From contig JBIKUX010000014.1 of the NCBI GenBank assembly GCA_044347345.1, positions 1 to 64,000 of the forward strand: 64,000 nt of DNA, written 5' to 3'. This stretch comes from Bdellovibrionota bacterium. GTDB taxonomy: Bacteria > Bdellovibrionota_C > UBA2361 > JBIKUX01. Each line of letters begins with the position of its first letter. Positions within the stretch are counted from its first letter, which is position 1. Of the stretch, positions 1 to 64,000 are shown piece by piece. Under the pieces are notes generated by a model. That model did not search any database. It worked only from the letters and a program-made list of their open reading frames with translations, and was not told the origin of the DNA. Position numbers and translations under genes: made by a program.

Positions 1-1472
1 ATCTTTTTAAGTTTTGCGACAATATCATCATCTAAGGCTTTCTTAGTTTTTAACTCTTCTAAAACATTTGGAAACTTCTTAGCTAAATGATCATGTAAAG
101 CAACTTCAAATTCACACAAAGAATCAAGGGGAGTAGAGTCAAGTAAGCCAGAAGTAACAGCAAAAATTGATATTATTTGCAGTTCAACGGGAAGAGGACG
201 GTACTGCGGTTGTTTAAGAATCTCAACAAGCCTCTCACCCTTTGCAAGCTGAGCCTGTGTTGCAGAATCGAGATCTGAACCAAATTGAGAAAACGCTTGT
301 TTTTCTCGAAATTGAGCTAAGTCTAACCTAAGAGTACCTGCAACTTTTTTCATTCCTTTTACTTGTGCCGCTCCCCCTACTCGAGAAACAGAGAGCCCCA
401 CGTTAACTGCTGGACGAATCCCCGCGTTAAACAAATCAGCTTCAAGATATATTTGCCCATCAGTTATCGAAATAACATTGGTCGGTACATAAGCCGAAAC
501 GTCACCTTCAAGAGTTTCGATTATTGGAAGTGCTGTCAGAGATCCAGCCCCAAGCTCATCGCTAAGCTTAGCCGCCCGTTCAAGCAATCGAGAATGCAGA
601 TAAAATACATCACCAGGATAAGCCTCTCTTCCAGGAGGACGACGAAGCAATAAAGACACTGAACGATATGCAACTGCGTGTTTAGACAAATCATCATACA
701 CAATCAGTGCATGCTGACCTTGCTCCATAAAATATTCACCTATTGAGCAACCAGTATACGGAGCTAGAAATGCTAAGGGAGCTGGCTCAGAGGCGGTAGC
801 CGCTACAACAATCGTATGATCCATGGCTCCGTGTTCACGAAGCTTTTCTACTACTTGAGCAACGCTAGAGCGCTTCTGCCCAATTGCTACATAGATACAT
901 ACAACCCCATTACCTTTTTGGTTAATTATTGTATCTAAAGCTACGGCCGTTTTACCTGTCTTCTTATCACCAATTATAAGCTCTCTCTGACCGCGCCCGA
1001 CTGGAGTCATGGCATCTATTGCTTTAATCCCAGTCTGCATAGGCTCATGCACTGATTTTCTTTTTACAATGCCAGGAGCCTTAATCTCAAGCCTACGAAC
1101 AGTATCAGAACGAATTTCACCTTTGCCATCTATAGGTTCGCCTAAAGCGTTCACTACTCGCCCAATAAGCGCACTACCAACTGGTACCTCGGCAATTTTA
1201 CGAGTTCGACGAATTGAATCTCCTTCGCGAACTTTATCGGTGTCACCCATTATGACTATACCAACATTGTCCTCTTCGAGATTAAGGGCTATTCCAGCGA
1301 TTCCAGAAGAGCCTATGTCAACCAATTCCCCCTGAGCTACTTTAGAAAGTCCGTAAGCTCTACAGATACCATCTCCTACGGAAATTACTGTACCAATTTC
1401 TTGCAACTCTTCGCGGGGAGTAAAATTAGCAATCTTACTCTTTAAAATTTCACTGATTTCTTCCGCCTTCAT
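1..1472 (-). CDS. atpA: F1 ATP synthase subunit alpha (3' end runs off the window)
   Basis: Not in the ORF track; translated by hand from ATG at 1472: [82 protein letters not shown]. Confidence 0.98.
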
Positions 1473-1489
1473 CTTTCTTCCGCCTTCGT
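1456..1489 (-). repeat. 17-bp tandem duplication of the atpA start
   Basis: Minus strand reads ACGAAGGCGGAAGAAAG ATGAAGGCGGAAGAAAT. Confidence 0.85.
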
Positions 1490-1766
1490 ATCTCTTCTAC
1501 TTTCATTAAACTTGTTGACTCTTTTTATAATAAAAGTAATTACCTGTTATCTATGCTTCTGAAGCTCTCAATTACTAGGTTTATTTATTAACCTACCTGC
1601 ATTATTTTTTTATGCTCAATAGATTAAAGCAAGAGTATCCTTAGATACATCAAAATGAGCTGGTGCTAGTGTACTATTAAATTATTTATCTACAAATAAT
1701 TTAGCTCAATTTATTTTAAATTTTATCCACCATTACCTCTCATACATAAAGCATATAAGACTCCGG

Positions 1767-2321
1767 TTAAGCCATTGCTTGTTGTAATTGCCTTAAATTT
1801 TCCCGAATCGAAAGATCTAATACCTGATTATCTAACTGGATTACTATACCTCCAAGAAGATCTTTATCATGACGCCAATCAAAAACCGCATCTTTTTGCA
1901 GTGCTTTTCGTATTTGTTCCTCAATTGCTAATTTGTCATTAGGTGCTAAAACAAATGATGATGATATAAGTAAATGCTTTATGTTTCGTTGCTCAGCACA
2001 TAAGCGGGATAACTCGTGACAAATCTCTGGAAGCAACAACCCACGCCTATTACTGAGAATGGTTGATAAAAAACGCTCTAAATAAATAGCCTCTTCTGAC
2101 GTGATTACTATCCCCATTCTACGAACCTCACTAGCAAGCAAGGCCATGAATGCATTCACTAAATTATCTAGCGAGACTGATGGAGAAGAAACAACAGACC
2201 TAACCTCAGAACTTTCTTTTACGATCTCAGCTAGTCCCTCCAGAGCAGGGATAAAAGCCTCAACTCTTTGTATATCTACCAAGGTAAACAATGCTTCTGC
2301 GTAATTCCTTGCAAGCTTCAT
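1767..2321 (-). CDS. atpH: ATP synthase subunit delta
   Basis: MKLARNYAEALF N-terminus and DKDLLGGIVIQLDNQVLDLS C-terminus; lies between atpF and atpA; start moved to ATG 2321 after an AGGGGA SD. Confidence 0.92.
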   Translation of the reverse strand: MKLARNYAEALFTLVDIQRVEAFIPALEGLAEIVKESSEVRSVVSSPSVSLDNLVNAFMALLASEVRRMGIVITSEEAIYLERFLSTILSNRRGLLLPEICHELSRLCAEQRNIKHLLISSSFVLAPNDKLAIEEQIRKALQKDAVFDWRHDKDLLGGIVIQLDNQVLDLSIRENLRQLQQAMA

Positions 2322-2331
2322 TACTAATCCC

Positions 2332-2970
2332 CTAATCCTGAGATGATGACACTGTAACTGCATTAGCAAGAACAGCTGAATTTTTTGAGATATTTTCTAG
2401 TATTCTACTGACATCTACATCGTAGGTGTGCTTCTGGCGAATCATGTCTTCTAGTTGCGATACCATCCCCTTTATAGCATCTGCTTTTATACTTTTTAAA
2501 AGCGCTCTCTCTTCACTTTCAACTTGCTGACGAGCTCTTGCAATTATATGCTGAGCGCGCCTTTCAGCATCAGAATTTATTCGGACAGCTTCTTGTTCAG
2601 CTATATGATTACAATGAATTACAACTTCTTCAGCTAACGCTTCTTTATTCTCAAAATTGTAGCGAGCTCTATCAAATCTTTCTTTCGCCAAATTAAATTC
2701 TTCTTTGGCTTTTTGCACATTAGACCGTACTGAATCTGCTCGTTTCAAAAAAATCTCAGCAAGAGGTTTTTTTAAAAAATACACCAGCAACACAACGTAT
2801 ACAGTAAAATTAACCCAAGGAACCAAGAGAGAATGACTTGCTGCCTCATGACCGTTTCCTGAGACAGCAACACTTAAAAGGGGAGTAACTGCTGTAAACA
2901 CTACGCAGCTAACAAAAAACTTTAATAATAACGATAGTTTTCTAGACGTGCAGTCTTTATCCACTTCCAT
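2332..2970 (-). CDS. atpF: ATP synthase Fo subunit b
   Basis: WVNFTVYVVLLVYFLKKPL..KRADSV TM helix followed by a coiled coil; operon position. Confidence 0.85.
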   Translation of the reverse strand: MEVDKDCTSRKLSLLLKFFVSCVVFTAVTPLLSVAVSGNGHEAASHSLLVPWVNFTVYVVLLVYFLKKPLAEIFLKRADSVRSNVQKAKEEFNLAKERFDRARYNFENKEALAEEVVIHCNHIAEQEAVRINSDAERRAQHIIARARQQVESEERALLKSIKADAIKGMVSQLEDMIRQKHTYDVDVSRILENISKNSAVLANAVTVSSSQD

Positions 2971-3019
2971 AAAATAAAACTAACTAAATTAATCTTTAGG
3001 TCAGAATCTGACTCGTAGT

Positions 3020-3490
3020 CTAATTAAACAACTTTGAGAAGGCATCATCAACTAACTTTGGCATATTAGCTGAGCAACTTTGACGAGCGATATCAGCTAC
3101 CTGATGTAAATCAGTTTTAGCCTCTCTCACAATAGATTCTGCAAGTATTTCCGCCTTAGATATTATTCCGTTGGCTTGCTCTCGGGCGGCCAGAACCCGT
3201 CTTAGAGCCTGCTTACTGCCTTCTATTTGAGCTAGAGCTAGCCGTTCTTTTACAAGCTCTTCAAATTCATTGGCTTTTAAGTTCAATGACTGGGCGTTAG
3301 CTAAGGCACCAGTAGTTTTATCCTCACGAGCCTCAACTAAATCACGAAAAGGACCAAAAAGACATTTAGACAATAAAGCGGCAAGAAGAAACGCAAAAAG
3401 AAAACCAAATGCTATATAAGGTAATTCACTCGGAACTAATGAAAAATAGGAAAGAATATCACTCATCGCGGAAAAATCCCAATGCTTCAT
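3020..3490 (-). CDS. ATP synthase Fo subunit b'
   Basis: One TM helix, then LFGPFRDLVEARE and an Ala-rich coiled coil; directly upstream of atpF. Confidence 0.8.
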   Translation of the reverse strand: MKHWDFSAMSDILSYFSLVPSELPYIAFGFLFAFLLAALLSKCLFGPFRDLVEAREDKTTGALANAQSLNLKANEFEELVKERLALAQIEGSKQALRRVLAAREQANGIISKAEILAESIVREAKTDLHQVADIARQSCSANMPKLVDDAFSKLFN

Positions 3491-3657
3491 CTAAACATGG
3501 TTATTTTTATTTATTTTGATGAGCTTTTACTTTTTTTAATTAAAGTATCCTCATCAAATATAAAACAAATCATGCTTAATCTATCTTACTTGCTTGGGAT
3601 TTACGAGCGTTACAAAATATTTTTTACTTAGCTTCTGCTAAATACTCTCATCATAAA

Positions 3658-4197
3658 TTATTTTATCGAAACAGCAGCTTTTTCAGGGGCACTCGCTCTA
3701 TTCGGTAATAGTTTTAGATCTGCATTACCTGCTGATGGCATAGTACACTGCCCTTCAAATATAGCTCCTTCTTCCATGCTTATCGTTGCACACTGAACGT
3801 TACCGAAGATTCGAGCAGTACGGTGCAAAGCTAATCTTTTTGAAGCTACGATGTCTCCGGAAACTGTTCCTTTAACAATGATCTCACTCCCACTAATTTT
3901 GGCATTGACGTTAGCGGAATCACCAATAATAAGCCTTTCGGTTGTCTCAATTTCTCCTTCAACAGTTCCATCAAGCTCTACAGCACCTGTAAAGCTTAAC
4001 TTTCCGACTATTTTCGAATTTTTACCTAAAAAAGCTTCTAGTTTTGGGGCACCCGCAGGAGAGTGAGATGTTGTGGACATATTAGATCCAGTCGATACGG
4101 AAGTGGTAGGAGGCGTAACGGAAGTCGGAGCGGCTGCGTTTGCAATTGAAGAAATTGCTGCTTCTGGTGTATCGGTAAGTTTTTTTGTAAAAGACAT
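3658..4197 (-). CDS. Bactofilin (polymer-forming cytoskeletal protein)
   Basis: FLGKNSKIVGKLSFTGAVELDGTVEGEI..IFGNVQCATISMEEGAIFEGQC beta-helix with disordered termini. Confidence 0.93.
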   Translation of the reverse strand: MSFTKKLTDTPEAAISSIANAAAPTSVTPPTTSVSTGSNMSTTSHSPAGAPKLEAFLGKNSKIVGKLSFTGAVELDGTVEGEIETTERLIIGDSANVNAKISGSEIIVKGTVSGDIVASKRLALHRTARIFGNVQCATISMEEGAIFEGQCTMPSAGNADLKLLPNRASAPEKAAVSIK

Positions 4198-4363
4198 GTC
4201 CGCCGTCCCTTTAGAGTATGTTCTGTACTTAATTTTTTGATGCTTTTTTCGGCATCTATCTGTAGATCTAAAGACCCTTTACCCTATGACGACAGTTTTC
4301 ACTCAATAGATACAAAGATTTTTGGTTTAAACGATTAAAGTTACAAATATTTAACGTTATTTA

Positions 4364-5443
4364 CTACCATTCACTACCCACAATTTTATCTACTATTCCA
4401 TCTAACTCTGAATCCGAGAAATATTCTATCTCAATAGTTCCTCGTCCTTCCTCACGAGTGATGATACTTACTTTGGTTCCTAGAGCATTTCTTAATCTAT
4501 CAACAACTGCAGAGTATGGAGATAAAGTTTTCATCGTTGCAGAGGATGTACGGGCTCTTTTTCCAGCAGGAATAGTTTCTCGAGATTCAAGCACTTTTGC
4601 TCTTGCGACCATCTGTTCTAATTCTCTCACAGATAGGCCATCCTCAATTACCTTAGCAGCGAGATTACTCTGGGCAATTTCATCTTTTACAGAAAGCAAC
4701 ACCTTAGCGTGCCCCAATGGTAGTTTACCATTTTCTATAAGGGTCATTAGGTCTAAGGGTAGTTTTAATAACCTTAATGAATTTGCTACTGTAGCACGGT
4801 TCTTTCCAACTGCTTCAGCAACCTCTTCTTGAGTGAGGTCAAATCGTTCCATTAAATAGTGATAACCTCTGGCTTCTTCAATCGGAGAAAGCTGCGATCT
4901 CTGTAAATTTTCAATTAAAGCTATTTCTACTGTTTCTTTTTCTGAAAGCTCTTTGACTATTACCGGTACTTCTTTTAGTCCAGCTTCAACAGCAGCTCTC
5001 CATCTTCTTTCTCCGGCCACAATTTCATAACGACCACTAATATATCTTACTAGAATTGGCTGAAGGAGTCCGTAGGCTCTAATCGATTCAGCTAGCTCTG
5101 TTAATTCATCTTTATTAAAAAGCTTCCTTGGTTGATTAGGATTGGGCTGAACTTGCTCTACCTGCAATACTTTAACGACACTCACTGATTCGGTAGATTT
5201 AGGGGAATCACGCTCAGGATCAAAATTTAATAAATTTCTAGACTGCTGGGGTATTAATGTATTGGGAGACAATGTATGAGAAGTCAACTCACTAGCCTCA
5301 TACTCTTGAGTGTTACTCTTTCTATCAATAGTGGAATCAACATCCCTGATAATTGGCTGTTCTGCAGGTACTAAACTAACTAAAGCTTTTAGACCTCTAC
5401 CCAGAGCGTTTCTAGAACCTACTCTTTTTACAGACGAAGCCAT
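4364..5443 (-). CDS. parB: Chromosome partitioning protein ParB/Spo0J
   Basis: LGRGLKAL, PNPNQPR, GLLQPILVR, IVAGERRWRAA, ALIENLQR and an HTH. Confidence 0.98.
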   Translation of the reverse strand: MASSVKRVGSRNALGRGLKALVSLVPAEQPIIRDVDSTIDRKSNTQEYEASELTSHTLSPNTLIPQQSRNLLNFDPERDSPKSTESVSVVKVLQVEQVQPNPNQPRKLFNKDELTELAESIRAYGLLQPILVRYISGRYEIVAGERRWRAAVEAGLKEVPVIVKELSEKETVEIALIENLQRSQLSPIEEARGYHYLMERFDLTQEEVAEAVGKNRATVANSLRLLKLPLDLMTLIENGKLPLGHAKVLLSVKDEIAQSNLAAKVIEDGLSVRELEQMVARAKVLESRETIPAGKRARTSSATMKTLSPYSAVVDRLRNALGTKVSIITREEGRGTIEIEYFSDSELDGIVDKIVGSEW

Positions 5444-5473
5444 CTATTCCTCTCTACTTTTATAACGATTTCA

Positions 5474-5497
5474 AAAATGTTCCACGTGGAACATTTT
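5474..5497. promoter_or_regulatory. parS centromere site (TGTTCCACGTGGAACA, 5478..5493) inside a 24-bp perfect palindrome
   Basis: AAAA-TGTTCCACGTGGAACA-TTTT matches the bacterial parS consensus; sits in the parA-parB spacer. Confidence 0.95.
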
Positions 5498-5502
5498 CAT
5501 TC

Positions 5503-6288
5503 TTAACCTACCGCTTCTCTCTGTTGCCCTTCGAGCCTAACAAGTAATTCAACCGCAGCCTCACCATACGCGTAAGCACCTGGTGAGTTTTTATCATAAT
5601 AACGGATAGGCTTTCCAAACCCCGGAGCCTCAGAAAGACGAATATTTCTGGGGATTTTTGCCTCAAAAACTTTATCTCCGAAGTACTCTCGAGCCTCAGA
5701 TTCTATCTGAGCCGCTAGATTCGTTCTACCATCAAACATAGTCAAAAGAACACCAGCTATTTCGAGAGTTCGATTAAAAGTACCTTGCACAAAATCTAAG
5801 GTTTCCATAAGTTGCGATAGCCCCTCTAATGCATAGTATTCAGCTTGAAGAGGAATAAGAACATGAGATGCGGCACCAAGAGCGTTTAAGGTAAGGAGCC
5901 CATTTGATGGAGGGCAATCAATCAAAATATAATCGAATCGGGCTGCCACTCGAGCTAAACTACCCTTTAGGATCAATTCGCGACCAGCTTTTTTCCCCAG
6001 CTCTAATTCCAAACTAACAAGATCTTTGGAGCCTGGCACAACAAAAACTCCGTCAAAGGGACAAGGCAAAATCAAACTATCCAGAGGTACATTGCCAATA
6101 AAGACATCATATAAGTCAGTATCTCCGCACTTTTCAACTGACAAGCCACTAGTTGCACTAGCTTGAGGGTCACAATCAATTACCAAAACCTGCCGATTCA
6201 TTCGAGCGATTTCACTCGCGATATTCACTACGGTAGTTGTTTTCCCAACGCCCCCTTTCTGATTAACAATAGCAATTATTTTAGTCAC
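5503..6288 (-). CDS. parA: Chromosome partitioning ATPase ParA/Soj
   Basis: NQKGGVGKTTT deviant Walker A, IDCDPQ, IDCPP, QAEYYALEG, IPRNIRLSEAP; GTG start at 6288 after GGAG. Confidence 0.97.
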   Translation of the reverse strand: MTKIIAIVNQKGGVGKTTTVVNIASEIARMNRQVLVIDCDPQASATSGLSVEKCGDTDLYDVFIGNVPLDSLILPCPFDGVFVVPGSKDLVSLELELGKKAGRELILKGSLARVAARFDYILIDCPPSNGLLTLNALGAASHVLIPLQAEYYALEGLSQLMETLDFVQGTFNRTLEIAGVLLTMFDGRTNLAAQIESEAREYFGDKVFEAKIPRNIRLSEAPGFGKPIRYYDKNSPGAYAYGEAAVELLVRLEGQQREAVG

Positions 6289-6469
6289 CGTAGAGCTCCA
6301 AAACCATCGTCTCAAAAATTATCTAATTATATGAAATAGTGCGAATCGTTGAATCGATCCCATTTTTATAAATTCAACAGCCTACCGAAAAACCCTACCG
6401 TCACACTAAACTGTTAATTTTTATCATACGAAACTTATAGCTAAAAAGCACCGTAAACCTGAATCTCTC

Positions 6470-7606
6470 TCACGAAAAAGATCTATCTCTTATTACTTTA
6501 AAGGCTGCCAAAGTTTCTCTTACATGAACAATATCTTTTTCACCTACACCTAAATTAACAATAAACCGCAGGCGCCCGGGTAATTGAGAAACATAAATGC
6601 CTCGGTCAAATAAAAATTTATGACATTGAGTAAGCTCTTCTCGAGACGAAAATACAAGGTCTATTATCGGAACCCGTGGATCTCCGTGAACTTCATATCC
6701 CTCAATTATGGCTGTTGTATACAATTCTCTAGCTAACTCACGACAAATTGAACGAGCTGTCACTGCTCCTTCTACAACCTCTGCTACAGCTAAAGCAAAT
6801 AAGCTAAGTATAGGAGGGGTAGCAACTTCTACAGAAGTCGTATGAGATGACTGAGCAATTTTTTCAATAAAGCTGGACTTACCTGCAACTACGGCACCAT
6901 ATCCTCCAAATCCTCGCCCTAAACTGGCGATAATTGTTGGAGCAGATTTAATTATTTGAGCATCATCAAGGCCTCCCGCCCCCCTAACGCCTAAAATCCC
7001 AAGAGACGAAGATTCATCTACACACAATTCTGCTCGATGGAAAGAACACAACTGATGAAGAGCCGCAAGATCCGGAAGGCTAAGCCTATCGTCTGCCAAT
7101 GACTCTATAAAAACAACCAGCGAGGAATATCCGTGACCACGAACCACTCCTAAAGCTGAAGCCAGAAGATCCAACCGATCGAAAACAAATTCTCGAGATT
7201 CTACTCCTAAAAGTAACGCAATGTCTGAGATTAAGGGAAACGAAGATTTTTCGCAAAATAGTACTCCACCACCAGCTAACATAACTCCAAGAGCTGAGGT
7301 GAGAGCCTGCGGACGAGAAGAAAAAAGCAATGATGTTTCAGTGAGTAAAAACTGAGCTAACCTAGCCTCACAATTCTGGTGAGCATATGTGGTACCACCC
7401 CAAGCTCTGGATGAACATGAACCGACCCCACTTGCCGCTACTTCACTTTGAATGTAACGAATAACACTCGCATTTTCATTTAATCCGAGGATATCCCAGT
7501 TCGCAAAATCAACAAATGTTCTATTGCCAATAATAATTCGCCCCTTACATCGCCTAGCAGGAGCAAACGCCCACCTCGGATATGGATAAGAAGAGGAAGA
7601 GATCAT
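6470..7606 (-). CDS. Alpha-oxoamine synthase (BioF/Kbl)-like fold-type I protein with degenerate PLP site
   Basis: DFANWDILGL, GVGSCSSR, VDESSSLGILGVRGAG and SLGRGFG align with AOS motifs, but the catalytic Lys and His are replaced. Confidence 0.8.
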   Translation of the reverse strand: MISSSSYPYPRWAFAPARRCKGRIIIGNRTFVDFANWDILGLNENASVIRYIQSEVAASGVGSCSSRAWGGTTYAHQNCEARLAQFLLTETSLLFSSRPQALTSALGVMLAGGGVLFCEKSSFPLISDIALLLGVESREFVFDRLDLLASALGVVRGHGYSSLVVFIESLADDRLSLPDLAALHQLCSFHRAELCVDESSSLGILGVRGAGGLDDAQIIKSAPTIIASLGRGFGGYGAVVAGKSSFIEKIAQSSHTTSVEVATPPILSLFALAVAEVVEGAVTARSICRELARELYTTAIIEGYEVHGDPRVPIIDLVFSSREELTQCHKFLFDRGIYVSQLPGRLRFIVNLGVGEKDIVHVRETLAAFKVIRDRSFS

Positions 7607-8728
7607 AGCTCCCGAACTTCCTCCCAGCCTCTTATTCCTAATCTTAAATTAGACTGAATAAACTCATCTATATCACCGTCCAAAACATCGTTAACAGATG
7701 AAGTCTCAACATTAGTCCGCAAATCCTTAACCATTTGATAAGGTTGTAATACGTACGACCTTATTTGACTGCCAAAATCTATTTTCTTTCGCTCACCCTT
7801 GATTTCCTCAAGGCGATCAGATCGCTTCTGTTGTTCCAATTCAAATAATTTTGCTTTAAGGAGCTTCATTGCTCGAGCTTTATTTTTATGCTGCGAACGT
7901 TCGCTTTGACATGCAACTACAATGCCTGTCGGAATATGCGTTATCCGCACAGCGGAATCAGTTTTGTTTACGTGCTGGCCTCCCGCCCCTGAAGAACGAT
8001 AAGTGTCTATTCTAAGCTCAGTTTCATCAATAACGACATCTATACTATCCTCAATATCAGGAGTAACCGTTACCGAAGCAAATGAGGTATGCCTACGCGC
8101 ATTTGAATCAAATGGTGATATACGAACAAGCCTATGAACCCCTTGCTCTCCTCTAAGGTAACCGTAGACCCATTCGCCAGAAATTAGCAGTGTAGCACTC
8201 TTAACTCCTGCGACTTCACCATCCTGCCAATCTAACACTTCTACGCTAAATCCTCGTCTTTCAGACCATCGCACGTACATTCGAACAAGCATCTGTCCCC
8301 AATCCTGAGCATCAACACCACCAGCACCAGAATTTATCTCAACTATAGCTGCCTCACGATCAAACTCACCTCTCATCGTTGCACGAATTGAAGCATCACT
8401 GATTGCTAATTTCAGCTTTCTTAGCAAAATCTGAGCTTCTTGCTCCAGTTCTAAATCCCGTTCTTGTTGAAGAAGTAGTATAGTAGTTTCAAGCTCGCGC
8501 TTAAGCGATTCAATCTCACTGTACTTAAGCAGATCACCTTTTATGCCGGCGATACGACGAAGTGTAGATTTGGCGTTATCTGCATCATTCCAAAAGTTAG
8601 CCGCTTGAGATGCTGCTTCAAGCTCCTCTAATTCATCTTGCTTAGCTTTTGGGTCAAAGATACCTCCCCAGAGCAGAGACCTGCTCTGAAAGTATAACAA
8701 GCTCAGCCGATACTTCCTCTAACTGCAT
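7603..8728 (-). CDS. prfB: Peptide chain release factor 2, join(8657..8728,7603..8655) via programmed +1 frameshift
   Basis: ATG 8728 gives MQLEEVSAELVILSEQVSALGRYL, then CTT-TGA-C; the downstream frame carries SPF and GGQ motifs. Confidence 0.98.
8653..8669 (-). promoter_or_regulatory. RF2 autoregulatory frameshift cassette
   Basis: GGGGAGG-TAT-CTT-TGA-C: internal SD 3 nt upstream of the CTTTGAC shift site. Confidence 0.97.
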
Positions 8729-8767
8729 GATTAATACCTATATAACTCTATTTATAAGCTTAAAATC

Positions 8768-9373
8768 TTACCGTAATAGCTCTGTTTTAATCCAACTCAT
8801 TTGATTATCATTATCATCTAAACTCGACTGCGTAAGTAATGATTGCTCAATTAATCGCATTTTTCTGGCTTCATCTTCTGACACGTTTTCGTGATCAAAT
8901 CCCAGAAGATGCAAAAAACCGTGAACTAATAACCTTTTTAGTTCATCAACATCTTCAACTCCAAATTCAGTTGCTTGCAATCTTGCAGTATCTACAGAAA
9001 TTACTATGTCACCGAGATATAGCACACCGTTAACTATGCCTTGAATATATTCTGATTTTAATTCTTCAGACTCAAACAAAGGAAATGAAAGAACATCAGT
9101 CGGCAAATCCTTTGCTCTATATTGCATGTTTAAGCTACGAATCTCTTCATCATTAACAAAGATAACATTTGAGACTATCTCTGAAAGTTTAGGCGTTACC
9201 CTAATTCCTTGTGGCATTAAATGACACCACTCACACTCAATTCCTGCCGCACACTTAATTAAAAATCCCTGAATTAAGGGTTCTTCAACGAGCAAATTAA
9301 GCCTTAACTTTTCAGACTCACTTGCAAGTTCAAATACCCATTTTAATTTTTTTTTGTGTATATTTTCCGTCAC
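8768..9373 (-). CDS. ybeY: rRNA maturation endoribonuclease YbeY with N-terminal extension
   Basis: LNMQYRAKDLPTDVLSFP, LGDIVIS, HGFLHLLGFDH. Confidence 0.95.
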   Translation of the reverse strand: MTENIHKKKLKWVFELASESEKLRLNLLVEEPLIQGFLIKCAAGIECEWCHLMPQGIRVTPKLSEIVSNVIFVNDEEIRSLNMQYRAKDLPTDVLSFPLFESEELKSEYIQGIVNGVLYLGDIVISVDTARLQATEFGVEDVDELKRLLVHGFLHLLGFDHENVSEDEARKMRLIEQSLLTQSSLDDNDNQMSWIKTELLR

Positions 9374-9374
9374 T

Positions 9375-10976
9375 CTATTCCTCTATACCAAGTCGACGAA
9401 GATCCTCTGAAGAAGACCTTTTTTTATCACTAAAGCTTCCTCCTTCCATTGGAGCATCTACTTGACCACTCGCTCGAGCAGTATCTAGAGAATCTTCGGA
9501 CTTAGACTTAACTTTTTCAGCCGGTTCAGAGTATGAAATTCGATGATGATAAATTCCAGACAACACTCGACAAAAACACTTTGCTATTTTATGAAGGTCA
9601 GCTAGCGTCAATTCACACTCATTCAGTTGACCACTTGCAAAGACTTTATTGATCATCTTTTGCACCATCCCTTGAATCCTATCACTAGTCGGCTCACTCA
9701 TGGTGCGTGAGGCTGCCTCAATACAATCAGCAAGCATTAAGATACCAGCTTCTCTCGTTTGCGGTCGTGGGCCAGGATAACAGTAATGAGCTTTATCAAC
9801 ATCTTTCCCTTCAGCCTGAGCTTCCTTGAGAGCTTTATCGTAAAAATACTCAATAGGCGAGGTGCCATGATGTTGTTCGATCATGTCCATTATTACTCGT
9901 GGCAAATTGTGCTTACGAGCAAGCTCTAAACCGTCCTTCACATGAGATCGTATGATTAGAGCTGACATTGAAGGACTTAGCTTGTCATGACGATTTTCTC
10001 CTGAAACCTGATTTTCAACAAAGTACAGTGGCTTTCTCATCTTTCCAATATCATGAAAATAAGCTCCAACTCGAGCTAACCATGCATTAGCGCCCACTGA
10101 ATCTGCGGCCGTTTCTGCCATCATTCCCATGATGTTTGAGTGATTCCAAGTACCAGGAGCTTGAATACTTAATTCTTTTAATAAAGGATGATCAAGAGTT
10201 GCTATCTCCATGAGACGCATATCAGTAACAAAGCTACCGAGGTGCTCAACAAGTGGCAGGAGTCCGACAGCAAGCAAAGCAGCAAAAAGAGCCCCGAAAA
10301 TACCAGAAATATACCTAATAGGGAGTTCATCAATTTTTATTTCCGGATTCAAAAATATTGATACAGTCGCAAAAATTAATGAAAGAAGAGAGATGTAAAG
10401 TCCGGCTCGCATAAATACCAAGCGAGATCTAATTCGAACCAAACTGAGAGAAGCAGCGAGAGACGATATTAGGAAATAAATAGCAAGAGTAATATCACCA
10501 TCACCGTACAAAAAAGTAACAAGCCCCGTAGCCGCAGAGTAAACAAAAGCATAACGGAGCCCAAGAATAGCTTGAAGAATCAGACCTCCAGCAGCATAAG
10601 GAATAATAAAGTGCAAAGAACTTGTTGAAATAGCTTGGTATAATCTGTGCTTAATTACATAATCAGCAAGAGAAAAGCTAACAATCGTACCGAACCAGCC
10701 TATTACCAAAAAAACGCTGGTAATAATTAAACCAGCTACCACATCTCTCAGTCCACGATAACCACTTTGAGATACTTCAAATGCCGTTCCTATAAGACCG
10801 ATAACGTATAATGAACAAAACATAGTGACAATACGACCCGCCACGGCAGAAATTTCCGAAGCTTCCACCAACCCATGGAAAAGCCATTCGGCTATTAAAG
10901 ACACTCCAGCGGCGTACGCTAATTCGTGCGAAACTTTTAATTTTTCACTCAAATTTGAAAAAATGCCTGATTTCAT
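9375..10976 (-). CDS. 7TM-HD (HDIG) phosphohydrolase, PgpH/YqfF-like c-di-AMP phosphodiesterase family
   Basis: About 7 TM helices, then APGTWNHS, GAYFHDIGKM, FVENQ, QHHGT, YPGPRPQTREAGILMLAD; conserved phoH-HD-ybeY context. Confidence 0.92.
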   Translation of the reverse strand: MKSGIFSNLSEKLKVSHELAYAAGVSLIAEWLFHGLVEASEISAVAGRIVTMFCSLYVIGLIGTAFEVSQSGYRGLRDVVAGLIITSVFLVIGWFGTIVSFSLADYVIKHRLYQAISTSSLHFIIPYAAGGLILQAILGLRYAFVYSAATGLVTFLYGDGDITLAIYFLISSLAASLSLVRIRSRLVFMRAGLYISLLSLIFATVSIFLNPEIKIDELPIRYISGIFGALFAALLAVGLLPLVEHLGSFVTDMRLMEIATLDHPLLKELSIQAPGTWNHSNIMGMMAETAADSVGANAWLARVGAYFHDIGKMRKPLYFVENQVSGENRHDKLSPSMSALIIRSHVKDGLELARKHNLPRVIMDMIEQHHGTSPIEYFYDKALKEAQAEGKDVDKAHYCYPGPRPQTREAGILMLADCIEAASRTMSEPTSDRIQGMVQKMINKVFASGQLNECELTLADLHKIAKCFCRVLSGIYHHRISYSEPAEKVKSKSEDSLDTARASGQVDAPMEGGSFSDKKRSSSEDLRRLGIEE

Positions 10977-11010
10977 CGAATACAGGGAGATTTTACCTCC
11001 CTTACCTTAA

Positions 11011-11997
11011 TTAGTGGCTGGTCATCTTCTCATATGCATGCACTATCCGTGCCACTAAAGGATGTCTAATTACATCCTCTGTTCCAAATCGCACCACCGA
11101 TATCCCACTTACTCCTTCCAGCAATGTAACTGCCTCTTGCAAACCCGACCGCACACCTGAAGGTAGATCAACTTGAGTAGGATCTCCTGTTATTATGTAT
11201 TTTGAGTTAAATCCCAGTCTAGTAAGACACATTTTCATCTGCATTGAGGTTGTATTTTGAGCTTCATCTAATATGACAAATGCTGAACGAAGAGTTCTTC
11301 CACGCATAAAAGCAAGAGGTGCTACTTCAATGGTTCCCTTTTCTATCAATTCTTGAGCTTTATCTGGATCAACCATATCGTAAAGAGCGTCATACAATGG
11401 GCGAAGATATGGATTAACTTTCTCTGCCATATCGCCCGGTAAAAAACCGAGACGCTCTCCTGCTTCAACGGCTGGACGGGCTAAAATTATCCGCTTTACA
11501 TCCTTACGAAGTAAAGCGGCTACGGCTGTGGCCATAGCAAGATAAGTTTTACCTGTGCCGGCTGGGCCAATACCAAATACGATATCGTTATTGCCGATAG
11601 CTTCTATGTATTGACGCTGATTAACAGTTTTTGGAGATATTGAGGCTTTTTTCCCGGCAATTCGCACCGATTCACGTAACATTTCCGTCAATCTAACTTT
11701 ACGATTAGCAGATAACATCGCAATCCCACGCTCTATATCACCGGGGAAAATTTGTTCTCCTAATCCTAAAACTTCAGCAAATTGCCTAAGAACATCTACT
11801 GCCAAATCAACTGCCGCATCCTGACCTTTTACAGTAAGCTCCAGAGGAGTCTTACCAATCTCTACCTCGAGTTCTCTTTCAATAATTCGCAAGTTTTCAT
11901 CTGTAGCTCCTGCAAGAAGCTGCATTATCTCAAGATATTGTACCGAAAAAGAAACTTCTTTAAAATTTCCGCGTGGATAGCTCCCTTTACTTCCCAA
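11011..11997 (-). CDS. PhoH-family ATPase (YbeZ-like)
   Basis: GPAGTGKTYLA, RPAVEAGERLGFLPGD, APLAFMRGRT, ILDEAQN; TTG start after an AGGAGG SD. Confidence 0.96.
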   Translation of the reverse strand: MGSKGSYPRGNFKEVSFSVQYLEIMQLLAGATDENLRIIERELEVEIGKTPLELTVKGQDAAVDLAVDVLRQFAEVLGLGEQIFPGDIERGIAMLSANRKVRLTEMLRESVRIAGKKASISPKTVNQRQYIEAIGNNDIVFGIGPAGTGKTYLAMATAVAALLRKDVKRIILARPAVEAGERLGFLPGDMAEKVNPYLRPLYDALYDMVDPDKAQELIEKGTIEVAPLAFMRGRTLRSAFVILDEAQNTTSMQMKMCLTRLGFNSKYIITGDPTQVDLPSGVRSGLQEAVTLLEGVSGISVVRFGTEDVIRHPLVARIVHAYEKMTSH

Positions 11998-12057
11998 GGT
12001 GCACTCCTCCTTTATACTCCCTGAGTCTTTACTTTAGCGCGGCTGAGCAAAACATCC

Positions 12058-12087
12058 TACTATGAAATTTAAGTAAATTTCATAGTA
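12058..12087. promoter_or_regulatory. Perfect 13-bp inverted repeat upstream of the phoH-like gene (operator or hairpin)
   Basis: TACTATGAAATTT-AAGT-AAATTTCATAGTA. Confidence 0.55.
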
Positions 12088-12244
12088 ATGTGTAAAATTC
12101 TCTTTAAACCACTGATTTAGCGATATTTTTAATTTATATATTAATCTTGAAACGAAAAGTCCTCATCAGTCTTTTCAATATCTTATACTTACCCCTAGGC
12201 GTTTGTCCTCTCTGATAGCTCTTTTCTATCGTCGCTAAGATGCT

Positions 12245-12438
12245 ACGGTATAGCTCAATCAGAAGAAGGGATATACAGAAACCAGCCGCCGAGCACAACA
12301 CGCAACAGGGTTAGAATGAAAAAAAGAGCAGATAATAAAACAGTAAAAGACGACCAAGTTACCTCAGGTCACTCTGTATCTTTAAAATCTTTAAGAACCC
12401 TCCCAAAGACGGTAGATACTAAAACAAACTATACCGTC
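12245..12438 (-). ncRNA. Candidate structured RNA (~195 nt, long 5'-3' paired hairpin; family unassigned)
   Basis: Nested complementary blocks with G-U pairs on the minus strand: ACGGUAUAGUUUG/UGAGCUAUACCGU, GGGAGGG/CCCUUCU, AUACAGAG/UUCUGUAU, GGUCGUC/GGCGGCU. Confidence 0.4.
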
Positions 12439-12461
12439 GACATTTACATCGGTCGCAATGA

Positions 12462-13859
12462 TTACGCCGGCATAGATAACTCAAGCAAAACTCTTCTTAA
12501 AGCATCTAACGCGGTATATGCCGCAAATGTCCTTGTTCTATCTCTATCCGCTGGAAAAAATCGACTTAAAACTATCTCTTCATTTGGACCACTGAGCGCA
12601 ACAAAAAAAGTACCTACCGGTTTTGGTGGTGTTCCTCCACTTGGACCAGCAATTCCTGTGATGGAAAGCCCCCATACCTCCTTAGGATTCGTTATTTCAG
12701 AGGATGAGGAATCTCCGGAATAAAGAGTATCGGGGTAGAAATTATCACTTCTCTGATCACTTCCCTGATCACTTCCCTGATCACTTCCCTGATCACTTCC
12801 CTGCACAGCTTCAATTTTTTTTTGCATTAGCAGAGATGTTGCACGATTGCGTATACATTGCGCTAGGGCAGTAGCACATTCAGCACTTACGGCTCCATAC
12901 TCATTAAGTATCTCTGAACTGACTTCAATAATTCCAGTTTTCCACCTATTATCATAAGCAACAATACCACCGTGAAATATCTCTGAAGCTCCTGCAAAGG
13001 CCGTAATAAGAGATGACAATAAACCACCTGTACAAGACTCAGCTACAGCAACAGTACCATTCCGTTTTTTTAAAGCTGAATGCACTACTTCAACTAACGA
13101 GATGTTTGGGTCAGTGCTAATTATGTAATCCTGACCAACGCGCTTGGAAATCTCTTCAACTAGGGAAAGAGGGATTAACGAGCGAGAAGTAAGTTGTAGA
13201 TGTACCTCTGGAAAGGCTGCGCGAAAGGATAACTGTATGTCTGAGGGGATTTCGAGAGTAGCAATCCTTTGTTGAACCTCGGATTCAGGAAGACCAAAAA
13301 GACGCCAAAAAAATTCATTAATTGGTGAACCTGCAATACCACGAGCATGAAGCTCAGGTACTACCGACTGTTCCATCATGGCGTAAAGCTCACGAGGCAC
13401 TCCAGGAAGAGAGCAGATAATATTTTCATTCTTCCGTAAAATAAATCCAGAAGCTGAGCCAACTGGATTTGGTATCACGCTACTATGCTCAGGGATCAAT
13501 GCTTGCTGACGAACTAAACCTTCACAAGACCGCCCACGAGCAGTATACCAGCTCATCAAATTACTAAGTGCTATTTTGTTTTCAACAAGTTCCTGATTAC
13601 AAAAAGCAGCGACAGCTTGCCGAGTAATGTCGTCACTTGTTGGCCCTATTCCACCAGTTATGATTATAAGAGAGGCACGTTTTTCCAGATATTCAAGCGA
13701 TTCTAGAATCTCATCTAATTTATCATCGCAAGACAGCGAGTATTTTACTGGAATACCAACTTTTTTTAGTAATTTTCCTAAATATTGTGAGTTACTATTT
13801 AGAATCCTACCATCTATAACTTCCGATCCGACTGTTAAAAGCGCACTTGTTCTTGCCAC
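12462..13859 (-). CDS. cinA: CinA-like protein (MocF pyrophosphatase domain + PncC NMN deamidase) with repeat insertion
   Basis: VGSEVIDGRILNSN, TGGIGPTSDDIT, LPGVPRE, AVAESCTGG, YGAVSAE, SITGIAGPSGG. Confidence 0.93.
   Translation of the reverse strand: MARTSALLTVGSEVIDGRILNSNSQYLGKLLKKVGIPVKYSLSCDDKLDEILESLEYLEKRASLIIITGGIGPTSDDITRQAVAAFCNQELVENKIALSNLMSWYTARGRSCEGLVRQQALIPEHSSVIPNPVGSASGFILRKNENIICSLPGVPRELYAMMEQSVVPELHARGIAGSPINEFFWRLFGLPESEVQQRIATLEIPSDIQLSFRAAFPEVHLQLTSRSLIPLSLVEEISKRVGQDYIISTDPNISLVEVVHSALKKRNGTVAVAESCTGGLLSSLITAFAGASEIFHGGIVAYDNRWKTGIIEVSSEILNEYGAVSAECATALAQCIRNRATSLLMQKKIEAVQGSDQGSDQGSDQGSDQRSDNFYPDTLYSGDSSSSEITNPKEVWGLSITGIAGPSGGTPPKPVGTFFVALSGPNEEIVLSRFFPADRDRTRTFAAYTALDALRRVLLELSMPA
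12744..12803. repeat. 12-bp tandem repeat x5 in cinA (QGSD)n
   Basis: ATCACTTC(T/C)CTG x5. Confidence 0.97.
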
Positions 13860-13894
13860 AAAAAGATTCTTTCAAAAATCAAAGTTGATAAAAG

Positions 13895-15358
13895 TTAAGA
13901 AGTAGCTTCCGGAATATCCAATTTTGCCAGAGCATGATGCTGCTCCTCAAGCTCACGCAACTGAGCGACCAAGATATCTTTAGGAATTAAATTTTCTTCC
14001 TCAACCATAAACAGAGGAGTCGATTTAAATGGGTCAACATATTTTCCGTTATCATACAAACTAAAATGCAAATGAGGTCCTGTACTTCGCCCTGTCATCC
14101 CAACTCGTCCAATCTGGTCACCGCGAGAAACCCGCATCCCAGGCCTTAATCCGCGCTCCACTTGAGAAAGGTGAAGATAGGCTGTGGTAAAACGCTCAGA
14201 ATGCTTAATTTTTACCGTAATCCCTCCAGCTCCGTTATAACCAGAATGAGTTATTATACCATCACCTACACTTCGAACTGGCGTACCTATAGGTGCAGCA
14301 AAGTCCACACCGTTGTGAGGGCGCCAACGCTGAAGAACTGGATGAAATCTAGAATCTGAAAAAACTGAGGAAATTCGCGAAAATTTAAGAGGATAGCGGA
14401 GGAACCCTGCACCACCCGTCTTACCTTTCTCATCAAAGTATCTCGCTTTACCATCTCGACCAACGTGTCGCACAGCTACTTGTAATTTACCACCGCTTCG
14501 CATAGATGCAGCTAAAATCGGCCCCACAGAAGAAACTCTGCCAAGCGCATCTGTGGATTGAGAATACACAATGGAGAAAGAATCACCCCTTTGTAAGTCG
14601 CGGCGAAAATCAATTCTATCACTAAAAAGATCGACAAAATCATCTATTATTTCGTAAGGAATCTCCTGTTGAGCAGCCGCAGAAGCTAAGGACGAAAATA
14701 TGATGCCAGCAGAGCGGTATTCACGAGTTACAGGCTGAAGATTTAACTCCTGTCGCACGAAACGATTATTCCTTAAGCGTTTCGCTACAATCGCACCACC
14801 CGTTACCAGCGGCCTTCTAACTTCCAGAATCTCATTAGTAAAGCTGGATCTGATGAATTCGATTAATTCACCTTCCTTAAGTACAGACTTTTCAGCACCG
14901 GTCACAAGCAACAGATGCGCAACTTCGCTTGCTACTTGTGATGAAAGCCCACGTTGTGAAAACAATCGAATCGGGGACTCACCCTCTCGCACTGTAACTA
15001 CATCTTTGCGAATGCCACTAACGCGACTGAGCTCCGGCAACTGAGTGCTAGGAAGAAAATTACTATTTTGAGCTATCATGTCCTGCTTAACGCGCAAGCC
15101 TGACTCAAGAAAATCTAAGTCATGAACAGAGATTCTTTGCAAAGCAGCCGATTTTTTATCATCCACCGAATCCAAACCCTTGTAATGTGGCAGAGCGGAT
15201 GATTGTTGTGAGAATGATTTGTTAGCCTTTGACATGTATGACAAAGGCATCCTGCGATGAATTGGTGAAGTAGTGCCTACCCCAACTACTGCTACCGCTT
15301 GAGCGACGAGAGCAGTAAGAAGTAAGTTACTGCCTTTAAAAAAATAATTTGAAACCAT
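13895..15358 (-). CDS. M23 peptidoglycan DD-endopeptidase (MepM/Csd3-like)
   Basis: IDFRRDLQRGDSF, RFHPVL, HNGVDFAAPIGTPV, YLHL, STGPHLHF; start uncertain (ATG 15358 chosen). Confidence 0.92.
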   Translation of the reverse strand: MVSNYFFKGSNLLLTALVAQAVAVVGVGTTSPIHRRMPLSYMSKANKSFSQQSSALPHYKGLDSVDDKKSAALQRISVHDLDFLESGLRVKQDMIAQNSNFLPSTQLPELSRVSGIRKDVVTVREGESPIRLFSQRGLSSQVASEVAHLLLVTGAEKSVLKEGELIEFIRSSFTNEILEVRRPLVTGGAIVAKRLRNNRFVRQELNLQPVTREYRSAGIIFSSLASAAAQQEIPYEIIDDFVDLFSDRIDFRRDLQRGDSFSIVYSQSTDALGRVSSVGPILAASMRSGGKLQVAVRHVGRDGKARYFDEKGKTGGAGFLRYPLKFSRISSVFSDSRFHPVLQRWRPHNGVDFAAPIGTPVRSVGDGIITHSGYNGAGGITVKIKHSERFTTAYLHLSQVERGLRPGMRVSRGDQIGRVGMTGRSTGPHLHFSLYDNGKYVDPFKSTPLFMVEEENLIPKDILVAQLRELEEQHHALAKLDIPEATS

Positions 15359-15494
15359 AACATTCTTTCTGGTCTCTCCTTGAACATTCAGCAAAGAAGC
15401 TTTTAGTCTTCTTTGTAACTTCGCGAGAGAACGTTTTAGCAGAAAAATATCTGCGCTAACAAAATGTCTCCTCAAAAAATCGAAGAAACACCAG

Positions 15495-15520
15495 ACTACA
15501 ATTTTTAACTACAATTTTTA
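15495..15520. repeat. 13-bp direct repeat x2 in a divergent intergenic region
   Basis: ACTACAATTTTTA ACTACAATTTTTA. Confidence 0.85.
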
Positions 15521-15729
15521 ACCATCGGTAAATTTTGATATCCAAAAATTGCCGAAGACCATCATGTATATCATTTGATGCAATTTAGGCCAACCCAAGG
15601 ATCGAATTTGAATTAATGTTTTAATGTCACAAACAATTTTCTAAAAATTGGTGTAAATTGAAAATTCCCTGGCGTTGGTCATCTATGCTAGCCTATCCTA
15701 AGCGCGATATTTAGGGATAAAATATAGTC

Positions 15730-16740
15730 GTGGATTCTAGTCCTGAAGCAGTTTTAGTTGTTGGTGGTGCCGGATATATCGGAAGTCACGCTGCTCTCAC
15801 ACTGAAGCGACAAGGCTTTCTACCTGTACTTTTTGATAATTTCTTTAGAGGAAACCGCTTTGTTTCAGAAGAGGTATCATGCCCACTGGTTGAGGGCTCC
15901 ATAAATGATTCAGCGACCCTCTTGGCTATTTTTGAAAGATGGAAACCTATAGCGGTTATGCATTTTGCCGCAAAAGCCTATGTAGGAGAGTCTGTATCAG
16001 CACCTCTTCCCTACTATGAGACCAATGTGGGGGGTCTTATAACCTTGCTAAGCGCCATGCGAACTAAAGGTATAAGGCGTTTAATTTTTTCTTCTACTTG
16101 CGCTACATACGGGTGTCCTTCAACCACGCCCATCTCAGAAAACACCCCACAACTACCAATTAATCCGTACGGCCGTTCAAAATTAATGGCAGAAGAAATT
16201 ATAGCCGATGCTTGCGCTTCTTCAGATCTTAAGGCGGTAGTATTTCGCTACTTCAATGCTGCAGGAGCAGACCATTCAGGGCGCATTGGTGAGCTACATC
16301 GCCCAGAAACACATCTCATCCCTTTAGCGTTTAAGGCAGTTGCCCACGGAGTGCCGCTAGTTATTTTCGGTAATGATTATCCAACTAAAGACGGCACATG
16401 TGTTCGCGATTATATTCATGTAAATGATATTGCTGAAGCTCATACTTTAGGCCTTCAACATCTTTTAACTGGTGGCAATTCTCTGACCGTCAATCTAGGA
16501 CACGGTAGTGGTTATTCCATAATTGATGTTCTTAAAATGGTAGCAGCAGTAACAGGCAAACCTGTGCCAACAAAAATAGGAAAAAGACGACCGGGCGATC
16601 CTCCAATTTTAATTGCCGATGCTTCTCGAGCCTATAAATTTTTAGGTTGGTCTCCAACTCAATCAGATTTGCGCACCATAGTCGAGTCAGCATGGAACTG
16701 GCATCAATCTGAAATAGGGCAAGAAGGAATAATACCTTAA
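15730..16740 (+). CDS. galE: UDP-glucose 4-epimerase
   Basis: GGAGYIGSH, FSSTCATYG, YGRSK, RYFNAAGA, DGTCVRDYIHV. Confidence 0.96.
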   Translation: MDSSPEAVLVVGGAGYIGSHAALTLKRQGFLPVLFDNFFRGNRFVSEEVSCPLVEGSINDSATLLAIFERWKPIAVMHFAAKAYVGESVSAPLPYYETNVGGLITLLSAMRTKGIRRLIFSSTCATYGCPSTTPISENTPQLPINPYGRSKLMAEEIIADACASSDLKAVVFRYFNAAGADHSGRIGELHRPETHLIPLAFKAVAHGVPLVIFGNDYPTKDGTCVRDYIHVNDIAEAHTLGLQHLLTGGNSLTVNLGHGSGYSIIDVLKMVAAVTGKPVPTKIGKRRPGDPPILIADASRAYKFLGWSPTQSDLRTIVESAWNWHQSEIGQEGIIP

Positions 16741-16789
16741 ATAGCGAACTAAACTTCTGATATTATTATAACCTGTAGACAGCAAAATT

Positions 16790-17422
16790 ATGCATGGTAA
16801 GTCTTCGGTAATATCCATTCCCAGACTGGCTCTATCATCCCTCGCACACCCTGCGCCAGAAGTTGCACCAAATCTTCTTGGATGTATCCTTGTATCCTCT
16901 ACTACAAATGGCGTTATAACAGCCGGTATGATTACTGAAACCGAGGCTTATGGCGGCCCAAACGATGAGGCCAGTCATGGTTTTCGTGGCAAGACTCTGA
17001 GAAATAGATCGTTTTTTCTCCCCTACGGTCACTTTTATGTATATCGTAGTTACGGAATTCACTACTGCGTAAATATAACAACAGGGCATGACGATGGTGG
17101 TGCCCCAAAGACATATGCTGAAGGAGTGCTCGTTAGAGCATTACTACCTTTAGACGGCATTAAAACCATGCGCCGTCGTAGGGGTAAAGACCAAACTTTT
17201 CCTGCGTCAAAACTAACAGCCGGGCCGGGTATGGTAACACAAGCTCTTGGTATTTCTATTGAGCAAGACGGACTGCCTTTAAAAAATGCTACCAATGTAT
17301 GGGTTACTCAGCCCATCAAAGTATTTATCAAAGATGACATCTCTATCACCACACGCATAGGAATTACAAAATCTAAAGAACTTAACTGGCGCTTTCGTTT
17401 AAAAGATATGTCTAGCAATTAA
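16790..17422 (+). CDS. mpg: 3-methyladenine DNA glycosylase (AAG/MPG family)
   Basis: GMITETEAY, DEASH, YVYRSYGIHYCVN, GVLVRAL, GPGMVTQALGI, RIGIT. Confidence 0.95.
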   Translation: MHGKSSVISIPRLALSSLAHPAPEVAPNLLGCILVSSTTNGVITAGMITETEAYGGPNDEASHGFRGKTLRNRSFFLPYGHFYVYRSYGIHYCVNITTGHDDGGAPKTYAEGVLVRALLPLDGIKTMRRRRGKDQTFPASKLTAGPGMVTQALGISIEQDGLPLKNATNVWVTQPIKVFIKDDISITTRIGITKSKELNWRFRLKDMSSN

Positions 17423-17560
17423 GACATGAAACATTTAACTTAAGCCTATTTACAAAATTTTTTGGCCAACCAAGGAGGTTACTTGCAATCGTTTCCTCCA
17501 AAGTGTACTGAAAAGACATTAAAATTAACAAATTTTTTTCTAACCGATTAGAGAGTTATT

Positions 17561-17824
17561 ATGCTGGAAACTAGTAGAGACTGTAGCCGCAGCGGCACGG
17601 ACCTGAACGGCACAGGCCAGAACGGCACAGGCCAGAACGGCACAGGCCAGAACGGCATGGACCCGAACGGCATGGAAGGCCCGACGCGAGAGCAGATCGT
17701 GTCTTATCAAAAGAAAACCTATAATGAAGTTCCAACACAAGCATCATCAGCAAAAACCTATACCGAAACCGATGCCCAGATATACTTCGGTGATACCAAA
17801 CTACCAGACGGCTATGGAGCTTAA
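17561..17824 (+). CDS. Small hypothetical protein with NGTGQ repeats
   Basis: 87-aa ORF with AGAG upstream of ATG; ends 6 bp before wzm on the same strand. Confidence 0.55.
   Translation: MLETSRDCSRSGTDLNGTGQNGTGQNGTGQNGMDPNGMEGPTREQIVSYQKKTYNEVPTQASSAKTYTETDAQIYFGDTKLPDGYGA
17591..17680 (+). repeat. GC-rich 15-bp tandem repeat x6 (3 exact AACGGCACAGGCCAG)
   Basis: Encodes SGTDL-NGTGQ-NGTGQ-NGTGQ-NGMDP-NGMEG. Confidence 0.95.
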
Positions 17825-17830
17825 AAAAAC

Positions 17831-18631
17831 ATGATAGCTGCTGTCACCTTTATCCCAGATTTTTTTGTTCAGTTATTTCTTTACAGGGGGTATCTTTGCC
17901 AGTCAGTTATCAGAGACCTTAGAACTAAGTATAAGCGGTCTATGCTTGGTTACCTTTGGACTATGCTCCATCCGCTTGGAATGATGGTGATTTTAGCTGT
18001 AGTGTTCGCTGGAATTATGCGAATACCGGTTAGAGACTATTCTATTTTTCTTTTTTGCGGCATGCTTCCATTTAATTTTTTTTCAAGCACAGCATTAATG
18101 TCCTTAGGAAGCATAAGAGCAAATGCTAGATTGTTCGGACAAGTGCCAGTACCGAAATATATTTTCGTTCTGTCCATAACTTTTTCAAATCTTTTTAATT
18201 TTATTGTAGCTTTAGTTCCGCTACTTATTCTGATGTTGATATTAGAAAGGCCAATTCCCATTACTGCTTTAACTTTTCCAATAATGATGATTCCTATTGT
18301 TTGTATTACAATCGGAGTCTCTTTGATTCTTGCTACTAGCAACGTTTTTTTTGAAGACACCCTTCACCTATCAGAAGTAGGAATGCAAGCTATTTACTTT
18401 TTATCACCAGTGCTATACCGCAGGGAGGATCTTCCTCAATGGCTTGTTGATATCTTAGTAATATCTAATCCACTGTTTAATCAGATAGAGTTTTTTAGGG
18501 ATATTTTTTTCTCAGGTGTTCTCCCCGATCCGAAATTATTTGCAATCAACCTTGCTTCCTCTTTAGTGGTCTTGGCTCTAGGTTTGTGGATATTTAAAAG
18601 GTCTGAGGACAAATTTCTTTACTTTGTCTAG
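17831..18631 (+). CDS. wzm: ABC-2 polysaccharide export permease (Wzm/TagG)
   Basis: RDLRTKYKRSMLGYLWTMLHPL, FLFCGMLPF, YFLSPVLY, NPL; about 6 TM. Confidence 0.92.
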   Translation: MIAAVTFIPDFFVQLFLYRGYLCQSVIRDLRTKYKRSMLGYLWTMLHPLGMMVILAVVFAGIMRIPVRDYSIFLFCGMLPFNFFSSTALMSLGSIRANARLFGQVPVPKYIFVLSITFSNLFNFIVALVPLLILMLILERPIPITALTFPIMMIPIVCITIGVSLILATSNVFFEDTLHLSEVGMQAIYFLSPVLYRREDLPQWLVDILVISNPLFNQIEFFRDIFFSGVLPDPKLFAINLASSLVVLALGLWIFKRSEDKFLYFV

Positions 18632-18662
18632 TTAAAATAATCAGACCTCGAGGAAAACTTTT

Positions 18663-19472
18663 GTGTTAGTGACAAAAAAAATAAAAAGTAAGTCAAACAA
18701 GGGCGATGGCACTCGAGCTCTTACTCTTAAAGAGGTTACCGTTAAATATCGCTCATATAAAGAGCGACCCACATCACTAAAAGAATCCATAATTCGTTTT
18801 GTTCGTCATGGAACATTTCGCCATTATTCAACTTTTGATGCTCTGTCTAAGATTAATTTAACAATTCCAAAAGGGCATATAATCGGTATCATTGGAAGCA
18901 ATGGCAGCGGTAAAAGCACCCTGCTTAAAGTACTTGCTGGAGTATTATTACCCACTGCCGGAGTGGTTGAGCGTAGCGGTAGCATAGCTTCACTCATTGA
19001 ACTTGGAGCTGGATTTGATCCTGAACTAAACGCTATTGAAAATTTATACCTGCACGGCTCTCTTTATCGAAAATCAAAAGCGGCAATTAAAGCAAGAATT
19101 TCTCATATATTAAACTTTGCTGAGCTCGAGGAATTTGCTTTTACACCAGTAAAATATTACTCGTCAGGAATGTTTGCCAGATTAGGATTTAGTGCTGCTA
19201 TAGATATCGACCCAGATATCCTTTTGGTAGATGAAATATTAGCAGTAGGGGATGAAAGGTTTAAGGATAAGTGTGATACCGTCTTTCGAACATTTATTGA
19301 GAGCGGAAAAACCATAGTTATGGTGAGTCATAACATGGATATGCTAGTACGTACTACCGATACGATAGTTGTGCTATCCAGAGGAGAAGTCATCTTTAGC
19401 GGTGATCCCAAGGAAGCAGTAAATATTTACCGAGACCCAAATTATCAGACAAGGCTAACAGCCGGAGAGTAA
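18663..19472 (+). CDS. wzt: Polysaccharide export ABC ATPase (Wzt/TagH) without C-terminal carbohydrate-binding module
   Basis: GSNGSGKST, LIELGAGFDPEL, PVKYYSSGMFARLGFS, LLVDEILAVGD. Confidence 0.93.
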   Translation: MLVTKKIKSKSNKGDGTRALTLKEVTVKYRSYKERPTSLKESIIRFVRHGTFRHYSTFDALSKINLTIPKGHIIGIIGSNGSGKSTLLKVLAGVLLPTAGVVERSGSIASLIELGAGFDPELNAIENLYLHGSLYRKSKAAIKARISHILNFAELEEFAFTPVKYYSSGMFARLGFSAAIDIDPDILLVDEILAVGDERFKDKCDTVFRTFIESGKTIVMVSHNMDMLVRTTDTIVVLSRGEVIFSGDPKEAVNIYRDPNYQTRLTAGE

Positions 19473-19659
19473 AGCCTTAGATACCCAGATCAAAATCAGA
19501 CAGACAGCAATTTCTTAATGATACGCTATGGGTAAAACATCAGAAATTCGCGCACCTTCGGGTTTCTAGCAAAAAAATAGCAACTTCTAACTTAATTAAA
19601 CGAACTATACTTAAATTAATTGATATGTATAACCTACGTCTATTAACGAGAGTAAAACT

Positions 19660-20100
19660 ATGCACCAGACACCTGTGATCCAAAAACCCTCAGACCCATT
19701 TGAGCAGATTTTATGGCATTTAGAACAGATTAATCAAAAACGCTCCTATCGTTGGCCACCCGAACAACTTGAACCACAAGTGAGAGAATTAGCAAGTTTA
19801 ATAGAGAGTCTTTATCACAATTGGCTTAAAATTAATAATCATAAAAATTCTACTCAAGAGCATTCTGAGTATTTATATTTTGTACTACCTTACGTAAGTT
19901 TTCGGTTACTAAACTATCCTTCCTCAAAAACAATAAATATCTTTGAAGCATCTTCCTCGCAAAAAAAGCAATTTCTCGCCTTAATGACAGACGAATTACA
20001 TGAACTTCCTGACTCAAACTTAGTAAGAGCTCTCCTCAAAGAATCTTTAAATACTTTACTCACCTTTCTTAAAAGTCTAAAACATCGCTGCGAACAATAG
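19660..20100 (+). CDS. Hypothetical helical protein
   Basis: 146-aa ORF with GAGAG upstream; convergent with the 819-aa gene; no recognised motif. Confidence 0.65.
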   Translation: MHQTPVIQKPSDPFEQILWHLEQINQKRSYRWPPEQLEPQVRELASLIESLYHNWLKINNHKNSTQEHSEYLYFVLPYVSFRLLNYPSSKTINIFEASSSQKKQFLALMTDELHELPDSNLVRALLKESLNTLLTFLKSLKHRCEQ

Positions 20101-20114
20101 GACTCTTCCTAAAT

Positions 20115-22574
20115 TCACGTGTTGTCCCTAAAAAGATCTTGAAAGGCGTAGGGTGGAGTCATAGTATAAAACCTATTATACCCTATCGAATTTAAAAATT
20201 GAGTGATTACACTCCAAACGGGATCCCGATTAAAATCTTGCTGGTCTGGAGAAATTAATACTACCTTTTTGCCCCTCCTTATTGCGCCAATTATTTCATG
20301 AACTGTTCCTATGCCTCCATAATGAAAAAAACAGGCTCCCAAACCTTCTAAAACTTCATGTAAGCGACGGTGAATAGTTTCTACCACTCTCAATTCCCCA
20401 TGACCTGATGGGACTTCTCCTGACTCTAGAATGAGAAGATTGGGCGTAGATACTCCCTTCGGACGAATAACTTGTAATTGACCTTCTTTATCTGCGCATA
20501 AGATAAAATTTTGACCAAAAAGACCCATCAAAGTCTGTGCTGGGAGATGATTTCCAGGCGGACTACCACCACCATCCCAAAATTCTGTAAATTTCTCAGG
20601 TTCAGGTATGAAAGGCACCTCTACAGTAAAGACTGGCAACTCTTCTAAAGTATCATCATTATTACCAATCTTCTCAATTAATTCGCGGCACTCTAGATCA
20701 CTTACCGTTTCCCCATTCATCTGCGCTGAAAAAGTAACTCCCGCAGCCCGATGAAGAGGTAAACCTTGCTGCATCATCTTTTGGATAAACTCTTTTGTGA
20801 AGGGAATTTGTTTCTTTTCATAACCTTCTGTAAGCCACTCTACCAAAGATTTCCAAAATTCTTCGTAATTTTCCAGAACTAATAGAGGCACCTCTGCTTT
20901 TGCAGCTCCAAAAAAGCCAAATCCTGATGGTATGGTACCTCTATTAACTCCTGAATCTATAAATTCAAGACGATCACATGATAAGTGGAACCCTTTATAT
21001 GGGAGAGGGCGCGATCCGAAATTTTTGAGTATACCATCAAAATCAAAATTTTCTGGGTTTACTATGAGTAAAGAATTTGTGTAAGGGGTTCTATGATTGT
21101 TGATAGTTGCCTGCAAAATTTCTTGTACTAAACTAACCCACCTATTATTTTGTTCATTTAGCATAATGAGGAGGTGCGCCTGATCACCCACTGCCGAATT
21201 TTGAATAACTTGTCCCAATACCAATTCAACAAATGCTAAGCCTTCTTCAATTTCGGTATTATTTGGCGGAATGAATAAAAAAACTGCACTGTTTATTAGC
21301 GGATCATTAAGAACTTTTTTGTTATGAAGTTCTAATGCTTCACTTGGTTTAAATTCGCTTAGTTCTGGTCTTAACTGACTAAAATTTTTTATTTCTGCCA
21401 GGATACCACAATTTCCGAGAATTTTTGTGCCTATAATCGCTACTCGAATCTGCTCTAAATAAGGTGGAAAGTATTGACCTGTAAACGTAGACACATCGTG
21501 AGTATAAATTAGCGAATAATTCAAAAGATTTTGGAAAGCTCTCTGAACCGCATATCCTCCATTTTCAACCGACTCGGGTAAAGGATTACCGTCTCTATCT
21601 ACAAACAAATTAGATAACTGCGCTAAGCCTAAAGCATTTGTTCCTGGGTTATCAGCAGGAGTTAGATAAGCTAAAGAAGTACCAGAATTATTGGGTAATT
21701 CTTCAAAAGAGCCATTAGGATAAAGCTTTACTCCAGAAATAAGTGAGTCAAACTTAAATACTAACCTACCTGTGGGTTCTCTTTCTTGTATTTGGAGCTT
21801 CTTTTGAAGCTCAGATAACAGATTAAACAATTCCTGCAATCCAAGATGACTAAAATATTTAGCAGCATGCTCACCAAATAATTTATGACAAACCTCATTT
21901 AGATCAATTTGTTCACCATTTTCTGCCTCTATACCATCAAGAGCATAATGATGCCAAGCTACGCGCTTAATTACCTCTATTAATTTATTTACTGAACTAT
22001 TTTGAAAACCTTTTAAATGAGAAGCTGTTAACTCAACAAACTCAACCCCTTCTTTTTCTTTTTCTTTTTCTAAAAGAAGATAAGTAGAGGTATCTTCTGC
22101 AACTATAACTATAGGTGTCCTAAGTAAATTAATAGCACATTTTCTTGCTTCCAACCTGCTCTTCTCATCAGGCATATAAGCTTCAATAAGTGGAGGAAGA
22201 AGTTGAGTTACCGGCAGAAGATTATTTTTATCTTCATCACTTGGTTGTGAAAACAACCTATTTTCTTGAAAAAATTCGGTAGCTTGTTCTACTGAAATAT
22301 ACCCTTTATCAGTAAGATTTTGTAATACTAATAATAAATGAGCATTAGGAGTGTTAGCAACTTGCTTGCAGCGTTCTAATTTTTGGTTAAGGTTACCTTG
22401 ATGGGTTTGATTCTCAATTGGTTGAGGAGAAATAAGCCAAGGGTGAATGTTTGTCAGTTCACAGAGAATATTCAAACAATACTGTTTAAAATGGTTAGAA
22501 GTTAAAAACAAAACTGGTACGTCATAAGGCTCATTTATTGGATTTTTTTCAACACTAGAGGTACAACTCAACAT
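20115..22574 (-). CDS. Multidomain protein: Ham1/ITPase-like N-terminal fold + degenerate SLOG-like middle + LOG-family C-terminal domain
   Basis: FLTSNHFK, E..T...N...K and VAEDTS (Ham1-like); FWDGGGS..LMG, ELRVVETIHRR and GGIGTVHEI (LOG-like). Confidence 0.7.
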   Translation of the reverse strand: MLSCTSSVEKNPINEPYDVPVLFLTSNHFKQYCLNILCELTNIHPWLISPQPIENQTHQGNLNQKLERCKQVANTPNAHLLLVLQNLTDKGYISVEQATEFFQENRLFSQPSDEDKNNLLPVTQLLPPLIEAYMPDEKSRLEARKCAINLLRTPIVIVAEDTSTYLLLEKEKEKEGVEFVELTASHLKGFQNSSVNKLIEVIKRVAWHHYALDGIEAENGEQIDLNEVCHKLFGEHAAKYFSHLGLQELFNLLSELQKKLQIQEREPTGRLVFKFDSLISGVKLYPNGSFEELPNNSGTSLAYLTPADNPGTNALGLAQLSNLFVDRDGNPLPESVENGGYAVQRAFQNLLNYSLIYTHDVSTFTGQYFPPYLEQIRVAIIGTKILGNCGILAEIKNFSQLRPELSEFKPSEALELHNKKVLNDPLINSAVFLFIPPNNTEIEEGLAFVELVLGQVIQNSAVGDQAHLLIMLNEQNNRWVSLVQEILQATINNHRTPYTNSLLIVNPENFDFDGILKNFGSRPLPYKGFHLSCDRLEFIDSGVNRGTIPSGFGFFGAAKAEVPLLVLENYEEFWKSLVEWLTEGYEKKQIPFTKEFIQKMMQQGLPLHRAAGVTFSAQMNGETVSDLECRELIEKIGNNDDTLEELPVFTVEVPFIPEPEKFTEFWDGGGSPPGNHLPAQTLMGLFGQNFILCADKEGQLQVIRPKGVSTPNLLILESGEVPSGHGELRVVETIHRRLHEVLEGLGACFFHYGGIGTVHEIIGAIRRGKKVVLISPDQQDFNRDPVWSVITQFLNSIGYNRFYTMTPPYAFQDLFRDNT

Positions 22575-22695
22575 ACATTTACTACAGAAGTCGCGTTAAT
22601 TTTTGATAAATGGTGTCGCTAAAAAAAATACAACTACTTTATCAAAGATAAATAAAATAAAACTAATAATTATTAGTAGCAGAGCATACAGCTTT

Positions 22696-23247
22696 TTATT
22701 TAATAAATAAAACTTCATTCGGAAGTTCATTTGAGTGCCCAGTTCCAGCCTGCCCAGTTCCAGCCTGCACAGTTCCAGACTTAAGTTCAATATTTTTAGT
22801 AGGAACTACTTTACTAAGCTCAGAGATAGCACAAAGAATAGCAGAGACTCCGTCACCATTGGCTAGATTACTAGTTATACTAAAAACAATTTTACTCCCG
22901 ACATCAGGGGTAACACATGTTAACAAACCTCGGTCACACAGCAGTTCAACAGCCTTATCAGCAACAAGAATATATAAGAGCACACCATTATTAGTGGCAG
23001 TGTCCCAAATATCAAAAAACCTAAATAAGTGCCTTGCTCGACTTATAATAGGGTCATTTACACATAACTCACTAACTGTAAGGCGAGACTCAATAATTAT
23101 TCTAAGCTCCGCACTATGCTTTTGTTCAAATAATTTTATTGCATCAGTTAATTCTGATAAACGCTCAGATGGAAAAAGTCTCCTAACTTTTGATTCAGTG
23201 GTACCAAAATGTTTCAATACACTGGCAAAAAAATTTAATCTTACCAT
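22696..23247 (-). CDS. TPM-domain protein
   Basis: AIKLFEQKHSAELRIIIE, RARHLF, IWDTATNNGVLLYILVADKAVELLCDRG, NELPNE. Confidence 0.9.
   Translation of the reverse strand: MVRLNFFASVLKHFGTTESKVRRLFPSERLSELTDAIKLFEQKHSAELRIIIESRLTVSELCVNDPIISRARHLFRFFDIWDTATNNGVLLYILVADKAVELLCDRGLLTCVTPDVGSKIVFSITSNLANGDGVSAILCAISELSKVVPTKNIELKSGTVQAGTGQAGTGHSNELPNEVLFIK
22736..22780. repeat. 15-bp tandem repeat x3 (SGTVQ-AGTGQ-AGTGH)
   Basis: TGCCCAGTTCCAGCC x2 plus TGCACAGTTCCAGAC. Confidence 0.92.
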
Positions 23248-24107
23248 TTACCTGAGGCTCCCCCACCGGAAAAAGAACCTCCACCTCCGCTAAAACCACC
23301 AAATTTATCACCAAAGCCAATGCCACTGTGATCTATTGAAAATCCACCATGACGGCTCCGTCTAAAAGAACCACCGCCAGCAGATGAATTAAAAATTGAA
23401 AAAAACAAAATAGCTAAAAATATAACTAAACCAGTGACAAAAGATATAGTCAACAAGCCCAGTACTCCAAACAAAGTAGCACTAGCTAATGAAGCAAATC
23501 CTTGTCCAATTAACCCTGCAAGAATTTGAAAAAGGATTACCCCCATCAATACAAAAAACACGACAATCTGCCCATTTGTCCCAAAATTTCCCGTCTTATT
23601 ATCTGGCAACGGGAGTTCTTCACCTCTAACTAACTTTTCAATCGCTAAGACTCCGCTCATTACTGCTCCTCCGTAATCTCCTTTCTTAAGATACGGAATC
23701 ATAATGTCCTCAATAATACGTTTAGCATAAACGTCTGGAACAGCTCCTTCTAAACCTCGTCCCACTTCAATACGAACAGACCTATCATTAGGAACTAATA
23801 ATACAATAATTCCATCATCTATCTTACTACGACCAATCTTCCAAGAAGCAGCTACTCTATAAAGAAATGGTTCAATAGCCTCACCCTCAAGAGTGGGCAC
23901 AGTTAGCACAACAAGTTGAGTACCCTTCTCCTTTTCAAGCTGAGCTAATCGCCCGCTGAGAAAATCCTTTACCTCTGTTGAAAAAACAGTCGCTGTATCA
24001 ATCACTCTGCCAGTAAGCTCTGGCACCGGCACCTCTCCAAATACCAAGGAGCTCAGCAAAAGTGAGCAACTAAGAACACAACAGCGTATAAGCCAGTACA
24101 ATTTCAA
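23241..24107 (-). CDS. YgcG-like TPM-domain membrane protein
   Basis: Signal peptide, VPELTGRVID, WKIGRSKIDDG, RIEVGRGLEG, Gly-rich tail GGGGSFSGGGASGKW. Confidence 0.93.
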   Translation of the reverse strand: MKLYWLIRCCVLSCSLLLSSLVFGEVPVPELTGRVIDTATVFSTEVKDFLSGRLAQLEKEKGTQLVVLTVPTLEGEAIEPFLYRVAASWKIGRSKIDDGIIVLLVPNDRSVRIEVGRGLEGAVPDVYAKRIIEDIMIPYLKKGDYGGAVMSGVLAIEKLVRGEELPLPDNKTGNFGTNGQIVVFFVLMGVILFQILAGLIGQGFASLASATLFGVLGLLTISFVTGLVIFLAILFFSIFNSSAGGGSFRRSRHGGFSIDHSGIGFGDKFGGFSGGGGSFSGGGASGKW

Positions 24108-24119
24108 CCCCTACCTCCT

Positions 24120-24773
24120 CTATTTTGAAAAATCAACAGAGGGTGGTTTTGATACAGCAGCCTCATTCTCTACGGTAAACTGTGGCTTGGGCTGATTGCC
24201 AAAAATTTTTGCGGTGATTAGGGTAGGAAAAGACCTTATTGTTGAATTAAATTGATTTACAGAGCGAATATAATTTCCACGCGCTACAGTAATGCGATTC
24301 TCAGTTCCTTCTAGTTGAGCTTGTAGGTCTCGAAATCCCTGGTCAGCTTTAAGCTGTGGATAATTTTCAGCTATAACAAGCAATCGAGACAAAGCACCAG
24401 ATAAGTCAGCTTGAGCCGCTTGAAATTGAGCAAGTTTAGTCGGGTCATCCGGTACGTCGCTTTGAAGATTAAGGGAACCGACCTTAGCTCTAGCCTCGGT
24501 AACTTCCGTAAGAACTTTCTCTTCGTGAGCGGCGTATCCTTTCACGGTATTAACAAGGTTAGGAATTAAATCAGCTCTCCTTTGATACTGGTTTAACACC
24601 TCTGACCAAGATGATTTAGTCTCTTCATCTAACTGCTGTATTTTATTATAACCACAACTAGAAGACGTGCAGGCTACCACTAAACAAAGCGCCACTAATG
24701 TTATTTTAACCAATCCATCTGAGCCATAAATCGATGGTCGTAAACTGAAAAACCGAGAAGGAATAATTTTCAT
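24120..24773 (-). CDS. lemA: LemA family protein
   Basis: CGYN, QYQRRADLIPNLV, ENYPQLKA, LEGTENRITVAR. Confidence 0.96.
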   Translation of the reverse strand: MKIIPSRFFSLRPSIYGSDGLVKITLVALCLVVACTSSSCGYNKIQQLDEETKSSWSEVLNQYQRRADLIPNLVNTVKGYAAHEEKVLTEVTEARAKVGSLNLQSDVPDDPTKLAQFQAAQADLSGALSRLLVIAENYPQLKADQGFRDLQAQLEGTENRITVARGNYIRSVNQFNSTIRSFPTLITAKIFGNQPKPQFTVENEAAVSKPPSVDFSK

Positions 24774-24861
24774 AGTTAATATCCTTTTTGCAAAGATTGC
24801 CGGTAAGCTACCGCCGTTAGATGTATACGCGTGCTCCTAATAGGTGTATTGATAATTACAC

Positions 24862-25314
24862 ATGGAGAGAACTTCAAATAAAAAGTCACTTCTTGCCCTA
24901 GATGTTGGTACAAAAAGGGTAGGTGTTGCCATTTGCAACATAGATAAAACTCAAAGTGTAATCATACCTCTTCGCTCGTTTTCCCGAGCAAATCAAGAGG
25001 CTGAACGAGCAATTATTAATCTTATTTCAGATTATCAAATCTCTACCGTTATAATTGGCCTTCCCCTTAATGAAGATAATTCAGAAAATGATATGTGCTT
25101 ACAGATTCAAAAGTTTGCTCGTCGCTTGTCGCGTCGTGTAAATGTTAATATTGAATTTGTCGATGAGTACGGAACTACCTACGAAGCATCTGAGAGATTA
25201 AGTAAATTTGGTAAAATAACTGGTGACATAGACGCTCAATCAGCAGTTATTATTCTTGAAGAGTATCTACGCCTCAATAATAGTGATGAAAACAAAAGAG
25301 AAAATCCCCCCTAA
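24862..25314 (+). CDS. yqgF: YqgF/RuvX family nuclease
   Basis: LALDVGTKRVGVA, IIGLP, VDEYGTT, IDAQSAVIILE. Confidence 0.93.
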   Translation: MERTSNKKSLLALDVGTKRVGVAICNIDKTQSVIIPLRSFSRANQEAERAIINLISDYQISTVIIGLPLNEDNSENDMCLQIQKFARRLSRRVNVNIEFVDEYGTTYEASERLSKFGKITGDIDAQSAVIILEEYLRLNNSDENKRENPP

Positions 25315-26392
25315 TAAAACTAGTAGCAATAAAACTAAGGTCGAAAAAACTAAAAATATGACCTCACAATCCATAAAATGGATTATTCGTAGTGTGATAC
25401 TGCTTGGGATTTTTTGGGTAGGATGTAGTTACATCTTTTTTTTCGTTCAACACTCGTTTCTTTTACCTATAACCTCGGTAAATCAAGAAGAACTAAAATT
25501 CCTCATAGAGATACCTAAAAACTCAGACTTTAAAAAAGTAGCCAAAAACCTTGAACAAAAAGGCTTAATTCGTCATTGGTGGACTCTGTATCTACTCGCT
25601 CGACTCACCGGACAAGACCGAGATCTATCTGCTGGAGAATTTGAAATATCCTCTGCAATGAACGTTCCTGAGATATTGAATCGTCTCATAAATGGTCCAG
25701 CCTTTAGACGCCGAGTGCTTATTCGTGAAGGTACAAAAGTAGATGAACTACCGCCACTTTTTGAAATGGCTGGCATAATATCAGCGCTGGAACTTAGAAA
25801 AGCATTATCAGATAAAAAGCTGCAAGTAGATTTAGGAATCCCAGCTGAAGCGCCTAGCTTTGAAGGCTATCTTTTCCCAGATACTTATTTTTTCTCAAGA
25901 CCAATTGCAGGAAAAGAAATCTTAAGACGCTTGATTTTAGAAGGAAGAAAAAAATGGAGTCCTGAATGGGAATTAGCTAGACAAAACAAGCAATTTTCTC
26001 TTCACCAAATACTAACCTTAGCTTCTATTATTGAGAAAGAATCGGGTAATTTCAACGAACAGCCACTCATTGCATCTGTATTTTATAATCGCTTATCACG
26101 AGGAATGAGACTCCAAAGTGATCCTACTGTAATTTATGGAATCCCAAATTTTAATGGCAATCTAACTCGTTTTGATTTAACAAATCCCTCTCCCTACAAC
26201 ACTTACGTTATAAATGGCTTGCCACCTGGCCCGATAGCTAATCCAGGAACTTCAGCCATAAAAGCGGCTCTTTTTCCCCAAACAACTCTTTATCTATATT
26301 TTGTTGCAGATGGTACCGGCAAGCACATATTCTCAAAAACACTCGCCGAACATAATCAAGCAGTAAACTTTTATCAACGGAAAAACTCTTGA
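25286..26392 (+). CDS. mltG: Endolytic transglycosylase MltG
   Basis: EGYLFPDTY, LASIIEKE, VFYNRL..GMRLQSDPT, SPYNTY..GLPPGPIANPG; start uncertain (25286 or 25358). Confidence 0.95.
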   Translation: MKTKEKIPPNKTSSNKTKVEKTKNMTSQSIKWIIRSVILLGIFWVGCSYIFFFVQHSFLLPITSVNQEELKFLIEIPKNSDFKKVAKNLEQKGLIRHWWTLYLLARLTGQDRDLSAGEFEISSAMNVPEILNRLINGPAFRRRVLIREGTKVDELPPLFEMAGIISALELRKALSDKKLQVDLGIPAEAPSFEGYLFPDTYFFSRPIAGKEILRRLILEGRKKWSPEWELARQNKQFSLHQILTLASIIEKESGNFNEQPLIASVFYNRLSRGMRLQSDPTVIYGIPNFNGNLTRFDLTNPSPYNTYVINGLPPGPIANPGTSAIKAALFPQTTLYLYFVADGTGKHIFSKTLAEHNQAVNFYQRKNS

Positions 26393-28311
26393 ATAAAACG
26401 GATCCATCTAATCTTCTTCGCAAGGTTGCGCGGCGATTATTATTCCAAACCACGCGCGAAAAAATTATGATTGCTTTTGCCCTCTGTTTAGGGGGCGGAT
26501 TAAGCATTTTTTCCGTCTGCGCTCTATTTATAAACTTCAACACGCTGAGTAAATCATGGTGGTGGCCTTTTACTCTAGGTATGCTAGGAATTGGCGTAAC
26601 AATACTTATAATATGGCTCAAAAAAGGCTTTAAGCTAGATCTCTACAGCGCGGCAAATAAAATTGATAACACCTTCAATCTTAAAAACCGCCTAGGAAGC
26701 TTTGTTGCTCTTGAAATCGCTAAGTCATCACAAAATAATCATTCCTCCAACAAACATACTGCAATCATACAATCCGTCATCCTAAATCAGCTCAACAGTT
26801 CTTTACCCAAAGAAGCAATAATACTTAAAAAAGTATCGCCTCTTAACTTATCAAAAGCTGAGCGAAGATACTTAATTTTTATCGTATTTGTAAGTTGTAT
26901 TTTGTTAGCTTTAATGGCTTTTCAAGCAAATGTATCTATAGTTACTAATAATTTGCTTCCTAATTTAGAATTATCACTTCCTCACCCATTGTTACAAAAT
27001 GAGACTCGAACAGCCGAGGCTGTTCAGGAGATTAAAACCTTACTTGAGAATCACCCTGACCTACCTGAAGCTGTTAAAAATGCCTTTACTAATCTTAGTC
27101 AAGAACTAACAAAGCCAATCCCAGAAAATGAAAAAGTAATAACTACGTTACAAAACACTTTAAATGCTATAGATACAGCTAAGGCATCAGATCAACAGAA
27201 AAAGTCCGAACCCTCTCCTCGTCCTACATCTATTCCTAGATCTACTCCTATATCTACTCCTACATCTATTCCTATATCTACTCCTACTCTACCGTCTTCT
27301 CCTACTAAAGAAACCATTAGTACGCCGACCCCCAATTCAAATTCAAATTCATCACAGAAATCACAGGATCCTGATCAAAAAAACTCAGCTCAAAATTCAA
27401 GTAATAACCAAGAGGAAAAGAGCCAGCAAGGAGATGCAAATACCAAAGAAGCAGATCAACCAAATAATGCTGGCAAAGAGGCTGAAGACACTTCCAAAAA
27501 CTCGCAATCAGAAAAAGGAGGGGAGAATAAAAATAAAGGGGAGCAAGATAAAAAAAGTAATGGTAACGGTGAGAAGAAGGAAGAAACAGCCAATAAAGAT
27601 GGTGGTAAAGCCGATGACCAAAATCAAAAATCCGATTCAAAAAATAATTCAAATGCAAAAGCACTCGATAAAGCCTCTGAGCTTGCCCAAAAACTCTCAG
27701 GCTCTAAATCAGAAAGCACCCCTCAAGAAAATAATAGTTCAGGTCAAAAACTAAGCGAATCAAATACCCAATCACAAGAAAATAAGGCTGGCGAAAAAGA
27801 TTCAGACAATAAAGACAATAAAGAGCAAGAAAAGGGAAATAACAAAAACAACGGAGATAAACCAACTGACTCAAACTCAAACAACAAACAACCATCCCCC
27901 TCGTCAACTTCCTCATCAACTCAACAAGACGAAGAGTCACAAAATAGTAACGATAGCCCTAAACCTCCTAGCTCATCAGAGCCTCGAGATGCTCCCACAC
28001 TCGGAGGTGAGGCAAACTCTAAACTCACCGACTCAGAAAAAGAAGCAAAGAGATTTATAGAGGATGGAGAAACTCCTCTAAGCTCTGATGAATTTGAACG
28101 AAACAAGAGATTTAAAGAGTCAATTATACAAGAAAGTGAGGATCAAATTGATCCATCTAAAGCTACTGAGGCAAGCGGAGAGATTGAAGGACTGGGCAGT
28201 ACTCTTCCAAAAACCAGTATTGAGAAAATTCGCCGTGAGAAACCTGAGCTACTGAATAGAAGTAGCAATCAGGAAATTCCCCTTGAGTATAAAGATACTT
28301 TACAAGATTAA
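26389..28311 (+). CDS. Membrane protein with long low-complexity S/N/Q/K/E region, MoxR-cluster associated
   Basis: 3 TM segments, a helical region, a P/T linker, a long disordered tail and C-terminal EIPLEYK; first gene of the MoxR cluster. Confidence 0.75.
   Translation: MNKTDPSNLLRKVARRLLFQTTREKIMIAFALCLGGGLSIFSVCALFINFNTLSKSWWWPFTLGMLGIGVTILIIWLKKGFKLDLYSAANKIDNTFNLKNRLGSFVALEIAKSSQNNHSSNKHTAIIQSVILNQLNSSLPKEAIILKKVSPLNLSKAERRYLIFIVFVSCILLALMAFQANVSIVTNNLLPNLELSLPHPLLQNETRTAEAVQEIKTLLENHPDLPEAVKNAFTNLSQELTKPIPENEKVITTLQNTLNAIDTAKASDQQKKSEPSPRPTSIPRSTPISTPTSIPISTPTLPSSPTKETISTPTPNSNSNSSQKSQDPDQKNSAQNSSNNQEEKSQQGDANTKEADQPNNAGKEAEDTSKNSQSEKGGENKNKGEQDKKSNGNGEKKEETANKDGGKADDQNQKSDSKNNSNAKALDKASELAQKLSGSKSESTPQENNSSGQKLSESNTQSQENKAGEKDSDNKDNKEQEKGNNKNNGDKPTDSNSNNKQPSPSSTSSSTQQDEESQNSNDSPKPPSSSEPRDAPTLGGEANSKLTDSEKEAKRFIEDGETPLSSDEFERNKRFKESIIQESEDQIDPSKATEASGEIEGLGSTLPKTSIEKIRREKPELLNRSSNQEIPLEYKDTLQD
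27223..27288 (+). repeat. 12-bp degenerate tandem repeat (PTSI/PIST)
   Basis: CCTA(C/G/T)ATCTA(T/C)T x5.5. Confidence 0.85.
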
Positions 28312-28409
28312 ACTTTAACCGATGTTTTACGACTTCTCAGACTGCGCAAAAGGTGTAAGGATCTAATGTTAAGATTTAAAATGAAAAATTAAATTTATGC
28401 TAAATTCAG

Positions 28410-29420
28410 ATGATCGATAAAAATGACAATGCTCATGCACTAACGCAAGAAATAGAGGCCTTTCGAGATAGATTTAATAAAATAGAGCGCGAACTGGCTA
28501 AAGTTATTGTAGGCAATAACATGATAGTTAGGTCAACTCTTGGATCTATATTTGCCGGAGGTCACGTTTTACTTGAAGGGGTACCAGGATTAGGCAAAAC
28601 TCTTCTTATAAAATCTATTGCTAGAGTATTAGGACTATCTTTTAAACGAATCCAATTCACTCCAGATTTAATGCCCTCAGATATCACAGGTACTCAAGTG
28701 CTTGGTAAAGACGAGACAGGTGAGAGAAGCTTTATTTTTAAACCAGGACCACTCTTTGCAAATATTATCCTCGCTGATGAAATAAATCGAGCTACTCCAA
28801 AAACCCAATCAGCTCTTCTAGAGGCAATGGAAGAGCGACAAGTCACAGTCTTAGATAAAACATACAAACTTCCATCTCCTTTCTTTGTACTAGCAACCCA
28901 GAATCCCGTGGATCTAGAGGGAACTTATCCTCTTCCTGAGGCTCAACTTGATCGTTTTCTATTTAAAGTTCTTGTAACCTCTCCTACTCCTGAAGAATTA
29001 AAAGAAATATTAATAAGAACAACCGGAGCAACTATTCCAGAAGTTCGCAGTGTCTTTTCATCAGAGGAGAGTGCTGAGGTGGTAAACAACATGAAAAACT
29101 TAGTGCGAAAAGTTTTTATTCCAGAGCCTCTTCAAGAAGTGCTCATTCGTATGATCGGTGCTTTAACACCCGGAACAAAGTTTGCGACAAACAAAGTAAA
29201 GCAATATCTTCGATTTGGCCCTGGTCCAAGAGGAGCTCAAGCTGTAATTATGGCCGCTAAATTTTTAGCTATCCTAGACGGTCGTATAAACGTATCATTT
29301 GACGATATGCGAGTAGTTTTGCCTCCAGCCCTCAGACATAGACTAATACTTAATTTTCATGCAGAGGCTGAGGGAATAACATCTGATGCTATAATTGCTG
29401 AAGTAGCTAATGCGAAGTAA
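28410..29420 (+). CDS. MoxR-family AAA+ ATPase
   Basis: HVLLEGVPGLGKT, RIQFTPDLMPSD, LADEINRA, ATQNP, YPLPEAQLDRF. Confidence 0.97.
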   Translation: MIDKNDNAHALTQEIEAFRDRFNKIERELAKVIVGNNMIVRSTLGSIFAGGHVLLEGVPGLGKTLLIKSIARVLGLSFKRIQFTPDLMPSDITGTQVLGKDETGERSFIFKPGPLFANIILADEINRATPKTQSALLEAMEERQVTVLDKTYKLPSPFFVLATQNPVDLEGTYPLPEAQLDRFLFKVLVTSPTPEELKEILIRTTGATIPEVRSVFSSEESAEVVNNMKNLVRKVFIPEPLQEVLIRMIGALTPGTKFATNKVKQYLRFGPGPRGAQAVIMAAKFLAILDGRINVSFDDMRVVLPPALRHRLILNFHAEAEGITSDAIIAEVANAK

Positions 29421-29425
29421 ACGCA

Positions 29426-30316
29426 ATGCCTTTAAATGCTTTAGACCCCGCGACGCTTCGAAAGCTTGATGCATTAACGCTTCAAACCAACCGCTCCCTT
29501 CGTGGATTCAGAATAGGAAATCATCGTTCATTAAGTCGTGGACAAGGTATTGAGTTCGCTGACTATCGTAATTACATCTCTGGCGACAATCCGAGAAACA
29601 TAGATTGGGGAGTCTATGGTCGCACTGAAAAACTTTATGTGCGTACTTACACTGAAGAGCAAAATTTATCTGTACTTATTTATCTTGATAGCAGTAACTC
29701 AATGCGCTGTACAAAAAACTCCGACAAATGGCACTGGGCTACAAATATTTTTGCAGCTCTTGCTTATATAGGCATCCGAGACAGAGAAAGAGTGCTGTTA
29801 AGTAGTGGAATATTTAATACTCCGGTCTCTATCAGCAATCTTCCAGAGCTACGCTCAATCGCCGAGCAGGCAATTGATGCTCCTAAGTATGCGACAGGCG
29901 TTAAACTCCTCCCCGAGGTTGACCTTGAAATCTTAACTAATACTCTTAGTAAGCTTAAAACACCGGGAATAGGAATAATTCTTTCTGATTTTCTAATGCC
30001 TCTTACAGATATACAACAAATTATTCTTCGATTTGTTTCACACAATTTTAATATAATTGCTGTTCAAATTATCTCGCATCAAGACCTTGCTCCCTTTGGT
30101 AATACAAGTCATGGCACTGCATTAGATAGTGAAACCGGAGAAGAGTTGATAGTTTCAGTAGACCCGAACAAATATCTTGAGCAACTTAACCAGCACTACA
30201 GTCAAGTATCTCTACTTCTACAAAAAAGCGGTGCTAAGTTCATAAGATCCAAACCCAAAGAGGATCTTTTTGAATTTTTGAGCCGAAATATTCGCACAAG
30301 TGGCATATTACGCTAA
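29426..30316 (+). CDS. DUF58 / vWA-like protein
   Basis: GQGIEFADYRNYISGDNPRNIDW, YLDSSNSM, ILSDF. Confidence 0.93.
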   Translation: MPLNALDPATLRKLDALTLQTNRSLRGFRIGNHRSLSRGQGIEFADYRNYISGDNPRNIDWGVYGRTEKLYVRTYTEEQNLSVLIYLDSSNSMRCTKNSDKWHWATNIFAALAYIGIRDRERVLLSSGIFNTPVSISNLPELRSIAEQAIDAPKYATGVKLLPEVDLEILTNTLSKLKTPGIGIILSDFLMPLTDIQQIILRFVSHNFNIIAVQIISHQDLAPFGNTSHGTALDSETGEELIVSVDPNKYLEQLNQHYSQVSLLLQKSGAKFIRSKPKEDLFEFLSRNIRTSGILR

Positions 30317-30320
30317 GTTC

Positions 30321-32159
30321 ATGAACCAATTATTGTCTCTGTCATTTATAAGTCCAATTGCACTAATAGCTATTCCGATAGGATTAGCAGGGCTATTACT
30401 CATCTACAAAAAACATCAAAAAAATCCTGCTGTAGTCGTACCTTCTTTAATAATACTTCGCTCATTCACTACAACAATTTCTCCTCATAAAAAAAAATAC
30501 ATCCCACTTAGATTATTATTTGACCTATTTCTAATAATTCTGGCTGCCTTTGGTTTAGCTGGCCTCTATCAGAAACCTACTGGTGATATTGAAACCATAA
30601 TAATAGATAACTCACTCAGCATGGGTTATTCATCTGATTCAGCCGAATCATTACTACAAGGCGCTAAAGATGCTGCGATCAAATACGCTAATAAACTTTC
30701 ATCCGATACGAGACTTAAAATATTTGAAACCTGCCCTTCACTCCGTCTTATTAACGAAACTCCACTACAACCAAAGAAGGTTCAAGGAATTATAAAAAAT
30801 ATCTCTTTATGCTATGGCAAAGATGGAATAAATAATGCGTTATTGACTCTACCCTCCTACGGTAAAATAAAAATATTTACTGATCATCCTCCAGATTTGG
30901 GTGATAGCTTTACTGTTGATTCTCAAATAAGCTCCACAGTAATAAAATCTTATCCTGAAGCAGAAAATATTGGATTTACGTCGTTTGAAAAAACATCTGA
31001 TGGTGGTGCCTTAGCTACTATATCGAATAATTTTTCCACCAGCGTCCAAGCTAGGGTGCAAATAACCTCCTCTTATACAACTCCATCAGATACAAATTTA
31101 ACTATTCCGACTTGGCGAGATCTAATTTCAATTCCAGTAACCTTAACTCCTAAAAAGCCTTTATCGCTCCCCATATCCTCAGAAATTTTCAAACCCGATT
31201 CAATAATTAAAATTACGATTAATAACGGTGTTGATGGTCTAAGCTACGACAATACAATTTATGTAACCCAAGTTACAAATGAAAAGCTTATAAAAGTAAT
31301 TTCACCCCTACCACACAAATCATTAAGTCTACCTAATTTTAAGAATCTAAGTTTTTCTCAACCAAATACTCTTAAAAATCAAACTACCAGTGGCTTGATA
31401 TATCACCGCACTAATCCAGCACAAGCTCTCTCTCTTCCTCATATTATTATCATGCCTCCAAAAGATAGTTCATTAATAACTTCTGACAATGATTCTGTAG
31501 GAATAATTTCAACATGGAATGAACGGCATGAAATCACCAGATATATAGATCCTGGAAGCATTAAATTCTCAAACTACCGCACTTTAGCAGCACATTTATC
31601 TCTTGATAGAGTTTTTGCAGGGCCGCGTGGCCCATTGCTGCTTGCTGGCGAGGAAAATGGAGTAAGAAAAGCTATTGTTGGATTTGAGCTTCTTCCATTT
31701 GAAGGACAATCATCACTTTCAGCTAGCATACTTTTCTTAAATATAGCCTCTTGGGTTTTTAATGTTAATCTCAATCAATCTGAATCGGTAAACAATAAAG
31801 GATTGACTATACAACATCTCACAGCTCTAGAGAGCTCAGTGAAGAATGCTGAATCACTTGCCCTTTCACAAGTAAAAGCAGATCAAGCGATAAACATTCC
31901 CGGATTATACCGAGTAACAATGAATGATGATTATTCACAAATAATAGCAGTAAATAATTTCTTACCTGAAGAAACAATAGATAGACCAGCAACACTTTCA
32001 TTTCCGAAAAGAATCGGCGGTCGAAGCCAAGAGGAAATACCGCCAAAACCTTTGATTAACCAAATAACAATGATACTCGGATTTTTATTGCTAATTGAGA
32101 CTCTTTTCAGAGCATTCAGCATATTTAAAAATTCCTATCGTAGTAAACGTACCGCATGA
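30321..32159 (+). CDS. BatA-like vWA-domain membrane protein
   Basis: N-terminal BatA-type double TM (FISPIAL..VPSL), IIIDNSLSM MIDAS, C-terminal TM. Confidence 0.8.
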   Translation: MNQLLSLSFISPIALIAIPIGLAGLLLIYKKHQKNPAVVVPSLIILRSFTTTISPHKKKYIPLRLLFDLFLIILAAFGLAGLYQKPTGDIETIIIDNSLSMGYSSDSAESLLQGAKDAAIKYANKLSSDTRLKIFETCPSLRLINETPLQPKKVQGIIKNISLCYGKDGINNALLTLPSYGKIKIFTDHPPDLGDSFTVDSQISSTVIKSYPEAENIGFTSFEKTSDGGALATISNNFSTSVQARVQITSSYTTPSDTNLTIPTWRDLISIPVTLTPKKPLSLPISSEIFKPDSIIKITINNGVDGLSYDNTIYVTQVTNEKLIKVISPLPHKSLSLPNFKNLSFSQPNTLKNQTTSGLIYHRTNPAQALSLPHIIIMPPKDSSLITSDNDSVGIISTWNERHEITRYIDPGSIKFSNYRTLAAHLSLDRVFAGPRGPLLLAGEENGVRKAIVGFELLPFEGQSSLSASILFLNIASWVFNVNLNQSESVNNKGLTIQHLTALESSVKNAESLALSQVKADQAINIPGLYRVTMNDDYSQIIAVNNFLPEETIDRPATLSFPKRIGGRSQEEIPPKPLINQITMILGFLLLIETLFRAFSIFKNSYRSKRTA

Positions 32160-34720
32160 TACCAAACTTTAATTTTAATATTTTTGCAGGTGATTTTTCA
32201 TTTTCTCATCCGACAGCTCTGGCGGTAGGAATAGCAATAACACTTATTATTTTCTTATGTAGTTTTTCAAACACAATAAGACGTTTGGTTGGACTTTCGC
32301 GCTCAGTCATGATTATCAGAGCAATTCTTATTGCTATTTTAAGTCTGATAATCGCACACCCTATCACAACTAATAAAACACAGATAAAAACCCTTATTGC
32401 TGCGGTAGATATGAGCCGCAGTATGGATGTTACTGTAAGACAAAAACTCTTATCTAAATTAAATAAATTTAAAGAAAGCGACACAGTAATTAAAATTATT
32501 CCTTTTGGTCGTAACGTTGGAAAATCCATTAAATTGGAGGGCAATGAATTTAATAACGGAGATTTTTTTATCCCACCGGATCAAGTTGTCTCTGATGCTA
32601 CAGACCTCACAAAAGTTCTAACAACTATAAATCAAGAAGAAGCATCAGCAGCATTTCTTTTATCAGACGGCTTTGCTACTGAAGGCAATCTGAACCAACT
32701 TCTTTCTTCTGCTCAAGAACTTTCAATACCACTCCATATAATTACTGATGACACCAATGAACCAGCGCCTTCTTTATCTATCTCTCAATTTTCAGTACCT
32801 CTAACAGCATTGCCAGGTGAGGCAGTACCGCTACGAGTAAGTGTGATGAATTCATTTGCTGAAGAAAAAATTGGTAGATTGATAATTAAACAATCAGATC
32901 AGGAGTTATTTAATCAGACAATTACAATAAAAGGTGGAGAAGAGCCTGTATACGCTCAATTAAGTCAATCATCCCAAGAAGGGTTACAGGAAATTGTAGC
33001 GACTTTTACCCCTAACGATAAAAACCTGCCTCCAACAACTAGACGGGCTTTTTTAGCAGCTCAAAAAAGACCAAAAGTACTTCTTTTAAGTGGTTCTTCT
33101 GAAGACGAGTCACTGATTAAGAGCGTACTCACAGAACTTGGTCACGAGCTTTCGCTAACATTCTCAAACAAAGACAGCCTCACCGTAGAAAACTACCGCG
33201 GAGTTATTTTAAATAATATCTCTCATCAAAATCTGCCCCTTGGTATTACAAAATATTTAGATAATTATGTTCGCTCAGGAGGAGGACTTTTAGTAATCGG
33301 AGGAAACCGAAGTTATGGAATCGGAGGATACACCAATACTACTATCGGACGGCTTTTTCCAGTTGAATCAATTCCCCCAAAAGCTGAACAAAAAAGGATC
33401 AATATAGCTCTTTCTCTTATACTTGATAAGTCACGAAGTATGGCTTCAGATGATCGCTTAATTTATGCAAGAGAGGCAGCTAAAGAAGTGATAAATCATC
33501 TAAAAGATGAGGATTATATAGGAGTAATTGGATTTGACTCTACCCCTTTTGTTGTTGTCCGAATGGGTCAATTATTATCTACTCGACAACAAGCTCTTCA
33601 AAGAATAGAGCGACTATTTCCGGCAGGACGCACTAATCTACTACCCGCTTTAGATGAAGCACGTCGAACTCTAGAGAATACTCCTGCTGGTAGAAAGCAT
33701 ATAATCGTACTCACAGATGGCCGTTTACCAGACGGTGGTGCGTACTACATTGATATAGTACGCGATATGCGAACAAGCGGAATAACGGTTAGTACTGTTC
33801 TATTAGGAGGAGATCTTAACGATGGAACGCTTGAAGGAATGGCACAAATTGGTGGCGGAAACTTTTATCAAACTGATTCTGCTAGGTCACTACCTCGAAT
33901 ATTCCTCCAAGATGTAATGGTTTCTGGAGCGGATCGTACAATGGAAGAAGAATCTGAATTTTTCGTTAAAAGAGGCTCAGGTTCTCTGTCTTCGACATCA
34001 TTAACTTCCTTTCCACCGCTCCGCGGTTTTGTTCATACTGAACCAAAACCTAACGCAAATATTGAACTTGTGCTTCAAACTCAAAAAGGTGATGAACCAC
34101 TCCTTGCTAGTTGGAAGATCGATAAAGGAAAAGTAGTGGCTTTTACATCAGATGCAAACAGCCGGTGGAGTAACTTCTGGGCAAAATGGCCAAAATTTTC
34201 AATTTTTTGGGGTGAAATTCTTTCCTCTATCTTACCTAAGGAGTCCTCTGAGCAAATATCTTTTGGACTACGCCACTTTGTTGAGTTAGGAACACTAATA
34301 ATCGAACCAACCATATACAAAGAAGGTATAAGTAATCTCACAGCATCAGTAGTATCTCCTCAAGGTACTAAATCATCTCTTACCTTTACTTCTGAAACTC
34401 CGGGTTTATTCCGCGGACAAATTCAAAATCCTGAGGCAGGAGCTTATAAAATTACCCTTTCTGCTAACGGTACCCCACTTCCTGAAATTGCGATTGTTTT
34501 GGATGGCAACAATATTGGTGAACAACCGTGGCGAGGCTTTAACAATTCTCTTCTCTCGCAACTTGCTACTGCCAGTCGCGGATCTATCAATCCATCACCA
34601 AATATTTTACCTAAATCTGGGCGAACAATTGAAAAAATAACCTCTCTAACATCTCCGTTATTTGCTCTTTTTATTGTCACCTTACTTCTTGAGGCTCTCA
34701 TACGCATTCGTCAACAATAA
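32156..34720 (+). CDS. Double-vWA + glutamine-amidotransferase-like membrane protein
   Basis: AVDMSRSM..LSDG and ILDKSRSM..LTDG MIDAS motifs, YVRSGGGLLVIGG, GKVVAFTSD, C-terminal LLLEALIR TM. Confidence 0.87.
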   Translation: MIPNFNFNIFAGDFSFSHPTALAVGIAITLIIFLCSFSNTIRRLVGLSRSVMIIRAILIAILSLIIAHPITTNKTQIKTLIAAVDMSRSMDVTVRQKLLSKLNKFKESDTVIKIIPFGRNVGKSIKLEGNEFNNGDFFIPPDQVVSDATDLTKVLTTINQEEASAAFLLSDGFATEGNLNQLLSSAQELSIPLHIITDDTNEPAPSLSISQFSVPLTALPGEAVPLRVSVMNSFAEEKIGRLIIKQSDQELFNQTITIKGGEEPVYAQLSQSSQEGLQEIVATFTPNDKNLPPTTRRAFLAAQKRPKVLLLSGSSEDESLIKSVLTELGHELSLTFSNKDSLTVENYRGVILNNISHQNLPLGITKYLDNYVRSGGGLLVIGGNRSYGIGGYTNTTIGRLFPVESIPPKAEQKRINIALSLILDKSRSMASDDRLIYAREAAKEVINHLKDEDYIGVIGFDSTPFVVVRMGQLLSTRQQALQRIERLFPAGRTNLLPALDEARRTLENTPAGRKHIIVLTDGRLPDGGAYYIDIVRDMRTSGITVSTVLLGGDLNDGTLEGMAQIGGGNFYQTDSARSLPRIFLQDVMVSGADRTMEEESEFFVKRGSGSLSSTSLTSFPPLRGFVHTEPKPNANIELVLQTQKGDEPLLASWKIDKGKVVAFTSDANSRWSNFWAKWPKFSIFWGEILSSILPKESSEQISFGLRHFVELGTLIIEPTIYKEGISNLTASVVSPQGTKSSLTFTSETPGLFRGQIQNPEAGAYKITLSANGTPLPEIAIVLDGNNIGEQPWRGFNNSLLSQLATASRGSINPSPNILPKSGRTIEKITSLTSPLFALFIVTLLLEALIRIRQQ

Positions 34721-34935
34721 CTACAGACATTTATTTTTAAGATAAATTTAAATATAAAATTTACTTTGTCTTAGATGTAGTTTCACACTATTTCTAGATA
34801 TCAGCTCCAGTTCTATCAGCAATGGATGCTTCAAAAGTTTTTTCTATAAAGAAAACTTAGAGGTCTTTCTTTTAACGACTTGTGCCTTTAAAGGAGATAT
34901 TATGCCAGTATTTCCATTTATTTGAGTAAATAGTA

Positions 34936-35430
34936 ATGCAAATTTTATCTCGTAAATTTTGGTTGCTTAAAACTGAACCATATTCATACTCGATTCATGA
35001 TTTTGCTCGTGAAGGAATTACCTGTTGGGAAGGTGTAAGAAATTATCAAGCACGCAATTTTCTAAAAACCATGAAATGTGGTGATATTGCTTTTATTTAC
35101 CACTCTTCTACTTCTATTCCAGGAATAGTAGGAGTAGGTTATGTCAGCTCGGAGGCAATTCCCGATCCAACACAGTTCAAACCTGAAAGTCCATTTTACG
35201 ATAAAAAAGCAAGAATAGAGGCTCCTCGTTGGTGGGCTCCCCAGATTAAATTTATTGGAAATTCATCGGACGTAATTACTAGAAAGATGCTTTCTCTTTC
35301 AGCTCAAACTTCGTCAATGCGAGTCCTTCAAAAAGGAAATCGACTTAGTGTTTTACCACTCGAAAATTCTGAAGGTGCGTTTATTTTAAGTAACTGGTTT
35401 GAAAAATCTATTTTAGAAAAAATAAGCTAG
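34936..35430 (+). CDS. EVE-domain protein
   Basis: WLLKTEP, WEGVRNYQARNF, FIYHS, RLSVLP. Confidence 0.93.
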   Translation: MQILSRKFWLLKTEPYSYSIHDFAREGITCWEGVRNYQARNFLKTMKCGDIAFIYHSSTSIPGIVGVGYVSSEAIPDPTQFKPESPFYDKKARIEAPRWWAPQIKFIGNSSDVITRKMLSLSAQTSSMRVLQKGNRLSVLPLENSEGAFILSNWFEKSILEKIS

Positions 35431-35436
35431 TAACGA

Positions 35437-35961
35437 TTACAACACTACTGCTTCTAACGGATACAAAAAACCACCTATTAATTGCTCTAATAATTTCCAA
35501 TTAAAATTTGCTCCTGGATCTATCTTGCGCTCAGGAGCTATATCATTGTGCCCAAGTATATACTTTATTTTATTACGAGCCATAATATAGACAATTAGTC
35601 TTGAGAGTGCGCGGTACTGTATTTCAGGATATTCATAAGTAATGTCGCTACAATCACCACATAGCTCTATGCCAATACTAAAATCATTTACTCCGACTCG
35701 TCTATCATCAGGTAACGGAAGCATACTTTCACCAGCATGGCGAGCGCGAAATTTCTCATCGACACACCAAGCTATCTCACCTTGAGTGCCTATTAAATAA
35801 TGAATAGATACCTCTTGCTGCTCTAATAGCTTTGCACATTCAAAAATTGAATACCGTCTATTACAGGTAAACTCTGGATGATAAATAGAATGAATAACAA
35901 TGGTATCGATTACTACATTAGACGGTCGTTCACGATAAAAAGAAAGCGGAATTCTTATCAC
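35437..35961 (-). CDS. N-acetylmuramoyl-L-alanine amidase (Amidase_2, AmpD-like)
   Basis: IVIH, SIHYLI, ARHAGES, NDFSIGIEL, GHNDIAPERKIDPG. Confidence 0.93.
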   Translation of the reverse strand: MIRIPLSFYRERPSNVVIDTIVIHSIYHPEFTCNRRYSIFECAKLLEQQEVSIHYLIGTQGEIAWCVDEKFRARHAGESMLPLPDDRRVGVNDFSIGIELCGDCSDITYEYPEIQYRALSRLIVYIMARNKIKYILGHNDIAPERKIDPGANFNWKLLEQLIGGFLYPLEAVVL

Positions 35962-35995
35962 AGTAAAACCGTATTTAAATAACTAGCCTACTTAT

Positions 35996-37150
35996 TTATT
36001 TGTCGGCTGTACCTGGAACTGTACCTGGCACTTGGTTTGTATCTTTTTCTTTGGGTTTATCATTTATACTATCAGCCATTGCCCCAACTAGACCAAGTTG
36101 TTTTAGTAATTCATTAGTGTCAGTCTTGCGCACATCTAATCCTTGCGCCGAACCGTTTTGTTCAGAACCTTCTAATAGAATAAACTGACTTTTTTGCCGA
36201 GCAAGAGCTTGAGCAATCGCCAGCCTTACAATTTTATCAGCTCCGGACTGTCCTAAAGCATCAATTTGTGCCCTCAGTGCTTCAACTTTAGCGAGCTCCT
36301 CTGCCTTCTTCTGCTCAGCTTTGTTTTTCTTTTCAATCAAGTAAGATTCTCCACGAATCTTTGCTCGACGCAATTCCCCTTCAGCTTCGGCCAACAAACG
36401 ATTGTTCTCTCCTTCAACTCTTTGCAGTTCACCTCTTAACTGCTCTCGCAATGTTTCTTGCTTATTCTCAGCCAATCTTCTTTTTTCTTGAAGTTCTTGA
36501 GTCTCATTTATAGCCTCTTGGTAGCGGTCATCTGGCTTTTGATCTTCTCCACGATATCTTTCAAAAAGATGCCCCTGATAATCCAAAAGAGTAACATTTA
36601 TACCCTCGGTTGCTAAGCGAGCTTGCATTGAATTTCGAACTCTAGTCACGGCAGCTCTTCGTACCTCCGAGCGCGAATACTCCTCAGTAGAAAGCGTATT
36701 CATGTGGGTGCGAATATCGGCACGAGCTATAACCTCAACTAAGTTATCTATCTCCTGTTGAGTATCTCCGACGCGTTCAACAATATGACGAATTGCATCT
36801 GGTTTTGGATCTACTTGATACTGAACGGTTATACTTAAACTAACTTCGTTACCATCCTTTGTGCGAGTTTCAAGAAAATCTTCCGAAGGCTTTCCCTCTG
36901 TTCCCTGCCTTCGACCGAGTGTTAAAACACGCATCTTTGTATCAACACGAATCAACTCTTGCCACGGCCAAATAAATTCCTTCTCTGCTGGCGACAATAC
37001 TCTATTCATAACGCCACCACCCAAAAAGCGAGGAAGGCGATTAAATAAAACACCATACTCACCAGCTTCAAGAGTCTGGAATCCAACCTCACATCCAGTC
37101 ATTACAACTACAAATAAAACTAATGTTACATTTTTAAACATTTGTCTCAT
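35996..37150 (-). CDS. SPFH/Band 7 domain protein
   Basis: N-terminal anchor (possible lipobox MTGC), LEAGEYGV, TRTKDGNEVSLSITVQY, coiled-coil C-terminus. Confidence 0.85.
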   Translation of the reverse strand: MRQMFKNVTLVLFVVVMTGCEVGFQTLEAGEYGVLFNRLPRFLGGGVMNRVLSPAEKEFIWPWQELIRVDTKMRVLTLGRRQGTEGKPSEDFLETRTKDGNEVSLSITVQYQVDPKPDAIRHIVERVGDTQQEIDNLVEVIARADIRTHMNTLSTEEYSRSEVRRAAVTRVRNSMQARLATEGINVTLLDYQGHLFERYRGEDQKPDDRYQEAINETQELQEKRRLAENKQETLREQLRGELQRVEGENNRLLAEAEGELRRAKIRGESYLIEKKNKAEQKKAEELAKVEALRAQIDALGQSGADKIVRLAIAQALARQKSQFILLEGSEQNGSAQGLDVRKTDTNELLKQLGLVGAMADSINDKPKEKDTNQVPGTVPGTADK

Positions 37151-38325
37151 GGCTGCCTCTCGATTTTTGTATTCGATATGCCACTTAATCTTTGTAACCA
37201 GTTATCAACATCGTAAGGTGAGATACCAGAAACTACTCCGCCTTTGAGAGATTCAATCATAGGCAACGCCTCAAGAGCAGTAAGCATACGAGATCCTGAT
37301 TCATTTTGCAGAGCCTTAAGCTTTTCTTGATAGACGATAGCGTCTACAGAATTGACAAGAAAATCACCTTCAGCTCGCTTTTGCCCTTCAAATAGAGTTC
37401 CTTCAGAATGTAATACGGCAACCTTCGATGAAGCAGACTGACGACTATCTTCGATCTCTTGACGCAACTTAGCTTCAAGTTCAGTTGTGCCTTTTTCTAT
37501 TTCCAAAACATCAGCAAGAGCTCTTGCATATTTTCGCTTCTGAAGCTCCAAATTCTTTTCAAAAATGCGGTCATCAATCGCTTGAGGATATTGGTACCGC
37601 CTTACAAGCACAGCCCAAATCTCAATACCTTTTTTTGATAATTCCTCATTTAAGGCTGAAAAAGCACGAAAAGCAGCCTCTTCTCTAAGAGTAGGATCAT
37701 AAAACTCAGCCGTAGAAAGTAACCCTAGTGTATCTTTCATCACTCCTTGAGCAGATGTAGCAACGAAACGTAACTGCGCTTCAGGGACAAAACCCAAAGC
37801 GTTTACCAGAGCACTCGGACCTTCATGAGACCATTTTTTCTTTGAAGCTATTGGAACATTCTCGCTATCACGTTGCGATGTAGAACTAACGACCTGTTCG
37901 TTGTTAACCGCATCGGCAGATGAGTAGTAACGAAGTATAAGTGTAGCATCAACCTTCATTTTAGCACCCTCTCCAGTGGGAATCTCGAGAGAGGGTAGAT
38001 CTAAATCGCCGTTTAACGATTTTTCACTAAAATTTACCACTAATAGATCTTTCGGCAAAATGTGCACCACAGAGACAAAAGGTAACTGCCAGTGCAGACC
38101 AGGCGAAAGACCCTCAGGCTGAAAGCCCTCTTTAATTAGAAACGGTATACCAAAATAACTTTGACGTAAGCCAATTTCATCAGGCCTAACTACCTTGCCA
38201 AATAGAAAAAAGGGTAATCCACCAGCTAGCGTCACAAAGACAAATAAAACAAAAATAAAACTTAAAAAAGTTGTTAATTTCAAGCCATTATCTGACAAAT
38301 TTTCAGAAGAATTAGTTTGACTCAT
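37147..38325 (-). CDS. SPFH/Band 7 domain protein
   Basis: TM helix, VRPDEIGLRQ, LSPGLHWQLPFVSVVH, IPTGEG..VDATL, coiled coil. Confidence 0.85.
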   Translation of the reverse strand: MSQTNSSENLSDNGLKLTTFLSFIFVLFVFVTLAGGLPFFLFGKVVRPDEIGLRQSYFGIPFLIKEGFQPEGLSPGLHWQLPFVSVVHILPKDLLVVNFSEKSLNGDLDLPSLEIPTGEGAKMKVDATLILRYYSSADAVNNEQVVSSTSQRDSENVPIASKKKWSHEGPSALVNALGFVPEAQLRFVATSAQGVMKDTLGLLSTAEFYDPTLREEAAFRAFSALNEELSKKGIEIWAVLVRRYQYPQAIDDRIFEKNLELQKRKYARALADVLEIEKGTTELEAKLRQEIEDSRQSASSKVAVLHSEGTLFEGQKRAEGDFLVNSVDAIVYQEKLKALQNESGSRMLTALEALPMIESLKGGVVSGISPYDVDNWLQRLSGISNTKIERQP

Positions 38326-38726
38326 ACTACAATACCTCCGCGTATGCGGACAGGTTTTCCATCTGCCGCAACAGCTACCATTATTACTTCGGCACTAGTT
38401 ACATGCACAGTTTCAATAGTTTCCACACCTCGCATCGCTTCGACCTCTATAGCGATCGTAATAGAAGTATTACCGACTGTTTTGGTGGTAGTCAGGAAAC
38501 TAACTAAGTCACCCACAAAAACTGGAGCAATAAAATTTACTTCTCGCATCACCTTTGTCACATACCTAAGGGGAGCAACTCGTCGAGCCTGTTGGAGCGC
38601 GGCAAGGTCTATTAAGCTTAAAATATGTCCACCAAATATATGGCCAAACTGATTTGTATCTCTAGGCATCATTGCCTCACGAATGGCTACAAACCATTCT
38701 TTTCCATCTCTCTGAACAGTTGCCAT
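38322..38726 (-). CDS. Hotdog-fold acyl-CoA thioesterase (YciA-like)
   Basis: MPRDTNQFGHIFGGHILSLIDLAA, FIAPVFVGD, VGNTSI. Confidence 0.94.
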   Translation of the reverse strand: MATVQRDGKEWFVAIREAMMPRDTNQFGHIFGGHILSLIDLAALQQARRVAPLRYVTKVMREVNFIAPVFVGDLVSFLTTTKTVGNTSITIAIEVEAMRGVETIETVHVTSAEVIMVAVAADGKPVRIRGGIVV

Positions 38727-38812
38727 ATAAAACTATCTCCCTCCAACGAAGGTATCTATAAAGTCACGGTAGTATCTAGTCTCAAAACCTCTAATCTGAA
38801 GCGTAATCCACA

Positions 38813-40117
38813 ATGAGATCACTACTAATTGCATGGAACTTGATCAGAATACCCCGATTGTTTGGAGCCCTCTTCCTTGTGCCGGCTATTGTTAGCCTAA
38901 TACTTATCTATACCCAGCTACACATCACTGAATTCATAATTAAAACTTTACGCCGAGATTCATCAACAATAAAACAACAAATAAACGAAAAACGAGAAAA
39001 TAATATTATTCGCAAAGTGCTTCTTCACTTAGAAAAACCATTAGAAGATATACAGGTATGCCGCTGGCTATCAAATAATACTAAATTTTCGCAAGATAAT
39101 TTAATAGTTCCTTGCACCATTGAAGCATACGATATAGCTCTTCAAGTAACAGATCCAGCAAACTACGATGCTTCTTCGTATATACAAATTTTTAATGGTC
39201 ATTTTCGACGACTTCACATTTGTGAAAACTGTTCCACAAAAATCATAGTAAATGTCAAAAAAACCAAAAATACAGTAACGACGCCAAATGTTCACGCTTT
39301 TGATGTGTGGGCACTTGCTCTACTAAGTTTAATTGAATTCTCTCAAGAAAGAGCAGAACGGTATCTTGCTATGCTCTCTGAGGTCAATAAAGTTAATGAA
39401 CTTACAGGCCCCATTTTCCTTCATGCTGAAGGATTTAAGGTTCCTATCAAAGTAAATGATTTAACAGAGTCACTTGGTGCGATAGCTGCTTTAGCAATGA
39501 ATATTATCATCGCTCTTTGGTTAGCGGTGCGCGCTCACCGACGCATTCTTGATTATTTTTCGAGAAGTGGTGCTCTTCTTCCGTTAGTTGCAGCCACAGG
39601 GCAACGAGATTTCTACACGGCACTTTGGTATCTCACTGGAGCTCGCGTAGGCTTTTTTTTGATAGCTGCTCTACCTCTTACGTTTGTATACTTAAAGCGC
39701 TTTTCGAATAGACCTATTACTCATGTATTTTTTAATGGAGATATCTCGGCATTGATGGTTTGGCTAATTGCTCTCGTGTCAGGACTTCTTCTCGCAACGC
39801 TCATATCTTCTATAGCAGATCTAAAGCATCGATTTTCGCTCACCTCGCTATGCTATCGCTATGTTCCTCTGGCTTTCGCTCTTTTAGGGGGAGCGTTCTG
39901 GGGCACTTCATTTTTATTTTCTGTAGAACTAATGCACAAACTGCGCATCTTACTAGCTGCACTACCTATAGCAGGAATAACTCCAACTCTACTTGCTCCC
40001 ATTTTTACACCGGATTACGGCGTATTGGTCACTCACGCTCTGCTCAGTGTAGCCCTTCTTACAATCGTTGCACGAGCAAATGTTCGATGGTTTGCCGCTC
40101 ATTTAGAGCAAATATAA
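38813..40117 (+). CDS. Polytopic membrane protein, probable ABC permease
   Basis: N-terminal TM, ~180-aa soluble domain with 4 Cys, then about 6 TM; directly upstream of an ABC ATPase. Confidence 0.65.
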   Translation: MRSLLIAWNLIRIPRLFGALFLVPAIVSLILIYTQLHITEFIIKTLRRDSSTIKQQINEKRENNIIRKVLLHLEKPLEDIQVCRWLSNNTKFSQDNLIVPCTIEAYDIALQVTDPANYDASSYIQIFNGHFRRLHICENCSTKIIVNVKKTKNTVTTPNVHAFDVWALALLSLIEFSQERAERYLAMLSEVNKVNELTGPIFLHAEGFKVPIKVNDLTESLGAIAALAMNIIIALWLAVRAHRRILDYFSRSGALLPLVAATGQRDFYTALWYLTGARVGFFLIAALPLTFVYLKRFSNRPITHVFFNGDISALMVWLIALVSGLLLATLISSIADLKHRFSLTSLCYRYVPLAFALLGGAFWGTSFLFSVELMHKLRILLAALPIAGITPTLLAPIFTPDYGVLVTHALLSVALLTIVARANVRWFAAHLEQI

Positions 40118-40129
40118 AAAAGGTTACAA

Positions 40130-41086
40130 ATGACTTTAACCGAACACTGCACACGAATAACTTTTAGAGATGTAGAGGTATATTACGCCACCCACCCAGC
40201 ATTACGGTGTAACGAGTTAGATTTAGAAACGTCAATTTGCGGAATTATTGGTCCTAACGGAGCAGGAAAATCTACTTTTATCAAAACTATTTTAGGATTA
40301 TTAAGACCTATTCGCGGAGAATTTGGAGCCTATTCTGTAACTAAAAGTGGACTTCACAAACTAGTACCTCAGATAGATATGGCTTACTGTCCAGAGATGG
40401 GTGCAGTCTTTAATGACATATCTGTCGAAGAATATCTTTTATTCTGGTGTCGTCTTCGACACGGTGGTGCAAAATACTTAAAATTTGGTAATGGAAAACA
40501 TCTTCTTGATGCTCTTGACCTCTGGGCTATACTTCCTAAACGAGGCGCTTTTCTCTCAAAAGGTGAAAAGCAACGTGTACAAACTTGTGCCGGATTTCTT
40601 TTAAATCCAAAATTATTTTTATTTGATGAGCCATTTGATGGGCTTGATGTTCAGCGCACTCAAGACCTTGTAAATCTAATTCAATTAAAACTTAGTGAAA
40701 CATCATTCATAATTTCTTCTCACCGAATGGATATTATTGAGAGAATTGCTCGCTCACTCCTGGTGCTCAACCAAGGTAAAATTGTTAGCTCAGGAACTGT
40801 CACAGAGGTTAGCACTGCTCTCGCTGGAGAGGCTATTATCCTCACTCTTCAGAGTGAAGACCGTAATAATAGAGAAAAAGTTGCGCAATATCTAACCACA
40901 TCTTTTCCTCACACGATAATTACCGACAGAGGAACAGAATGGAGCTTAACTGGGTCAGGCCTCACAGCAAAAGAGCTGGCACAATATTTTTCAACACGCT
41001 TTTCACATTTTGAAGTAATGGGTCATCCCCCTTCCCTTACTGATGCTATGACACTTTATCTGCGGAGTATATTACGATCTACATAG
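40130..41086 (+). CDS. ABC transporter ATP-binding protein (DrrA/CcmA-like exporter)
   Basis: GPNGAGKST, LSKGEKQR, FLFDEPFDGLD, ISSH. Confidence 0.93.
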   Translation: MTLTEHCTRITFRDVEVYYATHPALRCNELDLETSICGIIGPNGAGKSTFIKTILGLLRPIRGEFGAYSVTKSGLHKLVPQIDMAYCPEMGAVFNDISVEEYLLFWCRLRHGGAKYLKFGNGKHLLDALDLWAILPKRGAFLSKGEKQRVQTCAGFLLNPKLFLFDEPFDGLDVQRTQDLVNLIQLKLSETSFIISSHRMDIIERIARSLLVLNQGKIVSSGTVTEVSTALAGEAIILTLQSEDRNNREKVAQYLTTSFPHTIITDRGTEWSLTGSGLTAKELAQYFSTRFSHFEVMGHPPSLTDAMTLYLRSILRST

Positions 41087-41149
41087 CATCTTACATCAAG
41101 TTTTCGTACACTTGGGTGGGTATGATTTGCTTATTAAAGCGCACAAATT

Positions 41150-42622
41150 ATGAAAAAACTTATTCTCATTCTCACCGGCATGCTCACTGTTCCATTAATA
41201 GGGGCAATTTTAGTATTGCTTATGCATCCTGCAAAAATGCAGGCACTGGATATGACCGCTCCTACTGTTTCTTTAAGAAATGCGCCTGTTGGATTAAAAA
41301 GTCCTGAAACCAAACTCGAATTAGCTTATTCCGATACAGGAGCTGGAGTATCTGAAGTTTCTGTAACAATCTGTCAAGGAGAAATAATCAAAGAAATTTA
41401 CTCAGAAAAATTCTATCCCAGCAAGAAAGATTCTGTTCTTACCCTCACAATAAAAAGAGGTACTCCAGAGCTTAGACAAGGACCGGCAACAATAAAAATT
41501 ACCCTGAAAGATGCTAGCTTACTCAATAATAAATTAGTTATTGAACACCCAGTACTAGTGGATTACATCGCTCCTCAAGTTGAGCCTATCTCTTCTCATC
41601 ACAATGGCCGAGTAGGAGGAGCTCTTTTAGTCGCTTACAAAGTTTTGGGAGATGATGTAGTCTCGTCGGGGGTTTTAGTTGGAGAAAAGAGGTACTTTGG
41701 TGAGCCAGCTCATAATTTATCGCCAAAAATCTCAGAAACCCCCGGTCTTTTTGTATCTTTGTTTCCTATTCCGACTTCAGTAGATGAAGATATTTCAATA
41801 TCCCTCTTCGCTCATGATAAAGTTGGGAATGAAGGCCGCTCTTCTTTTTACTATACAGTAAAACCAACGCAATTTAGGTCAGCAGATTTATCTTTAAGTC
41901 GTACCTTTTTTGAAGGCACAATTAGTAAACTACTTGGTAAGTATTTAGATTTTGCTCACCTGCCATTTAGAGAATACGATGTAAAAGCCGCTACTGATGA
42001 GCAACTGGCATCTGATTTTAAACTTATAAACGAAGATTATCGAAGAGGTTTAAACGAAAAACTGCGATCCATTAATGCTACTTCAACTTCCACCAGATTA
42101 TTTGAAGGAGCATTTATTCGACCCTTGAGTGCTGCACCAACATCATCATTCGGAGAACAGCGCAGTTACTCACTTAACTCTATCCCCGCTGGACAAAGTA
42201 TCCATCTTGGTATTGACCTTGCCCATCTTATAAATGCACCAGTCTTTGCATCTAACAACGGTAAAATAATTTTTGTCGGCGACTTGGGTATCTACGGCAC
42301 TACCGTTGTAATCGACCATGGAATGGGTCTCACCTCACTTTATGGTCATCTATCTTCAACATCTGTTAACGAACAAGATACTGTTTCTCAAGGTGCTCCT
42401 ATTGGACGCACTGGCGTTACAGGTTTGGCTGGAGGCGACCATCTTCATTTTGAAATGAGATTACATAACGAAGCTGTATCACCCTTTGAATGGTTAGATC
42501 CGCACTGGATCAAGGATCATATCGAACTTCCCATTCAAGACATAGTATCAACAGTTACTTCACCAGTAGATACCAAGTCAGCAGTTGTTGGGGCTACGTC
42601 AGAACAAAATAAAGGTCAGTGA
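41150..42622 (+). CDS. M23 family metallopeptidase, membrane anchored
   Basis: SSFGEQR, HLGIDLA, GIYGTTVVIDHG, SLYGHLS, TGLAGGDHLHF. Confidence 0.93.
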   Translation: MKKLILILTGMLTVPLIGAILVLLMHPAKMQALDMTAPTVSLRNAPVGLKSPETKLELAYSDTGAGVSEVSVTICQGEIIKEIYSEKFYPSKKDSVLTLTIKRGTPELRQGPATIKITLKDASLLNNKLVIEHPVLVDYIAPQVEPISSHHNGRVGGALLVAYKVLGDDVVSSGVLVGEKRYFGEPAHNLSPKISETPGLFVSLFPIPTSVDEDISISLFAHDKVGNEGRSSFYYTVKPTQFRSADLSLSRTFFEGTISKLLGKYLDFAHLPFREYDVKAATDEQLASDFKLINEDYRRGLNEKLRSINATSTSTRLFEGAFIRPLSAAPTSSFGEQRSYSLNSIPAGQSIHLGIDLAHLINAPVFASNNGKIIFVGDLGIYGTTVVIDHGMGLTSLYGHLSSTSVNEQDTVSQGAPIGRTGVTGLAGGDHLHFEMRLHNEAVSPFEWLDPHWIKDHIELPIQDIVSTVTSPVDTKSAVVGATSEQNKGQ

Positions 42623-42654
42623 TCACTAAGGGCTAAATAAATTAATAATAGAAC

Positions 42655-44043
42655 GTGACAATACTTGCAGGTAAATATCAACTTATAGGAGAACTAGGTG
42701 AAGGTAGTACGGGTAAGGTATTTCTCGTTCAACACCCAGACCTTAATGTAAAATATGCCCTCAAGGTTCTACATAATACCTTTTCTGATAATCCTTTATT
42801 CGTCGAACAATTTAAACGAGAAGCGGAGCTTCTCCTTCGTTTTACTCACGAAGGATGTGTACAACTTCGAGATTTTGGACGGCTTGAAAGTGGTTCATAT
42901 TTCATGGCTACAGACTACTGTGAAGGAGAAACTTTAAAGAATAGGCTTAAAAGAGGTGGCGCACTTGATACTGAACATGCTCTTAATCTGCTAATTCAAC
43001 TCCTTGATGTACTAAGTGCCGCTCATGCACGGGGAATAATCCACAGAGATATTAAACCCGATAACATCATCATAGAAGCCGGATATCAAGGAAAAGAGAT
43101 AATCAAAGTACTGGATTTTGGTATTGCACAATTACTTGAACTTGATCGGTCTAAAGATGACAACAATAGCGAGGATTATAACGAAGAACTAACTGTTGGC
43201 ACCCCTGGCTATATGTCACCAGAGCAAGCCTATGGAGAAAGAGACCTAGATCATCGTGTCGACATATATGCCACCGCAATTATAGCTTATGAGATGTTAA
43301 CCGGTGTTCCACCCTATAGTGGAGATTCGCCAGAGGAAATATTACTTGCACATGTAACCAAACTACCTGACCCTTTTGCTGCTCGATTAGGCTTACCAAC
43401 AATTCTTGAAAAGCTAGTCTTCAAAGGTATGGAAAAATCGAGACAGAAAAGATTTAGTTCTGCCACTGCATTTAAACAAGAGCTCACAAACGCTCTTTCT
43501 TTATTGACTGAAACTAACGCTCTTTCAAGGATAAATGTTAAATTGGATACTTCCCAACAGGATATCTTAATTATTCATCCAGACCCCGTCGTTAAATCCT
43601 CATCCTCAAATGAAGAAAAAGCACAAACTAACAATCAAACAGGCACAGTAGTTTCACGTATCCTTATTCTAGATGACGAAGACACTTTGCTTACTCTTAC
43701 TTCTCATATCTTGCAACTTGCTGGATACGAAGTATTTACAGCTAGTAACGTGACAGAAACGCATAGATTTTTGGTACATGAACAAGTAGATTTATTGATA
43801 ACTGATGTACAGATGCCAGATATGCCTGGGTGGAAAGTATGTAAGATGCTCAAAGCCTCGCTTCCAAACCTTAGAGTGATCCTTTTTTCTACTCTGGATT
43901 CTGGAATGCTTGCAAAATTAACTTTAGATAGTGGTGCCGATGGTTGGATTTCAAAAATGACTCCACCTAAACAGTGGTTACCTTTAATAAAAGAAGTACT
44001 TAGCAAACCATCGGGTAGCTTATTGCGAAGGCGCCGTGAATAG
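42655..44043 (+). CDS. Hanks-type Ser/Thr kinase fused to a C-terminal receiver (REC) domain
   Basis: GEGSTGKV, ALKV, HRDIKPDN, DFG, GTPGYMSPEQ; REC: ILILDDE, LITDVQMPDMPG, GADGWISK. Confidence 0.93.
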   Translation: MTILAGKYQLIGELGEGSTGKVFLVQHPDLNVKYALKVLHNTFSDNPLFVEQFKREAELLLRFTHEGCVQLRDFGRLESGSYFMATDYCEGETLKNRLKRGGALDTEHALNLLIQLLDVLSAAHARGIIHRDIKPDNIIIEAGYQGKEIIKVLDFGIAQLLELDRSKDDNNSEDYNEELTVGTPGYMSPEQAYGERDLDHRVDIYATAIIAYEMLTGVPPYSGDSPEEILLAHVTKLPDPFAARLGLPTILEKLVFKGMEKSRQKRFSSATAFKQELTNALSLLTETNALSRINVKLDTSQQDILIIHPDPVVKSSSSNEEKAQTNNQTGTVVSRILILDDEDTLLTLTSHILQLAGYEVFTASNVTETHRFLVHEQVDLLITDVQMPDMPGWKVCKMLKASLPNLRVILFSTLDSGMLAKLTLDSGADGWISKMTPPKQWLPLIKEVLSKPSGSLLRRRRE

Positions 44044-44081
44044 GTTTCCTCGATACGATTATTTAAGTTAACCTAACCAAT

Positions 44082-44411
44082 ATGAAAAAATCTCAACCAT
44101 CATTGATTCTTGATGACACAGCAGTCATAGCTGCCCTCACTGCTCTTCCCGAGTGGCAAAGGACAAGTTCTTATTTAGAACGACATTTAAAATTTCAAAA
44201 CTTTCGAGAAGCGTTTGCGTTTGTTACTGAATGTGTGCTCATCTCTGAAAAGTTTGATCATCATCCATCGATAACTTTCTCCTATAATCATGTTACTATA
44301 CGTCTCACTAGCTTTGATGTAGGAGGTATAACAACAAGAGATATTAGATGGGCGGAAACTGCCGAAAAATGTGCATTAAGATATAAGTCGCCAGAGTCTA
44401 CTACTTCTTAA
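44082..44411 (+). CDS. phhB: Pterin-4-alpha-carbinolamine dehydratase
   Basis: LPEW, FQNFREAFAFV, EKFDHHP, LTSFDVGGITTRD. Confidence 0.92.
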   Translation: MKKSQPSLILDDTAVIAALTALPEWQRTSSYLERHLKFQNFREAFAFVTECVLISEKFDHHPSITFSYNHVTIRLTSFDVGGITTRDIRWAETAEKCALRYKSPESTTS

Positions 44412-44429
44412 TGTCTACTGCTTCTTAAT
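44396..44429 (+). repeat. 17-bp tandem duplication spanning the phhB stop codon
   Basis: GTCTACTACTTCTTAAT GTCTACTGCTTCTTAAT. Confidence 0.85.
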
Positions 44430-44439
44430 TAGGATAATT

Positions 44440-47190
44440 ATGGTCCTCAGTGTTGCTCGAAAAATATTTGGCACTCGTAACGATAGGGTTGTTAGATCAT
44501 TACGACCCATTGTCAATCAAGTAAAAGAAATTGGAACTAATCTTGAAAATCTCTCAGATGTTGAGCTTATAAATCGCACTAGCATGCTTAAAGAGAAATT
44601 AAATCAAGGTGCTTCGCTCGATATGATAGAATCAGAAGCTTACGCTACTGTGCGGGAAGCAGCTTACCGAGTGCTACGCATGCGCCATTTTGATACTCAA
44701 ATTATTGGAGGGGCAGTCCTTCATAGAGGAAACATCGCTGAGATGAAAACTGGCGAAGGAAAAACTCTCGTAGCAACCCTTCCTGCTTATCTTAATGCTC
44801 TCTCAGGCAGAGGAGTACATATCGTTACTGTAAATGATTATCTTGCAAAGAGAGATGCGGAATGGATGGGACAAATTTTTCGCTTTCTAGGTCTGACTGT
44901 AGGATGTGTTCACCCAGGTCTCGCTGAATTCGAGAAGCGCCAGCAATATCATTCTGATATCACGTATGGTCAAAATAACGAATTCGGTTTCGACTACTTA
45001 CGCGATAACATGAAACACTCGCTAGACGAAATGTGCCAGCGACAACACTACTACGCAATCGTTGATGAAGTAGATTCAATTCTAATTGATGAAGCAAGAA
45101 CTCCTTTAATAATATCAGGGCCAATAGATGAATCAACGGACAAATATTACGAAATTAACCGCATTATTCCTCAATTAAAGAAAGACCAACATTATGAAGT
45201 AGACTTACGCACCAAAAACCCAATTCTAACAGAAGAAGGTGTAGCAACAGCTGAGCGCTTGCTCAATATTGACAATCTCTATGACCCGCAAAACATAGAA
45301 ATTGTTCATCATGTAAACCAAGCACTCAAAGCACATACTGTATTTGTCCGAGATGTAGATTATGTGGTTAAAAATGGACAAATCATAATTGTAGATGAGT
45401 TCACCGGTAGATTAATGGCTGGACGACGCTGGTCTAATGGTTTGCACCAAGCAGTAGAAGCAAAAGAAGGAGTAAAAGTTCAAAGAGAAAATCAGACTCT
45501 AGCCAGTATTACTTTCCAAAATTATTTTCGTATGTACGAAAAACTTTCTGGAATGACAGGTACTGCTGATACCGAAGCGGTCGAATTTCAACAAATTTAT
45601 AAACTAGAAGTAATAGTTATTCCAACTAATCGACCTATGGTCAGATGCGATGAAAGCGATTTAGTATTTCGCAATCGTGCTGAGAAATATGAAGCTGTGG
45701 TCGAAGATATAGCATCTATCCACTCTACGGGTCAGCCAGTCCTAGTTGGAACTATCAGCATTGAGCAAAGTGAGGCTCTTTCAACAGTCCTTCAAAAAAA
45801 AGGCATTAAGCACAATGTGCTTAATGCAAAAAAACATGAGCATGAGGCTGAAATTGTTGCTCAAGCCGGCAGATTAAATGCCGTAACTATTTCTACAAAT
45901 ATGGCTGGAAGAGGTACAGATATTGTACTGGGAGGAAATCCTGAATTTCTTGCGGCCGCCGAAACTGGCACAAAAGATAGGCTAGATCCTAACTTTTGTG
46001 CTGCTTATAACAAATATCAAGATCAGTGCTTACAAGAACGAGAACAAGTCCTTCAGGTCGGTGGTTTAGCGATTATAGGCACTGAGCGTCATGAATCCCG
46101 CCGAATAGATAACCAGCTTCGTGGTCGTGCTGGAAGACAAGGCGACCCTGGCATGAGTCGATTCTATATCTCTCTAGAAGACGATCTCATGCGACGCTTT
46201 GCAGGAGATAAACTACAAATGCTCCTGCAAAAACTAGGCTGGGAAGAGGGAGCAGCCATGGACGGTAGACTCATTAGTCACTCAATTGAAACAGCTCAGA
46301 AACGTGTTGAAGCGATGCATTTTGAGAGTCGAAAACACGTCACAGAATACGATGACGTAATGAATCGTCAACGAAACATAATTTATCAACTGAGACACAG
46401 AATACTTACTGAATCATCACTTGAGAATGAAATACACCTGATGATTGATGATATCCTTGAAGAATTAGTCCTTGAAATATGTGATGATAAAATAAAACCA
46501 TCTCAATGGGATGTTTCAAAACTTAACGAGCGATTTTCTTTTCTTTTTAATATACCTAGCCCATTTGAAACAAAGAACGAAATTACTGAATCAAACAGAA
46601 AGCTTGATTCTCAAGAAATTTTTAATAAACTTCGCTCAGAAGCAAAGGCTCACTATAATAAAATTACGGAAGAAAAAGAGTCAAAACTTTTAGCACTACG
46701 TGATTTTTCTCAATCAGAGCAAAATGTAATTCAGTTTAGCGATAACATTCCGACCTATAATGAAATTGAACGTCGTACGATCTTAGAAGCAGTTGATTAC
46801 TTTTGGAACAATCATCTTCAAGATATGGAGACGCTACGTGAAGGAATCGGGCTGAGAGGTTATGGTCAGAAGAATCCTCTTTACGAATATCAAAAAGAGG
46901 GTTTTTCTTTATTTGAAACGACTTTAGCTTCCATCAAGGAATCCGTATTACGTCGATTATTCTACGAGCAGATCCTAGATGTGAATGTTCTTTTAAATCA
47001 TATTGCCGAAGAAGAAAAACGACGACATAACCTTCTTGCAGAAAGCTCGCTATCTCATGGTGATACTGCATCTCACACTGACATTAACGATGAGGATACT
47101 TCATCAAATACAATAACATATCAGGAAAGCTTAGATGATGCTCGTGCTCGACGTGAACAATTAAAACGAGAGAGACGCAAGCACCGTTGA
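44440..47190 (+). CDS. secA: Preprotein translocase ATPase SecA
   Basis: AEMKTGEGKT, VTVNDYLA, IVDEVDSILIDEARTPLIISG, TNMAGRGTDI, RIDNQLRGRAGRQGDPG. Confidence 0.99.
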   Translation: MVLSVARKIFGTRNDRVVRSLRPIVNQVKEIGTNLENLSDVELINRTSMLKEKLNQGASLDMIESEAYATVREAAYRVLRMRHFDTQIIGGAVLHRGNIAEMKTGEGKTLVATLPAYLNALSGRGVHIVTVNDYLAKRDAEWMGQIFRFLGLTVGCVHPGLAEFEKRQQYHSDITYGQNNEFGFDYLRDNMKHSLDEMCQRQHYYAIVDEVDSILIDEARTPLIISGPIDESTDKYYEINRIIPQLKKDQHYEVDLRTKNPILTEEGVATAERLLNIDNLYDPQNIEIVHHVNQALKAHTVFVRDVDYVVKNGQIIIVDEFTGRLMAGRRWSNGLHQAVEAKEGVKVQRENQTLASITFQNYFRMYEKLSGMTGTADTEAVEFQQIYKLEVIVIPTNRPMVRCDESDLVFRNRAEKYEAVVEDIASIHSTGQPVLVGTISIEQSEALSTVLQKKGIKHNVLNAKKHEHEAEIVAQAGRLNAVTISTNMAGRGTDIVLGGNPEFLAAAETGTKDRLDPNFCAAYNKYQDQCLQEREQVLQVGGLAIIGTERHESRRIDNQLRGRAGRQGDPGMSRFYISLEDDLMRRFAGDKLQMLLQKLGWEEGAAMDGRLISHSIETAQKRVEAMHFESRKHVTEYDDVMNRQRNIIYQLRHRILTESSLENEIHLMIDDILEELVLEICDDKIKPSQWDVSKLNERFSFLFNIPSPFETKNEITESNRKLDSQEIFNKLRSEAKAHYNKITEEKESKLLALRDFSQSEQNVIQFSDNIPTYNEIERRTILEAVDYFWNNHLQDMETLREGIGLRGYGQKNPLYEYQKEGFSLFETTLASIKESVLRRLFYEQILDVNVLLNHIAEEEKRRHNLLAESSLSHGDTASHTDINDEDTSSNTITYQESLDDARARREQLKRERRKHR

Positions 47191-47237
47191 TATCAGCACT
47201 CAGTTAATATTAGCAATTAGTTAACCTAAAAAATAAG

Positions 47238-48419
47238 GTGACCGTGGCCAGCCTCTCACCATTTTCACTTTATATTCATATTCCGTTTTGTATGCGCAAA
47301 TGTCCTTATTGTGACTTTGCGACAGAGGCTAGCAAAGCAATTCCAGAGGATCTTTACCTAAATGCTATCCTCAGTGAGCTTAGTTATTACATTAACCAAA
47401 GTGAATGGTGTGACCGTTTAATAACAACAATATTTTTTGGTGGAGGCACTCCCTCCTTACTATCTTTTCAGGGAATTGAAAGAGTGCTTCAGTCAATTTA
47501 CAACCTGTGGAATATCGCTAGTGATGTTGAAATCACTCTTGAGGCAAATCCTGAAACTGTTGATAAAACCAAAGCTCAAGACTGGAAGTCTATTGGCATT
47601 AATAGAGTAAGTTTAGGAGTACAATCATTTTCAGAGAGGCACCTTAATCAACTTGGCAGACATCATTCTCCTAAACAATCGAAATATGCGATAGAATATT
47701 TAATAGAAAGTAACATTACAAACGTATCTCTTGACCTTATTTACGGACTACCATCTCAAACTACTAATGAATTAATGGCTGACCTAAATACTGCTCGCTC
47801 GCTGTGTATCACTCATTTATCAGCCTATAGTCTCACAATTGAGCAAGGGACTCCCCTAGCTTCGCATGTTTTTAATAAAACTGTGATACCACTTGATGAC
47901 GACATTGTCGCAGAGCAATTTGATTTAATCAGCACTATTTTCTCAACAACTCCGTGGTATCGTTATGAGGTAAGCAATTTTGCAACTCCTAATTACGAAT
48001 CAAGGCATAATCGAGCTTACTGGGAGGGAAAAGACTATCTGGGGATAGGTGCTGGTGCTCATAGTTACGTGAAAGGGTATCCAAGTAAAAGATGGGCAAA
48101 CGTGCGTCTTTGGGAACCTTACGTTAAACGAGTAAATACCAATGTAACGCCTGTTGCTTGGAAAGAAACGCTATCATTAGAGCGAGAAATAGAGGAATTT
48201 CTTCTACTTCGTCTTCGTCTTACAGATGGAGCTAATCACTCAGATTTTAAGTCTCAATTTAATTTCGATATCGAGCAATACTTTCCAGGAGTACTAAACG
48301 AACTAAAACAAAATAATCTTATAAATGATGACGGACAAAGATTTGCAACTACATCTAAAGGAATGAAATTGCTTGATTCGGTGATAGAGAAATTTGTAGC
48401 TGAGTTTAAACCAAACTAG
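47238..48419 (+). CDS. hemW: Radical SAM heme chaperone HemW (HemN-like)
   Basis: LYIHIPFCMRKCPYCDF, FFGGGTPS, EANP, YEVSNF, HNRAYW, YLGIGAGAHS. Confidence 0.93.
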   Translation: MTVASLSPFSLYIHIPFCMRKCPYCDFATEASKAIPEDLYLNAILSELSYYINQSEWCDRLITTIFFGGGTPSLLSFQGIERVLQSIYNLWNIASDVEITLEANPETVDKTKAQDWKSIGINRVSLGVQSFSERHLNQLGRHHSPKQSKYAIEYLIESNITNVSLDLIYGLPSQTTNELMADLNTARSLCITHLSAYSLTIEQGTPLASHVFNKTVIPLDDDIVAEQFDLISTIFSTTPWYRYEVSNFATPNYESRHNRAYWEGKDYLGIGAGAHSYVKGYPSKRWANVRLWEPYVKRVNTNVTPVAWKETLSLEREIEEFLLLRLRLTDGANHSDFKSQFNFDIEQYFPGVLNELKQNNLINDDGQRFATTSKGMKLLDSVIEKFVAEFKPN

Positions 48420-48464
48420 TACGCTAATGGTACTGCGACTCTCCTACTATAAACGAGATTTAAT

Positions 48465-49454
48465 ATGAGGACACTCTTTGTTAGCATACTGGCCACCGCT
48501 TTGATCTGGCCTTTAGCATGGTTTAGTTCAAAAGCTCTTATTACCAGCGGAGGTCGAGTTAAGCCAACATTACCTTATTCCACGCCGACTCTTAACTCTC
48601 AAAAATCTGCCGAACAATCTGAGCTTCAAAAGATTTCCAAAGAGGATGCAGGTAAGTGGCGAGCTTTAGGGCATGAATTAATAAACAAAGCATCCGCCAT
48701 GAACGCTCCTGAAGATAAACAGGAAGCATTAGTTGAAGCATTAGACGCATTCAGAACTGTCCTATCGGTAGAACCAAATGACCCTGAATCGCTTGCCGCA
48801 GTAGGAGATATTGCTTTTGAAACACAAGCATTTTTTCAAGCTGCTAACTACTACTATAAGTACCTCAATGAGCGCCCAACGGACATGAATTACCACAAGC
48901 GCTACGCTAGCGCTCTCACCTTTATTGGAAAGGCAGACCAATCCGTTTCAGTGCTAGAAAAAGTCTTATTTGAACAACCTAATGATTTTCAAGCTCTTGC
49001 TTACCTAGCAATTGCAGAATCGCAACTTGGTCATATTGAACGAGTAAAATCAATCGGTGAAAAAGCGCTTCTAGCGGCACCTAGTGAGCAAGAAAGAGGC
49101 AGATTTGCGGAATTTTTAAATAAAATAATCTCCAATTCCAAAGGATCAACGATAACGAGTCAACCAGTAGCAACAATTACTGCATCTGCTAACTCAAGTG
49201 AGAAACAAGATCCATTCCTAATGGCAATTAGAAATCATCCTATTGCCGGAAGCAAAATAGTTTCTATTGAACGCAAAGAAGATACTCTGATACTTTTTTT
49301 TCGAGATTTTCCCATGCAAGGAATGCCTACAGTTGCACGTCAAAAATTCTTATCGAATATAGCAAAATATCCCGGATTAGAAGGTATTAAAACCTTACAA
49401 TTCATGGATACAGCGACTAATACTCTGATGGAACAATATTCTTTGAATAGATAA
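48465..49454 (+). CDS. Membrane-anchored TPR protein
   Basis: N-terminal hydrophobic segment; TPR-like repeats (LSVEPNDPESLAAVG, EQPNDFQALAYLA). Confidence 0.8.
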   Translation: MRTLFVSILATALIWPLAWFSSKALITSGGRVKPTLPYSTPTLNSQKSAEQSELQKISKEDAGKWRALGHELINKASAMNAPEDKQEALVEALDAFRTVLSVEPNDPESLAAVGDIAFETQAFFQAANYYYKYLNERPTDMNYHKRYASALTFIGKADQSVSVLEKVLFEQPNDFQALAYLAIAESQLGHIERVKSIGEKALLAAPSEQERGRFAEFLNKIISNSKGSTITSQPVATITASANSSEKQDPFLMAIRNHPIAGSKIVSIERKEDTLILFFRDFPMQGMPTVARQKFLSNIAKYPGLEGIKTLQFMDTATNTLMEQYSLNR

Positions 49455-49546
49455 AATAATCGCAAAAAAATAATCAGATGTAGACATTCGCTAAAATTCC
49501 TGATACCCAAATTAGGCTAATTTAATACATTTTAGGGATTATCTGC

Positions 49547-51001
49547 ATGTCATCATCAACTAGTGACCGTCCTCTTAAGGACTTTCTAGAAATTCCTTAC
49601 GCAACTCTCGAAGAAAAAAACCTTTTAGCCAAAGAAAAGCTAAAGAATCGAACTAATCCAGGTACACTTCAGGAAGATGTAATTAAAGAGCTGACTGATT
49701 GTAAAAATCTAAAAGCTGTAACCGTTTGCTTTTCAGATATTGAAGGGCGGTTTCACATGCTTGATTACGATAAAAAATTTCTTTTAAAATCTTTTGACAA
49801 TCTAACTTTTGACGGCTCTTCCGTTCGAGGCTTTACAGCAGTTAGTCAATCAGACCTTCGATTAGAAGTAGATTGGGGCTCTATTAGATGGCTACCAGCC
49901 GATGTGTTTGGACCAGGAAAAGTTATCGTATTTGCTTTTATTAAAGATCGCGATGGTTCACCTTATACATCTGATTTCCGAGGACGACTTAAAGAGCTTT
50001 TAGACTCTATTTATAATTCAAATAGATACTCAGTTAACTTAGCTGTTGAATGTGAAGGTTTTGTTTTTAAAGGAAGAAATGCCGAACAAGATTATACTTC
50101 TCGTGCAGGGTTTGAACTTGTTTCCACTGGAGGATATTTTCACTCTCTTCCAAACGATCCACTAAGACTTTTCATGGACAAACTTGCAGAAGCACAAAGA
50201 GCTCTGGCGTTTGAAAATGAAAAAGATCATCCAGAAGTCGCACCATCGCAATTCGAACTCAACTATACATACTGTGACGCGCTACTAGCAGCTGACTTGG
50301 TGCAACTTTATAAACTAACCGCTAGACAAGTTGCCGCTAACTTAGGACTTACCGCTTCGTTTCTACCAAAACCTATAGCTGGTATAAATGGCAGTGGTAT
50401 GCATACAAATATTTCTATTTCAAAAGATTCTAAAAATCTCTTTTACGATGAAAGAGGAGAAGAAAATCTTTCACAATTTGCATGGGAGTTTATAGATCGC
50501 ATTCTAAACAACGCTAATGATATCTGTTTGGTTTTAAATTCCAGTGTAAATTCTTACCGTCGGTTAGATCCTGCATTTGAAGCCCCAAATCAGATTAAAT
50601 CATCTGCGGTTGATAGAACTTCCATGATTCGAATACCATTAGGAAACGCAAAATCTTCTAGGATTGAAGTACGTACAGTTGCACCTGATGTAAATCCTTA
50701 TTTAGCCTTTTTTGCTATATTACAAACTGGTCTAAATGGACCAATGCGAGAATCTATTTCGGCGGAAGAGCGAAAGACTCGTACAAAATACCTTCCAGGT
50801 AATATTTATGACTCTATAAGGTATTTCAAACAAAGTACGTTTATTAGTGAGCTTTTTGGTGAAGAGTCAAAAGAAAAATTTATAAATAGAAAAATTTATT
50901 CTGCTCATCGATGTCCTCGTGAATTAGGTAAACTAGTAAAAACAGAAGAAGTGCTATTTCATCATGAAGTGGTAAATCAGTTTATCGACAGTAAATTCTA
51001 A
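49547..51001 (+). CDS. glnA: Glutamine synthetase type I family protein
   Basis: FDGSSVRGF, HPEVAPSQFE, FLPKPIAGINGSGMHTN, NSYRRL, RIEVR. Confidence 0.9.
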   Translation: MSSSTSDRPLKDFLEIPYATLEEKNLLAKEKLKNRTNPGTLQEDVIKELTDCKNLKAVTVCFSDIEGRFHMLDYDKKFLLKSFDNLTFDGSSVRGFTAVSQSDLRLEVDWGSIRWLPADVFGPGKVIVFAFIKDRDGSPYTSDFRGRLKELLDSIYNSNRYSVNLAVECEGFVFKGRNAEQDYTSRAGFELVSTGGYFHSLPNDPLRLFMDKLAEAQRALAFENEKDHPEVAPSQFELNYTYCDALLAADLVQLYKLTARQVAANLGLTASFLPKPIAGINGSGMHTNISISKDSKNLFYDERGEENLSQFAWEFIDRILNNANDICLVLNSSVNSYRRLDPAFEAPNQIKSSAVDRTSMIRIPLGNAKSSRIEVRTVAPDVNPYLAFFAILQTGLNGPMRESISAEERKTRTKYLPGNIYDSIRYFKQSTFISELFGEESKEKFINRKIYSAHRCPRELGKLVKTEEVLFHHEVVNQFIDSKF

Positions 51002-51017
51002 GGTGGGTTAACTGTAC

Positions 51018-51057
51018 CTTAGTCAATCCTTCCACAGTAGTGGAAGGATTGACTAAG
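51018..51057. terminator. Perfect 18-bp stem-loop between convergent glnA and topA
   Basis: CTTAGTCAATCCTTCCAC-AGTA-GTGGAAGGATTGACTAAG. Confidence 0.8.
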
Positions 51058-51082
51058 CAATAAACTCTTTTTGAAAAATAAA

Positions 51083-53743
51083 CTACTTGGTTTTTGGAGA
51101 GCGTTTGGATTTCGCTCTTCCTGATGATTTTCGTGATCTAGGTATTACCTCTTCGCTTGCAATTTTAGCAGCTCGAGCATCAAGTAAGCTAATAGCTTCT
51201 CCAATTGAAAGCTCCTCAGGGGTAGTTCCTCTAGGAAGAGAGGCGTTAATAACCCCATCTGTGACGTAGGGGCCAAACCTGCCCTGTTTTACTATAAGGT
51301 CTTTTTTAGTTTCTGGATGTAATCCAAGGTTTCTCAGTTGCGTGGTTGAAGTAGCTCCTCCTGCATTACGCCCTCTTATTTTTGGAGCTCTGAGCAACTC
51401 GATTGCCTGCTCTTGAGTAATACTTAAAGGCGATAAGTCTCCTACTCCGGTTATGGTACGAGTTACTGATCCGGCTTTAACATAAGGACCATATCTACCA
51501 TTATGAACTTCTATTTGAGCACCATTATCGGGAAACAAACCTATTGTTTTCGGTAAACTAAGTAGTTTGACCGCTATATCTAGTGTAACTGACTCGGGCT
51601 TCATACCGGCCAATAACGAGGCCATCTTTGGCTTCTCTTGTTCTCCTGCGACTACTTCTCCCTCTTGAACATAAGGACCAAATCTACCTACCTTTAAATA
51701 AACCGCTTTACCAGAGCTCGGGTGAATTCCTAGGCTTTCTGGTCCTCTTTTTGCTTCTTCGAGTAAACTTTTAGCTCTATCAAGATTGAGTTCATCGGGT
51801 GGTAGCTCATTAGGCAAACTTGCTCTAGTTTCACCATCTGTTAAAAAAGGTCCGTATCTTCCAATCCTGACTTCAATACTTCGTCCATCTAAACAAGTTC
51901 CAAGGGAAATACCACAAACTTCTCTAGGGTCAATAATTTCCTCTCCACGTCTCACCAATCCGGCTAGTCCAGGACGACCTCCAGAATAGAAATCGGTTAA
52001 ATAAAGTAAATTATCAGCTTCACCTCTGGATATTTTATCAAGGTCTTCCTCTAAATTAGCGGTATATTCATAGTCAACAACATTTGCGAAATATCTGCTC
52101 ATTAATTTAGAAAGAGCTAATGCCAAGAAAGTTGGAACAAGTGCTGTACCCTTTTTAAAGGCATAGGTTCTCTGCATAACCACATCAACAATAGTTGCCC
52201 AAGTACTTGGACGACCAATACCCAAGGCTTCTAGTTGCTTTATTAAAGTCCCCTCACTATACCGAGCAGGTGGTTGAGTCTCGTGACCATGCGTTGATAT
52301 TTCACAAATATCAATTCTTTGCCCAACTTTTAATGGTGGTAAAATCTTCTCTTTATCGGCTAACTCAGCCTCAGGGTCATCAGCACCCTCCACATAAGCT
52401 CTAAGGTACCCTGGAAAAGAAATAGTTCTACCAGATGCACGAAATCTTGCTGTTCCCACTGATATCCCGACAATAACTCGCATACCAGTTGCATCTTTCA
52501 TCTGACATGCAATGGCTCGCTTCCAAATCAGCTCATACAGTCTAGCGCTCTCAGCACCTAACTTTGTCCGCACTTCGTCAGGGTGAGAAAAAGAACTACC
52601 CGCCGGACGAATTGCCTCATGAGCTTCCTGAGCATTTTTTACCTTAGTTCGATAAATCCGAGGCTCTGATGGTAAATATTGAGCTCCAAACTCTTGCTTT
52701 ATAAGAGCACGAGACGCAGCTATCGCCTCCTCAGAAAGATTGGTTGAGTCAGTACGCATATAAGTAATAAAGCCATTTTCATACAACGATTGCGCTACTT
52801 GCATAGTACGCTTGGCTGTATAGTAAAGCTTACGTCCAGCATCTTGCTGTAGAGTACTAGTTGTAAAAGGAGGAGGAGGCTTCTGCGTAAATGGCTTCTC
52901 TTCAATCTCAGAAACAATAGCATTTTGCGTTAATAATGCTTTCTTTAATTCCTCTGCTCCGATTTGATCTAAAAGAAGAACATCCGAAACATTTTGGAAA
53001 AGAGCTCCAGTTTTAGGATCGAAATCTCGACCAGAAGCTATGCGTTTACTATCAATATGAGTCAGTTCAGCTTCAAAACATTCGGCCTCATCCTTGTTTT
53101 TTAAATTAGTTGAAAATATTCCTTTTAAATCCCAATATTTTCCTGAACGGAAGCTCATCCGTTCTGCCTCTCGCTCGGCTAAAAGACGCATAGCAACACT
53201 CTGCACTCGACCAGCACTGAGACGAGGTGCCATTTTTTTCCATAACAGTGGGCTTACTGTGTATCCAAATAAACGATCAATTATACGACGAGTTTCTTGA
53301 GCTTTTACCAGATTTTGATCAATAGAACGTGGTGCTTTCAGAGCTGAATCAATAGCACTTTTGGTAATCTCATGAAAAACCAAACGTTTCACTGGAACTT
53401 TAGGTTTAAGAACCTCTAAAAGATGCCAGCTTATAGATTCTCCCTCTCGATCTTCATCAGTTGCCAAATATATACTGTCAACTTCTCTAACAAGTTTTTT
53501 TAGCTCTACTACACGCTTCTTTTTTTCTTCAGGAATAATGTAAAGGGGCTCAAAATTTGCATCAATATTAATACCCAGCCGAGCCCACTTTTCTTTTTTT
53601 ACCTCTACTGGAATCTCAGATGCATTATTTGGAAGATCGCGCACATGACCATACGAGGCGATTATCTCAAATTCTTTTCCCAAGAACTTACTGATAGTTT
53701 TCGCTTTCGTAGGCGACTCGACAATAATAAGAGACTTCGACAT
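51083..53743 (-). CDS. topA: DNA topoisomerase I with C-terminal GRYGPY-type repeats (no Zn ribbons)
   Basis: IVESPTKAKTI, ATDEDREGE, SAGRVQS, ITYMRTDS, GIGRPST; four GR(Y/F)GP(Y/F) repeats. Confidence 0.98.
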   Translation of the reverse strand: MSKSLIIVESPTKAKTISKFLGKEFEIIASYGHVRDLPNNASEIPVEVKKEKWARLGINIDANFEPLYIIPEEKKKRVVELKKLVREVDSIYLATDEDREGESISWHLLEVLKPKVPVKRLVFHEITKSAIDSALKAPRSIDQNLVKAQETRRIIDRLFGYTVSPLLWKKMAPRLSAGRVQSVAMRLLAEREAERMSFRSGKYWDLKGIFSTNLKNKDEAECFEAELTHIDSKRIASGRDFDPKTGALFQNVSDVLLLDQIGAEELKKALLTQNAIVSEIEEKPFTQKPPPPFTTSTLQQDAGRKLYYTAKRTMQVAQSLYENGFITYMRTDSTNLSEEAIAASRALIKQEFGAQYLPSEPRIYRTKVKNAQEAHEAIRPAGSSFSHPDEVRTKLGAESARLYELIWKRAIACQMKDATGMRVIVGISVGTARFRASGRTISFPGYLRAYVEGADDPEAELADKEKILPPLKVGQRIDICEISTHGHETQPPARYSEGTLIKQLEALGIGRPSTWATIVDVVMQRTYAFKKGTALVPTFLALALSKLMSRYFANVVDYEYTANLEEDLDKISRGEADNLLYLTDFYSGGRPGLAGLVRRGEEIIDPREVCGISLGTCLDGRSIEVRIGRYGPFLTDGETRASLPNELPPDELNLDRAKSLLEEAKRGPESLGIHPSSGKAVYLKVGRFGPYVQEGEVVAGEQEKPKMASLLAGMKPESVTLDIAVKLLSLPKTIGLFPDNGAQIEVHNGRYGPYVKAGSVTRTITGVGDLSPLSITQEQAIELLRAPKIRGRNAGGATSTTQLRNLGLHPETKKDLIVKQGRFGPYVTDGVINASLPRGTTPEELSIGEAISLLDARAAKIASEEVIPRSRKSSGRAKSKRSPKTK

Positions 53744-53803
53744 ATAACTTTTTATAACCTAAGCTTTCTCCAATCAAGCTTGCGATGGAGCGTATCGCAT
53801 AGA

Positions 53804-55723
53804 TTAAGCTGAGAGGCAACCTTCTTTTATCTGCTCCTTCACTTCTTTTTTTTCTCCCTTAGCCAGCATCTTGTGCTTTTTCAGATGTATAGCAACTAAA
53901 GAAAGTGCGCCAGCTGGTATTCCAGGTATCCGTTTAGCCTGAGCTAATGACGTAGGCCGATATGCTTTTAACTTTTGTAGAGCTTCGGTTCTCAGACTCG
54001 GTATTGAATCAAAAGAGAAATCTGAAGGTATCTCCTCATTCTCAATCTTTTTAATTCTATCAATATCTTCTTGTTGCCGACCTAAATAACCACTAAACTT
54101 CAGTTCTGTTTCTAAAGAAGTACTTATATCTTGTTCAAGAGTAAAAGGTGAGGGGAAATAATTAAGGACATCACTCAAGCGTAACTCAGGGCGACGAACT
54201 AAAACAGCTAGTGCAATGCTATCTTTTAATTCAGCACTATTTTTTGATTTTAGCCAATCGTTTGTCGTAGCAGTCGGTTTTGCACGAGTAGTCTCTAAAA
54301 ATTCTCGACCTCGAGCTAACGCCACTTCTCGCGCCTCATATTTACGTTGTTGCGATTCGGAAAGAAGGCCGACTTTCTTGGCTCTAGGGCAGAGTCGCTC
54401 ACATGCATTATCCTCACGTAAAGTAAGTCTAAACTCTGCGCGCGATGTAAACATTCGATATGGCTCATCTACGCCAAGAGTCACTAGATCATCAATCATC
54501 ACCCCAAGATACCCTTCACATCTCGATATAACAAAGGGCTCTCTTTCAAGACATCGATGAGCTGCATTTATGCCAGCCATTATGCCCTGCCCAGCCGCTT
54601 CCTCGTATCCTGAAGTACCATTTATTTGGCCTGCAAAAAAGAGTCCTTGTATATCCTTACTCTCAAGACAGTGAGTTAGATACCTTGGGTCTATACAATC
54701 ATACTCAACTGCATAACCTGCCTGTACAATCTGTGCGGATTCAAGACCACGAATTAAATGAATCATCTCTTGCTGAACATCCAACGGTAAGCTCGTTGAA
54801 ATGCCATTAGGATAAACTAGATCTGATAAATAACCCTCTGGTTCGAGAAATATCGTATGACTCTCACGATCAGGAAAGCGAAAGACTTTATCTTCAATGG
54901 AAGGACAATATCTCGGTCCACCGGAGGTAATTTGGCCATTAAACATCGGACTTCTGCTCTTATTTGCCTCAATAAGAGCATGAACAGAAGAATTAGTCTT
55001 TGTAAGCCAACATGGTAATTGAGACTGAGTAATTCTATCAGTCATCATGGAAAAAGGTCGCGGAGGCATTTCTCCTGGTTGCTCGTCTAATAGATCGTAG
55101 TTTATTGACTTACGATGAATTCTAGGAGGAGTTCCTGTTTTAAGTCGCCCTAATACAAACCCTAGCGACCGTAAAGAATCACTCAATTTATTGCTTGACA
55201 AATCACCTCGACGACCGCCAATAGTTTGCTCTGCACCGGTATGCATCAATCCACGAAGAAAAGTTCCAGTAGTAAGCACAACGGCATCAGCGGCCATAAA
55301 ACTACCATCTTTCAGGAAAATCCCTAAGATGCGATCTTTCTCTACATGTAAACTAGCAACTTCGCCTTCTACCACTGAAATATTAGGATTGCTACTCAGT
55401 AAATTCTGTATCGCTTTTGGGTAAAGGTCTCTATCAGCTTGAGCTCTGGATGCATGAACTGCTGGTCCTTTACTGGTATTAAGAGTGCGAAACTGAATGC
55501 CAGCTACATCGATAGCTCGCGCCATCAATCCTCCCAAGGCATCTATCTCTTTCACAAGATGACCCTTACCAAGACCCCCAATGGCCGGATTGCATGACAT
55601 TTGTCCTATTGCATCTCTACGTAAGGAAACAAGCGTTGTCTTAACTCCAAGTCTAGCTGCTGCATAAGCTGCTTCAACACCGGCATGTCCACCACCGATA
55701 ACTATTAAATGAATGGCTGTCAT
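53804..55723 (-). CDS. mnmG: tRNA uridine-5-carboxymethylaminomethyl modification enzyme MnmG (GidA)
   Basis: GGGHAGVEAA, MSCNPAIGG, RLKTGTPPR, GPRYCPSIEDK, AGQINGTSGYEEAAGQG. Confidence 0.99.
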   Translation of the reverse strand: MTAIHLIVIGGGHAGVEAAYAAARLGVKTTLVSLRRDAIGQMSCNPAIGGLGKGHLVKEIDALGGLMARAIDVAGIQFRTLNTSKGPAVHASRAQADRDLYPKAIQNLLSSNPNISVVEGEVASLHVEKDRILGIFLKDGSFMAADAVVLTTGTFLRGLMHTGAEQTIGGRRGDLSSNKLSDSLRSLGFVLGRLKTGTPPRIHRKSINYDLLDEQPGEMPPRPFSMMTDRITQSQLPCWLTKTNSSVHALIEANKSRSPMFNGQITSGGPRYCPSIEDKVFRFPDRESHTIFLEPEGYLSDLVYPNGISTSLPLDVQQEMIHLIRGLESAQIVQAGYAVEYDCIDPRYLTHCLESKDIQGLFFAGQINGTSGYEEAAGQGIMAGINAAHRCLEREPFVISRCEGYLGVMIDDLVTLGVDEPYRMFTSRAEFRLTLREDNACERLCPRAKKVGLLSESQQRKYEAREVALARGREFLETTRAKPTATTNDWLKSKNSAELKDSIALAVLVRRPELRLSDVLNYFPSPFTLEQDISTSLETELKFSGYLGRQQEDIDRIKKIENEEIPSDFSFDSIPSLRTEALQKLKAYRPTSLAQAKRIPGIPAGALSLVAIHLKKHKMLAKGEKKEVKEQIKEGCLSA

Positions 55724-55763
55724 ACTTTACTTACCTGACTACTTTTAAACGATTAAATCTTCT

Positions 55764-56825
55764 TTAAGCCGGCTCTTGTTGAGAAAGACAATGAAGTGTA
55801 CCACCACCATACAGAAATGGAGTTGAGTAAACAGTTTCTACTTTTTTATCAGGAAAATTGTGTTCAAAAATTCTGATAGCTTCCTCATCCTGAGGAACAT
55901 TAAAAGTAGGTACTATTACTGCACCGTCAACAAAACAAAAATTTGCGTAGGATGCTGGTACTATCTCGCCGTTAAGACGCACTACATCAGGGAAAGGAAG
56001 TTCGATTACTTCAATATGAGATCCACTTGCATCCCGAGCTAACGAAAGACGTCGTAAATTATCTTGTGAGGACGCATAATTAACATGCTCAGGATTATGT
56101 GACACTGATAGAAATACAGCACCCGGCCGGATAAATCGAGCGATATCATCAATGTGGCCATGAGTATCATCACCGACAGCTCCTTGTCCAAGCCAAATAA
56201 CTTGTTGAATACCAAGCCATCTAGCAAAGATTGCCTCATACTCTTCCCGAGTAGCTCCGGAATTTCGCTCTTGTATATGGCTTAATAAACACTCTTCAGT
56301 AACCATCAAAGTTCCAGCACCATCCGTCTCTATAGCCCCACCCTCACAAACAAAGCCCGTAATCCCATCTTGTCTAACAGGGCAAATAACTGGCACACCT
56401 GAATGAGACGCTACTAAGCTTCCAATAGTAGAATCTCCTGATCCTACCGCAAACCTGCTCCAACCTGAAAAAGTCCAGTGCAAAGCTTTTCGCTCGCTTT
56501 TATGGCTAGTTTTTACCCAAGTAGGCCCAGTATCTCGCAAAAAAGGTTCTGAAAAATTTGCTGGAATGAATAAGCATCGTTCCAGAGAGACTCCTATTTT
56601 ATCTAGGATTGACTGATACCATAAAGTCGGTGATCCAGCTTCAGGAATGAGAATCTTAACAGTCTCGTAGCGACTAAGAGCCGCAATAAAAGACAAGTAT
56701 GAAACTTGTATTTCTAGTTGAATATCGAGTCTATTGTATTCACTGGAAGAAAAATTCCATGCAAGCCAAGTAGCTAGATGTGGTTCCCATTCAGCTGGAA
56801 AACGAAATTTTGATGTATTGTCCAT
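55764..56825 (-). CDS. aguA: Agmatine deiminase (PPAD family)
   Basis: FPAEWEPH, RDTGP, EGGAIETDGAGT, DDTHGHIDD, ASYAN, GGGTLHCLSQQEP. Confidence 0.94.
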   Translation of the reverse strand: MDNTSKFRFPAEWEPHLATWLAWNFSSSEYNRLDIQLEIQVSYLSFIAALSRYETVKILIPEAGSPTLWYQSILDKIGVSLERCLFIPANFSEPFLRDTGPTWVKTSHKSERKALHWTFSGWSRFAVGSGDSTIGSLVASHSGVPVICPVRQDGITGFVCEGGAIETDGAGTLMVTEECLLSHIQERNSGATREEYEAIFARWLGIQQVIWLGQGAVGDDTHGHIDDIARFIRPGAVFLSVSHNPEHVNYASSQDNLRRLSLARDASGSHIEVIELPFPDVVRLNGEIVPASYANFCFVDGAVIVPTFNVPQDEEAIRIFEHNFPDKKVETVYSTPFLYGGGTLHCLSQQEPA

Positions 56826-56927
56826 ACCATACTCCTATTTTTCATAACATATTTGACTAACACCAAACGATATGAAGACAATTTCCAATTGAACTCCGAG
56901 GCCGTGCAGTTTAAAAAAGCTGGGTTG

Positions 56928-57030
56928 CTATGACTACACCACTATGACCACATCACTTTATGACCACATCACCTGACAGCAATACATCTAGCAATACATC
57001 TGACAGTAGTACATCAAACAGTAGTACACT
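56928..57030 (+). repeat. Cluster of degenerate 12-16-bp tandem duplications over the aguB start
   Basis: (C)TATGAC(T/C)ACA(C/T)CA x3, then AGCAATACATCT x2 and ACAGTAGTACA x2. Confidence 0.85.
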
Positions 57031-57934
57031 TAACTGTATTACCATCGCAGTGATACAGATGAAGATGAGCAATTCACCTGATGAAAACCTTTATAAAGCT
57101 ATCAAGCTTATTAAAGAAGGTATATCTCGCGGAGCTCAAATTTTGTGTCTTCCAGAATTATTTCGGTCACCGTATTTTTGTACTGAATCCACTTATACTT
57201 TTTCAGGCTATACTGTTTCAGGTATTTGTGCTGAAACAAATAAAAATAGTGCTGCATCTCATTACGGAGAATCTTTACCAGGAGCGGTGCTTCCGCCTCT
57301 TTGCGACCTAGCTCGAGCTCATAAGATAGTTATTGTAGCAGGCTCAGTATATGAGCACGATAGCTCCACCAATTGTTATTACAACACCTCTGCGGTAATT
57401 GACACTAATGGAGAAATTAAAGGTATTTACCGAAAGAGTCACATCCCTCATGACCTCGGTTTTTATGAAAAGGATTATTTCACTCCTGGCACAAATGACT
57501 TCAAACCCGTCCAAACTAGTTTTGGTAAAATAGGAGTACTTATATGCTTTGACCAGTGGTTTCCTGAAGCAGCCAGAGCTCTTGCACTTCAGGGAGCTGA
57601 ATACATTTTTTACCCTACCGCTATAGGGTCTGTGTTAGAAGATCCGCAAAAGGAAGGTAGCTGGCACGATGCTTGGGAGACGATTCAGAGAGGTCATTCC
57701 ATAGCAAATTCTATAGTAGTAGCAGCAGCAAATAGAATAGGAATAGAGGGACACTCAACTTTTTGGGGGGGCTCATTTATCACCAACCATTTTGGAGTTG
57801 TAGTAGCTAAAGCCAGTGCAAGCGAAGAGGTAATACTTGCCAAGATTGACCGTGCTGAACAAGCACGCCTTCGGGCAGAGTGGGGATTTTTATCAGCACG
57901 TAGGCCAGAACTCTACAAAACGCTCTACAAATAA
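56960..57934 (+). CDS. aguB: N-carbamoylputrescine amidase (nitrilase family)
   Basis: E-K-C triad (LPELF, YRKSHIP, ICFDQWFPEAAR), YPTAIG, QRGHSIAN; adjacent to agmatine deiminase. Confidence 0.9.
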   Translation: MTTSPDSNTSSNTSDSSTSNSSTLNCITIAVIQMKMSNSPDENLYKAIKLIKEGISRGAQILCLPELFRSPYFCTESTYTFSGYTVSGICAETNKNSAASHYGESLPGAVLPPLCDLARAHKIVIVAGSVYEHDSSTNCYYNTSAVIDTNGEIKGIYRKSHIPHDLGFYEKDYFTPGTNDFKPVQTSFGKIGVLICFDQWFPEAARALALQGAEYIFYPTAIGSVLEDPQKEGSWHDAWETIQRGHSIANSIVVAAANRIGIEGHSTFWGGSFITNHFGVVVAKASASEEVILAKIDRAEQARLRAEWGFLSARRPELYKTLYK

Positions 57935-58096
57935 TTTCCAATTATTAAAATCTTAGCAATGTTTGACAAAAATATGTCGATATTAGGATGATTTGAAGAA
58001 GCTAAGAATAATTATCAAAAAATCGGAATGTGTCGTCATTTTATAAACTTTAAAAAATCCTTTCTGAAATTAAATAATTTTTTATTCGAAAGAGGT

Positions 58097-60022
58097 ATGT
58101 TAAAAAAAATCGACGCATTGAGTATATTTTTGTCGCTCATAATTCCAACAATAATTACTCCTAATTTAGCACTAGCTACATTTAGTGAGTCAGCAAAAAG
58201 CGGAGCTTGGAACTCTCCTGATACTTGGGTGGGTGGTAAAATACCAACTCAATTTGATTCCGTTGTGGTTAAACATTTTCTAACTTCGACAAATTCTGTC
58301 ACTCATAGCTCCGGAACATTTACCATGCTTTCTGGAAGCAAAATATCGCTTGAAAATAATGCTCGCCTTATTTTTTCTGATAGTTCTCAGTTTAAAGCGG
58401 AATGTACCTTAAATGAGCCCTGCGTTATTCAAAGTAATGGCAGCGGGTTTATCCGTTTTGGAGGAGAGACTTTTAACTCATCCTATGTTAATTTTGAATC
58501 ACTTGGCTCCAGCTCACAACCCGCTATTGAATTTCTTACACCTTCAACAAATTTTCCAGCAAATTTATCACGCCTAAATATTATAAACTGTAAGTTTAAT
58601 GAAACCGGTTCTGTAATCATAGGAGATTTTCTTTCCTCTGGTGGGATTACGCCATCACTATCTCTTCAATTCATTCGGAACACTTTTGCGCGCTCCCGCA
58701 GTCTGATTAATCTGGCCGTAAGTGCGATAACTGACAAAGATGATTCAGCAAAAGCTAGCCGCGTTATTCGCGGTAATGTCTTTGAGAAAACTGTCAGGCT
58801 ACTTCCCGCCAAGCAATTCATTATTGAGAAAAACTTTTTTCATGGTGGCATAGAAAATCTCTCATCTGAACGGTGGAGTTCCTTTAACTCAAATGTAATC
58901 AGGCTAACCGGTTCAGGTGGGACAGCGTTAAGACTTTCAGGAGATTCAAAAAATAATTACTGGCTCTATGACGCTCCGCAAGAGGCTAATGTTCATTTCA
59001 TTCAACCACCAGCTTTAGGGGATATTTCCATTGAAGGTGATATTTTTGAGTTCACTGGAACAACTGGAGATGGTGATACAATACTATTAAACAGTAATAT
59101 CACGGCAAAACAGATAGTCTCGCTGAAATACTCCATAGTCTTGCCCAATAAGGGCATGCAGAGCACGGGTACTCTTTTTTCATCTATTGGTAACGAGAAT
59201 GTATTTGTTAATGCTGAGCACAACACCTATTTTACAGGAAACCAAGGAGCAGTTGTTGGAGAAGCCTATGCCGGACACAAAGACCTCATAATGAGCTTTC
59301 GGTCTAACATAGCGTGGAATATTCCAGAGATGCCTGGAGGATTTATTCTTGGCGGAAGCAGCCAATCAGCTCAACCAATAGCTGATGTAATTAGCGCATC
59401 TTCTTTATCACATAATGCCGGGTATCTTTTAAGTCAGTTCTATCCTTTTCTTTCTTTTACAACCTCACCTCATGGTGTAAACGACTTAAATTCAAATCCT
59501 GAATTTGTTGATCCCACCCGATCCTTTGCCAGATGGAGTAGTGCTAGAGGTGGATCCAATTCCATTTTAGGAGGTATAGAACGTCTTTTTCGCCTAAATA
59601 CCACTGCTCCGGGAGCGATTGAAGATCTTTTAACTTTTATTCGAGAGGGTTTTTTCCCAAGAAATCCACAATTTCAAAATACCGCCCATGACGGAACGAT
59701 AAGAGGAGCAGTCCAAAATAGTAATGGCAGCATTCCAGTTACAACCCCTACTCCAGTCCCTGGTGAACCTACAGCACCAATAATTACACCTGGCGTTAAT
59801 ATAACACCAATCCCATCTTCAACTTGTATTCCCCTAGAACTTCTACCTCCTGGAGCTCCTCCTTGCACGGTAATACTCCCTCCATCAATCATAACTCCTT
59901 CTCAGAGTGACATTATTAACGCAAAAAAATTAGCCTGTCGTGCAAAAACCAATAAGCGACGTCGCTGTTCCCTAAATAGAAAGCGCTTAAAATGTGTTTG
60001 TGTAAGGCGTAAAAGGCGATAG
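58097..60022 (+). CDS. Secreted beta-rich protein (G8-like start, beta-helix-like core, P/T linker, cationic Cys tail)
   Basis: ATG 58097 after AGAGG; signal peptide ending ALA; SAKSGAWNSPDTWVGGKIP; Asn/Gly-rich strands; NPEFVD; PTPVP linker. Confidence 0.7.
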   Translation: MLKKIDALSIFLSLIIPTIITPNLALATFSESAKSGAWNSPDTWVGGKIPTQFDSVVVKHFLTSTNSVTHSSGTFTMLSGSKISLENNARLIFSDSSQFKAECTLNEPCVIQSNGSGFIRFGGETFNSSYVNFESLGSSSQPAIEFLTPSTNFPANLSRLNIINCKFNETGSVIIGDFLSSGGITPSLSLQFIRNTFARSRSLINLAVSAITDKDDSAKASRVIRGNVFEKTVRLLPAKQFIIEKNFFHGGIENLSSERWSSFNSNVIRLTGSGGTALRLSGDSKNNYWLYDAPQEANVHFIQPPALGDISIEGDIFEFTGTTGDGDTILLNSNITAKQIVSLKYSIVLPNKGMQSTGTLFSSIGNENVFVNAEHNTYFTGNQGAVVGEAYAGHKDLIMSFRSNIAWNIPEMPGGFILGGSSQSAQPIADVISASSLSHNAGYLLSQFYPFLSFTTSPHGVNDLNSNPEFVDPTRSFARWSSARGGSNSILGGIERLFRLNTTAPGAIEDLLTFIREGFFPRNPQFQNTAHDGTIRGAVQNSNGSIPVTTPTPVPGEPTAPIITPGVNITPIPSSTCIPLELLPPGAPPCTVILPPSIITPSQSDIINAKKLACRAKTNKRRRCSLNRKRLKCVCVRRKRR

Positions 60023-60072
60023 TTTCAGTACGAAAATTAACGAACGAATCGTTATTAGGCAAAAACTTAAAA

Positions 60073-60591
60073 TTATGGGTGAGCTAATCTACTTAAAGTA
60101 TCGACGTATTCGTTCCACCTCCAGCCATTATGAGCCTTAATCCATTGTAACCTAACTTTTGGACGCTTAAGTGCTTCTGAATAAAGAAGCTGAACAAGTT
60201 CTAAATTAGCAATCGGGCCACCACTTCGTCGCCATCCTTTTGCTGCCCATCCCTTTGCCCACTGATTAATAGTTTGAACACATAAATTACTATCTGAGTA
60301 TATATTAATCTCTGCATCGCCTCCTAACGACTGATACGCATTAATTAATGCAGTTAACTCCATCCGATTATTAGTAGTATCTGAAGAACCACCATGACCT
60401 CTAGTAATGATTCTATTACTTTCAACATGGACATAGCCCCAACCTCCAGGCCCTGGGTTAGGAGATGCGCCACCATCGGTAAACACACCCGTGATTGGCC
60501 CATCTGTGTACCGATCTAAAACCCTTTGTAGTTTAATATCTGAATCAGGTGAAAGTGACGAAGATGTAATGTAATTCATGGCTGATTTCAT
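60073..60591 (-). CDS. rnhA: Ribonuclease HI
   Basis: FTDGGASPNPGPGGWG, TTNNRMELTA, YSDS, WIKAHNG..NEYVD. Confidence 0.96.
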   Translation of the reverse strand: MKSAMNYITSSSLSPDSDIKLQRVLDRYTDGPITGVFTDGGASPNPGPGGWGYVHVESNRIITRGHGGSSDTTNNRMELTALINAYQSLGGDAEINIYSDSNLCVQTINQWAKGWAAKGWRRSGGPIANLELVQLLYSEALKRPKVRLQWIKAHNGWRWNEYVDTLSRLAHP

Positions 60592-60687
60592 TCACCAGTA
60601 TACTATCTAAAGTTGAATGTTTTAAAATGCGGAATAAAAAGTAGTGAATGCTTATAAGCTATTTAAGCTTAAAAATATAATTTTAAT

Positions 60688-61440
60688 ATGCCAACTATAA
60701 TCTTAAGCCTTATTCTTCTTACGATTGGTTGTATTTTAAGCATAACGCTCATCTATTTGTTCTGGCATGCTTTAATGCTCACCTTATCACCAAATCGTAA
60801 AAATACCGAACTTGATATAAAAGTATTACCCTCTCTTATTTTTCAGAAAATACTCCGTTGGAGGCGATATCGGAAACTTAATCGCGCAAAAGAAGCCCTA
60901 GTAAATAATAGATCAAAAACTACTTTGACCGAACTGGCTCAGTGCTTTATCTTCTTTCCATGTAGTCAAGGTGATCTTGATGAGTGGACTGAACACAACT
61001 ACGAAGTAATAAGAAGCTTTTTACAAGTTGTTGACCAATTCGGGATTCCAATCACTAATCTTACTAACCTCGATGGACTTTTTGAACGACGTATAAATTT
61101 AGTGAAGATTCGTGTGGACAATCTCCGTAAACTTCAACGCATTAGAGCTAAGCAAAAAGTATCAGATCAAAAATCCAAATATTCAGCTCAAAAGCATGCA
61201 ACCAATGAAGTAAACCCCTCGCCAAGGGACGCATGTTACAAAAAAACAGCTTACAATAAAAATACTGATTGGGCTCATCAAGAGATGTTGAATATGCTCG
61301 CTGAAACAAACCAAGAATTAACTCTAAATATGCGAGAAATTCGCGCGACACTAAACGAAATAATATCAATGATACTCCAAGGGACTCATGGAGGTTCTTC
61401 TAATGAAGAAAAAAAATATAATGATACAATCATTCATTAG
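60688..61440 (+). CDS. Hypothetical membrane-anchored coiled-coil protein
   Basis: N-terminal TM, helical charged remainder; upstream of an RluA-family gene on the same strand. Confidence 0.7.
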   Translation: MPTIILSLILLTIGCILSITLIYLFWHALMLTLSPNRKNTELDIKVLPSLIFQKILRWRRYRKLNRAKEALVNNRSKTTLTELAQCFIFFPCSQGDLDEWTEHNYEVIRSFLQVVDQFGIPITNLTNLDGLFERRINLVKIRVDNLRKLQRIRAKQKVSDQKSKYSAQKHATNEVNPSPRDACYKKTAYNKNTDWAHQEMLNMLAETNQELTLNMREIRATLNEIISMILQGTHGGSSNEEKKYNDTIIH

Positions 61441-61443
61441 TGA

Positions 61444-62214
61444 ATGAATTTATCAATTAGAAGAATCTCCTTAAAACTCGGAGAGCTCTTAATTATAGCT
61501 AAACCTTCAAATAGACATTCCGTTCCAAGTACGTCTAAAAACAGTGATCTTCCATCCATTGCAGAGGAACTCCTAGAAAATTATCCAGAACTTAATGGTA
61601 TTAGTGATAAGTCAGATGAAGCTGGGCTAGTAAATCGTCTTGATTTTGAAACAAGCGGTATTCTTCTTGCTGCCACAACTCCTACCTTATGGAAACTATT
61701 ACGACAAAAATACTCAGAACACCAAATTCGAAAAACATATCTCTTACTTGTAACTGGTTCTCTAACAGAATTAAAAAACGTTTCAGGTCTTTTATACGGA
61801 AGATATAATAGAAGTAAAAAAGTATCAGTAATACTTAGCTCAAAAGGATCGCAGATTATAAAAAAAAGAAGCCAATTCTGCGAGGGAGTTTATCAACCCC
61901 TAGCAGTTAGCCTTGATGGTTTATTTTCATTTATATCTGTTTCTACTTTTACTGGTGCCCGCCACCAAGTACGTGCATTTGCTCAAGCCATAGGTCATCC
62001 TTTACTAGGAGATACTATATACGGTGGTAAATCTTATAATTTTTATGATGAAATTTATCCAACTCCTAGTTTTTTCCTCCATTCTTATCAAATATTCTTA
62101 CCTTCCAGTCTGGATAGTCTTAAAATAGAGATACCATTACCGAATAAATTTCAAAAAATTGTACATCACTATTTTGCGAGTTCAATCAGTTCACAGTACT
62201 GTAGAGAGATATAA
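61444..62214 (+). CDS. RluA-family pseudouridine synthase (no S4 domain)
   Basis: IAKPS, VNRLDFETSGILL, KTYLLLV, TGARHQVR, GHPLLGDTIYG, FLHS. Confidence 0.92.
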   Translation: MNLSIRRISLKLGELLIIAKPSNRHSVPSTSKNSDLPSIAEELLENYPELNGISDKSDEAGLVNRLDFETSGILLAATTPTLWKLLRQKYSEHQIRKTYLLLVTGSLTELKNVSGLLYGRYNRSKKVSVILSSKGSQIIKKRSQFCEGVYQPLAVSLDGLFSFISVSTFTGARHQVRAFAQAIGHPLLGDTIYGGKSYNFYDEIYPTPSFFLHSYQIFLPSSLDSLKIEIPLPNKFQKIVHHYFASSISSQYCREI

Positions 62215-62247
62215 ACGATTAATAAATGCATAAGGAGCTATTTTTAG

Positions 62248-63192
62248 ATGCACTCAAAAATTCTTATACTTGGCTCCGGACCAGCCGGACTTACAGCGGC
62301 AATATATGCGTCTCGAGCTAATTTACAACCGATACTTGTCCATGGTCCTACACCTTACGGACAACTATCTCTTACAACAGACGTAGAAAATTTTCCTGGA
62401 TTCCCTGAAGGAATAATGGGGCCAGAGTTGATGGAACTTATGGCTAAACAAGCCAGTCGTTTTGGCACTCAAATTATCCAAGATACAATTACAACAGTTG
62501 AACTTAATAAGCATCCTTTCACACTTCAAGGTAATAAAACAACATATCATACTGATGCGCTAATTATAGCTACAGGAGCATCACCTAGAACATTAAACAT
62601 CCCAGGCGAAACTGAACTTTGGGGATACGGAGTGTCTACTTGCGCTACCTGCGATGGGGCATTTTTTCGCGATAAGATTATTACTGTTGTAGGTGGCGGA
62701 GATTCAGCATGCGAAGAGGCACTATTTCTCACCCGATTTGGCAGTAAAGTAATACTAATCCATCGTAGAGATTCACTTAGAGCTTCTAAAATTATGCAGG
62801 AACGTGTTCTTAATCATTCCAAGATAGAAATGAAGTGGAATACATTGGTAACAAAAGTAAACGGATCTAAAACAGAAGGAGTAACAGGTCTAGAATTAGT
62901 AGATACCAATACAAGAGAAGTATCTAGTATTAAATGTGATGCTCTTTTTGTTGCAATAGGACATATCCCTTCATCTAGTCTTTTTGTAGATAAACTTGAT
63001 ACAGATCACAATGGGTACTTAGTGCCTAGGCGTGATATTGGCGAAAATGTCACTACTAAAACCAATATAAAAGGAGTATTTGTTTGCGGAGATGTTCAAG
63101 ACCATGTTTTTCGCCAAGCAATTACGGCCGCCGGCTCAGGTTGTATGGCTGCAATCGAAGCTGAAAGATATTTGGAGAGCTTAGGTCATTAA
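62248..63192 (+). CDS. trxB: Thioredoxin reductase
   Basis: GSGPAGLTAAIY, VENFPGF, CATCDG, VGGGDSACEEA, GDVQD..RQAITAAGSG. Confidence 0.98.
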   Translation: MHSKILILGSGPAGLTAAIYASRANLQPILVHGPTPYGQLSLTTDVENFPGFPEGIMGPELMELMAKQASRFGTQIIQDTITTVELNKHPFTLQGNKTTYHTDALIIATGASPRTLNIPGETELWGYGVSTCATCDGAFFRDKIITVVGGGDSACEEALFLTRFGSKVILIHRRDSLRASKIMQERVLNHSKIEMKWNTLVTKVNGSKTEGVTGLELVDTNTREVSSIKCDALFVAIGHIPSSSLFVDKLDTDHNGYLVPRRDIGENVTTKTNIKGVFVCGDVQDHVFRQAITAAGSGCMAAIEAERYLESLGH

Positions 63193-63308
63193 AAGGTAAA
63201 GAAAGAGACAGTGAAGCAAAATGAAGCGAAAAAATTCTGCCTAGTGCTCACTGCCTCTTACTTTACTGCCTTTTTCTTCACTGCATGCAAAAGTTATCTT
63301 ATTCTAAA

Positions 63309-63614
63309 TTAGAATTTTCCGAGCAATCGAAAAGCAATAACAAAAGCAAAAATCACTAGTGATTCAATTAAGGCCAAACCCAAAATTAAAGGAACAAATA
63401 AACTCCCAGATGCTCCAGGATTTCTACCAATTGCATCTAAGGCAGCACTTACAGCTTTACCTTGCGAATAAGTTCCAGCAGCAGCAGCAAGACCAAGAAC
63501 TACTGCTGCTGCAATAGCTATCAAACCAGCAGAGCTAGACACATCTGCAGATTGAGCTAAAGCTACTGAAGGAGTAGCAAGAATAACAGCAGCCAAAGTA
63601 ATAAATCGATTCAT
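63309..63614 (-). CDS. atpE: ATP synthase Fo subunit c with signal-peptide-like N-terminal extension
   Basis: RNP loop, LALIESLVIF carrying the carboxylate; downstream of atpB. Confidence 0.94.
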   Translation of the reverse strand: MNRFITLAAVILATPSVALAQSADVSSSAGLIAIAAAVVLGLAAAAGTYSQGKAVSAALDAIGRNPGASGSLFVPLILGLALIESLVIFAFVIAFRLLGKF

Positions 63615-63749
63615 AGCACATTCCATCTTCAACAATATATTTTACATTATTTTGCAGTTTCAGCCACTTTAATGTTTCTAAAAGAAACGAGCTGACCACT
63701 ATCAAAAAAACTAATTATCATTACTCCTTAGTAGAAGGAGCAACTACCT

Positions 63750-64000
63750 CTAACCATGTTCCTCTTCGTGAGTATCACTATGTTGAGTAGCGAGCTGCAC
63801 ATACACCATAGAGAGCGTTGTAAACACAAAAGCTTGAATTAACGCCACAAAGGTGCCCAGAATATACGCAGGAATCGCAGCAAAACCAAGTAGCTCAGTA
63901 AATACTCCAAGAACTAAATGGTCGGCTGTAATATTCCAGTACAGGCGTAGATTGAGAGTCAGAACTCGTAACACCGTACTGAGAAGCTCTAGAAAAAATA
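63750..64000 (-). CDS. atpB: ATP synthase Fo subunit a (3' part; 5' end outside the window)
   Basis: LELLSTVLRVLTLNLRLYWNITADH, FVALIQAFVFTTLSMVY. Confidence 0.93.
   Translation of the reverse strand, partial: FFLELLSTVLRVLTLNLRLYWNITADHLVLGVFTELLGFAAIPAYILGTFVALIQAFVFTTLSMVYVQLATQHSDTHEEEHG

Follow-up and report, generated by a model that had tools for sequence, protein, structure and literature searches.

A predicted divergent LOG-type domain at the C-terminus of an orphan 819-residue protein from an uncultured Bdellovibrionota lineage

Proteins of the LOG family carry a glycine-rich GGGxxGxMG loop close to the N-terminus of the domain, and Thoeris ThsA and TRPM channels are examples of SLOG-type ligand sensors. 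Canonical LOG proteins (PF03641; plant LOG3 and LOG8 and the bacterial single-domain proteins) are small, with a single domain of ∼190 to 220 aa in all 31 of the genomes searched. PpnN (YgdH) of Escherichia coli is a (p)ppGpp-regulated nucleotide 5'-monophosphate nucleosidase with the domain order PAG1/DUF4478, nucleosidase, PAG2/DUF3412, and its nucleosidase domain is described in excerpts of PMC6717881 as flanked by regulatory domains. The PGGxGTxxE motif with its water-activating Glu is named in excerpts of the same paper and of bioRxiv 10.1101/2025.04.13.648610, the latter of which places Arg241 and Glu264 of PpnN 23 residues apart. According to two abstracts, Kongming KomB senses dITP and is of the Ham1 type, in agreement with the first-pass annotation of the DNA studied here, which had cited KomB as a Ham1-type sensor.

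The gene studied here lies in a window of 64,000 nucleotides (the whole stretch of Bdellovibrionota DNA that was analyzed; Table 1). The first-pass annotation had read its product as a fusion of a Ham1/ITPase domain to a LOG domain, and no description of such a fusion was found in a limited literature search. Like PpnN, the protein appears to hold a LOG-type catalytic Rossmann domain inside a larger multidomain protein, with the motif Glu (PGGxGTxxE) 23 residues after an Arg, the spacing seen in PpnN. Unlike PpnN, it gave no match to DUF4478 or DUF3412 at an E value of ≤10, with the whole protein or with pieces of it; its extension of ∼540 aa is wholly N-terminal and an insert of ∼100 aa lies within the LOG domain; its PF03641 score is under the cut-off; and it has no detectable sequence homology to the PpnN chains in the PDB. 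The Arg and GGxGTxxE core of canonical LOG proteins can be aligned to it (P = 0.0047 to 0.00066), but in contrast to those proteins the target has 819 aa and occurs in one genome only; the motif Pro is replaced by Tyr, its GGG loop is interrupted, and it contains a large insert. Its C-terminus falls within the wider SLOG superfamily, as does Thoeris ThsA, but unlike ThsA it lacks SIR2 and any other known effector and has neither a PADLOC match nor a defense context. The likeness to Ham1/RdgB/ITPA proteins is confined to a short in-register resemblance of aa 18 to 77 to the first two Ham1 motifs; unlike in those proteins and KomB, family models, fold evidence, and statistics lend no support to a Ham1 domain.

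Table 1. Positions in the window of the gene, its upstream spacer, and the regions of the encoded protein
Feature	Coordinates	Strand	Residues	Basis or remark
Whole gene	20115..22574	minus	1-819	ATG start, 819 codons plus stop; single copy in genome
Spacer between TPM-domain gene and start codon	22575..22695	minus		AT-rich, 121 bp; sequence read
N-terminal region (Ham1 domain proposed earlier)	21465..22574	minus	1-370	Unmatched in Pfam, NCBIfam, PADLOC, and PDB
Middle region	20955..21464	minus	371-540	Alternating strand/helix pattern by eye; no family match
Divergent LOG/PpnN-type (SLOG superfamily) Rossmann-like domain (predicted)	20118..20954	minus	541-819	ESM Atlas and Pfam PF03641
Conserved LOG core with R737 and YGGIGTVHE (E760)	20187..20429	minus	716-796	hhalign and Pfam
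Putative insert of ∼100 aa, LOG first strand/helix to GGG loop	20583..20900	minus	559-664	Inferred

The gene and its surroundings

The gene is a real open reading frame, and both the frame (20115 to 22574) and all 14 strings that had been quoted from its translation were confirmed residue for residue. GC contents at the first, second, and third codon positions were 0.51, 0.34, and 0.25, and the codon-usage divergence between the gene and the host genome (40% GC) was 0.122, the lowest among 15 genes compared. By this periodicity and codon usage, the frame looks like a coding sequence native to the host genome. The identical 819-aa protein was predicted on 11 contigs, and of the 24 runs listed, which are lake or freshwater metagenomes from 2017 to 2024, 15 contained half or more of the words sampled from the gene. 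No sequence variants of the gene were seen, and the DNA runs compared were identical to the window. Two RNA libraries, which came from two studies, contained identical contigs spanning 21573 to 21725, 21770 to 21950, and 20618 to 20874, a finding that does not in itself prove transcription; stretches of the gene lacking such contigs carry no meaning either. There was no clear Shine-Dalgarno sequence in the 121-bp spacer (22575..22695), and promoter and terminator scans around the gene returned no more sites than were found in shuffled sequence.

The annotation of the gene as an orphan was upheld by searches of clusters, representatives, relatives from the same order, and the phylum, all of which were without a homologue. 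A word-indexed search of 5.8 billion clusters found none, and the sole match in an exhaustive phmmer search of 1.84 billion representatives was a fragment (167 aa) of the query. None of 123 other genomes of the phylum had a homologue. Three matches among 40 relatives of the order were rejected as noise (E = 0.0012, with three internal stops, 0.197, and 0.212). Pattern scans of genome contigs and viral contigs gave no homologue, tblastn searches of a phage collection and a plasmid collection gave no match, and the only match in PHROGs was to a family of unknown function (E = 0.18). Within the scope of these sequence searches, the 819-aa protein is an orphan, found in one genome only.

A frame of this kind might be a decaying or functionless remnant, in which a onetime member of the LOG family, perhaps with tandem LOG units originally, has drifted too far to be recognized and the frame has stayed open without a maintained function. 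The lack of relatives, the fact that a core of ∼80 residues is all that can be recognized, the unclear ribosome-binding site, and the low confidence of structure predictors throughout the protein are consistent with such decay. However, an uninterrupted frame of 819 codons at 40% GC would not be expected to persist without selection, codon usage and the GC1>GC2>GC3 periodicity both have a native-like character, the catalytic residues are kept, and the sequence recurs unchanged in many lake samples over 2017 to 2024 and in the RNA-library contigs. We consider a remnant improbable.

The neighbors of the gene include a LemA/TPM/TPM operon, an ABC-2 exporter, GalE, MPG glycosylase, and RuvX. When ten neighboring open reading frames were scanned, nine belonged to housekeeping families, and the tenth (orf146) matched nothing. 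The LemA-TPM-TPM triad was kept in all eight related loci examined; the gene downstream of the triad was different in each of the eight, and none resembled the target. PADLOC (PADLOC-DB 2.0.0, a release that predates Kongming and hence does not cover it) gave no matches at an E value of ≤10, and no flanking repeats indicative of a mobile element were found. A defense role, which the earlier reading had raised, is not borne out by this lack of PADLOC matches and by the housekeeping character of the neighbors.

The C-terminal LOG-like domain

PF03641 was the sole Pfam family that matched the protein. The score was 19.6 bits with the whole protein (E = 0.0011; residues 722 to 765) and 23.1 bits with aa 540 to 819 alone (E = 9.3e-5), both of which fall below the curated 27-bit cut-off. 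With hhalign, a profile of 30 LOG sequences gave a score of 26.0 (P = 0.0047) that was reached by none of 90 shuffles, and a broader profile of 53 LOG units aligned with aa 707 to 797 over 83 columns (P = 0.00066); the hhalign probabilities for the LOG match were only 7.5 to 27%. In rankings of 1,962 open reading frames of the same genome against LOG HMMs, the target was third with one model and second with another. The canonical LOG protein was ahead of it in both rankings and one other open reading frame in the first only. By these comparisons, the LOG similarity of the C-terminal region exceeds chance.

The predicted structure pointed in the same direction. The ESM Atlas model of aa 541 to 819, whose mean pLDDT is low (0.47), matched a 204-aa LOG protein with a TM score of 0.70 over 177 of its 279 residues, and all five structure rows for this region were LOG/PpnN clusters, the fourth and fifth being PpnN-type. 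The ten best family-bearing feature matches in ESM Atlas were all LOG/SLOG (score, 0.82), and SLOG cluster 4 and LSDAT_prok clusters were among the feature matches. Direct sequence searches were silent: phmmer against the 1.84 billion representatives matched no LOG protein, and a PDB sequence search matched no LOG chain, PpnN chains included. A single-sequence AF2 model of aa 540 to 819 (pLDDT, 39.5) gave no PDB fold matches at an E value of ≤0.001 and was given no weight; the LOG chain 3sbx was at rank 17 (E = 0.53) in the fold search with this low-confidence model. The assignment of the C-terminus to the LOG family is supported by the PF03641 match, the shuffle comparison, and the ESM model.

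The motifs of the region can be followed from GFFGAA (residues 553 to 558) through FWDGGGS (665 to 671), GVSTPNLL (707 to 714), ELRVVETIHRR (727 to 737), and GGIGTVHEI (753 to 761) to KKVVLI (769 to 774). The counterpart of PGGxGTxxE is YGGIGTVHE (752 to 760), in which all defined positions are kept except that Pro is replaced by Tyr. In the hhalign alignment, R737 corresponds to the LOG Arg and E760, 23 residues further on, to the motif Glu, which supports the earlier placement of these two residues at the LOG catalytic positions. The glycine-rich loop is not continuous, with GGG at 668 to 670 followed by 11 extra residues before LMG, and neither Pfam nor hhalign aligned this segment. With the loop interrupted, phosphate binding may be altered or lost. 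That 177 of the 279 residues were aligned in the ESM match, with GFFGAA and FWDGGGS on either side, supports the insert of ∼100 aa that had been proposed for this domain; aa 559 to 664 had no sequence match to anything. As judged from profiles and predicted structure, the C-terminal ∼280 aa are a very divergent LOG/PpnN-type domain with a recognizable core of ∼80 residues.

The same features bear on whether the LOG-like domain could instead be a noncatalytic SLOG-type ligand sensor that controls an effector formed by the N-terminal 540 aa, possibly in defense or signaling. An interrupted GGG...LMG loop and a Pfam score under the cut-off fit a diverged binding domain, and the feature matches to SLOG cluster 4 and LSDAT_prok point the same way. 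Genes of conflict systems are typically fast-evolving and lineage-restricted, and a gene without a detectable relative is as expected of them. However, the catalytic Arg and Glu are kept, no effector family was detected in the N-terminal part, and the surroundings give neither PADLOC matches nor flanking mobile-element repeats, with housekeeping neighbors and no match in the phage, plasmid, or viral-contig searches. A sensor-effector pair is accordingly a possibility that we regard as rather unlikely.

The N-terminal and middle regions

The Ham1 domain had been proposed from a series of short strings, LFLTSNHFK (residues 22 to 30), ENQTHQGNLNQK (54 to 65), IVAEDTS (157 to 163), FGEHAAKY (233 to 240), and QRAFQNL (344 to 350), with the Asp within IVAEDTS confirmed at residue 161. 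This scheme amounts to ∼45 motif residues scattered across 330 aa. Pfam models of Ham1 (PF01725) and Maf (PF02545) had no match at an E value of ≤10 to the whole protein or to aa 1 to 200, 140 to 370, or 1 to 370, and six-frame searches of the genome with the same two models (PF01725 Ham1p_like and PF02545 Maf) at the same threshold returned canonical genes only (C6 and C59). NCBIfam and PADLOC gave no match in the N-terminal region. Against an HMM constructed from 19 Ham1 proteins that related genomes encode, the protein scored -1.4 and ranked 317th among the 1,962 open reading frames of its own genome, and the host genome already encodes a canonical RdgB.

Some resemblance to Ham1 was present at the extreme N-terminus. 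The hhalign comparison with the Ham1 profile aligned aa 18 to 77 only (score, 20.2; P = 0.046), in register with the first ∼70 columns of the profile, so that T/S-x-N-x-x-K falls on the first strand motif of Ham1 and E-x-x-T-x-x-x-N-x-x-K on the second. With aa 1 to 150 alone, the P value was 0.023. The sole stretch reported by HMMER with the Ham1 HMM (aa 56 to 76 against HMM positions 55 to 75) was in the same register as in hhalign. However, 2 of 90 shuffles scored as high as 20.2 or higher, as did 9 of 195 natural N-termini of 370 aa taken from the host genome (25.5 for the best of these N-termini), and we conclude from these profile comparisons that the Ham1 resemblance is at chance level and not supported. 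For aa 141 to 370, the P values were 0.46 to 0.47, and IVAEDTS did not fall on the DDSG column of the acidic motif.

Comparisons with structures and with PDB sequences returned no Ham1 match. The ESM model of aa 1 to 365 had generic alpha/beta matches only, with TM scores of ≤0.31 and none of them Ham1. The PDB sequence search of the N-terminal and middle regions found no Ham1/ITPase chain, its two weak matches (E = 1.4 and 2.2) being a MarR regulator and a putative serine hydrolase. The single-sequence AF2 model of aa 1 to 370 (pLDDT, 37.8) had no PDB fold matches at an E value of ≤0.001 and was given no weight, and no ITPase was among the 50 matches listed in the fold search with this low-confidence model.

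A Ham1/ITPase unit converting (d)NTP to (d)NMP, fused to a LOG unit converting NMP to base, would either channel a nonstandard nucleotide or act as a KomB-like sensor. The in-register alignment of aa 18 to 77, the concordant HMMER stretch, and the precedent of KomB as a dITP sensor, as given in the abstracts, speak for such a fusion. Against it stand the chance-level score, the poor HMMER rank, the confinement of Ham1p_like and Maf matches to canonical genes, the misplaced IVAEDTS, the lack of a Ham1 match for the ESM model and of any PDB sequence match, the absence of the motifs of the Ham1 C-terminal half, and the canonical RdgB elsewhere in the genome. We regard this fusion as very improbable. 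With Pfam silent, the profile score no better than chance, and ESM TM scores of ≤0.31, the proposed Ham1/ITPase domain is not upheld, and the idea of NTP-to-base degradation, which depends wholly on that domain, is likewise not supported.

The middle region includes the strings RVAIIG (377 to 382), SAVFLFIP (429 to 436), and LLIMLN (468 to 473) and had been taken for a second, degenerate SLOG unit. Its comparison with LOG profiles by hhalign (P = 0.54 to 0.84) does not bear this out, and Pfam had no match to aa 371 to 540. No internal repeats were found across four regions, the middle against the C-terminal region included; apparent repeat matches were rejected because they were merely residues common to overlapping slices.

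Large LOG proteins of relatives and a possible function

The host genome has its own canonical LOG copy (C56:539-943). Of 30 related genomes, 7 had LOG matches within open frames of at least 400 aa, and in several cases the LOG units were in tandem. The large tandem-LOG proteins are L070 (810 aa), L071 (755 aa), L072 (563 aa), L073 (568 aa), L074 (557 aa), and L075 (494 aa). Among the genes for large LOG proteins in relatives, one adjoins SurE and one adjoins a ribonucleotide reductase gene. The tandem-LOG proteins come from the same order as the target and are of similar size; they have inserts in LOG units and partial second units, and form small families, with only three homologues of L070 among the 5.8 billion clusters. 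Unlike in the target, the LOG units are differently positioned, and the middle and N-terminal regions of the target do not score as LOG. The hhalign comparison of the target with the L070 family gave a P value of 0.038, and a link to the tandem-LOG proteins on this basis was rejected, because the PGGxGT strand alone aligns. When aa 1 to 540 were compared with each of ten large LOG proteins of relatives, P values were 0.19 to 0.79. The target has probably diverged rapidly from the diverse large proteins with LOG domains in related genomes.

The reading that we favor, tentatively and at somewhat less than even confidence, is a lineage-specific protein in which a divergent LOG-type nucleotide nucleosidase is joined to ∼540 aa without detectable relatives. 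It would be a cytoplasmic, lineage-restricted protein, with its last ∼280 residues forming a diverged LOG/PpnN-type nucleotide-binding Rossmann domain that retains both residues of the catalytic Arg...Glu pair (R737 and, within YGGIGTVHE, E760). The predicted activity, most likely still present, would be hydrolysis at the N-glycosidic linkage in a nucleoside 5'-monophosphate-like substrate, with base and ribose-5-phosphate as products; both the catalysis and the class of substrate are predictions. The ∼540 N-terminal residues and the ∼100-aa insert may act on the active site as regulators or gates, or may promote oligomerization, a role that we infer by analogy with the flanking PAG domains that gate the active site of PpnN.

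No relative of the N-terminal ∼540 residues could be detected among some 15 billion proteins. That they comprise one or two new folds that sense a nucleotide (such as a triphosphate or a modified nucleotide) or process it, and that either pass it on to the LOG-type site or gate this site, is an idea that we hold to be quite improbable; if true, the protein would degrade nucleotides to bases, or sense nucleotides, within one chain and in a new way, much as the first-pass annotation had envisaged but without Ham1.

Neither an ITPase-LOG fusion nor a new defense sensor stands on the present evidence, and one recognizable divergent domain remains. Orphan proteins with one recognizable divergent domain are common in uncultured lineages. 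If the LOG-like domain of the favored nucleosidase is active, the LOG/PpnN family would gain a very divergent member that has a large regulatory region; in that case, this protein and the tandem-LOG proteins of relatives would suggest that enzymes that cleave nucleotides have diversified in ways not yet explored in an uncultured freshwater lineage.

Genomic setting and occurrence of the gene

The gene is present in a single copy in its own genome (2.53 Mb, 68 contigs), with a GC content of 0.51/0.34/0.25 at the three codon positions, and among the 15 neighborhood genes compared it is the nearest to genome-wide codon usage. An identical called protein is carried by 11 contigs of public collections. 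Of the words sampled from the gene, half or more were present in 15 of the 24 sequencing runs listed, all lake or freshwater metagenomes from 2017 to 2024, nine of which may be the source of the assembly. It is quite unlikely that the gene is a drifting remnant. Contigs identical to parts of it were found in the RNA libraries of two studies, and one RNA-library contig reached the adjacent 146-aa ORF. For the gene itself, such contigs hint only weakly at expression, since RNA libraries may also contain DNA.

No relative of the protein was detected by any search route used, in agreement with its earlier designation as an orphan. A word-indexed search of 5.8 billion clusters returned no homologues, and phmmer, run exhaustively against 1.84 billion representatives, matched nothing but a 167-aa fragment of the protein itself. 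Matches in 40 genomes of the same order were at noise level only, a further 123 genomes from the phylum were without a match, and collections of genome contigs, viral contigs, phages, and plasmids yielded none. The genome is the sole member of its own family among the genomes compared.

An AT-rich spacer of 121 bp, with no obvious ribosome-binding site, separates the start codon from the LemA/TPM/TPM triad. The triad was kept in all eight related loci examined; the gene that follows it was different at each locus and never resembled the one studied here. The tandem units in the 183-aa TPM gene encode a short Gly/Thr/Gln/Ala repeat. The 146-aa ORF matched no Pfam or PHROG family and nothing in 40 relatives and is thus a second lineage-specific ORF, beside the gene.

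Other neighbors are an ABC-2 exporter pair, GalE, a methylpurine glycosylase, an M23 peptidase, and RuvX, together with genes that we take, by eye, to encode MltG, MoxR, and DUF58 proteins. The presumed MltG-like gene and MoxR/DUF58 cluster flank a 640-aa ORF in which N-terminal hydrophobic segments are followed by a long low-complexity region rich in Ser, Asn, Lys, Gln, and Pro. A 465-aa ORF, presumably CinA-like as judged by eye, has an insertion of four GSDQ repeats in its second half. No defense genes, mobile-element repeats, or phage or plasmid similarity were found in the surroundings.

Coordinates of the gene, its neighbors, and the proteins used for comparison (C6 and C59, contigs of the same genome; L070 to L075, loci from related genomes of the order)
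Feature	Position	Strand	Description
Gene for the 819-aa protein	20115-22574	-	Uninterrupted ORF, ATG start, 819 codons
LemA/TPM (288 aa)/TPM (183 aa) triad	22696-24773	-	Upstream, same strand as the gene
Tandem 15-nt units	22736-22780		Three units within 3' end of 183-aa TPM gene
146-aa ORF	19660-20100	+	Downstream, converges on the gene, 14-bp gap
465-aa ORF	12462-13859	-	GSDQ repeat insertion
640-aa ORF	26389-28311	+	Low-complexity region
RNA-library contigs, one study	21573-21725, 21770-21950		Identical to parts of the gene
RNA-library contig, second study	20618-20874		Identical to part of the gene
RNA-library contig	19601-19756		Reaches 146-aa ORF
Canonical RdgB	C6:1275-1841
Maf	C59:11922-12503
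Large LOG proteins	L070:2664-5093, L071:2276-4540, L072:2258-3946		Tandem/split LOG units
Large LOG proteins	L073:2155-3858, L074:2137-3807, L075:2806-4287		Tandem/split LOG units

The C-terminal domain

The first-pass annotation had proposed an N-terminal Ham1/ITPase domain, a second SLOG unit in the middle, and a C-terminal LOG domain, and the 14 strings and three residues that it quoted are all at their assigned positions. The C terminus (residues 541 to 819) very probably has a LOG-like fold, as had been claimed. The sole Pfam family on the protein was PF03641 (LOG, 'Lysine_decarbox'; residues 722 to 765; E value, 0.0011), which reached 9.3e-5 and 23.1 bits when residues 540 to 819 were scanned alone; both scores fall under the 27-bit cutoff. 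A LOG profile made from 30 proteins of this and related genomes aligned with residues 716 to 796 in hhalign (score, 26.0; P = 0.0047), a score reached by none of 90 shuffled sequences. When 23 LOG units from large LOG proteins of relatives were added, 83 columns aligned with residues 707 to 797 (P = 0.00066). Among 1962 ORFs of the genome, HMMER ranked the protein third with the first profile, after the canonical LOG and one other ORF, and second with the broader one, after the canonical LOG alone.

Independently of these profiles, the ESM Atlas has a structure prediction for this very protein, in which 177 of the 279 residues aligned with a 204-aa LOG protein (TM score, 0.70), which is consistent with the proposed insert of ca. 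100 aa, and all five structure matches for this region were LOG or PpnN clusters. Against a canonical LOG, the protein sequence matched no LOG chain in the PDB, and a single-sequence AF2 model of the domain was unusable (pLDDT, 39.5; fold search empty at E ≤ 0.001).

The hhalign alignment also supported the assignment of R737 and E760 to LOG catalytic positions, placing R737 on the Arg of the family and E760 (YGGIGTVHE) on the Glu of PGGxGTxxE, a motif described for LOG3/LOG8 and PpnN in part of one article (PMC6717881). Their spacing of 23 residues equals that of Arg241 and Glu264 in E. coli PpnN, which a passage of a preprint names among the catalytic residues (bioRxiv 10.1101/2025.04.13.648610). 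Unlike canonical LOG proteins, this one has Tyr in place of the motif's Pro, and 11 residues separate GGG (668 to 670) from LMG in its glycine-rich loop. It is rather unlikely that the protein is a noncatalytic SLOG-type sensor coupled to an effector.

The N-terminal and middle regions

The fusion of a Ham1 domain to the LOG domain is highly improbable, given the family models, chance-level scores, ESM matches, and burden of insertions. A Ham1 profile did align with residues 18 to 77 in hhalign, in the register proposed for the first two Ham1 motifs (score, 20.2; P = 0.046), but this score was attained by 2 of 90 shuffles and by 9 of 195 natural controls (best, 25.5), which were 370-residue N termini drawn at random from the genome's 668 remaining long ORFs. 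Residues 141 to 370 gave a P value of 0.46, and IVAEDTS did not fall on the acidic Ham1 motif. In six-frame searches of the genome at E ≤ 10, the Pfam Ham1p_like and Maf models matched only the canonical RdgB and Maf, and at that threshold Pfam, NCBIfam, and PADLOC found nothing for this region, whether with the whole protein or with residues 1 to 200, 140 to 370, or 1 to 370. With a Ham1 HMM made from the 19 proteins of this and related genomes that also underlie the hhalign profile, the protein scored −1.4 bits and came 317th among the 1962 ORFs.

The ESM model of residues 1 to 365 had no usable feature match and only generic alpha/beta structure matches (YchF, methyltransferase, amidohydrolase, and UDG; TM score, ≤0.31), and the AF2 model of residues 1 to 370 (pLDDT, 37.8) was so weak that a fold search from it is meaningless. 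The Ham1 scheme entails ca. 240 aa of insertions, with ca. 45 motif residues for a domain of ca. 190.

Residues 371 to 540 alternate between strand and helix by eye. The best local hhalign alignment placed SAVFLFIPPNNTEIEE in register with the LOG PGGxGT strand. Across three LOG profiles, however, P values were 0.54 to 0.84, and no internal repeat was found between this region and the C-terminal domain; the second SLOG unit was a guess lacking statistical support.

Large LOG proteins in the order and possible function

LOG matches in open frames of at least 400 aa were found in 7 of 30 related genomes. The large LOG proteins are 494 to 810 aa long, and those examined have one full LOG unit and a partial second, sometimes with inserts. 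Just three homologues of the 810-aa protein (L070) turned up in the 5.8 billion clusters. Of the genes for these proteins, one adjoins SurE and another adjoins a ribonucleotide reductase. Beyond the PGGxGT strand, no similarity to the protein studied here was detectable. It is evident from them that the order habitually carries large LOG-domain proteins that diverge fast, and an origin of the 819-aa protein from a LOG protein is therefore plausible.

In PpnN, the PAG domains that flank the catalytic domain gate the active site, according to part of one article (PMC6717881). The protein may be a LOG/PpnN-type nucleoside-5'-monophosphate N-glycosidase in which, by analogy, the N-terminal 540 residues and the insert would regulate or gate the LOG active site, a reading that we favor tentatively. 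That a new nucleotide-processing or nucleotide-sensing module feeds the LOG site is very unlikely. The architecture is not a characterized family, and a limited literature search found no description of a Ham1-LOG fusion. What can be demonstrated is one divergent known domain joined to sequence of no recognized family in a single uncultured lineage.
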